DNA of 63,990 nt, counting the filler, from Diploschistes diacapsis (taxonomy: Eukaryota): assembly GCA_023645945.1 (NCBI GenBank). It is 7 parts of 7 records of this genome, joined end to end, with 100 filler letters (N's around TTAATTAATTAA, not from the genome) between each part and the next. Parts side by side here need not be neighbours in the genome. Positions count along the whole stretch, not along the records: positions 18,726 to 27,956 come from JALAIB010001062.1; 6 more parts are not named here. One strand, written 5' to 3'. Numbering within the stretch: the first letter of the stretch is position 1; every line of letters starts with the position of its first letter. Shown here piece by piece: positions 1-63,990 of this stretch. Position numbers and translations under genes: made by a program. The notes below the pieces were generated by a model that worked only from the letters and a program-made list of their open reading frames with translations, made no database searches and was not told where the DNA came from.

Positions 1-384
1 GGGGAGGTGAGGTGAGGAGTGGAGTGGAGCGGAGAGAAGGAGGGGGGTAGTGACGAGAAGGCTGTAGAGTGGATCAAGGCAGCCAATTCTTTTGCAAGAA
101 AACTAAGATTCAAGAAGCGCCCAGCCTATTGGGGACTGTAAAGTAGCTTTCCTTTTCCTAGAACAATTGTTGCCTGAAGAAACTACTGGAGAAAGCTTTT
201 TCTCTTTTTGCGGGGGGGGCCGTTTTGTGAGTCGAAGATGCGGGATCGGCTCAAAGCTCTGACGGGACACCATCGGTTTCCAGCTCACAAAGCAACACTC
301 CCCCAATACCTTTCCTTCTCTCTAACTCCCTAAACTAACTTTCTCTTTTACCCTTTCACACATTGCTTCTACACAGCAGCGACC

Positions 385-3083
385 ATGTCCAGCTTCTTTT
401 CCCGCGTCGGCGGTGGTGGCGGCGGCGGCGGTCCTCCTCCACCACAGCGCCAAAATCCTCCGCAGCAAGATAACCCCTACGGCCGAGCTCCACCGTCCGG
501 CTACGACGAGCAGCAAGGCTACGGACGCGCACCGCCAGAGTACCACCGCGCGCAGCAAGCAGGAGGAGGAGGGGAATACCAGGCCAGCCACGGACTACCC
601 GGCGATCCGCGCATGGGCAGGGCCACGAGCGGCGGCGTAGGAGTAGGAGGGAGGGGAGGAGGGCCTCCGAGGATGTCGGACAGGGAGAGAAAGCCGGTGG
701 GGTCCGGCGCGGCGGGCCAGATGTGGAGCCTCATGCCGGCGAAGAGTCCGACGGTTCAGTATACGTTTGCGAACATGTGAGTTTGGCCCGGGCGGATGAG
801 TGTTTCCCTCGCGAGGCGATCTGCGCATGGGGATTGATGGGCTGATGGGGCTGTATGCAGTGTTGCGGTTTCGCCGCACGACTTCAACCCGGGAACATAT
901 GGTGAGACCTTCTACGTGATCCTAAACGATATGTTTGTCTTGACGGCGAGGCCGTATGAGGGCTTTCAGAGGGGGCAGATCAGCTTGTCGGATCCACAAA
1001 GGACGTGGGCGTCGATTAGTCTGACGGATACGGTCAATGTTAGGGTGTACGACCCCTTCTCGGAAATAGGAGGGAGATACCTGGCGTCGGTTGATGCGGA
1101 GGTTGGGTTTGCTGGGAAGAAGAGCACGGCGGAGCCGCTGGACCAAGACGAGCTTGCTGGCATTTTCATCAAGGTATGGATGATACACGTGCTTATGTGG
1201 ACTCTACTGACGAGGGCTAGGCCTTCCAAAATCAAATCTTCGCACCTAACCAGCGGCTGATCATGGACTACAAGAGTATCCCGATGCTCTTCGTCATTAA
1301 GGCTGTTTCTCTCGCGGATATCAACATGGAGAAGGCTTCTTCGGGCGAAACGATGACGATACCAAATGCTAGGGGTATCTTGGTGGGGAGCACGAATATG
1401 AACTTCTTCAAGGACGCGAAGTCGGGCATCAACTTGAAGGCATCGAAAAGGAGACCCGCGGCAAATGCCATCTTGCAGCCGACGTTCAAGTTTGAAGACA
1501 TGGGCATTGGAGGTCTGGATAAAGAATTCAGCGCCATCTTCAGGAGAGCTTTCCAATCGCGTATATTTCCTCCCGGTCTTATCCAGAACATGGGCATTCA
1601 GCACGTCAAGGGCATTCTACTATACGGACCACCTGGCACAGGAAAGACTCTCATAGCTCGGAAGATCGGACAGATGCTGAACGCGAGAGAGCCGAAGGTC
1701 ATTAATGGACCCGAGGTGCTCAACAAATTCGTCGGGCAATCAGAAGAGAACATCCGGAAGCTCTTCGCCGACGCTGAGAAGGAGTACAAGGAGAAGGGAG
1801 ACGAGAGCGGCTTACATATTATCATCTTTGACGAGTTGGACGCGGTCTGCAAGCAAAGAGGCAGTGGGGCTGGCGGAGGAACTGGTGTCGGCGACAGCGT
1901 GGTCAATCAGTTACTCTCGAAGCTCGACGGTGTCGATCAGCTCAACAACATCCTCCTTATTGGCATGACCAACAGGAAAGATATGATAGACGAGGCCTTG
2001 CTCCGTCCAGGCCGTTTGGAAGTGCATATGGAAATATCACTCCCCGACGAAGACGGACGCCTTCAGATTCTCAAGATCCACACAGCATCAATGTCCAAGC
2101 ATGGTAATCTGGACGTCGATGTCAGTCTTGCAGACCTGGCCCATCGCTCGAAGAACTTCAGTGGTGCCGAAATCAACGGTCTTGTCCGATCTGCTGCCTC
2201 GTGGGCCCTCAATCGGCACGTGAAGGGTGGTACGATGGCAGGCATATCCGACGATATCGAGAACATGACAGTCAAGCGAGACGACTTTGAGAAGGCCTTT
2301 GACGAGGTACGGCCAGCATTTGGTGTCTCGGAAGATGAGCTCCAGGATTGTCTTACTCAGGGCATCATGCAATACTCGCCCTATATCGACAACATCCTCC
2401 AGGAAGGTTCCCTAATTGTCAAGCAAGTCGCTGACGTCCACACACCCATGTTCACCGCTGTCCTCCACGGTCCGCCAGGCAGCGGCAAGACCGCGCTAGC
2501 AGCGAAGATCGCGCTGGACAGTGGCTACCCCTTCGTCAAACTCTGCAGCCCCAACAGCATGGTCGGCTTCAATGAACCGTCGAAGATCAACCACATCCAG
2601 AAGATCTTTGAGGACGCGTACAAGTCCCCACTCAGCGTCATCGTGATCGACAACATTGAGCGCATCCTCTCCTGGTCACCCATCGGACCGCGTTTCGAGA
2701 ACGGTGTGCTGCAGGCGCTCATGGTGCTCCTAAAAAAGGTACCGCCCAAGGGCCGACGGTTGCTGTGTCTGGCCACGACGAGCGAGCGCTCCGTCATGCA
2801 GCAGCTGGACCTCTTCGCGTATTTCGACGCGGATATTGCGGTCCCGACCGTCGGTTCGTACGAGGAGCTGGCCTATATCATGCAGCAGGGTGACGCTTTT
2901 GGAGGGAACGAAGTGCAAGCTTCGATCCAGGAGATGCAGTCGTTGACGAGGGGCAGAGATAGGGTGAATGTAGGGATCAAGAGGATTCTCAAGGGCATTG
3001 AGACCGCCAGGCAGGACCCGGAGGATATGCCGGGAAGGTTCGCGAACGTTATGGCTAAAGCGATGGTCGAGAATGGGATATGA
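385..3083 (+). CDS. SEC18: Vesicle-fusing AAA ATPase NSF/Sec18; exons ~385-776, 861-1173, 1221-3083
   Basis: Two AAA domains (GPPGTGKT, IIIFDELD, RPGRLE; second GPPGSGKT); MGIGGLDKEFSAIFRRAF signature; GT..AG introns join ORFs 385, 916 and 1263 in frame. Confidence 0.96.
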
Positions 3084-3576
3084 ATGCAAATGTTGGCCTG
3101 ATGAGTTGAGCGATTGCACAGCAGGCGTTTTGCGGAGGGGATTGTTCGGCGTGACAATTGACCAATCCTCGTATCCTTTCCACCGTCTACAGAGGTATGA
3201 AATATTTATATAGATGTAATCATAACTTCATAGGTTGAGCCTGCCTTAACAGCGCTCTTTATATTCCATCGTTGCATCGGCTTCTATGGCTTGATAGAAG
3301 CAGAAGTATCAGATTTGCGCTCATAATAGTCCGAGCTGCAAGTTCTTCACAACTATCGAGGCCGTTGAAGTGGAATTACAAGATTTTCTCTCACAACTGA
3401 AAATTCAACCGTTCCCGAAAATCCAAAAGCAATCTGCTATTATTAAGAGGAGATTCAAAGCGCCTTAGGTGTCTGTTCATAGAGATTTTAAGATTGGTAA
3501 CCATTCTCTATTAATACTTTCTAGTTATGCTTTTTTTATTTTAATGATACGCTTTGCTTGCTCGACGTTTGATTGA

Positions 3577-8531
<4,955 letters not shown>

Positions 8532-9265
8532 AGACGGCCCGGATCGTGCGGAATGGTTGGATTTCGGCTTGGACATACAATGTCGATTAGGGTGAGGAGC
8601 GCGTTGTTTTACGGGTTGAAAAAAAAAATAATAATCAGATCGTTTCTGTCGGGAGGGGGGGAGAGTATGTGCCACTAGTTAGACGTGGAGGAGGGGGGAG
8701 AAGACAGCATCAGCTTTTTTTTTGGCCCGGATCGAGCTTACGGTATGCCAGCCCGGGCTAGGTTTCCAGAGTTGTCTGCTCCCCGTCTCGTTTCGCAAAT
8801 AGTCGGGTAGAGTTCTGAGGCCGAGGCCGAGGCTGAGGCCAAGGCAGAGAGTGTGGACAGAAAAGTTTCTTCGAGGTAGATGGGCGAAATGATAAAGATT
8901 AGAGCACACGCGCTTTCAACCCACCCTTTTTCAAGAACTCATTCCCCCTTCTCTTCGTCCCGGCTTCCCACTTGGGTACCGCAGCGAGTTCGCGGTCCGC
9001 AGCATATTCTCTTTCCGGAACCCAACCAACCAACCCTTGGCTCGTGCCCTCTAGTGGAATAGCCGAGCGCATTTCATTCGGGGCCCCCCAGCCTCCTTTA
9101 GTTCCCCCAATCTAATACCATTATGGACCTTGTGTGTTTTTTTATAAAAGAAAAAAAAACTAAAAACAAAACACCCTGAACCCTATTACCCGATACGTAA
9201 GAAAACAGCTGGCGCAAACACAAATCCATAGGGGTTGGCACGGTTCACTATCAACTCCCTTCTTC

Positions 9266-9365
9266 NNNNNNNNNNNNNNNNNNNNNNNNNNNNNNNNNNN
9301 NNNNNNNNNTTAATTAATTAANNNNNNNNNNNNNNNNNNNNNNNNNNNNNNNNNNNNNNNNNNNN
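9266..9365. other. Artificial contig linker
   Basis: N-run with central TTAATTAATTAA (stops in all frames), 100 nt. Confidence 0.99.
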
Positions 9366-9591
9366 GGGTAAGGGCGGGAAGCGGAAGAGAGGGCGGGGTG
9401 ATAGTAGCGGGGAGAGTGATGAGGACGAAGAGGACTGAAGCGATGTTGGCAGATCAAGGGAAGCCTCGGGTTTGAGTGAAATTATCCGGATGTGTCGTTT
9501 CGACATGTTACCATACAGCTAAACGCTATAAAGCCCCTCGCTATGCTACCCATGAGAACTCCGATGCATGCGTTGTCATCGAGGCCAAAGC

Positions 9592-10999
9592 CTAGGATAT
9601 GAAGACCTTCTTCATCTTGGATGCCTCAAACACCTCACCCGTTGTCGGGTCCTTGACCTGCCCTGGCTCTAGGCCCATCTTGGCCGTCATCTCCAGAAGC
9701 CTCTCTCGGCCGTATACTCTTCCGTTGGGCAGCACTACCGGATCGTTCTCGACGAAGCTCTTCGAGTGGTGAGCGTATGGGACATTGCGCGCAAGTTCGT
9801 TGAGTTCTGTCGAGCATATCGGACATACTGTCGTTGTCGACGATCGCGAGTTGGATGAGCTGCTGGCATAGACAGAGTGACACGATGGGGTTTTGAGCGC
9901 TGAGAGACCGGCGGAAAGTGCGATGTGCAGGAGGGGTTCGCTCGGCAAAGAAAAGAGCTCGTGATGCGTCTTCACGAAAATCGCAGCTAGTTTCTCCCAG
10001 CGTTCTTGTGAATACAACGCCTGGCGCAACGTTAGTAAATCAACAGTCGACCTTTTGTAGGATGGAACGAACCTTGTACTTTTCCGCGCGCGTATTTGGC
10101 GGATAGGCTAGCAGACCCATAGCTTGATAGAATTCGTTAGGGTAGGTATCAATATAGGGCGCTAGGTACTTCTGGGCGTGCCGCTTTGCTTCCGCCAGCT
10201 TGCCCTCCCTCCGCTGCTCGATGAACTGCTGCAGCCTTAGCTCGAACTCCAGCGCGCCGCCCGCCTTCTTCATTAACGCCTGGTGCTCCCTACACCATAC
10301 CAGAGCTTCCGCCGCGCTTCCTCGCTTCAAGCTGGCCTCTACCCGATGGCACTGCACGAAGACGTCTATATCCACTAACTCCTCTATACCCTTCTCCTGC
10401 GCCAGCGTCCGCGCGCTTTCCACATAGCCCATTCGTAGCAGATAATCGACCAGCAACCGGTTCAACCTGACCCAGGACCACTCCTCGTATTTAACGTCCG
10501 CCAGGCTCGGGATGCCGTACAAGTCGTTCAGGTGCTCAAGACGCCGCCGGCTCGAAGCTTGTATCTTGTTCTCCTCCGCCTGCACGAGCTCCATCTTCCG
10601 CTTTAGTCCCTTCAGCCGCGCTATCATGGCGTCGATGGCAGCTATGGTTTCCGGCGCGGCCTGGGCGCCGGTGAAGCTGGCGTTGGCGGTTGCTTTGAGC
10701 GCGGCGAGGATGTGCTTCCGCTCGTGCTCGACGGCGACTTGGATGGATTTGAAGTTCTTGCGGGAGAGCTCGTAGGGGAGGCGGATGAGGGGTTGTTCCT
10801 GAGGAGAAGGAATTAGCAGCCGTTTCACAGCGGATGATGTCTCGTTGGCGGGTCAAGGAAAAGGGCGGGGCAGGTTAGGTCAGTGGTCTAGCAAAGCTCG
10901 AGCTCAGCCGGCAGATGGAGGGGAAGCTGGGCCGGCGTTGCATACCAGGAGAAGATGCGTCTCTGGGTTGAGCTTTGTGGTGGTGAAGTCTTCGGCCAT
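9592..10999 (-). CDS. FYV10: GID/CTLH E3 ligase subunit Fyv10 (MAEA homologue); exons ~10999-10946, 10798-10073, 10020-9592
   Basis: [12 protein letters not shown]-terminus, LisH ([15 protein letters not shown]), CTLH ([12 protein letters not shown]), degenerate RING ([13 protein letters not shown]...[20 protein letters not shown]). Confidence 0.93.
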
Positions 11000-11196
11000 G
11001 GTGAGCTAGTCTATCTGCGCTTATGTGACCCTGCCAGCCCCCCTTCCAGATACATACTTCGCGTTCGTCGCTTGCCACTGGATAGGTACTCTTCAGCCTT
11101 GTTTGTGCTTGGGGTTGGATTTGCGTGAAACCGGTGAAGCTCCGGCAATATTTATAAATATCATGTGTCTAGCGACACATGATGTCGCCCTCCAAG

Positions 11197-11824
11197 TTCC
11201 TAAGCGAAGCAGTGCGTATTAAGTAAAAAATCTAGGCTTAAAAAACTGGGTAGGTTTATTGGGGGTTGCACTCCCAAACCCCTGCTTTTTTTATTTGTGG
11301 GGATTGCATCCCCACATTTCTGCTCATGGAACTTAGCAGAATGTTTAGAAATCTGAATAATTTTAATAATTATTTATTTTTAAGATAAATTATATATAAA
11401 TTCTTTTATAAGTTAGTTTCATCAACATCCCATTGCCAGTAATAATGTTAATTTAATATTTAATAATAATATTATACGTTATTGTTGTTTAATAAATACG
11501 AAAATAGTAGGTTCGGAAATAATAAATAAAAAAAATAATAGATTCGAAAGCAATAAACCTTAAAATAATAGATTTAAAAGCAACAAATTCGAAAGTAATA
11601 AATACGAAAACAGTAAATACGAAAACAGTAAATGCGAAAACAGTAGATGCGAAAACAGTAGATGCGAAAGTAGTAAATACAAAAAAGATGCCACGTAATG
11701 GTTTAGTTCAGTTCAGCCAATCCAACCCTTGACACGACTTTCGGAGTTGTTTTCTTATCTACGGTTTTTTCTGCGCCCATAAATACACTAATATGTAAAT
11801 ATAGTCCTGCGCTTCGCTTAGGAA
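11197..11824. mobile_element. Putative non-autonomous, RIP-altered DNA element with 14-bp terminal inverted repeats
   Basis: TTCCTAAGCGAAGC at 11197-11210 and its exact reverse complement at 11811-11824 enclose AT-rich DNA, hairpins and a 15-bp tandem repeat; no TSD seen. Confidence 0.6.
11490..11685. repeat. Degenerate 15-bp tandem repeat (AAATACGAAAACAGT / AGATGCGAAAACAGT)
   Basis: About a dozen diverged units, best conserved at 11600-11680. Confidence 0.8.
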
Positions 11825-13585
11825 TGAGCCGAAGGAAACCCTTTCTTAAATCCGTGCTACGATCACGATTTACTGAGAATCGACTTATACAAACAACTTG
11901 ACACACATAGTACCCTTGCTCAACGAAAAGAGTCTTCCTCCTTGCTTTTAACTCACGGAGATGTCCATACTTCTTCGTTAAAGTGCTTATCGTGCGGAGC
12001 GAACATCTCTCATCTCTGTCATCGATTGCTTTTGAGTGTGACAGTGAAGCAACTGCAAGATATGCCTGCCTTCGAAAATAGCGAATACAAGATCTATATT
12101 GCCGTTTAATTCATTGTCTTTCTTATGGCTAGTATCTGACAAAGCTGTTGAATATAGCACCAAGTAGACGAGTCTCTTCCCTAGCCACGTAGCTCATTTT
12201 CTTTTCCCCTTTCAGGCATTTCCTATACCAATATTTCCTACACTCGCTCGTATATCCTTTACAATTTATTCATCCAAAAATTTCATACTTTATGTTTCCA
12301 TCCAGAACCAAAACGACAGTATTCAGCATCTATATAGTACCCTAAGCAGCATTGGTACCGAACCTTACAGTAGCTGCCTTGCTCTTCCTGTTCCCAACTT
12401 GCTGGAGGTGATACTAGGTCATATATATCCATGCAGGAGCGGAACGCTCGAGATCCATCACAAGGCTAACGCCGTTAAAGAATATGTTGAGTGGATACTT
12501 GCTTGGAGCCAGAGCTCAAGAGGTGCCAGCGATTGGTGAAATCTGAGACGACGTGGGGACGAATGCCGCGTTGGATGTGTGGTGTCTGGCAAGGAGGAGA
12601 AGGGATGGGATAGGGAGAAAAGAATGCTTGGGGAAAATTTCGAAGAGGCTTTGCTGAAGGTTGAGGAGGTAGCCACTGGGTCGAACAACCTCATTGGAAT
12701 AGAGGGCGTCGGAAATCCGCGACAGAGATGGGGATTTCTAAGGAGGGTTTCGATGATCCATGGCAGTGCTTCTAGTGAAGGAACCTGCTCGATTGCTGGA
12801 CTATCTTGCTTTCAGTGAGATCGCTCTCTTCGTATCCCCATGATTCTATACTTTCCAGGTGCCTCTCTGTTTGTCCTATCTTTATTTGACACGTAGCGTC
12901 AAGTTGGTGTGAAAGAGCGAGCCGCTGTCAAACGCCGCGAAGCTGGTACGGGTTATTGTGACGAAGTAGTAAAGCACCCACAAAGCAGCTCTACCGACGT
13001 CCCGATAACTCTTTAGGCAGAATACTCTCATCAAGTCTTCAACCAAAAGCAAATAAGTCAATAAACTTGACGGGATTGGCGTACCTCTTCCCATCACTTT
13101 ATGACCACAAAGAGCTCGGATGCTTCAGATGGGGTCATAAAATAGATCTAAGAACTCTGGTGGAAATTTAAGTATTTTAGGTTTTATTTTTTCTGTGTGG
13201 GCAAAACCATCATCAATAATAACGTCCAACCACCAACCTTCAAACTGTTCCCCTTGGTCCGTGCTTTTGGTAGTTCATCCCTTGAAACGTTTTGACTTGG
13301 TCCTTTAGCTAAGTTACCTATAGGTAATTTATGATATCGAACTACAATTGCCACGACAGACCTGCCGTGACTTTGGTCGTGCATCGAGTCACCAACTCTG
13401 CGATTGAATAAGTCTTTGTGTCTATTTTCGTCTTGTCTGAAATGTTTTGTCTTGGTTGAGTCATAATTTAATACCGTTACTGTCCATATACTCCGTCAAG
13501 AATTTGCAATAAGGAGGACTGCAAGGCAAGCTTCACCATCTACAAAACTCTACCTCAAAGTAGGAAAGGTAAAAACCTAACAAGC

Positions 13586-14713
13586 ATGCCTAGAAAACAC
13601 CGTACCTCCAGAAAAGCCACAGCAGCAACAGAAGACGAGGCCTGTGAGGTTTTCGTGCGCTCATCCGCTGGACTCTCTCCACCGTCCGTCTCCACCTGGC
13701 CTTCTTTCGCCTGCACCGACCCCTCCATTTCCGACTGTACTCACGACTCTCTCACCATGCTTCCTATGCCGACGACGAAGTCCCTAGCCACTTCGCCCTT
13801 CCTCAACCGTCACCTCTTCCTCGTTTCCCTCGGTAACCCCAAACCATATGATACCACGCTGCACAGCGCGGGGCACTTCCTCCTCGACGCTCTGCGCGCT
13901 CATCTCGGCCTCCCCGCGTTCTTTCAGTCAAATTCCTGCAACAGGCCCGTCCTCCCACGTGTACCTGGGCTCTTCTCCTGCTCGGCACAGCATCCGACCC
14001 TCATGCTCTGGCAATGTCCCTCGACGATGAACGTCTCGGGACAGCTGGTCTCCAGGGCGTGGAAGAACTACACTAGCCAGCTTCCAGCCGCCTCTGGTGG
14101 CAAGCAGCACGCAAGGCTGGTGGTGCTGCACGACGAGCTCGAGGCTGAACTCGGGAAGCTCAGGGTCAGGGAGGGGGGATCAGTGAAGGGGCACAATGGG
14201 CTTAAGAGTTGCGTGGAGGCGCTGGGGGGGAGCGAGGGATGGCTGAGGGTTGGCGTGGGAATAGGAAGGCCGGTGAGTAGGGAGCCGGAGGCTGTGGCGG
14301 GGTATGTGCTTGGGGAGATGAAGGTACACGAGAAGCGGAGTATTGAAGGTGCGGCAGGGTTGGTGGCGAAGGTGTTGGAGGCTGTTGCTTCAGAGGGTGA
14401 GCAAGCCGAAAAAATGGATCAAGAGGTAGCGAGCGAAGCGGAGCTGGAGAGGCGGAGGCAGAAAGTGGAGATACAGAGGCAGAAAACCGCGACGAAAGCT
14501 GTGAGGCGAAGAGCTGAGAAAAGAGAGTTGGCGCTGCTGAGGGGCTTGAGGATGAAGGAAAAGGAGAACGAGGGGAAGTTGAAAGATCAGGAGGACACAG
14601 AGTCGGAGGTAGAAGAAACGCAGGAGAAAGGGAATGACGATAAAGGTACGGATGAAGAAAAGACAGAGAACGAGGAGAAGGAGAAAGAGACGGAGGAAGA
14701 AGGCCGAGGATAA
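13586..14713 (+). CDS. PTH1: Peptidyl-tRNA hydrolase (Pth1 family) with charged C-terminal extension; true start may be ~13757
   Basis: SLGNP, HSAGH, MNVSG, VLHDELE, GHNGL and RVGVGIGRP motifs. Confidence 0.88.
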   Translation: MPRKHRTSRKATAATEDEACEVFVRSSAGLSPPSVSTWPSFACTDPSISDCTHDSLTMLPMPTTKSLATSPFLNRHLFLVSLGNPKPYDTTLHSAGHFLLDALRAHLGLPAFFQSNSCNRPVLPRVPGLFSCSAQHPTLMLWQCPSTMNVSGQLVSRAWKNYTSQLPAASGGKQHARLVVLHDELEAELGKLRVREGGSVKGHNGLKSCVEALGGSEGWLRVGVGIGRPVSREPEAVAGYVLGEMKVHEKRSIEGAAGLVAKVLEAVASEGEQAEKMDQEVASEAELERRRQKVEIQRQKTATKAVRRRAEKRELALLRGLRMKEKENEGKLKDQEDTESEVEETQEKGNDDKGTDEEKTENEEKEKETEEEGRG

Positions 14714-16142
14714 AATACGCGAATTGGTAGAAGCCCGTTGTGGATTTTGTTTCGATTGCTTGTGTCAATAAGGTGGCGGCTGCTCTGCGTGCATGTTCTG
14801 AAGCTGGCCTCATTCACGCCAATACGTCCGTCGAAGGTAGTAAGGCGAGGTCTACGAGGTTCTTCTCGGAGAGTACGGAATGTAAGAACAGCGCGATCCT
14901 ATGCCCAGCTCAAGTGAGATTGCTGGAAGCCAGCACACTTAATCTTCACCATCGGATTGACCAGCACCAACTTTGGTCCATCGAGTACGGTCATGGCTCA
15001 CCAAGTCTCGATCGAGCCATGATCGTTGCGCGTGTTGCGCGCCAGTTGGGCTGAATCCGCCATCTGCCCTTCTCAGAAAGGCAGAGAAACAGAACGAGGC
15101 CCCGACGACCGGGACAGTCGCATAAGTACGGAAAGCAGGCACGAGCAAGAACCACGTCTCCGCACTCCCTCCTGCAAGGCACATGGCGAACCACGTATAT
15201 GGCTAAAGCAGCACACGCTACGATTGGCCGCATCTCGCGCCCTCGCCGCCCAAAACCATGCGGGTGAAGCATTCAGCCAATGGCCGCGTGACCGGTGACG
15301 GGAAGGCATCCAATACACGAGAAAGTCGTACAGTGGGGTATATCCGAGGATTCCAGGGACTTGGTTCCGAGCGTCTCTTTGGACGTTGATGGGTACTATG
15401 ATCAAGACGGTGGGGGGGGTTAATGATATGATGAAGAAGATGATAATGATTCGTGCGTGTGCTATCGTACATGTGTTGCTGCTCCATTGCACGTTTCTGA
15501 CCTCGTCTCCATTTCCCCCAATGTGCCGCCCTCCGTCTTTTTTCATGCTCGTAGATAGCCAGCGGCGAACTTTTTTGTGTGCAACTCGGGCGTTCGCCGT
15601 CAATGCGATGTAGCTCTGCGAATTTCCGCAGTTCAAAACCTTCGGAAGAGAGAGACATCGGAGGTTTCTTATCAAGCTTCGGGTTGGCCAGATAAGAAGT
15701 GGTGGAAGTACATGAACCCCAATATTAATACCCCAGTTACGGGCAGGTTTTCCATAACCAAATAAAAAAAAAAAAAAAAAAAAAACCCCCATAGATAACC
15801 GTACAAACAAATAAAATGACTGCTTCGAAGATGGCCCTGAAAGCAATGCATGATAGTGGCCGCCCGAAGATTCTTCTTTTCAAAAACATTATGCATGATG
15901 ATGGCCGCCCACGGGTTTTTCTTTTTCAGAACATTGCATATGCTTCGTAAAAATGGTTTCCTTTTCCCTTGCCGCGTTTATTTCGTGTCCCCTGTCAAGC
16001 AAGCTCCGTGTAGGGACCTTCCATGCGTTTGCTTCATTAGACATTCCGAAGACTTTTTCCAAAACTCTTTTCTCTTTCATCATAAACACTCTCTTTCGGT
16101 AATTGTACCCATGCTCAAAAAGGGTGGGTGGCAAATCTTCTC

Positions 16143-17361
16143 CTATTTCTGTGGCTGCCGTGGACCGGGTTGCCTGTCGTCCATCTGGTAGGCTTGGAAT
16201 TGGTGTTGGATGGGAGATCCGTAGGGTGGAAATTGGCCCGGGGACGGCCGTTGTTGTAAAGGTGGGCCTCGTGTCGTTGGGCCGTATGATCGCAGATCTG
16301 CCAGCATATTTTGCTGTGGCTGTGCCGAGGCCAGCCGCGCCTCTGGCCCGCCTTCCACCTTCATCGATCTTGGTTCTCCGTGCTGCGCCTGACCGGCAGG
16401 CGGCATCATCCCCTCGTAGAGCTGGCCTCTGCGCTGTCCGGCGGGGGAAGAAGGCGGCGCGGACGCCGGAGTGCCGGGTGGATACATCATCGCTGTGGGG
16501 GCTGCGCTGGTGGCGGACGACTCCTCGCCCGACCCTGCTGCTGTGATCCCCGTGGCTCCTTCAGCGACATTTTCTTCTCCCGGTGCCGAACTCGGCGCTG
16601 CGGCTGCCGAAGCACCGGCTTCCGGCCCTTCGGCCGAGGCTCGCTGCGTTTTCTTGTTCCGCGGGCGCGGCCAGACCTCACCGCGTTCTCTAGCTTCTGC
16701 CTGCCGACGTTCGAACTCAGACTTTGTCGGTCTGCCTCGCTTCTTCCTCGGCGGCTCGATCGGACTCATCGTTACCGGCCCCGGGGGGCCTTGTGGCTGC
16801 CCATTCACGGTCGAAAGGGTCGGCGGTCGCGGCTGTAGTTCTCTCGTCAGGGATAAGGTCGATGCCGCATCACCCATAGAGTACGGCCTTTTGAGTCGCT
16901 TCAGGGCGGGATCCTGAGGCGGTACCGGCCCGAGGGGCTGCTGTTGCGTACGCGCGACAAGTGCGTTGTAGGCATGCTGACACGATGAGACTGATCGGCC
17001 TGCGTTGGTATTATTAGCAAGATCGAAAGTACTTTTTGTTGGGCTGGAAAGCTCCATGGTGCAGGGTGATGCAGGTGCAAGGCTGCCGATGAGTGCGCAG
17101 GCGACGTACCGTTGGGCAGAGCGATTTCGGTCCACGCAGGCTCGATTCCAGAATCTTTGATGATGCTTATAAGATTCGCTGTCGACAATATTGATTTTTT
17201 GAGTATTTCCGCTAGCAAGTATCTCTTTTGTGCACCCAAATTAGCTTCCGGCCAATCAGGCGAATATTGGGCCCCTTTTGGACGGCCAACGCCCGGGATC
17301 ACGAAAACTTTGCGCTCACCTCTTCGTATTCACTGAAAGGTTGATCTGGGAATGCGGACAT
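16143..17361 (-). CDS. AT-hook-containing putative DNA-binding protein; exons ~17361-17320, 17224-17109, ~17000-16143
   Basis: RKKRGRPTK AT-hook; N-terminal block RYLLAEILKKS...WTEIALPNGRSVSSCQ rebuilt through GTGAGC/GTACGT donors and GCTAAT branch points; Pro/Gln-rich tail. Confidence 0.8.
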
Positions 17362-17814
17362 GCTTCAGAGGTCGGGGCGCGAAAGGTCGTGACGAGAAAG
17401 GTTTCGTTACGCTTGTACCGGGTACTTGAGAAGGAGCAGAGTACAACATTAAAGTCCATATGAGAATGTAAGACGACCAAAACGTCCTAACGACGGCAAC
17501 AGCTGTGAATTTCGAGGAGCGAGCGTAGAAGAATCGGATATGTAGCAATTCCTGTCTGTCGAAGACCCTTGAGTTGAGAAGCGAATTAAAGAACAGCCTA
17601 TTAGAGGGCGTAAGAAGTAGAGGTACGAAGGCAAGATGATTGCGATGCCATTGGTTGTAAAGAAGGGTAGAAGGCGAAGTGCCAGAGAGTGGATGGGATT
17701 GGTCGAGAGGAATGGGGAGGGTAAGGCAAAGGTAAAGTAAGGTAGGGGGGAGGGTGAGGTAGGATCTGGGACGAATTGGAAGAAGTAAGGTAGGGAGTAC
17801 AAGTAACAGATGTA

Positions 17815-17909
17815 GGTAATAATAGTAATAGTAATAATAATAATAATAATGATGGAAGAAACAAGAGTGTCAAAGCACCGGCCTAGTCAGCAGTAGCAGT
17901 AGTAGTAGT

Positions 17910-17940
<31 letters not shown>

Positions 17941-17941
17941 T
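17815..17941. repeat. (TAA/TAG)n and (CAG/TAG)n microsatellites
   Basis: Read directly. Confidence 0.9.
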
Positions 17942-18181
17942 ATGTACCTAAGTTCAAACAAAGGACACTGTATCCGTAGTAGTACCATATTCCTCGAAGA
18001 GGATGGGATCTAGCAGAAAAGCGAGGCTGGTGTTACGGTCATTTGGACGGGCGGAAATAGTGCCATAAACCATAAACAACAATTAGGCAGTAGGTAAAGC
18101 TTTGCTAAAAATTTGCAGAGCGAGCCGGACTGCTGGTTGTCAAAATCCATGGATCAAAGACCGCAGGAGGGACACATAGAC

Positions 18182-18229
18182 CAGCAGCAGCAGCAGCAGT
18201 AGCAGTAGCAGTAGCAGTAGCAGTAGCAG
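18182..18229. repeat. (CAG)n/(AGCAGT)n microsatellite
   Basis: Read directly. Confidence 0.9.
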
Positions 18230-18464
18230 TCAAATGAAATAATACACATACCAGGGTAAACAATGTAGTAATAATGATGTGGTCCGTTCAGTTGTGTTAA
18301 TGGGTAATGGGGTATGGATTCTTTCATACCTTATCGTAATTGGAATGGGCATATGCTTCGCATGAAACAGATTCATGAGGTCGAAAATAGTTCCTATGAG
18401 CAAGGAAGAGCAGCCGGAGATGGGGATAGCAGCTCGTGATTGGACTTGGTGGTGAAATACGGTA

Positions 18465-18625
18465 GTGGTAGTATAGTAGTAGTTATAGTTAGTAGTAGTA
18501 GTGGTGATAAGTAGTTAGTAGTAGTTAGTAGTAGTTAGTAGTAGTTAGTAGTAGTTAGTAGTAGTTAGTAGTAGTTAGTAGTAGTTAGTAGTAGTTAGTA
18601 GTAGTAGTAATAGTAGTAATAGTAG
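18465..18625. repeat. (GTAGTTAGTA)n 10-bp tandem repeat at contig end
   Basis: Nine perfect units 18511-18600 plus degenerate flanks. Confidence 0.95.
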
Positions 18626-18725
18626 NNNNNNNNNNNNNNNNNNNNNNNNNNNNNNNNNNNNNNNNNNNNTTAATTAATTAANNNNNNNNNNNNNNNNNNN
18701 NNNNNNNNNNNNNNNNNNNNNNNNN
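18626..18725. other. Artificial contig linker
   Basis: Same 100-nt N/TTAATTAATTAA spacer. Confidence 0.99.
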
Positions 18726-18949
18726 GGGTGATGGGAGTGGGGGAGTAGGTGAGATTGAAAATTGAGTTGTGAGCTGTCGGAAAAAGAGAAGGGGGAGGGG
18801 ATGATCTGGGTATTTGCTGCTCACTATATACCGTTTGAGTCAACCGGGCTCTTAGATCTAGGAAATTGTACTGTTGTGACTTGAAGCAGCACCTGGTCTA
18901 GCGACATTTTGATGCACCACTACAGGTATAATCCTCTTCGGAGCCCTTC

Positions 18950-19400
18950 AAATCAATCGTCCTAGCTCCTCAAGGGTGATTGATGCTGATCGTTTGCCGT
19001 TTTGGCGCCCAAGTCTTCTGGGTTCTGAAAGGGGAGTGTTCCCAAGGCGATATCCGCGGCTCGACAGAACCGAATCGGGGCACATGAACTTGGGCTCGAA
19101 GGCTGACGAGGTGGTCCTTCGTAAATGGGAGGAATGTTCTATCACCTGACTTGGCAGCAGCTTCTACGCGTCATTTCGCGCGCGAGAGAGCCGTCGTGCT
19201 CAGTCTTGCCGTTTGCTCCGAGGTCAACCAAGTCCAACGACTTGCCGTCCTTCCCGGCCCGGAGTCCGCGGGAGAAGAGGAAGCCGGCGAGATCGCTTGC
19301 AATACCAATCTTAGACACCCGTTGCTGGAAGCGACTCCGCCCCATTCAATATGTCCAACATGGGACAAGGGCTTGGTCCACTACTTCCATCAGGGTCCAC
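18950..19400 (-). pseudogene. Heme-thiolate peroxidase (unspecific peroxygenase/chloroperoxidase family) relic
   Basis: SPCPMLDILN (PCP at 19370-19362) followed, in another frame, by SLDLVDLGANGKTEHDGSLARE (EHDGSL at 19201-19184); boundaries approximate. Confidence 0.7.
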
Positions 19401-20394
19401 AGGCGTCCTGGCTGCCTCGACCCGCTACAGCCCTGGACTGCGCTCGCGCCACTGCACGCTCGAATATCTCCTCCTTGTTACGTAGTAGATGCAAATAACC
19501 ACGTGTCAAAATCGTCCAGGTCTCGCTCAAAGAGGTCACAGCTATGGTCACCGAATACATAGTGTTCTTGGCGAATATCGCCTCGGACGGCAAGGCCAGC
19601 GTAGAAAAGCACAACGCGACGATGATAACTGCCTGGAGGAATATTCAAACGAACAAAACAACACCAAAGCTCCAAGTAAAGAAGATGCAGAAAAGAGACC
19701 GGCCCAGGAAGCCATGAATTGAAGAGATGAGCCCACTAGTGCGAGGCGATGTTGACGATATTCTACATAGCCCCCATTTCACCATGTCGATAACGCGATT
19801 GCAATTTGCCCTTTGCTGTTACAAATCAAGATACAACCTACGAATGTCGAGATCTGCGTACGCGGATTCACTATGTGGACGGGATTTTACCATCTGAAAA
19901 GTGATGGCTTGGGAGCTGTTTTTAGAGGCTGTATCAATACGAAAGCATCACTCTACAGCTGCAATTTTATCCGTCAACAATGCTAACTAGGATATGCCAG
20001 CTCGTTTCAGCTCGGCTCGATGTTATCCCAATCAACTAGTAGAGGCTGAATCGCGAAGCACGAAGCAGAAAGGTGGCGGTTGCCTTGACGTAAGTTGTTC
20101 GCACTTCTTTTCTGCCGGAGTCTGCGCAAAAGAAGCACTGTTCCATAGCATGAGCCTTTCTCTCTACAAAGCCTCTACAACTTATCTACACCAACTGCAA
20201 TTGCTTATCTGGGCGTATTGTTGACCACTCTACGAGCCCCAAGCAGTAGTAGTGTCAAGTACCAGCTGTATCAAATCCATGCACTGATCTGGCAGCTAGA
20301 CCCAGGGAGCTGCTGACTGGGCTCATACCCGGGTTCGTACATGCAGACACCGTATCGCAAGTCTACAATACAATCACAGCTCTATTCAATCATC

Positions 20395-21119
20395 ATACGA
20401 AGATAGATTTGCAAGACGAGAAAGCCGTCACGCAGCATTGTCTCTTAATCTGCGATGAGGCAAAAATCCTACATGGGGACTTTGCAGACACGACAAGTGT
20501 CAATACTCCGGGCCATGAACCAGTTATGAGCAAGATGAAAGACCTATTCGAGGCGCATATGCTAACGGAGAAAGCCCTAGAATAAGGGAGACATGGATTT
20601 GCCAACACCATAGAAGCCTTGCAAGATCGGCTCAACAGAGTATTATCCTGTAGTGGCGATGAAAAGAGCTACGCTAGGTCCCAACTACTAGTAGATATAG
20701 CTGTGTCAAAACAGTGCTTGTCAGTCTGCGATCAAGCCACCAAGCAGGTAGATGGTCTCAAGATCCACAACATTGGTCCTCTCATTGCGGAAAACGATAC
20801 TGATCAGGTTGTCATTCCTACTCTGGCCGATCTATTCAATGTCGAGAGAGTGGAAGCAAAGAGTGGCTCAGCTCAACTAGTCGGTTCGATGACTGACGAT
20901 TCTTTGAAACAGCTCTCTAGTAAACGTTATAACGGTAGATTTGGTGCTCGTGCTAGTGATATTGAGCACGCCGAAAGAAAATAGCATTTCATCACAGGAG
21001 CATGGCACAAAGGAAGACTATCCAAAGGTGCATTGCCAGATCGTTACCTCCGGAGAAACCAAACTTCCATAGAGAAACCTTCCGCCAACGAAATGAGAAG
21101 GAGGACAACAGAGACTTGA
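20395..21119 (+). pseudogene. C-terminal fragment resembling fungal Helo_like_N (azaphilone cluster protein L-like) family proteins
   Basis: One frame reads DLQDEKAVTQHCLLIC...KQCLSVC...DQVVIPTLADLF...QLVGSMTDDSLKQLS...KPSANEMRRR with in-frame stops TAA 20583 and TAG 20982; N-terminus missing; family call from recalled similarity. Confidence 0.55.
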
Positions 21120-23231
21120 CTAAATAACAAAAATAGCAAGTTTGATTTGATAGCAAGAGACAGTTTACCATATGTTTCACGAGGTTTACACGACGAATGG
21201 CAATTTAAATAAACTAGGCAGGTTTTCAGCCCATAGTTGTAGATAATGTGTTAGAATTTGGGACATTGGTTGTCAGTCAAGGGCGGTTACTAAATATTGA
21301 CGGTCAATGTCTTATGAATGAGAAGGAAATGCTAGTTGCGCATGATGCGTCTCCTAAAGTTGAGCTCTATATGATTTGATTAGCGTGCCATACTTTGCGT
21401 CAGCTAGATAGAATATGATCCTCGACCGTAAGTTAGATCATTGATGGTCATGTGCTTACCTCGATTTTCTTGCTGTATCGAGAGGTTGGGACTTCATTTT
21501 GTGGTGTTTCCGCTTGTATTCGGTATTGGGTGCAGTCAGTTTTGCTACATAATTCTCATCTTCGGCTATGTAACAATCGGCAGCAATCTTTCGATGCCGC
21601 AGCGCATCGGCTTCAGTGGTCAACTTTGATGTCGTCCTATCTTGTATCGGGATGTGTTGTTCACGAATTGCAGCTTTAGAATTTGTGCCGGCAGTGGTAT
21701 CGAGGTAGAGTGGACGCGATACCATATTGTGACCCTGGAAATGATGACCATTGGATGCTATCGTATCGAATACTCGGACCTGTTCTGCGAATAGCTTAAG
21801 TCAACACATCACAATTGCGGAAGAAAAGCAGTCAACCACTGATTGAAACTCAATCCACATACCAAGTTCTGCTCTCCCACGTTGCCGACATAGTTGTTGG
21901 AGCAAACATACTTCCGGCTGCAGAGCATCAACTGCGTCCCTGAGGACCGACACCGTAGACCCGAACACGCAATACCAGAGCTGGGAGACCCTGGTGGAAG
22001 AGCGGGTAATGTGTCTAATAATGGTGAAAGATAAGGTCAGTGTGGCAGCAGTTGAAGACCCTGATGAGAGTATGCTGTTGCTTGACCATAGATTCGAGTA
22101 GAATCAACTCCATTTACGACGGGAGAACGAGTCATTTCTCCACGAAGCAAGCCTGGATGCGATAATTCGATCCGAGCATTTGTGGATCCAGCTATGATAC
22201 TATCTTCATGAAGCTTCTGCTTTGTACCATCGTGATAAGACGTATCCAAGGGAGGAAGGCAGAAATCTTTTGCAGCAAGGCTACATCTCCCCACCGAAGT
22301 ATAGCTATGTGTGGATGGAAATGTGTCCAGTGTTTGAAGATATTCTGGTGTCCAGTAAGGATCGTTCGCGTAGGACAATTTTCTTAGTGGTTTGAATAGA
22401 GGTTCTCGCCAAGCGGAAGACATTGAAGAGCCACTAGAGTATGGTCGGAGACAGTATTGAGAAATAAGAAGGGAAGAAACTGACTTGGAGGTAACAATCC
22501 ATCGAGTGAACAACGGTCGAAGCGCAGTGATCACTGGGGACTGCCAACTGGTATTTGATAACCAATTTGGCGAGAACAAAGAGCACGCAAGGGATAAGTA
22601 TTAGATCTATCAGATCTAGTCGGAAAGTCCGAAGAGCACAGAAGCGAGAGCAGGACGCGAATCATCATTATCAGAGTTCAGAAGACATCGATAGCGGAAT
22701 CGATGCATCACCAAGATCGTGGAGGCAGGTTTCGCTGTTCAGGTCAAACCTGCCATACGACTCAAGGAGGGAAACCAGTGTCTGCAGAGGTATTGTGGGT
22801 TATTGAGTTTTTAATGTGAAGGAAAATACTATGCTCACTCTTGCTCGTACTGCTACGAAATGTAGACTTTCGGTTTCAGCCAACCACTAACGAACACGAT
22901 CAATTGTGTGTGTGTGTGGACGAAGCAGCAGCCATGATACTTGATTCTCATCTTACTTTTCCCATTGTTTCATTCTTTCCCAAATCTTCGAAGATACAGT
23001 GTCTATTGCAGATCGCTGGTTATTAGCACCCAGCATCTCCATGATTTGGCAAGAGACCGGGTCTGCTTGCTCCACCTGTACATGTAGCCCTTTTTTCGCC
23101 TATCACGAACGCCCATCGATAGCGGACCCGATTCAGCCTTGCCTATATCTCCCAAACAGACCTGTGGATAGCCAAGGGATACCTAAAGATCGGGAGCGCT
23201 TAACCAGCTTATCCAGAGAACCACGACCGGC

Positions 23232-26050
23232 ATGATCGAGCATTCAGCCAAGAGGCCGGAAGACCGGCGTGATTTTCAGATTGGAATCATCTGTGCCCTG
23301 ACTCTGGAAGCAGAGAAGGTTGAAATAGTTTTTGATAAAAGATGGAAGAAGAAAGAGGACGGCAGCGGTTACGGAAGATCAGTCAATGATCCCAACACCT
23401 ACACGACCGGTGTCATTGCCGGTCACAACGTTGTTCTTGCCTATTGCCCTGGTATCGGTAGCAATAGCGCAGGTCAAGTAGCGACATGGCTGATGGCTAG
23501 TTTCACTGGTGTCAAGATCATTTTCGTTGTGGGAGTCTGTGGAGCAGTACCATCCTACAAGTTCCGAGAGAAGATACAAAAGGTTGTGCTTGGAGATTGT
23601 CTCATAAGCACAGCGGTTATACAATTTGATCACGGTAGAGAAGGTCCTTGCGGATTTGCAAAAAAGGATGGCGTGGATGGGCTCGGAAGGGCTAGCATCC
23701 AGATCAGAGCATTGATGGCAAAGCTGCAGACATCAACGAATAGGCAGGAGTTGACAGGCGAGCTTTTGAAAAACCTCAAAGGCTTGCAAGAGGCAGACCA
23801 AGAGGCATTCAGTATCCTGGCAAGGATGAGGATCACTTGTACAAATCTTCCTATATACATACTCATCATGCCACAGTGTTCGAAGAACCAAAGTAACCAA
23901 AATGTATGCTCGGAGTCGCATCACGCTCAAGTCTTGTGCTGTGCTCAAGTTGCTTTTCGTCGCAGCCAATCTCCTTGCAACTCTTCTCACAAATTCCAAG
24001 CACTGGATTGCACTGCTTGCAAACCTCAACTGTAATCAAGTCCGGCCAGAAACGTGACGAGCTTGCAAAGATTGACAAGATTATCGCTCTTGAGATGGAA
24101 GGCGCAGGAGTATGGGATGTTTGTCCGACGATCGTTGTCAAAGCTGCTTGCGATTATGCCGATAGTCACAAGAACAAGAAATGGAGGTCATATGCAGCTG
24201 CTGTTGCTGCAGCAGGACTCAAAGCGCTTCTAGAGACGTGGGAGGTCACGGATGCGCTACTAGGAGCAGGTAAGCTCTTCTGAAGCTAATCGCTCTCGAA
24301 CGAGTCGTAGATTTGGCTAACCACTGACAGTCCCTTTGCCAGGCATTTGCCCATAATGTTGACGATACTGCTGCTCCATCTGTCAAGAGCAGGTCAATCT
24401 ACATGATCCCTTATCTTCAGAATAAGAGCTTCATTGGAAGGCAGAAGAAGTTACAAGAGCTAGAGGATCGATTGCTGGTGAATCAAGAAACTCGCCAGCT
24501 CGCAATATATGGCCTAGGAGGCGTTGGAATGATACAGCTCGCACTTGCGTTCTGGAATATCGTTCCAACAAAATATCCTGACTACTCGATATTCTGGGTG
24601 TCGACGTTGAATAATGCTCAATTCAAACAAGACTACACCCAGATAGCAAAGAAATGTTTCATCGCTACTGAATCTAGCGAGGCTGAGTTGGTTTCAATCG
24701 TGCGAGAATACCTAAGGAGTGAGGAAGCGGGGAAGTGGCTTCTCATTGTGGACAACGCAGACGAAAAGCTAGATCTCCTTGATCCTTCTTCTGGCGTTCT
24801 CAACTACTTGCCCTCGAACGAGACTGGACTTCTGTTATTCACTACTAGATACAAAGAGATAGCTGTCAATGCGGCTGAAAAAAACATTACGGTTTTTGGA
24901 AGAGATGGAGCCGACTGAAGCAAAACATTTCCTTCAGAAAGCACTGGGGAACTCCGTCTTGGTACGAGATGAAGCGACTGTCGAGGAACTACTGGCAGAG
25001 CTGACATACATACCTCTGGCTACTATACAGGCGGCCTCGTACGTAGTCAAGAAGTCTATCACGATTTCCAGATACCTAGCTCTGATGAAGAAGACCGAGA
25101 AAGAGATGATCAAGTTACTAAGCCAGGACTTTCGCGATACAACCCGAGAAAAGGAGGCTAAGAACGCCGTTGCTGTAACCTGGCTAGTATCATTCGAGCA
25201 GATCAGGAGAGATAAACCAGAGGCTGCAAATATTCTGCTCTTCCTTGCTCTGATAGAACACAAGGCTATCCCATTGTCTGCTCTACCATCAGCAAGAGGC
25301 GATTGAGGCAAAGACGAAGACAATGATTTGACAGATGCTATAGGTACATTAGTTGGACACTCGTTCCTGACAAAGCAAGGAGATGGCGGAACCTATGATG
25401 CATAGACTGGTACAACGTGCAGTCAAGTTCTGGATGCAGAAGGCCGGGATTCTCGATGAATGTATGGAATTTACAGTGTCACATATTGCAAAAGTCTTTC
25501 CTGAGGCAAAGTAGGAGAACAGGAATCTATGGCGAAAATATATACCACATTCTATTCGAGATTTGGAGAACACGAAGGCGACACCTTCGCAGGACAGAGC
25601 CACTCTGTGTATCAAGCTTGGCCAGAGTCTTGAAATAGATGGCAGGACCCCCGAAGCTGTTACATGGATATTCGAATGTGTTTCGTGGAGAACTCAGCAA
25701 CTACCAGAAGATCATCCATCTCGACTAGCATCTCAGCATGAACTTGCCTTGACATACCTGTGGAATGGACAGGTGATGGAGGCAGTCCAGATGCTGGAGA
25801 GAGTGGTTGCAATCCAAGCAAGAGTGCTTGCAGAAGATCATCTATCTCGACTGGCATCGCAACATCATCTCGCCTTGTACTACAAGTTGCTAGGCAGGCC
25901 TGATGAAGCGATCTCGTTGATGCAGCATGTCGTTATTATGCGAAAAACTCTTTAGCAGATTAAAATCCTCATCGGCTCCTGTCTGAAACCAAATTATTTC
26001 GTATGCTCGATCAAGGGGAAACTGACGTAGGGTTAGGAGAAGAATGGTAG
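23232..26050 (+). pseudogene. Fungal NLR pseudogene: PNP_UDP effector, NB-ARC, TPR repeats; intron ~24270-24342
   Basis: [68 protein letters not shown]-loop, WLLIVDNAD, LLFTTR, IPLATIQAASY; EDHPSRLASQHELA repeats; several frameshifts, stops and an internal inversion. Confidence 0.92.
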
Positions 26051-27172
26051 CTGCAAGCCTACTTGATGGGCGGTGCTCTACGCCAAAGTCTTGACTGGAA
26101 GATCTGATTTTGTGACCACCCTATCTGAATGACTATTGCATGCCAGAATTTGATGTTCGTTGGCTAAATACTAGATTTAGGCTTCAGAGAACTATGTACG
26201 GCTTTAGTGAGGCCTGCTCCCCACTCTTGAGATGTCTGTTGCCCTGGAATAGTAAGATGACTCTAAATGATAAGTGGAAGAGAGAGAGAAGAGAGAAGAG
26301 AAAAAGGACAAGTTGTATGAGAAAGGCTCATTATTTATTGATGATCATTTCGAAATGGCAATAACACACAAAAAGAAGGAATCAAGAATGATGAGGTCAG
26401 GATGGAATGTCAACCACGTTTGCCATAAGTGATCAACATGGACATTGTAATGATGGAATTCGCAATGAGAACGTGATCGAAGCCATTCCTCGCCCATGGA
26501 TCAATAACTGACCAACCGTACGGACAAAGCAGCACTTACTGTCAGAGTAAAGCATTGCATAGTCTTGCGGAATGGTTGTTGCATCGATTGCCAGAAGAAC
26601 CTTGATTGAGGCATTAAGCAGCGCAATGCATGCCTCAAGTCTTGTTTTGTTGACTGGTTAATAATGGGCGATATGAGAGTGAGGAGCGTGTAAGAAACAT
26701 AATTCAGATGAATACGAGGTTGTGGTCTTTCGTGCAATATTAAAAGTAGTGAATATAAGAATTACTGTTGCTCGCGCTTGATGATGCTGTATTTCTGCCT
26801 GCGCTGGTGCTTGACTTGCCCGTTGCAGCTCACCTTATCTAGTGCCGTTGCCTATGACGATCTTGAGCTTTCTAGAACCGAGATGTAGCCCAAGCTCGAA
26901 ATCCGTCGTCGATATTTGCCAGACACACGTTCTCGAAAAGCTTCTTGCAGTAGAGCGGGACCACGCATGAAGATGACGATGATATGCTGCTTTCTTACAG
27001 GCCCGTCTTGCCACCGTACCTGTAAACAGTCCTGTCAACACTTGGTGCATAGGGTATAGCGGCCGATGGGCATGCCTTCGTGGGTAGATTACGAATGTGA
27101 TTGCAGTCACTACTCCATCAGCCGTTGAGGGTTGTGAGACCATAGTAGGTTATTACAGTGATCTTGGAAGTG

Positions 27173-27771
27173 TCATTGCTGTTTCCGACTCACGAAGACG
27201 CTCCTCAGGCTATACGCTGCAAGAGACTGCTCCTCCAGGAAACGGCTCTCTGGACAAGCAAACAATGTTTTGCCAACGTTACGCTTCCTCTTTCGATTTA
27301 GCCTGATCTCTCCCAAGACTTTCCTTGTGCTGATCTCACTACGCTCAGAGTCAATAATCATTGCCTTTCCAGTGGACCGATCAACCACGATGTTTCGAGC
27401 TTCGGCATCACGATGCAACACTCCTTTATCATGTATAGCTTTCAGAGCCTGCGCCGCCTGAGGTTGGACTGACAGCAAGGATTGGTCGTGGTGGAGAGAG
27501 TCGTTCATTACTTTCAGAAGAGGTATCCCCGCCCAGCTTAATAGGAGAATGTGTTTAAGGTCTACGCGCCATCGTAGAAAAACGGGAGCTCGAGAGTCAT
27601 CAATCCACAGCAAACAGGAATGTACCTTCCCTGCAAAGCTTTCAGATGCCTGTAGATCCGAAACTCATTTTCTAGATGATGCAAATCATGTTGATGGCAG
27701 CCTTTGGCAACGGAGGCATAGCCATGGGAAGTCAGTATTATCTTAAGTAGAGGTCCAGGAGAGCTGTGCAT
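27173..27771 (-). pseudogene. 5'-truncated, frameshifted fungal protein-kinase-like gene
   Basis: GPLLKIILTSHGYASVAKG, LENEFRIYRHLKALQGRYIPVCCG, then shifted frame LLSWAG, ALKAIHDKGVLHRDAEARNIVVD, IIDSERS; upstream replaced by AT-rich DNA. Confidence 0.75.
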
Positions 27772-27779
27772 ATATCGAG

Positions 27780-27956
27780 GATAATAACCGGTATTAATAT
27801 TTCTGTCATTCGCAAATTAATCATGAACCTTTTGGAAAAAACTGTATAAAAAATATATTATTAACTATATCGTTTAGCATTAAAATAATACGAATCTGTC
27901 TATGCGCCATTATAAAATCCTATAAATATTTATATAACGTGTTTGACGGGGATTCC
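27780..27956. repeat. AT-rich, RIP-like repeat relic at contig end
   Basis: Abrupt AT enrichment with many TpA dinucleotides. Confidence 0.6.
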
Positions 27957-28056
27957 NNNNNNNNNNNNNNNNNNNNNNNNNNNNNNNNNNNNNNNNNNNN
28001 TTAATTAATTAANNNNNNNNNNNNNNNNNNNNNNNNNNNNNNNNNNNNNNNNNNNN
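27957..28056. other. Artificial contig linker
   Basis: Same 100-nt spacer. Confidence 0.99.
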
Positions 28057-29193
28057 CTATAAAAACAAGATAAGAAATTATCGTAGATTTATTTAATCTA
28101 AAAAGATAAAAGTCTTATTTCTTAAGAATTAATTTAACTAAGCCGGCGATATCGCGGCTAGTTTTAATAATTCTAAACCGAATTCCGAAGACACGTCTTC
28201 TTACGCGTTCGCGTATACCTCAGACGATTCTAAATCTAATTTTTTCGTTAAATACTTCGCTTACGCGTCCGCACGACCTTTTATTAATTTAAGAACCTTT
28301 CGATTACGGCGAATGCGACGTTTATATTAAAGACGACGATCTTTAACTTTACGAAATTATTTTTTCAACTTCTTCTCTTACTTATTATCCTCGTTAACAA
28401 GCTTTTTATCCTTCTCGATCTCGTCTTTCTTTAAAGGGATGATCCGTTCAATTACCTTTTATATAATAGAAACACAATCTTTCCTATTAAACTTAATATA
28501 GCGAGTATATTTCACCGAAATAAAAGACATTCTAATATAATCGTAAAAAAATAAATAATGATTATAAAATAATATATTTAAAAAACCCCGAAGACGAATA
28601 ATAAAGCTTAAACGTTTCTTTTATATCGAAGATAAAGAAGACATCGCTATCCTACGACTTAAGATTCTTTTTTATTTAATATTTATATTAATTTTTCGAT
28701 GTTTATCGGGCCGATAAAGCTAAAAAAAAAAGATAATATTACGATCCAAAATATTAGGCGGTAATACTTGGCACGTAATAGCTAATCGGGTACTTCTTAA
28801 TCATTTCTTATATATAATCTAATTAGGATAATAGAGATTACGTGACGAGTAAAAGTTTTAAAAGACCATTTTACTTAGTTATAAATAGAAAGTAAGAACG
28901 GTAATTCTATTTATTTATTTATTTATTTTATTAAAGAAGCTGTTAATTATATAAAAACGTCGTTATAATCTTTATAAGTTTAGGACGTGTTTATTTTTAT
29001 AAATATTTTTAGTTATTACTCGGGATTAATTTATATTCGTTATTTTTATTTTTAGAAAGCCTTTTTTTTAAAGATAGTTTAAGATTTATAACTGCTTTAC
29101 CTTCTTCTCCTGTTTGCACTCCTTTTCTAACAGAGACCAAACCCACCTTGATCAATACCTCGTGTCTACCTTATAGAGATAGAGATCATAACA
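28057..29193. mobile_element. Heavily RIP-mutated transposon relic, probably the 3' part of an LTR retrotransposon
   Basis: Very AT-rich, CpA/TpG depleted with CpG retained; stop-ridden minus-strand ORF from ATG 28644; ends ...CATAACA at 29193 like an LTR terminus. Confidence 0.6.
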
Positions 29194-29352
29194 CTGCGCT
29201 TCGCTTAGGAATAAAAAAAGTCTACTACCAAGTCTTCGGGTTTAACAATTTATATCCGTAGCAAAACCATAAATCTCTGTGTGGATTTTCTAGCAATAAG
29301 TTCCGTAGCTCGTTCATTTGAGCCAATCCTTCTTGATATTCTTGGATTCGCG

Positions 29353-31231
29353 ATGGCAAATATATTCGAAGCACCACGGAACTCAGGGACCTTGTTCTTA
29401 GGTGGCACCAAGATAAGTGGTGCAGACATTCGGGATCAGAACGGTAAGTGCTTCCTACGGTTACCCCACAGCTTCCATGTACTATGTATCCTCTTGCTGA
29501 CCTGTGAATGGGATAGTGCTCGCAACGCAGGCGATATCAAATGTTGTCAAGAGCTCGTTCGGTCCTTCGGGGCTCGACAAGATGATGGTCGACGACATTG
29601 GAGTGAGTACGATTATGATAGGACCTTGGGATATTCGAATGCTAATTAGTGGAGGATGTAACGGTGACCAATGATGGGGCTACTATCCTTAGCCTCCTCG
29701 ACATCGAGCATCCCGCAGGCAAGATATTGGTGGACCTTGCGCAGCAGCAGGACAGAGAGGTTCGCTACTCCCCCCAAGCTTCATCGTGTCAGGCTGACCA
29801 GCGCAGGTCGGAGATGGGACTACGTCAGTTGTGCTGATAGCCTCAGAGCTTCTACGAAGAGCGAATGAGCTTATTGCACACCGGATACACCCTACCACCA
29901 TAATTACCGGCTACAGGCTCGCTTTGCGCGAAGCGGTCAAGTACATGAACGAAAACATTAGCGTCAAGGTTGACCAGCTTGGGCGAGAATCGCTGGTCAA
30001 TATTGCAAAGACCTCCATGTCCAGCAAGGTAATAGGATCGGACTCTGACTTCTTCTCAAATATGGTGGTGGACGCGATGCAAGCTGTCAAAACAACAAAT
30101 GATAGGAACGAGTCGAAATACCCAGTAAAGGCTGTCAACCTGCTTAAAGCGCACGGGAAGAGCGCGACGGAATCAACCTTGATCAAGGGTTACGCATTGA
30201 ATTGCACTGTTGCATCCCAAGCTATGAAAACACGGATAGCAGGTGCGAAAATCGCTGTACTAGACATGAACCTGCAGAAGGAACGCATGAAGTTGGGAGT
30301 TCAGATTACAGTAGAAGATCCTCAACAGCTTGAGCAAATACGGCAGAGAGAATCTGGAATGGTTGTTGAAAGAGTAGAGATGATTCTGAAGGCTGGTGCG
30401 AACGTCGTACTAACGACCAAGGGTATTGACGACATGTGCCTGAAGCTGTTCATTGAAAGAGGTGCGATGGCTGTGCGGAGATGCAAGAAGGAAGACCTCA
30501 GGCGGATAGCAAAAGCCACAGGTGCTACCATGGTTTCCACACTATCTGATCTGAACGGTGATGAAAAGTTCGAGGCTTCTTCGCTTGGTTATGCAGAAGA
30601 GGTATCACAAGAGAAGATTTCGGATGACGAATGTATCTTGGTTAAGGGTACTAAAGTCCATAGCGCGGCATCTATCATTCTGCGAGGCTCAAACGACTAT
30701 CATCTGGACGAAATGGAACGCTCAATACACGACTCCTTGTCCGCGGTGAAGAGAACTCTCGAATCTGGTAGCATCGTGCCGGGCGGAGGTGCCGTTGAAA
30801 CTGCTCTGCATATCTATCTCGAGGAATTTGCGGGCACCGTCGGCTCGAGGGAGCAGTTGGCCATTGGAGCATTTGCTGCTTCGCTTCTCGTCGTTCCGAC
30901 AACGCTACTAAACAACGCTGCCATGGACAGCACCGAGCTCGTCGCGCAGCTACGCTCACGGCACGCCCTTAGCCAGCGAATGCAGGACGGCGCTGTTTCT
31001 AACAACGAGAAAGACGTCGCAAAGCGGAAGAACTACAAGAATTATGGTTTGGATCTCTCAAAAGGTAGAGTGGTTGACAGCATCAAGGGTGGTGTCCTAG
31101 AGCCAAGTATGAGCAAGATCAAACAATTGAAGAGCGCCGTGGAGGCTTGCGTTGCCATAATGAGGATAGATACTATGATCAAGCTAGATCCAGAACAGAG
31201 AGGTGGGGAGGATGACGGTCACGGGCATTAG
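29353..31231 (+). CDS. TCP1: T-complex protein 1 alpha (CCT1); three 5' introns (~29444-29516, 29603-29654, 29760-29806)
   Basis: [56 protein letters not shown] motifs. Confidence 0.97.
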
Positions 31232-31492
31232 AGGAGGGAGACTGTTACGGAGGGAGAACTTACCTTATAGGAACTGCGATACCCAGCATCTACCACGTGC
31301 AGCACCCTTTTCTCCGAATGCTTTCAATATGCAGCGCAGACCCCTTCTGCCAGCCTTTTGGTGATAGAGTTGGCGAACGAAGACAGCATTTCTTTGTGAA
31401 AAAGCTACAAGCGAGCCGAATGGGCCTCCAATCGCGATCCGTAGGCCAGCGCAATGCAGTGCTCAAACGGGCACAAAGAATGAATCACAATG

Positions 31493-32170
31493 CTAATGCT
31501 GCGACTTCCCTCCTCTTCTGAGTTTGAACCATTTAGCGAGAACAGCGCCTGTCTTGATAGTCCTCCCCGCCCAGACTCTTTCGCCGCCTAAAGACCGCAG
31601 ACCTCCATTTAGGATGGGGATGCGCTCTTCGAATCTGGTTGCGCTCTGATCATTCGACTCCCCCACATCCTGCAATGTCGAAGTCTCTATGATCTGTAGT
31701 TTGAGACGGTGCTGGAATGCGGCATCGACAGCTACAGCCACGGTCCGCGAGATTCCCTGGGCGCTGAATTCATTCGTATATCGATGGAGCTCCAACAGAT
31801 TAAGAATCACCAGATTTTGGCTCGCGAACGTTGGCAGTCCTTGCCGGTTTAGAGCAGACAGATAGGCTCGTAGATGCATCAGAGTTGAGGCAAATGCAAG
31901 CCGTATGTTCCTAGATCTTGCAATAACCTTTATTGTAGGACTCAGAAGCGGTGGAAGTGCTGTTCCACGCTCCTCTCCATTCTTTTCGGCTCCTGTAACG
32001 TTGTAATCGTAAGGCGGAGCAAATTCCGAGGAGAGGTTGTGGAGGAAATCCTCATGACTGGAGCCGACCACGACAAGCATCGGCTTTTGCTTTGACAGCA
32101 GATGCTCAATGCATTCAGTAAGTGACTTGAACTCGATTGCAGTCGAAGACTCGATATCTGCGCTGGCCAT
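31493..32170 (-). CDS. Hypothetical protein, 225 aa, intronless
   Basis: Clean ATG-initiated ORF with globular composition, lying between CCT1 and AP-3 beta. Confidence 0.75.
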   Translation of the reverse strand: MASADIESSTAIEFKSLTECIEHLLSKQKPMLVVVGSSHEDFLHNLSSEFAPPYDYNVTGAEKNGEERGTALPPLLSPTIKVIARSRNIRLAFASTLMHLRAYLSALNRQGLPTFASQNLVILNLLELHRYTNEFSAQGISRTVAVAVDAAFQHRLKLQIIETSTLQDVGESNDQSATRFEERIPILNGGLRSLGGERVWAGRTIKTGAVLAKWFKLRRGGKSQH

Positions 32171-32496
32171 CTAGGGGAAGTGGCCACAAAATCCGATAAC
32201 GAGTTGAGTATCATTTACCATGCACACAACTGCAATATCCAACGATAAAAAGAGTTTTACCGAGTTTTTACTAGATACTCGAATCAAACGGAATCATATT
32301 TGACGCCAACGTATTGCGAGGTTTGCAAGGCACGACACAGATGATACATTCGGTTGTCGATAATCCTCTAACGTTTGATGGCTCTGGAAGCCTTTGAAAT
32401 TCCATCACCTACATAGTTCATGGTGCTGCATTGCCCGTCCCTCGCTGATAGAAGATATTGAAAATTGAATTTTCAATCACTAAGCTTCAACCAAAG

Positions 32497-35031
32497 ATGG
32501 AGAGTGTTTCACGGTTATCGTCGATGCTGGAAACTGGTAAGTCATGTTAATAGTCGAAAGAAACTTCTGGGGCTTACGACATCAAGCACGCGATTTGACG
32601 ATCGAGGCAGCCCAGTCCGCTGGATCTACGAGAGGCTATGGCCCTCGATCAGTGCCTCGAGAGTTGAACTTCACCCAAGTCAGAAAGCTACTCGAGAGTC
32701 GCTTCGATAAGGAAGTTCTTGATGGCCTCCGCAAAGTCATCTCGGTACGACACTCGCAACTCTTTACTACTTCGGGATATTCATTGATACAGGTAGATGA
32801 TGTACCACTCCAACCAATCTCTTCCCTATTTCTCTGCCGTCGTTAAAAACGTGGCCAGTCCCAATGTTGAGATCAAGAAGCTGGTGTACATCTACATACT
32901 CCACCATGCAGAATCCGAACCAGACCTTGCCTTACTCTCTATCAACGCAATCCAAAAGTCTCTCTCAGATCAAAACCCACAGGTCCGAGCTCTGGCTCTA
33001 CGGGTAATGTCTGGCATTCGAGTGCCAGTGATCAGCGCGATAGTGACGCTTGCCATCAAGAAAGGATGCGGTGACATGAGTCCCCTTGTGAGGAAAGCCG
33101 CAGCGCTAGCTATACCAAAATGTTACAGACTCGACCCAAGCACCCTCCCTCAGCTGCTCGACTATATCACACAACTACTAGGAGACAAACAGTACTTCGT
33201 TGTTGGCTCTGCGGTGACGGCGTTTTTGGAGGTTTGTCCGGAACGAATAGACCTAATACACAAGCACTACCGAAGCCTGGTGAAGCAGCTGATAGATATG
33301 GATGAATGGGGACAGCTTGCAATGATCAAGTTAATGACGTACTACGCGCGGAAATGCTTTCCTCGGCGGCCACTGAAGAAGAAAGGCAAATCGAAAGAGC
33401 AATTCTACGATGACCAGCAGGCATCGCAAGGATGCGAGAAAAGTGAAAACAATGACGCGACAGAACTCGATCCTGACCTCAAACTGTATCTGGACTCTTG
33501 TAAGCCGCTCCTAAACAGCCGTAATGCAGCTGTTGTGATTGCCGTTACACGATCCTTTCTATATTTGGGTACGCCAGATTATCTGGATTTTACCGCAGGT
33601 CCGCTTGTTGCTCTATTAAGAAGTCCCCATGATCTTCACGAGCTGCTATTTTACAATATCGTGAGCGTTTGCCTGTGTCGACCGACGGCGTTCGTCCCAT
33701 ACTCGAGCCATTTCTTGGTTAAAGCAACCGACTCCATCAGCGTGCTCCGACTAAAGCTCGAGCTGCTCACGCTACTATTTCCACAATGCGATGAGAGCCT
33801 AAAGGGACTCATCCTGAGCGAGCTGGAACATTTTACGAAATCAGACAACAGGGAACTTGTCCAGGAGAGCGTACGGTCAATTGGAAGGTGCGCCCAAAGC
33901 GATTCACGAACGTCCAAAAGATGCATGAATATTTTGTTACAGCAAGCAGCAAGTCCGGATGAAATTCTTATCGCCGAAGCTCTGACGGTGGTAAGGCACC
34001 TCATTCAGCAAGATCCCTCGTCACACGAGAAGACGATCATCCGCCTCGCAAAGAACCTAGACTCCATGATCAATCCAAAGGCAAGAGCCAGCATCATCTG
34101 GCTTGTTGGGGAATATGCCAGTCCGAACGAAGAGGACGACATTGCACCTGACGTCCTGCGGATACTCCTTCAGAACTTTGCGGACGAGGCTGAGACAACA
34201 AAGCTACAGATTGCGCTTCTCGGAGCGAAAGTCTATCTACGTTACCTAAACAGAGCTGCCGCTGTCCATAAGGATGACCATGGCAACTCGAAGGCAACAG
34301 TGGAAAGTGAGAGTCCTACGCAACCGGGTGAGAGTAGCACAGCAGAAGAGTCACCGCTGCAGTCGGAACCCAAGGCAGAGCATCGAATTACGCAGTTATG
34401 GCAGCACCTTCTGCTACTAGTACGGTACGATACCTCATACGATCTGAGAGATCGCGCAAGGATGTATGCAGCTCTACTTGAGAATCCTTCGTCCACGCAG
34501 CTAGCGAGCCTCATGCTCCTTGCGCCGAAGCCTGCGCCGCATGTGTCGAGCCCCTCAGAAGGCCGGAGAAACTTCTTACTGGGGTCTGCAACTTTGGCGA
34601 TAGGTCCAAAGTCAGGACCAGGGGGTCTCCGTGGGTATGAGCCGTTACAGGACTGGGTGCAGGACGGAGATGAGCCGGATCCGGCATTGAGAGATACAGC
34701 AGAAGCTCGCAATGACACATATGGCTCGAAAGCCAGACCTGCTGCGGATATGCTAGATATAGTGCTGAGGCAGAAAGAAGGTGCAAGCGTATCAGCTACG
34801 AGCAGCGCCAAGAAGAACAAGACACTGGATGACTGGCTCGCTGAAGACGAGGGAGGGCCGGCGACAGAGGCTGAAGAGTCGGAAGAGGACTACGAAGAAG
34901 AGGAAGGAGAAGGAAGCGACGAGTACGAGACCGAGACAGAAGACGAAGAAGAAGAGGAGGAGGAGGAGGAAGAGGGGGATGAATTTAGCGGCTATGGAAA
35001 AGGTGATGAAGGTCGTATACTCTTGAAATAA
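32497..35031 (+). CDS. APL6: AP-3 adaptor complex beta subunit; introns ~32537-32587 and 32745-32797
   Basis: MESVSRLSSMLE start; FSAVVKNVASPNVEIKKLVYIY, LALLSINAIQKSLSD, DMDEWGQL, YDTSYDLRDRAR; acidic tail. Confidence 0.95.
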
Positions 35032-35370
35032 GAAATAATTAACAGGACTTCCTTAACTTTCGATCTGATATTCTCTCCTGTTAGAGCCGGCACGGCACTA
35101 CTTTAATCCATTGCTTACATACTTATGCCAAGCTTTTCTCACAAGAAACTTGGCAGAAAATAGACCAATTATGTTGAGCGGTTTCCAGCCAGCTCCTGTC
35201 GCTCTTTTGCAGCTCCAACCACAGCCTGCACCTTTCCCTTTCGCTGATTTTCCTTCATCATCTCACCTGTGTTACGAACATTCAGCTCTAAGCTGAAACC
35301 GCACTATATTCCCTATATCAATTGTGATATAGACATTGCTTACCTCACCCATTGCTTAGACCCCACCAGA

Positions 35371-36228
35371 ATGGATCTCTCAAACAGCTTGTAAGCTCTC
35401 GCTCAACTTCCGTCACATCAAGGCTTCTGCCAGCTAGACTCCAGGAACAGGAGCCAGGGCACCAGCCTCCGCACAATGAGAACAAAATAGGCTAATTTGT
35501 TGTACCAATAGCCGGATAGCCAACCTCGTCGTTGGCGCCCTAATGATTGTTGGCGCAATTGGCAAGATTATTACTCACGTATGTCCCCATTCCATCCTCA
35601 CGCACCTCCTGTGCAGTCCACCTGCGGCGGCACCAGTCGCGCGCACAGGAAACAGTCCTTCAAACCTTTCTCACGAGCAATCTTGCTAATACCTTCTCTT
35701 CCGGTAGCCCCCATTGTACGTCTCCAATCCCAAGACACCTGCCGCCCGCCAAGGGCTTCTCCTGCGCCACCTATATGCCACCACATAAGCGCGGGTAAGA
35801 TAGCTAACCACCATTACTCGAAACAATCAGCCAGGAAATAATCGAAGGCGTCTACATCATCATCTTTGGCCTGGTGACCGCCGGCCTCGAGTTCCAGATC
35901 CCTCCGCAAGTAGCCCGCTATGCGAGCTTCATGTTTAGCTTCATCGGGCGCGGAATCTGTACGTCTCCGTCTTCTTCCCTCTACAAGCACTGCCCAATCC
36001 GTACCCGCCCAACCTTTACATCGACCCCGCATGCTAATCCTTCGCGCAGTCTACATCTTCGTCGGCACCCTCACGTTCGCCAAATTTTGGGGCCCGACGG
36101 GCTACCTCATCGGGGCCATCGTCGGCCTGGTCGGCGTCGGCTACGTCGTGCTCGAGTTTCTGCCGCAGATCGAGCCGCCGTCGAACATGCGCGAGGCGGA
36201 TGCCGGGTGGGGCGCTGAGCAGGTTTAA
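35371..36228 (+). CDS. TVP15: Golgi membrane protein Tvp15 (COPI-associated family); exons ~35371-35390, 35512-35578, 35708-35715, 35831-35958, ~36050-36228
   Basis: Spliced product MDLSNSFRIANLVVG...LEFQIPPQVARYASFMFSFIGRGIFYIFVG...IEPPSNMREADAGWGAEQV. Confidence 0.88.
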
Positions 36229-37285
36229 AAGGTAGGAAGAAGGGCGGCACTGGTGAGGTTGACGGAGGTGGATGTGATAGTGGTGCGAAGGGGGGAGGTG
36301 TATGCTGGAGGAGGAGCCGGAGAGCAGGATGGTGAGCCAACAGGGAGAGGGGATCAAAGGCCGAAGGGAGTTGAGGCGGGCGCGGGAACGAAAGCTTTTT
36401 GGAGGGGTGGGCGTCTACGTTTCTCTGTAAGTTATACTACCGAGCGAGGCAGGGGGAGGCCGCGTCTGTCTATATGGCTTTATGTGGTCCTATGGTGCGG
36501 TTCGTTGGAGTCTCGGCGCGCCCTTCGAACCTCCAGGTCTGTCTGTCTCTGTCTGTCTGCGTTGTGCTGCATTAGGTAGGGAGGGAGGGGCCGGCACGCG
36601 TGTAATCACAAGAAAGACGGGCTTTTTACTTGATCCGCTTATATACTCCGTATTATCCTTCCTATTCTATCTTCATTCTCCAGCTCGTGAGCTTACAAGC
36701 TCACGAGACCACGGGCTCGCCCTATCCCTCTGTGATCCTAGGATTCTAAAAAAGGATACCGATGTCCCCTCCCCGCCTTTATCCGTTGGCGGTAATGAGA
36801 TCGGGCGCCGGCAAAGCACACGGCAACTCGTCCAAGATGCTCTGTACACCATGAAGCTTCCGACCATCTAATCGCCCTTCATCCCATTTCTTCATTTCAC
36901 CTTTTTTTTTTTACCCCCCGGGGGGGGGGAGAGGGAGAGGGTGAGAGCTGGGTGGTTTGTGTGGTCCACGGTCTATGGTCTACGTATCCAACGGCATCGA
37001 CAGCAATGCACCAGACCCCGTCGGAGCGTTTCGTTCGTTCGTTCGCGTCTGCTGGACGGTTACCACACACTCGCTCGCTCGCTCGTATCTACCGCCCGTA
37101 CGATTTAAAGGATAGGGTGCGTATGAGTTCTTCCGCCCCGCCGGCGGGGGGCGAGTATTTGGTCTGTTGCTGTGGCCCCGGAATAAATACTAGGATTGTT
37201 TTTTCTTTTTTTTTTTGAGCGATGCACCTTGTTCACGTGGTGTACTTTTTTTGGGCTGGAGGGGGGCGGTGGGACTGGGATAGCG

Positions 37286-37385
37286 NNNNNNNNNNNNNNN
37301 NNNNNNNNNNNNNNNNNNNNNNNNNNNNNTTAATTAATTAANNNNNNNNNNNNNNNNNNNNNNNNNNNNNNNNNNNNNNNNNNNN
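37286..37385. other. Artificial contig linker
   Basis: Same 100-nt spacer. Confidence 0.99.
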
Positions 37386-38147
37386 AGGAGGAGGAGGAGG
37401 AGGAATACAAGCTCAGCATTCATCAACAAATCAAACGAAAGCAGCTGAAGCTGACAAGCAAAGCCCCGTTGATATAAAAGGCAATGCACCGGCACAGACA
37501 GCCATCGAACTCCAGCAACTCCCAAGAGACCAGTGAGCTTATCGTAACCAAAAAACAGAAAAAGTGGGGTCCACCATCAAATGAACAATTCACAATGTAA
37601 CAAAGTGCCCTCTAGCCAAAGCAGAAATCCAAACGAAGCATGATTGAGAATGATGCATAGCTTAAGTTTTGTTGTGAAATACTCACTGGTCTAAGGTGAT
37701 TTAGTCAGTTATATGTTGATTTGGCTAATGACTTTCACGAAGTCAGTCCGCGATTCTCCTGACTCGATTTCTTGTGCGAGGGGTTTCAAGACGATGGGTT
37801 AGGAAATCTGTTTAATACTTATTTAATCATGCGCTCGCTACACTGGATCTGGTATCATGATAGAGATGAAATTCTGATGTGAGGCGGTGGTGGTGGCGAT
37901 GCTGATGCTGATGTAGATGCTGATGCTCGTTGAAGGAGGGGCTTTTCTGCTCACTTCACGTGACATATGCTGATCATCCGATTCTGATTCCCCAAAGTAC
38001 CAAAGACCCCAATTATTATCCGTCTGCCAATAAGTCTAATAATTATATCGTTTCTGAGCTCTTCGGTCTGCAGCACAAATCTCAGAAAATCGTGGCGCGG
38101 CAAAAGATGTCTCAGCGCCGCGTCAACGACAATTGGACTGAGACATA

Positions 38148-38253
38148 CAGTCAGGTGCCAAAAGTAGTTAGGTACACCATAAGCGGCAGCAAATAAACAG
38201 TCAACTCTTTACTGCCGCTTATGGTGTACCTAACTACTTTTGGCCTAGTACTG
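38148..38253. mobile_element. 106-bp Tc1/mariner-type MITE
   Basis: TA|CAGT...ACTG|TA; perfect 33-bp inverted arms at 38157-38189 and 38212-38244. Confidence 0.8.
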
Positions 38254-38533
38254 TATGAGACCGTTGTGCCTATCCTGATATACTCAATCGAGAAGGTTTC
38301 ATCCAGTCCAGCAGTCTAACGTCTTTCCCTATGTGGCGAAAACTGTTAGTGTTGAAAATGGAAGTGGGATCACTAAATACGCAGGAATGACTAGTGAAAT
38401 ATAAATGCTAAATTGCTTGCATAAATACGATAATAATTATTATTGTAGGAGGTAATGAATGTAGATGAAGGTAGCACTAATAAAGATGGGAGGTGAGAGG
38501 TGTTTTATAGACACATTTCACCTAACTAGCGCT

Positions 38534-38678
38534 TAGTGATCAATAATACATTAATCTCCATTAAATGTTGGATTTATAATCCAACATTATTCAACCCATA
38601 ATCCAATATAATAATGGATCTAACTATCCAACACGTATTAGATCCACGGTCCAAATCCTCCCTAATAGTCCATAACTA
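38534..38678. mobile_element. 145-bp hAT-type MITE or deletion derivative
   Basis: 8-bp flanking direct repeat CTAGCGCT (38526-38533) / CTAGTGCT (38679-38686); ends TAGTGAT / ATAACTA; internal ATCCAA/TTGGAT repeats. Confidence 0.6.
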
Positions 38679-39175
38679 CTAGTGCTGGACTAGCTAGTTC
38701 CTGCCTTCGCCGGTGTCGCTGGTGGCGACACGATGCCCACCAGGCATCCACCCACTTGTTGCTATAAAGGCTCGCTGGCCCCACTTAGCTTATTGCAATC
38801 TATCTTCATTCCACCCATAAATTTGACCCCCCTACAACAAGGATATTCAACTGTTGTTAATAGAACCTTCAGGGTCCCACTAGTGACTAATTAGTCAGAC
38901 AGACTAACCCATTTAGGTTAATAATCTGATAGTATCTAAACCCGGCGACTTGGCCATAGCAGCTGAAATGGCTTGGCGTTGATGAATCATTTGGGCCAGA
39001 CAATAGACGCACATCAGGCCTCCTGCTATCACTACAACTTGTACTCGATGATTTATGCAGTTCATCCATACAATTCCTGAATGCCTATTCGTACTCCTTC
39101 TATTCCTTTTCTTTTTCTTCTTCTCCTTCTTCTTCTACTGCTTCTCTTCACGATCTTTGCTCCTTCTGCTCGTGT

Positions 39176-39182
39176 GCTGCTC

Positions 39183-39214
<32 letters not shown>
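39176..39214. repeat. (GCT)n microsatellite
   Basis: Read directly. Confidence 0.9.
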
Positions 39215-39216
<2 letters not shown>

Positions 39217-39749
39217 CGCGACTGCGCGCCGCATCCATCCATCGATCGATCAACTGGCCCATCCGGCCCACTCCCCCTTCCAATATCTGGGCCCCTTTCC
39301 CACAGCTCCCCGACACACACCGCCCGTCGGGGCAAAAATCGCTCATATAAAAAATATCATCCATTATGCCCTCTGCTTCCAGTATGTTTACTGTATGGGC
39401 TGGCTCCTTTAGAGACCGCTGCTACTCCTCCTGCTGCTGCTGGCCACGCTGTAAGTGCCATAGGAGAGTGAAACGAGCCGCGCCCTCGTCCCCCATCCTT
39501 TCCTTTCCTTCCTTTCTTTTCCCTCTTTTCTCCCCTCCTGCTCTTTCTCACTCTTTCTCCCTCTGCCCTCCCCCATTTCCCTAGGTCGTGCCCCTCTTTG
39601 GGCGTGCCCGGGACCCTGTATAAGGACTGTCCCCCTCCTGCGTCTTCTCCTTTCCTTTCTCCTCTGCCCTCTTCCGCTACACAGACACCGAGGAGAAAAA
39701 AATTTCTTGTGTTACTGTTCCACTCATCTCTACGCCTCTCCTTTCCAGA

Positions 39750-42700
39750 ATGGGCGAATTCGAAGCGGAGCCAGAAGTGCCGGAGAAACGTCGCGTGATC
39801 CATTATCATGCGGGCGCGGACGAGGAGGCTGCTATGCCCTCTTCCTCAGTCGAGGGCCCCAAGCTCGCTCGCTCCAATACCAATGCCTCCAACGCGTCGT
39901 CTACGCGTAGCGGCGGCATCGAGCGCTGCAGATCCATCGACCCTGCCTTGGCTGTGCCTATTGAGTATCGCACGCTGTAAGTGTCTTTCGCTGCCGCAAT
40001 CGGATTCCGGGCACATGGATTAACAAAAAGCTTTCCAGTTCCATTCGCATCGGCGAGAGTCAGGAGAGGCAGGCCCATGAGAGCGCGAAGATCAGAAGCA
40101 AGACCGCTGCCGGTGAGTTTGCGCTGCAGGAACAGACGACCATCCTCCTCTGATATCTATTCCGTGCTGCGCAGAGCTGTCCGACGTCCAGTGGCACACC
40201 CTCGCTCACGAAGAAATCTACAAGCGCCTCAACACATCCACCACCGATGGTCTGGCCGGCGCCGATGCGGCCCAGCGGCTCAAGGAGTACGGTCGCAACG
40301 TCTTTGCTCGTCCTCCCACGCAATGGTTTCGAAAGATCTTTGGCTACTTCTTCGGTGGCTTCGGTCCCATTCTGTGCATCGGCGGCATCTTGGTTCGTGA
40401 ATCTTTCGACCCTTGGTCGGCAAACTTGAAGTATAAAAAAATGGGCTGCTAATGACCGATCAGGTCATGCTGTCGTGGCAGCCTCTCGGCGAGCCCAACC
40501 CTGCCGTCGCCAATCTCGCCCTCGGCATCGTTCTCTTTGCAGTTTTCGGAATCCAAGCCTTTTTCAACGCCTGGCAGGACTTCTCCTCCTCCCGCGTCAT
40601 GGCTTCCATTGCTACCATGCTCCCTGAAGATTGCACCGCCATTCGCGACGGTGTTCCGATCACCCTGCGTGCAGCGCAGATCGTGCCCGGTGACGTTTTG
40701 CTCACCAAGGCTGGCAACAAGCTTCCGGCGGACGTCCGCTTCGTCGACGTCTCGTCGGACGCCAGGTTCGATCGCTCGATCCTGACCGGAGAGTCCATGC
40801 CCATCTCTGGAACCATCGACTCGACCGACGACAACTACCTCGAAACGCGCTGCATCGGCATGCAAGGCACGTACTGCATCTCCGGCAACGCCATTGGCAT
40901 CGTCGTCGCTACCGGCGATCAAACGGTGTTCGGCAAGATTGCGAAGCTCGCATCCGCTCCGAACAACGTTCGCACGGCGTTGCAGAAGGAGATTCTGAGA
41001 TTCGTCATCATCATCGTGTCGCTCATGCTATTCTTCATCGTCGTGGTCGTGGTGATCTGGGCATCCTACCTGAGGGTTCAGTATCCCGGCTACATCAATG
41101 TGCCGACACTCATCGTCTCTTTGGTCAGCGTCGGCATCGCCTTTGTTCCCGAAGGTTTGCCCATTGCTCTGACCATGAGCTTGACCATTGTCGCGAAGAT
41201 CATGAAGGAGCACAAGGTCCTTTGCAAATCGCTCAAGACCGTCGAAAGTTTGGGAGCCGTAAGCGTCATCTGCTCGGATAAGACCGGAACCTTGACCATG
41301 GTATGTTTTCCTTCTCTATGCTTTGCTTTTTCCGCTTCATGTATCTTTTGACTAAAAATCCGCGCGCAGAACAAGATGAAGGCTACCGACTGCACCGTAG
41401 CTGGCATGAGAATGACATTAAAGGCGGCCAAGGAGGATGCAGCCAAGGTGAACGGCACCGATTCCACGATCGGCCAGCTTGCTGCCTTGGCGGCACTGTG
41501 CAACGCCGGAGAATTCGATGCCGCCACGATACAGCAGCCGCTCGAGAAAAGAACCATCCACGGCGATGCTACCGACCAGGCCATCCTTCGTTTCGCCGAA
41601 GAGCTCGGGTCGGTGAGCGAGGTGCGCCGCCTGTGGCGCAAGCGCTTTGAGCTTGCATTTAATAGCAAGAATAAGTTTATGATTCGCGTCTTCTCTCTGG
41701 CCGACAGTAGGGGGTTAGGGTTTACCGTGGACACGAACGAGGCCTCTACCTTTAACGGTGCGGACATGCTGCTTACCATCAAGGGAGCCCCCGACGTTCT
41801 TCTCGACAGGTGCACGACGATGCTCGGTGAGAACGGGCAGACGCGTCCTATGACGACCGAACGGAAGTTCGAGATCAACGTCATTAAAGACAGCTGGTCG
41901 GCGCACGGCAAGCGCGTCATTCTGCTTGCGCGCAAGGTCCTATCGAGAGATATCCGAGTCTCTCCTAACGACGGTGCCTTCGAGAACGTGGTAACCGAGG
42001 AGGCCCGCTCCGGTCTCACCCTCGTCGGTCTGATCGGTATCGTGGATCCGCCCCGACCCGAAATTCCCGAGGTGGTTCGGACGCTGCGCAGGGCAGGGAT
42101 CCGTATCTTCATGGTCACTGGCGATTTTAAGCTTACCGCTCAAGCTATCGCCGTCGAGTGTGGCATCGTCACCAACCCGCTGGCACTCATCGACGACGTT
42201 TCCGCGCTGAAGCGAGACATCCAGCCCGATTCTTCGGCGACTCGCGAAAAGAAGTACGGAAGTGCCGAAACGGGCGAAGGTGTCCACCGCACCATCGTCA
42301 TCAGCGGGCCCGAACTCATTAAACTAAATGACCGCCAGTGGGCCCAGCTGTGCGCCTACGATGAGGTAGTATTTGCGCGCACCACGCCAGAGCAGAAGCT
42401 ACGCATCGTCAACGAGTTTCAAGCGCACGACAACCTAGTAGGCATGACCGGCGATGGCGTTAACGATGCGCCCTCGCTCAAGGCGGCCGACATCGGCATC
42501 GCACTCGGCTCAGGCTCGGACATTGCCATAGAAGCCGCCGACATGGTGCTGCTGGACAGCTTCGCCGGCATCGTCGCCGCCGTCCTGTACGGGCGCGTGG
42601 TATTCGACAATCTCAAGAAGACGATCGCCTATCTGCTCCCCGCCGGCTCGTACAGCGAGTTCTGGCCCGTGCTGACCAACATCATCTTCGGCCTGCCGCA

Positions 42701-43349
42701 GGTCCTGTCGTCCTTCCTCATGATCATCATATGCTGCTTCACCGACTGTGGCGCGGCCATTACGCTCGCGCTCGAGAAACCGGAGGCGGACGTGATGCAG
42801 CGCCCGCCGCGCGACCCGAAGCGCGACCGGCTGGTCGACTGGCGGCTTCTGCTGCAGTCGTACATCTTCATCGGCACGCTCGAGACGCTCACTTCCTTCA
42901 GCGTGGCGTACTGGTTCGCGCAGCGCAGTGGCCTGCCCTTCTCCACCCTGTGGTTCGGCTACGGCAGCTACGGCGATCTGGACCCAGCCTTCGTGGCCGC
43001 CACCCTCAACCAGGCGTCGTCGGTGTACTTTGTCAACCTGGTGGTCATGCAGTGGTTCAACCTGATGGCCCTGCGCACGCGCCGGCTGAGCATCTTCCAG
43101 CACCCGCCCGCCTTCAACAAGCGCACGCAGAACGTGTACCTCTTCCCGGCCATAATGTTCAGTCTGGGCATGGTCTTTCTGTTCTGCTACGTTCCCGGCT
43201 TGCAGGCAGCGGTAGGCACGACGCCGGTGCCCGTCGAGCATTTCTTCTTGCCGGTGGCGTTCGGGCTGGCGATTTTGGGGCTGGATGAGGGTCGAAAGTA
43301 CTGCGTCAGGCGATGGCCAAAGGGGGTACTTGCCAGGGTTGCTTGGTAA
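39750..43349 (+). CDS. Type II P-type cation ATPase, Na,K-ATPase-like (possibly ACU type); four introns (~39977-40038, 40112-40174, 40394-40463, 41301-41369)
   Basis: LTGES, FVPEGLP, ICSDKTGTLT, KGAPD, DPPR, MVTGD, GDGVNDAPSLKAADIG; GDATD and FNSKNKF resemble the Na,K-ATPase-like clade. Confidence 0.92.
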
Positions 43350-43946
43350 GAGATTTAGTGCTGGAACCGTGGAACATGATCGTAAGATACTTCTCGTAGC
43401 CCCTGTTTTGTTTCTTCTTCCTCCCAATAAGTAGCTCGCCTGATCTTATCCTTTAATAGCTACCAACTAGTTCCAGGCAAAATATCACGTGATTGTTCGG
43501 ATCAAGGCTTCGAAATGCAGGTCCGGAGTCGGGACCCGCGTGGATGATCTAACATGAGGCCGGAGAGCCCCAGCTAAGGCCCTTTCATAAGTTTTAGAGA
43601 TAGTATGAGCTCGGTAATACAGCTATAATAGAGGAAGCCTATTACGCTATATTATGTATATTATAATTCATGGTCGTCAGGGCTACACGGAAGAGAACGA
43701 AAACGTGAGTGTATACGCTTGAGGTGTTTGATAAAATATCAGTGGATAAGTAAAAGAACGAAGACGAGCACTTTTGGTCACCTCGCGTCGGGTGTTAGAT
43801 CACCTCCAGTTACCCAGCTCGGATGCTAAAGCGGCGAGCTGAGCACGGCGCAGATTTCTGCTTAAACAGTTGGCACGTCACCGGCGCTGTCGTTCGATTT
43901 CTGTACACCCATCTGCTCGGTTTATCGTAGAAGGGAAATTGGCAGA

Positions 43947-45759
43947 ATGAGGGACAGGAATCTTCTGCTGTTACTAGCTTCGAGCCCATTGCTCGCTGCG
44001 GCAGCGGAGAGCCGACCTCGCGGCGTCTCGCCAGAGTGTATGTTCGCCCACCCCAACACCAGCATTCATTTTACCATTGTAGCTCCCAACCAGCCCCAAA
44101 CTGACCTGTCACACAGTTGCGAAATTCTACAAGTCGAAAGACAGCTTCTCCTGCATCCTCAACCCCTCCGTCGTTTTCCAATCGTCCAAAGTCAACGACG
44201 ACTACTGCGACTGCCCCGACGGCTCCGACGAGCCCGGCACCGCCGCATGCTCCTCCCTCTCCCCACTCTCCCCATCCTACCCTCTCGACGTATCGGGCGC
44301 AGACGTGAACACCTCTTTAGCATTACCCGGCTTCTACTGCAAAAACAAGGGCCATCAGCCAAGCTACCTCCCCTTCCACGCTGTGAACGATGGCGTTTGC
44401 GACTACGAGGTATGCTGCGACGGTAGCGACGAGTACGATCATGTGGGCGGAGTGCAATGTCCGGATAAGTGTAAAGAGATTGGCAAGGAGTGGAGGAAGC
44501 ATGACGAGGCGCGACAGAAAGCTATGGGCACAGCCCTGAAGAAGAGAAAAGAGCTAGTTGCCGAGGCGGCGCGGCGGCAGAAGGAAGTTGAGGAGCGGTT
44601 AGTCTCGTTGGGCACGGAGATAGAGGGGCAAGAGATGAAGGTCAAGGGACTAGAGGCAGAGCTTGCAGAGGCGGAGAGAAAGGATCGAGGGAAGGTAGTT
44701 AAGGGCGCGGGCAAGGCCGGTAAAATTGGTGTATTGGCTGGATTGGTAAAGGAGAGGATCGAGGAACTTCAAACTGGACTTGCAGAATTAAAGAAGCAAA
44801 GAGACGGGAGTATGAAAAGAGTAAAGGAGCTCGAGGATATTCTCACCAGGTTCAAGACGGAGTACAACCCCAATTTCAATGACGAAGGCGTTAAGCAAGC
44901 AGTGAGAAGTTGGGAAGAGTATGCAGCGGTGGACAGGACCGAAGAAAGTTCTGATTCGGATTTTGAAAAGGACCTCGAAGAGGTGTTAAAGCCTGACTCA
45001 GAAACGGATGGCATCAACTGGAAAGACTGGGAAAGCGTGGAGGAGGACGAGATTGATCTACGTAAGTCAATCACCGTCCTAATCAGCGCTTTCTAACGGG
45101 TTCTACTAGTCTATTCCTTCGAAGCCTACCTGCCACCTTCCCTCCGTACCTGGGTTGACGCCAAGCTTCGTGATCTGCGCATCTTTCTCATCGAAAACGG
45201 CGTTGTTGCAGGTAGTCGAAACGAAGGCGAATCTGCCGCTGTGACATCTGCTCGCTCTGAGCTGACATCGGGCCAAAACAAGCTGCGCGACCTCAAGTCC
45301 GACCGCGACCAGCACTCCGAAGACCTGGAGAAAGACTACGGTCCCGACAAGATCTTCCGCGCGCTGAAGGGCCAATGCGTGTCCAAAGACTCGGGTGAGT
45401 ACACGTACGAGCTCTGCTGGATGGACCAAACGAAGCAGAAACCCAAAAAGGGCGGCGGAGCAACGAACATGGGCAACTATATAGGCATGGGCACGACGGT
45501 CACTGACGACGAGCTGCCGCCCGACGGTAAGGGCGTAGGCAAGGGAGAGCGCATGACGATGAACTATGGGAACGGACAGGGGTGCTGGAACGGGCCGGCG
45601 AGGAGCACGACGGTTGTTTTGGCGTGTGCGGAGAACGACGAGATTTGGAAGATTGCGGAGGAGGAGAAGTGTGTATATAGGATGGAGGTGGGGACGCCGG
45701 CGGTGTGTGAGGCGGCGGGTGGGAAGAGGGCGGATGCGAAGGGGAAGGATGAGCTGTGA
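43947..45759 (+). CDS. GTB1: Glucosidase II beta subunit (PRKCSH); introns ~44038-44116 and 45062-45109
   Basis: Signal peptide, RPRGVSPE, VNDDYCDCPDGSDEPGTAAC, coiled coil, MRH domain (EYTYELCW, GQGCWNGPARS), C-terminal KDEL. Confidence 0.95.
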
Positions 45760-46612
45760 GGGGTGAATTTAGCATGGCGAGGCAATTGCTCTCGCTGTGA
45801 AATGCCATTGGGGAGGTAAATAGGTTGTGTATATATTGACGCGGAGCCGCGACTGCTTCTAGAGCAAACTTCTTCAACCCCTCGATCAAATCAAAAATTG
45901 GCCTTGGCGTATGAAATCGATATGATATACGATCGAAGAGTGAGAAGACCATGTTTGGCCAACGGGGTGCGGAGAGGATAAATAAACCATGACAAAAACT
46001 AGGGAACGGCTTCGAGAAAGAAATCTAAAGGCATGTCTAAGTTGCTTTACCCCTTGACGTCACAATACCCCTTTTCTCTCATCCCTTCCCCTTTCCTTCC
46101 ATTTCAGCCACGCCGCCCAACCATGATACATTACTACTCGACAATCAACTTTACCGTAGATACTATTTATCCATGGTAACCTCCTCTCGTATACTCAATC
46201 TTTGTACGGTCAGCTGAATGGCGGATAGGACCTACATCTCGAAGAAGCGCCTCGATGCGCCGCTGGAGATTGTGCGGGCGAGGAATCTGCCTATAAGTGC
46301 TGGTTTGCTTTGATATCTGTGCAGCGAATTTGAGCTTGGGGCGTGTTATGATGCGGTTTGGGGGGTTGTTTTGTCTCAATCGGCGCTTTCTGTTACTTTA
46401 GTCTTTTTCGCTCATACTGTTATTTTCCGCTTTCCGCAATAGGAAATAGGTTGACTGCCAAATAAGAAAGTCCTCAATCAACTCCCATATCTGTACTTGT
46501 TCGCCTGTTCAGCGGCTGATGTACACTTTCCCATCCTTCTATCTCGAGTTCTCAAGCCTCCAACCTCTCCCTTCACACCCCTCGCCCTGTCCGCTACCCA
46601 TTCACCTCTCCC

Positions 46613-46712
46613 NNNNNNNNNNNNNNNNNNNNNNNNNNNNNNNNNNNNNNNNNNNNTTAATTAATTAANNNNNNNNNNNNNNNNNNNNNNNNNNNNNNNN
46701 NNNNNNNNNNNN
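46613..46712. other. Artificial contig linker
   Basis: Same 100-nt spacer. Confidence 0.99.
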
Positions 46713-47347
46713 CTCCTCTACCCTCCCCCAGCCCTCCACCACCCCACTTCTTCCTCCGCAGCCAGCCACCCAGGGCATCCCCATCCTCCTCTTCCAACGG
46801 CGACGACGCAGCGCCCCCGTCCACAGAACCAGCGCCAGCGACGAGGCGCGCACGACAACCGAGCCGAAAGAACGCGTCGCAACCGTGGGAGACGAGTTTC
46901 ACCACGGCAGGCAAGCGACGGAGGCGAGAGGCTGCCAGGGCCAAGACAGAGGAAAAGGCGGCAGTGATGGTAGCGGCAACGGCGGCGAGGGACCAGGAGA
47001 CGGCGGCGAGGAACGCGACGAGGGAGACGGCGGCGACAAGATCTGCAAAGGTGTTAGCACAAGAATAGAAGAAAGAGGAGAGAAAATAAGTAAAACATAA
47101 GGCGCGCAGGGCTGGCCAGCAGCTAACAATGTCGCAAGAAGGTTATCTAGATATTGATCATTTAGATGGCCTAATAAGCGATACATTAAGCTCTGAAAAA
47201 GAGCTCTAAAATGTATGGAGAAAAGGGAGTTTTAATAATGAGAAATGTTATCACGTGACATGAATACTAAATGACTTGAGGAAATGCATATACAAATTTA
47301 TATGGGACTTAACTTAGCGTGTATGCAGATTAATTGTCAGCCCTATA
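46713..47347 (+). mobile_element. Possible 3' end of a RIP-affected DNA transposon
   Basis: Basic low-complexity frame (RRARQPSRKNASQ...KRRRREAARAK) broken by TAG 47066 and TAA 47087, an AT-rich tail, then ...AATTGTCAGCCCTA|TA resembling a Tc1/mariner end. Confidence 0.35.
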
Positions 47348-48120
47348 AGGTTTGTATGGACGGGGTGGGGAGCAGGTGGTGCTCCCGAATCGCCCTGGGC
47401 GGCAAACATACGTCAGCCAATCACATGAGTGTGTCGGAGGTACCCCGGAAGCCAATGCTGTGCAGTCTTGTAGAAGCCCAAAAACTACTGCGCTCCAAAA
47501 AGGTTGTGGAATAATAACGCCATACCACAATGACTACTGCACGAGTACTCATGTCAGTCCGAGCAAGAATGAGAGTTGTCTTGTTCTTCAGTGCGCTGGT
47601 AAAGATGCAAAGGTACAAAGGTGCAAGTCCTACCTCAGAAGTAGAGAAAGGGAGCCAGGGGTTAGGTTCTGATAGTGATCTATTACAACTACTTGCAACA
47701 ACTTCGTAGAAAGGTTAGAGTGAACAACAGTCTTTGCGAAAGCATGTCGAAATTCAAAGAACGTATTCAGTTTTAAAAGTCAAAAAAAACTACATGCAAA
47801 ACCTCGCGAACCCTCACCAAAATCCAAACATCACAATTTGAGCGTCCCCAATGTCTTCACCATTCCACCCTTCATCACCTCTTCTTCCACTGAGCGAACC
47901 TGCTTACTGGGGACGACGCAGCCGCATGCATCGCATCGACGAGGTTGGTACCGGATTTGTAAAGCAGAACTGCTCTGTGCTTGAAAGCGGCAGATCGATA
48001 TCACGGTCATTAGACTCTGCATGTGGTCATGCTACAATCTGTTCCTGGTCTTGCCCAAGACTCGAACAAGAGCCGCGTTTTTTCAGTGGACATAGCTGCC
48101 ACAGCTCGGGACTTGTACCG

Positions 48121-50410
48121 CTAAGGTTCCCACAGTTTTCCCTTGCCTCGAAGTGACCCTCGTGGAGCACCCGACTTAAGAACGTAGTCTACCTCCGGTT
48201 CTGGTGTCTTGCTGTTACGCTTCGGGCTACCCTGGCTCCGTTTTGCTTCTCTCCTACGGTGCTCGTGGCCCCTCGACCGTCGCTTTTCCACCGATGATTT
48301 GGTAGTGGAGCCGCTGGCTGGTGGTTGGACGACGTATGATCTGTCGAAAGCATCAGGGTCGATGACAGTTGGATTATTGGTCGGCTCTAGTTGTATCTGG
48401 CGTGGCGGTGGTTTCTCAGCAATTTTCTCCGCGGCCGGCTCTGCCTCTGCAGATTTCTCTGCTGCCTTCCTCGATGGCTTTTCAACAACCTTGACCCGGC
48501 GCTGGATAGCGTCGCGCTGTCGCTGAATCATCTTCTCGCTTTCGCGCTGCTGGCTTTCCCGCTGCAAACGCACCCGCTCTTGGCTAGGGTGACGCTGTTG
48601 CATAGCTGCGCGAGGATGACGTGGCGGGACATTGCGTGCATTGTTGAGAAGTGAAGGACTTTTTGGAGGCGAGTCCCTGTTCGATTCTGCGGAAGCTTCA
48701 GGCTTCAGCTCCGCTACGGGCTGTTGTAGAGTCTGAATGAAAGGCTTTCCAGGAGTAAAAACCGGGCTTTCAGCCTTCAGTGTAGACTCAATCTTAGGCT
48801 TTAGTTTTCCTATTGTAGCTTGCACTTCCGCTTCTATCACCGAGCTGATCTCACCGTCCGATTGTGAGGGGCCCAAAGTGTCCAATCCTCCATTGATCTT
48901 GTTTTCGGCCGACGTTCCAGATCGAGCTGAGGGTTCCTTCGGCGAAGACTTCAAGATCTTTGGCGCTGGTCCGTTGGCAGTCGCGGGCCGGCTTCGCGGA
49001 GCTTCCCTGCTCTTCTTTCCCGAGGTCTTTCGCGCACGAGGGTTGAATACGATGATTTCTTCATCGCTGTCCAAATCAGATTCATCGACATTTGGTTTTT
49101 GGGCAGTAGACGGTCTGAAAGGCTGCGCCAATAGTTGGGGGCTAGGATCTGTTGCCTTCGAACTCTCTGAAGTCGAGGACTGCGAAAGCTGCACCGTTCC
49201 AGACTCAAGTAGATTCCGAACCTCGGAAATGCTTGCTTTTGGCTCGTCCTCGAACGGGTTCGTCACCATTGCTAGTGTACTTTCTTTCACAGGAGGCATT
49301 CCTCCGGCAGTGTCTTCTTCTGAGGCTTTGCGCTCTGCCTTTGGGCCTGGAGGCGAGGAGAGCAGTGACTGCTCCTCTTTTGAGATCGTACCATCCTTTT
49401 GAACTTCAGCTGCAGGAATGGCTTGCTCAATTGGATTGAGGCTCTTATCTCCGTTTTTCGTAGGCATTCCGTTGTGCAGGGTACAAGCACGATTCGTTGC
49501 TCCCATTTTAGTCAGTGCTTCTGGAAAAGTGGCTTCCAGCTGGCCAAACTGTAGTCGGCGCTCAAGCTTTAGTCTAATATCAAGCAGATAAGTCCTCAAG
49601 CTGGTGATCATTGTCACTGGAATCTCCAGCTTTTCTGCTAGAGAGAGTGACTCGCTGGAACCAGCTAAAAGCACAAATTTCTCCGGCTTCAGTGGGTTCT
49701 TCTCCGATTCATACAAACTCCAAAGGATACTGCTAAAGAGTGGCTTTGATTCCGGTGGCAGTCCTTTCGAAGACACGGTGGGAATCTTGTGGTACTTCCA
49801 GGGCGATTTGGGCTCATTCGAACGCGCAATCAATCTGGGTTTTGGCGGGGCTTTGTTGTGATCAGTCACCATGCTCGTTACCGTCATGACATTGCTCACC
49901 TTTAGGCTCATCTGAGTCGGACTCGCTTTTCATGTTTAGCTTTCGAAGTAAAGCCTCGGCAAAGCTAGTTGGTGCCGCCTGGGGGCTTTCGATCTTCGAC
50001 GCAGCTTTCTCGTCCTCTTCCTTCCATTGTGTGAACTCTTCATTCTGCTGCTGAAACCTCACTCCTGCTTCACCTTTATCCGACTTCGCTCTAGACAGGA
50101 ACTCCCAAGCGGCTCGAGGGTTTATGTCGAACAGTGGGTGTTCTTTTCGAGCGGCTCTTCCTATAGTTCGTGCTGTTGTAGAGTCTTTAGGCACATCTTT
50201 TGGAGCAGTGGCAGCTTTGTATGCTTTCTCAACTTGCTCGTATGCTACAAAGCGAGTTAATTAGGCATGATGACCTGTTGGAGATATTTCGGAGACCTTA
50301 CTGCTAAGAGGAATGAGGATACGAACTGAGCCGTCGTATACCCATTGCTTGATCTCATGGATGCCCTCAATTAAGGCGGACGCCTCGGTGACATAGGTAA
50401 GAGCCTCCAT
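48121..50410 (-). CDS. Protein with N-terminal PIN-like domain and long disordered C-terminus; introns ~50299-50245 and 49900-49851
   Basis: MEALTYVTEASALIEGIHEIKQWV..ILIPL, FDINPRAAWEFL; C-terminal IDPDAFDR and GAPRGSLRGKGKLWEP blocks. Confidence 0.75.
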
Positions 50411-51876
50411 GGCTATATGTGCATTGGTAGCGGTGCTAAAATCTGGGATGTTCTGGCGTGGCGGAATCTCATCGTCCGGGCTGCAACGCGAAGTGAGCCA
50501 TCCGAGTGGACAGGCCTGATATGCATGGTAAGCAATCTGCTCCCAATCCAGAGATGAATGCACATGTAGCGAATTAACTGTGCTCAAGCATAATAAAGCC
50601 GCTTTGTGAAGACCTACCAACGATGATTATACAGTGAAAGTCGGGCTGACGACTAGTCATGTTGCGCATCTCTTTGTGATCCTCGCTCCCATGAAGAAGC
50701 TGTGCGAGACTCGCACAGAGGTCGGCAATCTCATGGGAAAAGAAATATATTTCACGGAAAATGCCAGAAAAAAGAATATGAAAAACTATGGAAGTATTGT
50801 AGAATGCACTGACATGAAGGAGTGGAGGAATGGTAGTCTAAACACGCTTTTTCTCCGAGCCCTAAGAAGCCCTAACGGCCAGTGACAGTAAAGGCCCTCG
50901 ATCCGGAAATGTTTTCGGCCTGTAAAGGTGTCTTAATACTCGTGTATAGTAGTGTTCTACTTACGATTCATGGTAGCTTTAGTTACAAATATCTGCTAAT
51001 AGGCAATAGGCTACTAAGATCATAGGAATATAGGTACTATAAACTAGCAGGTTGCTCAGATGAACGCTCTGAACAAAATGTTTCGAATAGCACCGCTCGT
51101 AATAAGATGAGTCAACAATCCGAGCTTATTAGGGAGCGCAGCAGAATTTTCTAAAGGCTCTTCGTAGCTGACCTCTATAGTATCCCATGAACGTCCCCGA
51201 TCTCTTTCTTCGATCATCCTTGATACTAGCGAGAGGTATTATGCCGACAGGGCCTTTGTACAATGGACTACACTTGCTATGAATGCTACAACTGGTAAGC
51301 TGGACTTGATAACCCCTATGGGGTGAATACATTCGAGTTCTCCTGGATATACTGATCGGTAAATCCTGCAACTGTCCTTGTGCACACTTTTTTCTCCATT
51401 GGCCCTGATTCCGATGCGTCATTGCCTTTGTGTGAATTTTCTGGTTGTATGTGCCTTTCAGAGCTGTAGTGTTTGATACTGAAGACCACAGGATATAACA
51501 TTGTGGTGTTAGACTCAACCACTCATAATACCCGAACTCCTATTTCTTCCCTCGAAACTGTATGCTACCCGCAGTACTAAAATGCTCCCAGTGTGCCAGA
51601 GAGATTCAACGTAGATACTGGAAGTTTTCCTAACTTCTTTGCATATACACTTCACCTTCTCAACAACCACCAGATGTTCTTTACACCTGTCTTGTACGAA
51701 ACCGCTCGTACCCTTGGTGACAGTCACCCAGCTAGGCACTATATGTGGTCGTTCATCTCCTCGTTAGCTCCTGGGAACGTGTGATTAAGGTCCTTTTGCC
51801 CCAGCGCTAAATGCTATACCTGCATACTACCTCAACGCCATCCAAACCCTGCAAATGGATCACGCTGTAATAGCTC

Positions 51877-52908
51877 TCAAGTCTGTTTGATGATCAATCC
51901 CTCTCCCGGCTTCACGCGTTGGGCATATTCCGTCCAGCTACCATCGTATACCCTTCTGTGTTTCTGCAGTGCAAAGTCGGCTTCCTCAAGTGCAACGTCC
52001 AGTGCTGCTGCCATGACACCCGTTCCGCAACTACTGATTATAGGCGTCTCAGTATCCAAGCCTTTGCTTTCGAACACCTTTCGGAGCGCATCTTTAGGCA
52101 GAAATGCTTTGGTCTGCGAATCTAAGATTTCCGGCAACGGAACGTTAAAGCTTCCAGGTATGTGGCCGCTGGATATGGTCGGCCTTGGCTCTGAAGCTGT
52201 CCCATTGAATCTGCCAGCACTTCGTGCATCAACAATCTGAATCTTCTCCGAGTCTGGGTTTGTGTAATTTTGCGCCACCATCCTAACATCTCTGAAGCTT
52301 GCAACTCGATCCGGATCTATGCTTGGAACTGGGTATCTGCTTCTCGAGCTCGACGAAACTGTGCCTTCTTTCCCACTTTCAGTTGGGTACCCCTCATCCA
52401 CCCAGAGCTTGAAGTTATTCAGAATGTGGACTTGAGGGTGACCGAAGACTTTGAGCGTAAATGCGACTCGGGGTGCGCTGAAAATACCTTGCTCGTATGA
52501 ATCATAGACCACGAGGCAGTCATCCCTCGTCAAGCCCAGATTTGTCATAGCTTCGGCAAACCCTTCTGCAGTAGGGAGCATGTGCGGGTATGGAGAGTCA
52601 GGATCTTTTATTTCATCAATATCAAAGAAACGAGCAGACGGTACTCTTCGCTCTTCGAAGACTTTCCGACCTGTCCGCTTGAGCTCATCGTTTGGAAGGA
52701 ACCAGGCAGCGCAGAGTGGTATGACTCTAGACGAATCTTTTGCATTCTGTCGTTCCAATGCTTCTAAAAACTCTCGAGGAGTTACCAAGTAGGATCTTAA
52801 AGTAGAGTTAGTACTTGAGTAGCGCAACGAGCATCCGACTTCGAAAGACCCAAAGAGAGTGGTGCGGAGTGAAGCTCTTCGAAAGGATCTGAAGAGGGTG
52901 GAGGCCAT
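51877..52908 (-). CDS. TUM1: 3-mercaptopyruvate/thiosulfate sulfurtransferase (tandem rhodanese), probably mitochondrially targeted
   Basis: AAWFLPN, ARFFDID, PHMLP, SAPRV, VDARSAGRF, SGHIPGS, active-site SCGTGV, YDGSWTE. Confidence 0.95.
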   Translation of the reverse strand: MASTLFRSFRRASLRTTLFGSFEVGCSLRYSSTNSTLRSYLVTPREFLEALERQNAKDSSRVIPLCAAWFLPNDELKRTGRKVFEERRVPSARFFDIDEIKDPDSPYPHMLPTAEGFAEAMTNLGLTRDDCLVVYDSYEQGIFSAPRVAFTLKVFGHPQVHILNNFKLWVDEGYPTESGKEGTVSSSSRSRYPVPSIDPDRVASFRDVRMVAQNYTNPDSEKIQIVDARSAGRFNGTASEPRPTISSGHIPGSFNVPLPEILDSQTKAFLPKDALRKVFESKGLDTETPIISSCGTGVMAAALDVALEEADFALQKHRRVYDGSWTEYAQRVKPGEGLIIKQT

Positions 52909-53322
52909 GAAGTCGAAACCGCAGTCTGCGATACAAACCGCTCATGAGCTGTGTATAAGCTTGTTACTACGGGTTGAAGGGTGAGTGCGGGAGTGACTGC
53001 GGAGGAAGAAAGATTAGCTAAACCAGGGGTGCGAGCAGAGATCCATGTTGGGAGAGATTACTAATCAATAATATTCGCCAATTAATTGATTACCGGGCGA
53101 TTACTCGGAGATAAGCTTTATCAGTAGACGCCGAGAAAGCCTTGATTCAGTTTCCGTTACATCTTCCAGACTGTGAACGATAGGTTCAGGTACATTAAGT
53201 ACGTCTGGTTTTGAACCGCTGCAGACTCGCAAAAGAAGAGGCTTGGTGATTTTACTGTTTATCAAGGACGTTTGTTTCTCTCACCACGCCTATCCATCAT
53301 TGTTTTGCTAGTTTTGTTCATC

Positions 53323-54273
53323 GTGACTGCAGATGCGAAAAAATCTGTCTTGATTACTGGTTGTAGCGAAGGTGGCTTAGGCCATGCGCTTGCTAAACAG
53401 TTTCAGGCCTGCGACTTCACAGTGTTTGCGACTGCACGAGATGTCAAGAAGATAGGGCTCCTTGCCCAGGCGGCGAATGTGATCCCTCTGGAGCTCGATG
53501 TTTCGAAGCCTCAACATGTTGCCCGTGCCGTTGACCGCGTCAGTAAGGAAACGGGTGCTCTGATATATCTCGTCAACAATGCTGGCCGAAACTATTTTAT
53601 GCCGATCCTTGACTGTGATATCGAGGTATCCAAGCCCATCTTCGATACTAACGTTTGGGGCCCCTTGGCTCTTACGAAAACTTTTGCGTCTCTGGTGATC
53701 AAAGCCTAAGGTAGCATAATCAATATAGCTTCCGTTTCCGGCCATATTAATGTGCCATGGATGGGAGAAGGTTAATTCTTGGCACTTGTAGGTACTGAAG
53801 CGATTTGCAGGTGTCTACACTGCGTCGAAACGGCCATGGAGATATTAGCTGAAATGCTTCGTTTGGAGCTTGCGCCGTTTGGCGTTGGTGTACTCAGTAT
53901 CATCACAGGCGCCGTGCAGTCTCTTGGCCAGACTTATTTCGATGATTTGAGGCTCCCAGACAATTCCATCTACAAGTGAATCGAAGAGACTTTCAGAGCA
54001 AGAGCCCGCGGCGAAGATGGAGTTAGAGGAGTATTCGAACAACGTTGTGAATGAGATTTACCAGGGCTCGACAGGTAGGTGCTGGCTGGGCACGACTGCC
54101 AGCACGATCAAGTATGCAAACATGGTCGCACCGCAAAGCTTGATTGTCAGTTGAATGTACTCCAGTATTGGAGACTCAAAGCTAGAAAGCTGACATTTTT
54201 GCAGGAAATGGGCATTAGCAAAGGCACGGGCCTTGACGAGCTGCAGAAAAAGATACAGAGGAAAGCACCTTGA
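53323..54273 (+). pseudogene. Short-chain dehydrogenase/reductase (Ayr1-like) pseudogene
   Basis: SVLITGCSEGGLG, VFATAR, LVNNAG, FDTNVWG, YTASK, LRLELAPFGV; in-frame TAA 53707, frameshift ~53830, TGA 53977; no ATG and no GT donor where expected. Confidence 0.85.
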
Positions 54274-54774
54274 GTTCGAATAAAAACATAGCGAACTAGC
54301 TTCGTCGAATATCAAGAGTAGTAAACGATGTACAGATGAAACACTATGAGGTATATGGCCAGGGAAATGCTTCGGATGTGGTTTAAAAGATGCTTCCGAG
54401 CGCCTATGTGAATCGCATACATAGCATATATGGATGGCTCGAATGTGACACCAGTCCATGGGCCCAGGTCATGATCTCTTCATCTAGCATTCCTGAACAT
54501 CCGGCAGATCTGGGATTCCGAACCTCGCTCGTATCAACCCTTTCCTAGCCCGAATTTGGTCTATAAGAGACATGAAGATCTGTATTTTTGTATGGGCTGA
54601 AGCGAGTTTAAGTTAGTGTACAGTACGGCTAACAAATCATAATACTACACTAGCACCCTAGACACTGGTGTTTACTTTGACTCGCTTAAACCTCCATGTA
54701 TTATCCTGGATAGTAAAACTTAGCACTAGCTCAGCCTCTAACCCTCCCATCCTTTCAACCTTGGGGCATCCATA

Positions 54775-55194
54775 ATGAAGGTCAGAATCAAGCAATGGAA
54801 CGCCGTCGCGACCTGGCGGTGGGACATGCCCGAGGACGACGTCTGCGGCATCTGTCGTGTTCAATTCGATGGCACGTGTCCGACGTGCAAATTCCCGGGT
54901 GATGACTGTACACTGTGTAAGTGAAAGGCCGCTCACATCTCTGCATGGTCGCTAACAGCCTGTTGAAGTGATGGGCAAATGCGGCCATGCATTTCACATG
55001 GTATGTTCCTATGTTAGATGCTAGTTCCGTTATTGACTCGTCGAAGCACTGTCTTCTTACGTGGATTCGACAAGACTCATCGAAGAGTTTGTGTCCAATG
55101 TGCCGTCAAAGTGAGTTCAAAGTACGCGGCTTGTTGCGGTACGCTTACGGGTTCTGCAGAGTTTGAGTGGAAGCAGGACGACGACCCATCATGA
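54775..55194 (+). CDS. APC11: Anaphase-promoting complex RING subunit 11; exons 54775-54916, 54969-55000, 55047-55110, 55160-55194
   Basis: Spliced MKVRIKQWNAVATWRWDMPEDDVCGICRVQFDGTCPTCKFPGDDCTLLMGKCGHAFHMHCLLTWIRQDSSKSLCPMCRQKFEWKQDDDPS; absent from the ORF track. Confidence 0.95.
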
Positions 55195-55894
55195 GAGTCG
55201 GACATGTCCGATGTCTTGGACTTCCCTGGCCATTCAGGGCTTGACCTAGAAGTAATGGATTGGCACCAAGTGTATTGTTTTCAGCGCTCTTCTTGCGACC
55301 AGCGAGCCGAGCCAATCCAGCATCCGGCAATCTGACGGGCATTATCAAGAGGCAAGAGCTAGATTCCAGTCGTTGCGTCTGCATACGAATGTGGTGAAGG
55401 TGTGGAGTGAAGCCGGTCCGAAGACAGAAGAGGAAACTAGTCGTAGTTAGCCGCATTTAGGCGATGTCCCCATAACCTCCAAAACCGTAGGACATGGCCT
55501 GGAGATGCTCAGGCGAGCAGGTTCCTTATAGATGTACTCAAAGGAGCCACATGATATGATAGGGACAAGTACAGACTATAAACGTCGTCTATGGTGAATG
55601 AAACGTGAAGAATTACGCCGTATCTCAAGCTACACGAAACAGCCAATGTAATATTAATATTAAAGTTGACTCTTTTTAAATACGCAAACACTACCATTTT
55701 CCCTATCGAAATGCCCCCATAACAGCAGAAAACACCAACAATCACGAACACGGACCCCAACACTTCCCACCTTTCATCCCTTCCAATCAAACATGTCCGC
55801 CTCCCCTGAACCTCGCAAACAATCCTCCAGCTCCTCCACCCGAACCACCATCCGCCCGCCCCAACCCACGCAACCACAAACACAAACGCACAGC

Positions 55895-55994
55895 NNNNNN
55901 NNNNNNNNNNNNNNNNNNNNNNNNNNNNNNNNNNNNNNTTAATTAATTAANNNNNNNNNNNNNNNNNNNNNNNNNNNNNNNNNNNNNNNNNNNN
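55895..55994. other. Artificial contig linker
   Basis: Same 100-nt spacer. Confidence 0.99.
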
Positions 55995-58779
55995 CCCCTT
56001 CTCCCCCACCAGCCTCGCCCTCCCATCCAACCCCTTTAACCCATCGCACTTCTCCAGCACCAGCTCCAGCAGCTCCTTCCGCCGAATAACATCCAGATGC
56101 TTCGCCACGCGTCCGTCCTCCCTCGCGAACCGCTCCACCTCCCTCTCGCTCAGCCCCTTCCCCAGCCGCGCGTCCAGCTCGCGCGGGAAATGATGGTAGA
56201 ACTCGCTCAGCAGCTCCACGTTCAGGAACAGCACCGCCGTCGCCGTCAGCTTGTCGGCCACGGCGTCCAGGAAGATCTCGGGGCAGCGGTACCTGCTCGC
56301 CGGCGCCAGGCGCGCGCACGGCTTGGCCTTCAGCGCCGCCAGCCGCATGCGCAGCACCGCGGCCCGGGCCCTCAGGAACGCCGCCTCGCGGCCCTTGGCC
56401 AGCAGCGTGGCGCTGAAGCCGCCGGCGCCCGTGGTGGCGCTGCTGTCGGGCTCGACGACGACGTCGCCCGCGCGCGCGCGGTCGATGAAGGAGAGCACGT
56501 CCGCGAGCTTGCGCTTGCCGCCCACGGCGTCCTGCACGCCGCGCTCGGCCGCCTCGCAGTCCCGGAGCTCCTTCTTCAGCGACGCGGCGACGCTCTGCCG
56601 CGCCTTGGCCCATTCGTTGTCATCCACGTCGATCTCGAACTTGAAGGGCTTGATGCAGTTTTCGACCTGGTCAGACGTCGAGTAGAACCGGTCGTTGAGG
56701 ATGCTGGAGGCGGCGCTCGTGATGGCCTCGCGGGCGAATGGATGCGACGCGAAGGTCGAGCGGGAGATTAGGTCTTCGATGTGGGATTGGAGGGCGTTGG
56801 CGGTTACCGTTGTTGCCAGGCGGCCGATGCCCAATTTTGTTAAAGCAGATGAAGAGGCGTCGAGCTGGCGGCGCCAGTAGAGGGAGTCTTCTGCTGCGGT
56901 AGGCAGAGTGGAGAGCGGGTTGGGGTCCTGCGGGGATGGGGAGAGGTCGTTGACGGGCTTGTTCCAGTAGCGCTGGGCGAGGATGTCGAGGACGCGCTGG
57001 TCCAGCTCGGCTTTCAGGAGTTCACGGACTTGCGCTCGGCCAAACGATTCAGCCAGGGCCTTGAAGGAGTGTTTGAAGGTATCGAGGGACTCGGCAAGGT
57101 AGGAGTCGGCGCTGAGGGGGCGATCGTTGTACTGAACCTTGAATTCGTAGGTGGCTTCTTCTAATTCTTGGCGGATGGCGTCGATTGTGTCTGAGAGGCT
57201 CGAGGCCATCGTGTTTTCGAGAACATACATCAGCTTCTTGCGGAGGGTTGTTGTACCTGTGGATAATTCCGATTCTGGACCAAATTCTGATGGATGTGCT
57301 GAGAAGTATGCGTTCTCGTTACGAGCGACAGCAGTTGTGATGTTCCCGCTGCTCCTTGAGAACAAGCCAGTCGCTTGAGGGAGTCTGCTAACCACGCCGA
57401 CGTATCCAAGTCTGAGCGGGTACTTTTTGTCGCTGAGGATGCTTGCTCCTCGCTTAGGATCAACGAGATCCATTTTCGTAACCACGCCGATGGTCCTCTC
57501 TCCTCTGGGGTCGACTCTGCGGCTCGCCCTTAGCGCGGTTGAGTTCGCCAGGTCGACGTCTGCGGCAGAGATGGCAAGGATGACATTGGGAGGTTGGATG
57601 TATTTGTCGCAGAGATCTGAGATCTTCTGCTTGAGTTCGACAGGTTGATCCATTCCAACCACTTGAATGTAGCCCGGTAGATCGATCAGTGAGAGGTCCG
57701 GGATGTTTGGGGAATATATCGACAGTTGAATAGGATCATCCGACACACAGTCCTTAGCAGGGACCGCCAAGTTTAGATCTGTTAGGGTCTTCTGAATTTG
57801 TGAAAAGTCGGTAATCTTGCCAAGTCCCAAGGCAGGAAACTCTCCATACTCAGCGCTGGCCTCCGGAGTATTCACCAGTGTGAGCTCGATAGGCCTGCGT
57901 GTGACCATGTTTGAACCTTTTGGTAAGAACTCATGTCCAACGATGGCTTCTAAAACCGAGCTCTTCCCTGATGATTGCGATCCAATAACGACGATGGAGG
58001 GAAGTGTAAGCGCATTCGACTGCCCGACCTGTTGTAGTATGCTTCTTATCTCGATCATCTTCTTCGTTAAGATCATCATCTGGTCATCCTTGGCTGCGTG
58101 CTCGTCCGACCTGCTATCCCCTTCAGCAGACTGCGAATATCCGAAAGCTGCTGCAGTAGCTGCAGCAGCAGCACCAGTATTTGACTGCCTTGGCGAGCCT
58201 CCATCCGAGCCCCCTGCTTCTCCTTCCGGGCCAGCCTCTTCACCAGTAAATATTTTCCGTACCCATTCTGGCAGCTCTGTACCCCTTTTAACGTCGTCTC
58301 TTGTACTCTCAAAGCCTGCAAATGTCTGCCCCGCAATGTCCTTCACGCTGCCAAATAAACTCGAAGCGGCAGAACTCGCCGAATCACTCGCCCGACGCAC
58401 AGTATCCACTGCATATGTGTAGCCCTCTACACTCTGTAAGTATTTTACCCCCAATGATGCACGACGGAAACTCACGAGTCGCCTGATATTGTAAATAAGC
58501 TAGCCCGCCCACCGCTGCCCCTCCCATCATTGCTGGTATCCTAAGCAGCTTCGAGGCGAGCTTCGGAAGGGCCCTAGCAAATGAGAACGTGCGGACGGCA
58601 GGTACATTGTGTATCGAGTAGGCGCCCGACGGCCATGGCCGCCGGTGAAGGGATCGAGGGCCGGTAGTATTGCGAAGAATTCCATTGCTGGAAAGGTAGT
58701 GAAACTCGCGCCGGCTGTGGATCGGTGCCTGGCGCACACGCAGTAGAGGGGAGAGGAAGAGGAGGCGTCGCGCACTCAT
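55995..58779 (-). CDS. MGM1: Mitochondrial dynamin-like GTPase Mgm1; one intron ~58476-58426; stop codon lost at the contig end
   Basis: Mitochondrial presequence, LPSIVVIGSQSSGKSS, VTRRPIEL, DLPGY, TKMD, DKLTATAVLFLNVELL. Confidence 0.96.
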
Positions 58780-59702
58780 GTTGGAGCCCGGTCATCCCAT
58801 CATCAAAACGTGTGTGCGAGAAAAGAATGTTGGCTTGACGGTGTGTATGGCTTGTATGTTCTTTGCTACGCGGTATCCGGCTTCGGGTAAGCGCGGGTCT
58901 TGTTCGGAGCGGCTATGGTGATCCCCTAGCTTGTAATATTCGACTTTCCCAGCGGACGATAATTTAGGAGTAAGCAGAATAATAATTGACTGTCTCGGCT
59001 GATATACATATGTCTATCTTATCGTTTCAGCAAAAACTTTTGGGGCCGAAAAGGCCAAAATTGTCCAACCCCTTTATCTGTCCGTCACCGGCTGTCTAGG
59101 TCCTCATGCATGTCACGCGTATGTTTTAGGCATCGTATCCTACGGAGGCGCTCTACGATAGCGGCGCGGTTGCGGCTGTACGGAACTTGAAAAAGCGCAT
59201 TAGTACAGCTTCAGGTAGCTGGCGACAAGTAGGTGCTTAGTAGGCGCCATGGTGCTGAAGGTGCTGAAGGGTGTGTTTGTGGGGAGTGGTTGAAGGACTC
59301 CGTAGGTTAGTAGGTAGGTAGGCGACAAAAAGGGGGTTTTCGAAAGGTGCTCTAGGTGTTGTCTCATTCTCGAAGTAAGTAGGCGATGCTACTAAAGATC
59401 CTTGCGTAGGAGAGGTGGGAGGGATGAGCATATCAAACGAACTTTACAATGAGACATAAATTTGCTACTTCAAAATTCCAATACTGTGTTAGGGTATCCC
59501 CTTGAGCATATCTGCTAATGGTGCGATATTCATGGAAGGGTTGCAGATGCACGTTACATATCTACCACACCTTTTGTTTAGATAGAGCAATAGAAATGGC
59601 TTCCCTAGCGCTTGGGCTCCTTGTTTGTACATGTTCCCTCCAGAGCAAACCGCATAAAGCCAAATCTAAACACCACCGCTAAGATACCGCATGCAAAGAG
59701 GA

Positions 59703-62700
59703 TTAGTCGCCCATAATCTCATCATCTTCTCCAGACTTGTTATCGTGGTTAGCCTCGTTAGTACCATTCGCCGTCGCTTCATCCTCGTTAGGAAGATCAT
59801 CTTGCAGCTCGCGTCTCCGTAGATCCTCTTCACCACCTGATTCGACCTCCTCAATTTCCTCATCCTCATCTTCGATCAGCTCTGTGGACTTTGAAGGGGC
59901 TTCATTCTTCTGCAGGACCGCTGTCGCTTTAGGCTTAGCTCGGGAAGCTCTCTTTGGTTTCGGTTCGTCTAGGTAGTTCAAGACGTCTCTGAAATTGGAG
60001 CCCAGTTTCATCTTGTTCCGTAGAAGGCGCTTGCGGAGCTCTCCCTTATTCGGACCAGAGGCGTCAAGAACACGCGCAACGATTGCAAGTACCATCTTGC
60101 CCGTCAACTCACAGAGTCTCTTCTCTGCAAGCAGGGTCTCTTGCCTTCTTCGGAGCTTGTCGGATTCGTCTGCGTCTTCATCATCCTCAGACTCTTCCTC
60201 GGGGTCTGATTCGGGCTCCTCTGGGAGCTCATCATCTGCTGCCTCTTCGAGCGTTTTATGGGTCTTCTTCGCATAATACCTTTCAGCAGCAACAAAGCTG
60301 GACAAAATTTGCTCCTGCCCTTGGGGAGACACCTCTTGAGCAAGGTCTGCCAAAGCCGAAGTTCCTGCCTCGTCCTCAACCTGAGCGTTTCTGAAAGTAG
60401 CAAATAGCATATGAATCTCCAATAGAGTTCCAATTGCGGAGAGACGGGCAATGTCAAGCTTCTCACGCTGCTTAATGAGGTCAGTCAATGCAGCCACGGT
60501 TGCCACACGGGCGGGCACTTCGCCAGGCCCTTCGTCAATCTCGACATTTTCTTGAATCGCACGAGCCGTCCACATGTAAAAGGCCAACAGCGCATTCGCG
60601 GCGTTGACGATGATGGCGTCTGCGTCTGCGTCGTCAACACCAGAATACCGATTGATAAGCTCGATTAGCAAGTCGATGATCTTCGAGGGCGACGTGTTTT
60701 GCGCCTTTGACATGACTCGCGGCTCCTTTAGAAAAGCGTCCGTCGGATCGGAAATATTGGCCAATCTTAAGATTCGGTGAACGGTGCTAGCGATCGTCCT
60801 CATCTGAGGAGCCTTGGCTCTAATGTTCTGTCTCAAAGCAGAAGTCGTCTTTTCCCAGAGCTCCTGCAATTTAGCATCGGTAACTTCTTCCAGGTCCTCG
60901 AAGGTAGTAGCGTGTAGCAATGTACTGCTAGCTTCGGCAAGGACGTTCCGATCAGCATGGCTCAAGAATTGCTTGTTTATATCTTCTAGCAAAGAATCAA
61001 ACTCGGTAGAGTCCTGGCGAAGCTCCTGAAAGACTTCCAGATCTAGGATGCGTCCGAGACGTAAGACTGCGGAAGCTGCCGCGGGATTCGCACCGAATTT
61101 ACGTAGGAGACGTGGCAGGAACTGAGCTAGATGAAGGGCGGTTTTTTCTTGAACCTCTCGAGATTCGTCCGTACGGACTCTGCTGGGTTTTCTTTTCGTG
61201 GCCGTTCCTGAGCCGATTGCTTCGGCCAATCTTGACTTCGCGGCAACATTCAAAAGTTCCAAAAGTAGCTTCTCTTGCTTTTCGGTCAGTCCACAGCGCT
61301 GCTTAAACGTCTCAAGTGGATCATTCTTTGACTTCGCAGTGGTAGCTGTGGAGATATCGTAGAGAAGGTATCCAGCCAACATTTCCCATTCTTGAACTTC
61401 CTCTATGCCCTGATAAACGACCTGAGCAGCCATTGTGTACCTTGACTCCACATTGCCCCAGTGAATGACGCTTTCTACACCTGGAGCTGGTGTACTATTC
61501 TGGCTGTCCTCGAAGTCATATGAATCGAGCAGCTCGGCGATGCATTTAAACTTCAGCCATAATCTATGAGGGCTGTCGTAGTCATCTTCTGCTTCCTCTC
61601 CTATCGCGTCTTCCAGCCCCTCTTCCCCACCAAGCTCCTCGACAACAGCCTCCAAAGAATCATCCACGTTAGCTGCAAAGAAAGGCGCTACAGCCTTTCG
61701 CACCTTGGCTTCCGTGTCGAAGATAAGCCTTCCAATAGAGTCAACGTCGTCTGGCTCCAGGAGTCCCATTTCGCGAATGGCATCAAGAAGCTCAATCGCT
61801 AGTGCACGAATGCCTGGCTCAGCATCTTGCGCCGCAACCTCGACCATGCGCGGACGGAAGCGTTCCGTGAAGGCGCGTAATCTCCCTAGGTTTTCATTGT
61901 CCTGATAGAGCTTTAGAAGCTGTTTAACTACCTCGAGTCTGACCTGATGGTGATGATCTGACAACAGCCAGCCCAGATATCGCAGGTACGACCCCTCGAA
62001 GAATACATCTGGGCAGATCAGGATCCATGTGCCAAGCGCAGCCGCACAGTCCGCGCGAATTTTCGGGTCCACGTCGCGATACCGATGTATAAAAACAGTG
62101 TCGAAGATGTCAAGCATCCACCTCTGCGCGCCTTCCCTTCTAGTTTCGATCTCCTCGATCTTCGCTTTCAAGGCAGCCACACGCGCTTTGTTGACCGACT
62201 TTCGCTTTTCTTCACCTTCTTTTTGTCGCGTCGTTGTTGCGATGCTGTTCGCGACCTCCTTGAGAATGTTGCAAAATGCAGTCGCAATGGCGATAAGAAC
62301 GACAGTGGCCGTATGCCGGAAAGGCCGGATAGTGGATGAAGACATGGCAGTCACCCAGACCATGATATTCTCAATGAAAACCACGTCATCGTGCAGAATC
62401 CTCAGGGCGTGAGCAGTCTGCACAAGAGACGCGAGAAAGTCCTCCATAATCGCGCGAGAAAATATGTTGTCCTTTGCCCTTGATATTAAAGGATAATCAG
62501 TGATGTTCTTGCTTTGATATTCTTCTTGCAAATCTGTGAGCTTATTCGGGGCATTATCTGGATCCTCAATGTCGTGAACGTCGAGTTGAGAATCGAAGCC
62601 GGTGCATTTCAGGAAGAAGTTGATGAGGTCGGTCATTGCATTGGCATTGTGGAGCTTGTAGCTGTCCATCCAGCTGGCAGCAATATCATCGGTCGAACTG

Positions 62701-63193
62701 CCCTGGAGAAATACTTCGGCTGAGCGCACGTTAGTTCCGACTGCTTCATAATTGACACCAACGTACCGTAAAGACCTGTGCCTTCAGCGCCGGATGCCAT
62801 GGTCACTCCGGGGCGTGCTTTCCTCGGTTTGGGCTTGGAAGGCTTCTTGACACCGTTTGGAGCTGGGCGCATCGCCAGTGTAAGTCCTCCCGGCGGCGCG
62901 GTCTTGATTTTCTTTGCGGCTGGCTTGCGCGGCGCTTTCTTCGCCTTTCTCTTACTCGCCTTCATTTCTTCGGGCTCGCTGTCTTCATCGGATCCCTCAT
63001 CGTCCATGTCTTCTTCCGCGTCTTGTACCTCCGACTCGGCGCGTTGTGCGCGTTTTCGCTTTGCAGTACCGTTTGTCGGTATCGAGATTTTTGGATCCGC
63101 TTGGTACAGGATTGGTTGTTTGACTGTACGCCCAGACCGCCGGCGGTTTGGCGCGTCTGCTGGCGATGAAGCGGGAGGTTCTAGGGCGTCCAT
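59703..63193 (-). CDS. SCC3: Cohesin STAG subunit Scc3/Psc3; intron ~62766-62721
   Basis: STAG domain RPFRHTAT, FIHRYRDVDPKIRADC, YLRYLGWLLSD, FTERFRPRMVE. Confidence 0.95.
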
Positions 63194-63990
63194 ATTGAGC
63201 AATACTCCTGGCATCAAGATGGCATGGAAATTTGACAGTTTAAAGGGTGTATGTTTGAAAATCGCATGGGTACAAGAAAGGAAATGGAGAAGATATGATT
63301 GATATGCAAATGGGGGAGAAGAAGGTATGGGAAACGCGACACAAACGGTGGGAGATTCAGGCCCCGCAGGCGCGCCTGGTTGTGTTTGTTCTTGGCACTT
63401 TAGCACTGAACTACTGGATAGTACAACGTAGGGCTTCCTAAGGACTCCGTTATTTTCTCGTCATTTCTCACAAGAGAATAGAGTATCTACAGATGGGAAG
63501 CGTCTTCTGTAGGCTTCATCATAGGAGTCGCGGCCGATCCCGGCCAGTCTATTTGAGAAAACATGTGCTATAGTAGTCGAATAGCACTGAAGTACGTTCT
63601 GTAGAATGAAGCAACTTCTGACTCGGGATGGCCCAAGATAAGGGTTTCCATGATTCGATTTCACTGTTAACTCTTCCTGGAGACTCTGGGGTCGATAACG
63701 CCCGGCAAGATATAATTTGAAAAGGCTAACGAATGTAACAATGGCTTCATATACCCAAGAATGGCCGCTTCCCCTTTTTCCCCAAGCGGCGCTCGCCCAG
63801 GCCACGGAGAAATCCACCTCACACTATTGCCGCCATCTACACCTTCATTCCGCACTCTAGCCTTCACCTACCCCCTAAAACTCGTCTCCTCTACACCTCA
63901 CACCTTATCCGCCCGGCCAGGCAGCCACAACACCCCATCAGACCCCCAACATCCCAATCCCAATCCCAATCCCAATCCCTCGGCCCTCCC

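What the first reader, a model, noticed from the sequence alone, without database searches (positions are those of the whole stretch)
23873..24033. Precise 161-bp inversion inside the NLR effector domain, bounded by ACAGT/ACTGT inverted repeats
The plus strand reads ...YPGKDEDHLYKSSYIHTHHA, then unrelated sequence, then [13 protein letters not shown]. The missing PNP_UDP segment is on the minus strand: [58 protein letters not shown] (23873-23877) and ACTGT (24029-24033) form an inverted repeat at the breakpoints. Flipping the segment gives a seamless, stop-free ...HHATVEVC...GSSNTVIKSG... with no base gained or lost, and both repeats are regenerated. The most parsimonious reading is a microhomology-mediated template-switch inversion that disabled, or followed the disabling of, an immune receptor. 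A reversible on/off switch of an NLR effector is a speculative alternative, weakened by the other lesions in this copy.
Basis: partly seen in the sequence, partly recalled or inferred. Interest (0 to 1): 0.8.

Follow-up and report, generated by a model that had tools for sequence, protein, structure and literature searches.

The report
Small inversion in dead immune gene
About 150 bases in the middle of a fungal immune-receptor gene really do lie backwards, but the gene is broken in several other places too, so this looks like a one-off DNA copying or repair accident in a dead gene and not an on/off switch.

Summary
The inversion is real. A 151-base core (23878-24028) between ACAGT and ACTGT encodes, on the minus strand, the missing piece of the PNP_UDP domain of a PNP_UDP/NB-ARC/TPR fungal NLR: 67% identity to the closest homologue; profile score 145 to 222 bits on flipping; the repeat-bounded flip is the best of 2750 tried (one other ties). 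A 5-base inverted repeat bounds 0.5-0.6% of random flips, so microhomology was probably involved; whether template switch or break repair cannot be told. The gene has at least five other breaks plus a destroyed Walker A. One frameshift lies 75 bases upstream, so the product is 267 residues and out of frame in either orientation: flipping back restores nothing. One public contig (depth 129, probably the source run) shows one orientation only; 0 of 21 testable other NLR-like loci in the genome show an inversion. A switch is unlikely (about 2%). A possible second template-switch scar lies at the Walker A motif (suggestive only). The scan noted similar intragenic micro-inversions in other genomes. 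Verdict: new member of a known kind, low interest.

The parts
23232..25955 (+). PNP_UDP / NB-ARC / TPR NLR pseudogene (ATG to last in-frame stop)
   Evidence: Pfam PF01048 E 1e-10, PF00931 E 7e-6, PF13424 E 1e-16 on the pieces; collinear with P0001 and P0024
23232..23795 (+). N-terminal part of the PNP_UDP domain, intact frame
   Evidence: 131 of 191 residues identical to P0001 over 23232-23805
23796..23799 (+). -1 frameshift upstream of the inversion (position approximate)
   Evidence: frameshift-aware alignment to P0001
23873..23877 (+). left 5-base arm ACAGT
23878..24028 (-). inverted core, 151 bases: Cys-rich insert and the HFGxFGS stretch of the PNP domain
   Evidence: tblastn minus-strand piece; breakpoint scan; invariant H254, G256 and near-invariant C229, C234, R242, P251, S260 of alignment A1 fall here; predicted strands 253-255 and 258-260 in P0002
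23894..23896 (+). premature TAA that the inversion puts in the PNP frame
24029..24033 (+). right 5-base arm ACTGT (codons of the conserved T-V in GSSNTV)
24034..24269 (+). C-terminal part of the PNP domain ([14 protein letters not shown] motifs)
   Evidence: 56 of 74 residues identical to P0001 over 24032-24253
24270..24342 (+). probable intron; the best donor and acceptors are out of phase by one base, so possibly one more frameshift nearby
   Evidence: phase table; inference
24385..25396 (+). NB-ARC domain and following helical region
24529..24534 (+). Walker A GKT changed to GMI
   Evidence: 29 of 29 pattern matches in homologous proteins have K-T or K-S
24523..24569 (.). 11-of-12 quasi-palindrome (arms 24523-24534, 24558-24569) over the Walker A changes; possible second template-switch scar
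   Evidence: suggestive only
24892..24895 (+). +1 frameshift in a T run
25304..25306 (+). in-frame TGA
25397..25400 (+). frameshift (position approximate)
25512..25514 (+). in-frame TAG where P0001 has Trp
25725..25931 (+). TPR repeats (short remaining sensor region)
   Evidence: PF13424 residues 71-139 of window 25515-25952

Best explanation
A one-off, fixed micro-inversion in a decayed fungal NLR gene. Shown: the segment is reversed, bounded by a 5-base inverted repeat, removes conserved core residues of the PNP domain and creates a stop. Inferred: a nascent or resected 3' end paired through the 5-base microhomology with the opposite arm, copied the 151 bases from the other strand and returned at the second arm (replication template switch, or microhomology-mediated break-induced replication). 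This keeps length and both arms. The allele persisted because the gene was, or thereby became, non-functional. It is one of at least six null lesions, so without other information it is more likely a later than the first hit (about 1 in 6-7 for first).
For: (inversion and breakpoints). (0.5-0.6% chance of such a repeat). (other lesions; flip does not restore the frame). (one 7616-base contig, depth 128.6, no joints). (single copy). (64 of 198 queries hit both strands here; 0 convincing cases in 21 other contigs with hits). PMC8755829: all 59 definite human-chimpanzee micro-inversions have flanking inverted repeats, 28 of them 4-7 bases, mostly clean. PMC13449251: NLR pseudogenes with stops and frameshifts are common in Podospora.
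Against: The core is longer than in the surveys read: 17-33 bases (PMC8755829), 2-5 bases with arms over 9 (PMC8604942), templated stretch at most 128 (PMC7954356). PMC8755829 itself doubts double template switches at 3-4 base arms. The arms do not pair in the predicted fold of the region (z +1.45). The left joint lies in a variable loop and is the lowest-scoring window of the flipped piece, so the left arm may have been created or perfected by the event. No close orthologue with DNA was found, so order and ancestry are untested.
Confidence: 0.8

Rival explanations
1. Two breaks were re-joined with the fragment reversed (end joining); the 5-base repeat is chance or only helped ligation.
For: A 151-base fragment is long enough that the objection raised to this model for 20-base events in PMC8755829 is weaker; breakpoints 1-2 bases outside the repeat score as well or nearly so.
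Against: Such a repeat occurs at 0.5-0.6% of random flips; both joints look clean, with the spacing of 6 of the 7 closest homologues.
Confidence: 0.11
2. A reversible on/off switch of the NLR effector domain, or a site repeatedly inverted by a recombinase or by a transposase acting on cryptic ends.
For: Both arms are regenerated by flipping. The inversion is by itself a null, and switching off a cell-death domain could be favoured. The left edge reads CACAGTG, which resembles the RAG heptamer and Tc1/Transib ends (resemblance recalled from memory, from no call). Reversible spacer flips are reported in yeast genes (PMC8604942).
Against: Flipping gives the same dead 267-residue product and NB-ARC/TPR are also broken. 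344 such repeat pairs lie in the gene. The known fungal flip-flop read here uses a 250-base repeat (PMC3574095); the yeast flips have 10-11 base arms and 2-3 base spacers. One contig, one orientation. No PF00589 match in the genome, with controls ringing in 14 of 14 (genome may be incomplete). The two motifs sit in codons of conserved protein sequence.
Confidence: 0.04
3. Assembly or library artefact (misassembly, amplification chimera).
For: The only run that holds the DNA may be the source of the assembly, so it is not independent; no raw reads were seen.
Against: A separately built contig crosses both joints with 0 differences at mean depth 128.6; a 5-base repeat is far below assembly word length (established knowledge); a chimera would be a minority form.
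Confidence: 0.03

Closest known systems
Pure micro-inversions flanked by short inverted repeats (human-chimpanzee set, PMC8755829; parts 1-3 of 5 of the text read)
   Same: Clean reversal, arms directly at the edges, arm length in their commonest 4-7 base class.
   Different: Core of 151 bases against 17-33; lies in coding sequence of a fungal gene; inferred from protein homology, not from a DNA alignment with an uninverted relative.
Inverted-repeat spacer inversion and arm homogenisation by template switching in Saccharomyces coding DNA (PMC8604942; part 1 of 7 and passages read); four-point model (PMC7954356; passages read)
   Same: Spacer reversed between inverted arms in a fungal gene; the Walker A quasi-palindrome would fit arm homogenisation.
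   Different: Yeast cases have arms over 9 bases and 2-5 base inversions that keep the protein; here arms are 5 bases and the gene is destroyed.
Fungal NLRs with N-terminal PNP_UDP, NB-ARC and TPR (PMC4986451, passages); immune ATP nucleosidase PNP domains, Cap17-like (bioRxiv 10.1101/2023.01.24.525353, passages)
   Same: Domain order; MTA/SAH nucleosidase-like fold of an intact homologue.
   Different: This copy is a pseudogene; membership of the Cap17-like clade and ATP cleavage were not tested.
Programmed fungal inversions: Sclerotinia sclerotiorum MAT 3.6-kb inversion (PMC3574095, passages); Hansenula polymorpha mating-type inversion (PMC4238957, search listing only)
   Same: An inversion that truncates a gene in a fungus.
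   Different: The Sclerotinia case uses identical 250-base repeats and both orientations occur 1:1; here 5-base arms, one orientation seen, gene dead either way.

Membership tests
Micro-inversion flanked by short inverted repeats | Segment is the reverse complement of what homologues have, flanks collinear | tested here: met
   (protein level)
Micro-inversion flanked by short inverted repeats | Inverted repeat at the edges beyond chance | tested here: met
   5 bases; 0.5-0.6% of random flips
Micro-inversion flanked by short inverted repeats | Clean joints, no gain or loss | tested here: inconclusive
   right joint exact; left spacing equals 6 of 7 closest homologues but lies in a variable loop
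Micro-inversion flanked by short inverted repeats | Arms present before the event | not testable with these tools
   no close uninverted orthologue with DNA found
Programmed / reversible DNA inversion switch | Both orientations coexist | tested here: inconclusive
   one contig, one orientation, no joints; contigs drop rare variants
Programmed / reversible DNA inversion switch | One orientation gives a functional product | tested here: not met
   267-residue out-of-frame product in both orientations; further lesions downstream
Programmed / reversible DNA inversion switch | Long or distinctive inverted repeats | tested here: not met
   5 bases, no extension, 344 similar pairs in the gene
Programmed / reversible DNA inversion switch | A cognate recombinase | tested here: inconclusive
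   PF00589 none, controls rang; PF12940 none, but no control rang; serine recombinases and DDE transposases not searched; genome fragmented
Fungal NLR (PNP_UDP / NB-ARC / TPR) | Effector, NOD and repeat domains in order | tested here: met
Fungal NLR (PNP_UDP / NB-ARC / TPR) | Intact reading frame and Walker A lysine | tested here: not met
   a pseudogene of the family
Cap17-like immune ATP nucleosidase | Falls in the defensive PNP clade; cleaves ATP | not tested
   only fold similarity to MTA/SAH nucleosidases shown for homologue P0002
RIP-inactivated gene | High TpA/ApT, low (CpA+TpG)/(ApC+GpT), low GC | tested here: not met
   0.65, 1.48, GC 0.47, like intact genes (0.58-0.60, 1.34-1.35) and unlike a RIP-like stretch (1.2, 0.3)

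The most novel reading that the evidence does not exclude
Fungal NLR cell-death domains are shut off by templated events at short inverted repeats more often than other genes, as a fast and in principle reversible escape from autoimmunity: this inversion was the first hit in an otherwise intact gene, and the Walker A quasi-palindrome records a second templated hit on the other essential motif. In its strongest form the YACAGT-like ends are recognised by a recombinase or transposase and both orientations exist in the species.
Probability: 0.04. Interest if true: 0.8.

Novelty: new member of a known kind. Interest (0 to 1): 0.22.

Why it matters
As it stands it is a clean example of a rare mutation type at the long end of the published size range with very short arms, and a usable lineage marker. 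It also shows how such a lesion is hidden: the public gene model P0206 bridges it with predicted introns and reads part of the antisense strand as protein, so NLR counts from annotations can include dead genes. If both orientations were found in an otherwise intact allele it would be a DNA-inversion switch on a fungal immune receptor, for which my searches found no report; the evidence here does not point that way.

Tried and rejected
Sequencing runs: 1 holder, possibly the source; no RNA holder listed; two other runs of the study laid nothing; none of these blanks is used as evidence. No second or uninverted copy in the own genome. Metagenome scan with P0001: 2 loci at 31-33% identity, no help for ancestry. 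Three protein searches found no relative closer than 69% apart from the locus's own products. 27 of 198 homologues end early in the PNP profile, at scattered places, with no cluster at this breakpoint. One opposite-strand piece at contig C3816 (1 of 198 queries, E 0.006) rejected as chance; 2 of the 23 other contigs gave no hit and could not be tested; 8 lower-ranked places were not fetched. Scan of all 4-60 base flips in five pieces of the gene: best gain 8.3 profile units, mainly by removing stops; no second inversion. Pfam cannot see the 53-residue piece alone, so a profile from homologues was used. RIP rejected. Hairpin formation by the inversion arms not supported. RAG1 search uninformative. 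Single-sequence PDB search empty. Neighbourhood arguments rejected: the window is a concatenation of about 9.2-kb contigs joined by an N-TTAATTAATTAA-N linker, so only 18726-27956 is contiguous. Supplements were not read; those of PMC13449251 (per-gene NLR status) could list inversions that the main text does not mention.

Full report
Setting. The window is not one chromosome stretch: N runs with a TTAATTAATTAA linker occur about every 9.3 kb, and the finding lies on contig C72, window 18726-27956. The DNA is fungal (pentafunctional AROM and other eukaryotic genes). The only public run that holds it is labelled lichen metagenome and may be its source. A public protein, P0206, labelled Diploschistes diacapsis (Lecanoromycetes), clusters with the window's own product and maps letter for letter onto the window in four pieces.

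Observation. Pfam gives PNP_UDP_1, NB-ARC and TPR on successive plus-strand pieces, and nothing on the 53-residue minus-strand piece alone. With 54 homologues, 40 give a minus-strand piece inside the segment; P0001 matches plus strand up to the segment, minus strand over residues 217-268 (67%, E 1e-21) and plus strand again after it. Identity to P0001 is 131/191 before, 33/50 inside and 56/74 after the segment. A profile from 53 of the 54 domains scores the native frame 145.0 bits and the repeat-bounded flip 222.0, the best of 2750 breakpoint pairs; 23872/24034 ties because both swapped bases are third codon positions. The inner edge is held by the Asn codon (2.7 bits lost one base further in). 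So the core is 151 bases, and 161 with the arms. Spacing at the left joint equals that of 6 of the 7 closest homologues, but only 13 of all 54.

Is the repeat more than chance? A repeat of at least 5 bases bounds 0.57% of random 100-250 base flips in the gene. That favours a microhomology-using process by a factor of tens (inference). It is not a distinctive site: it does not extend, 344 such pairs exist in the gene, and the arms do not pair in the predicted single-strand fold. Whether the left arm pre-existed cannot be told: it lies in a variable loop and is the weakest window of the flipped piece.

Is it real DNA? One separately built contig of 7616 bases, mean depth 128.6, crosses the whole stretch with no difference, joint or loose end. 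This argues against misassembly and against a common second orientation, but it is probably the same library and contigs drop rare forms. The locus is single copy.

Effect. The segment holds the Cys-rich insert and the HFGxFGS stretch, with two invariant and several near-invariant columns of a 35-sequence alignment. This stretch aligns to the H-x-G-x-I-A-T-G-D stretch of MTA/SAH nucleosidases, is predicted as strands in an intact homologue (pLDDT 85.6), and that model's best structural matches are MTA/SAH nucleosidases. The inversion also puts a TAA in frame at 23894. It is a null allele by itself. That fungal NLR PNP domains can be toxic ATP nucleosidases is from bioRxiv 10.1101/2023.01.24.525353 (passages); it was not tested for this family.

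The rest of the gene is dead. Frameshift-aware alignment shows -1 at about 23796, +1 at about 24892, TGA at 25304, a frameshift at about 25397 and TAG at 25512. Walker A reads GMI where 29 of 29 pattern matches in homologues have GKT or GKS. The likely intron is one base out of phase. From the ATG the product is 267 residues in both orientations. Dinucleotide indices are those of intact genes, not of RIP. Stops and frameshifts are common in Podospora NLR genes, and the main text of that paper has no occurrence of 'inversion' (PMC13449251, passages). Order of events is unknown; with six or seven null lesions the inversion is first with about 15% prior chance.

Is it a pattern? Thirty loci on 23 other contigs with PNP or NB-ARC matches were searched with 198 proteins. 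Here 64 of 198 queries hit both strands; of the 21 other contigs with hits, 20 had none and one had a single weak piece. Truncated homologues do not cluster at this site (27 of 198 short). No closer relative than 69% was found. No tyrosine recombinase was found in the genome; the RAG1 search was uninformative.

A possible second templated scar. Both Walker A changes lie in the left arm of an 11-of-12 inverted repeat with a 23-base spacer. Putting K and T codons back lowers the repeat score from 9 to 6; 15 of 1362 sampled sites reach 9, and 9 of those belong to this repeat. The right arm is the worst-scoring 6-residue window of that exon, and the window is the strongest hairpin of 121 in the gene (z -4.8). 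Against it: one of the two changes does not match the template without a further mutation; it was noticed after the fact among about six lesions; a 9-base perfect repeat lies 70 bases on in ordinary-looking sequence; and 3 other windows reach z -3 or lower, those inspected lying over conserved or unremarkable residues. I treat it as suggestive.

Mechanism and comparison. Shown: reversal, arms, null effect, other lesions. Inferred: double template switch or microhomology-mediated break-induced replication at the arms. In PMC8755829 (parts 1-3 of 5 read) all 59 definite micro-inversions have flanking repeats, 28 of 4-7 bases, and the authors prefer break repair for short arms. Yeast coding examples have longer arms and 2-5 base spacers and can revert (PMC8604942). 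The longest templated stretch in the ape survey is 128 bases (PMC7954356). This case is longer than those, which leaves end joining open. The programmed Sclerotinia inversion uses 250-base repeats (PMC3574095). The domain classes are standard for fungal NLRs (PMC4986451). Six literature searches listed no micro-inversion or inversion switch in a fungal NLR; only listings were seen for most hits and the library is partial. Earlier notes of this scan describe similar intragenic micro-inversions in other fungal and bacterial genomes (unchecked); none concerns this genome or protein.

Verdict. Observation confirmed; microhomology-linked one-off inversion in an NLR pseudogene 0.8; end joining with a chance repeat 0.11; switch or recombinase 0.04; artefact 0.03. 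New member of a known kind; interest 0.22.

Noticed in passing
window 24523-24569: 11-of-12 quasi-palindrome covering both Walker A substitutions; the right arm is also the most aberrant part of the exon. Possible template-switch mutation cluster.
   Followed up: partly
window 9266-9365, 18626-18725, 27957-28056, 37286-37385, 46613-46712, 55895-55994: Artificial linkers (44 N, TTAATTAATTAA, 44 N) join separate contigs; genes across them are not neighbours.
   Followed up: yes
window 23232-25303: Public gene model P0206 (580 aa) skips the lesions with three predicted introns, one inside the inversion, and translates out-of-frame and antisense sequence; a pseudogene annotated as a protein.
   Followed up: yes
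window 27173-27816, minus strand: Kinase-like fragments in two frames (PF00069 E 9e-6, below cut-off), running into an AT-rich contig end; looks like another broken or spliced gene next to the NLR.
   Followed up: partly
window 28057-29100: AT-rich stretch with RIP-like indices (TpA/ApT 1.2, GC 0.27) at the start of the next contig.
   Followed up: partly
window 23872-23878: The left edge reads CACAGTG, like the RAG heptamer and transposon ends (recalled, from no call); it needs only two more matching bases given the arm and lies in conserved codons, so probably chance.
   Followed up: partly
L029 (C3837), L016 (C2369), L034 (C4053), L004/L006 (C1053): Other PNP or NB-ARC loci of the genome with several in-frame stops or split frames (introns not separated): the NLR repertoire seems to hold more pseudogenes.
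   Followed up: no
window 23232-25955: 4 of 121 sliding windows fold at z -3 or lower, against 0 of 120 in part of AROM and 1 of 120 in an NLR paralogue; small numbers, unexplained.
   Followed up: partly
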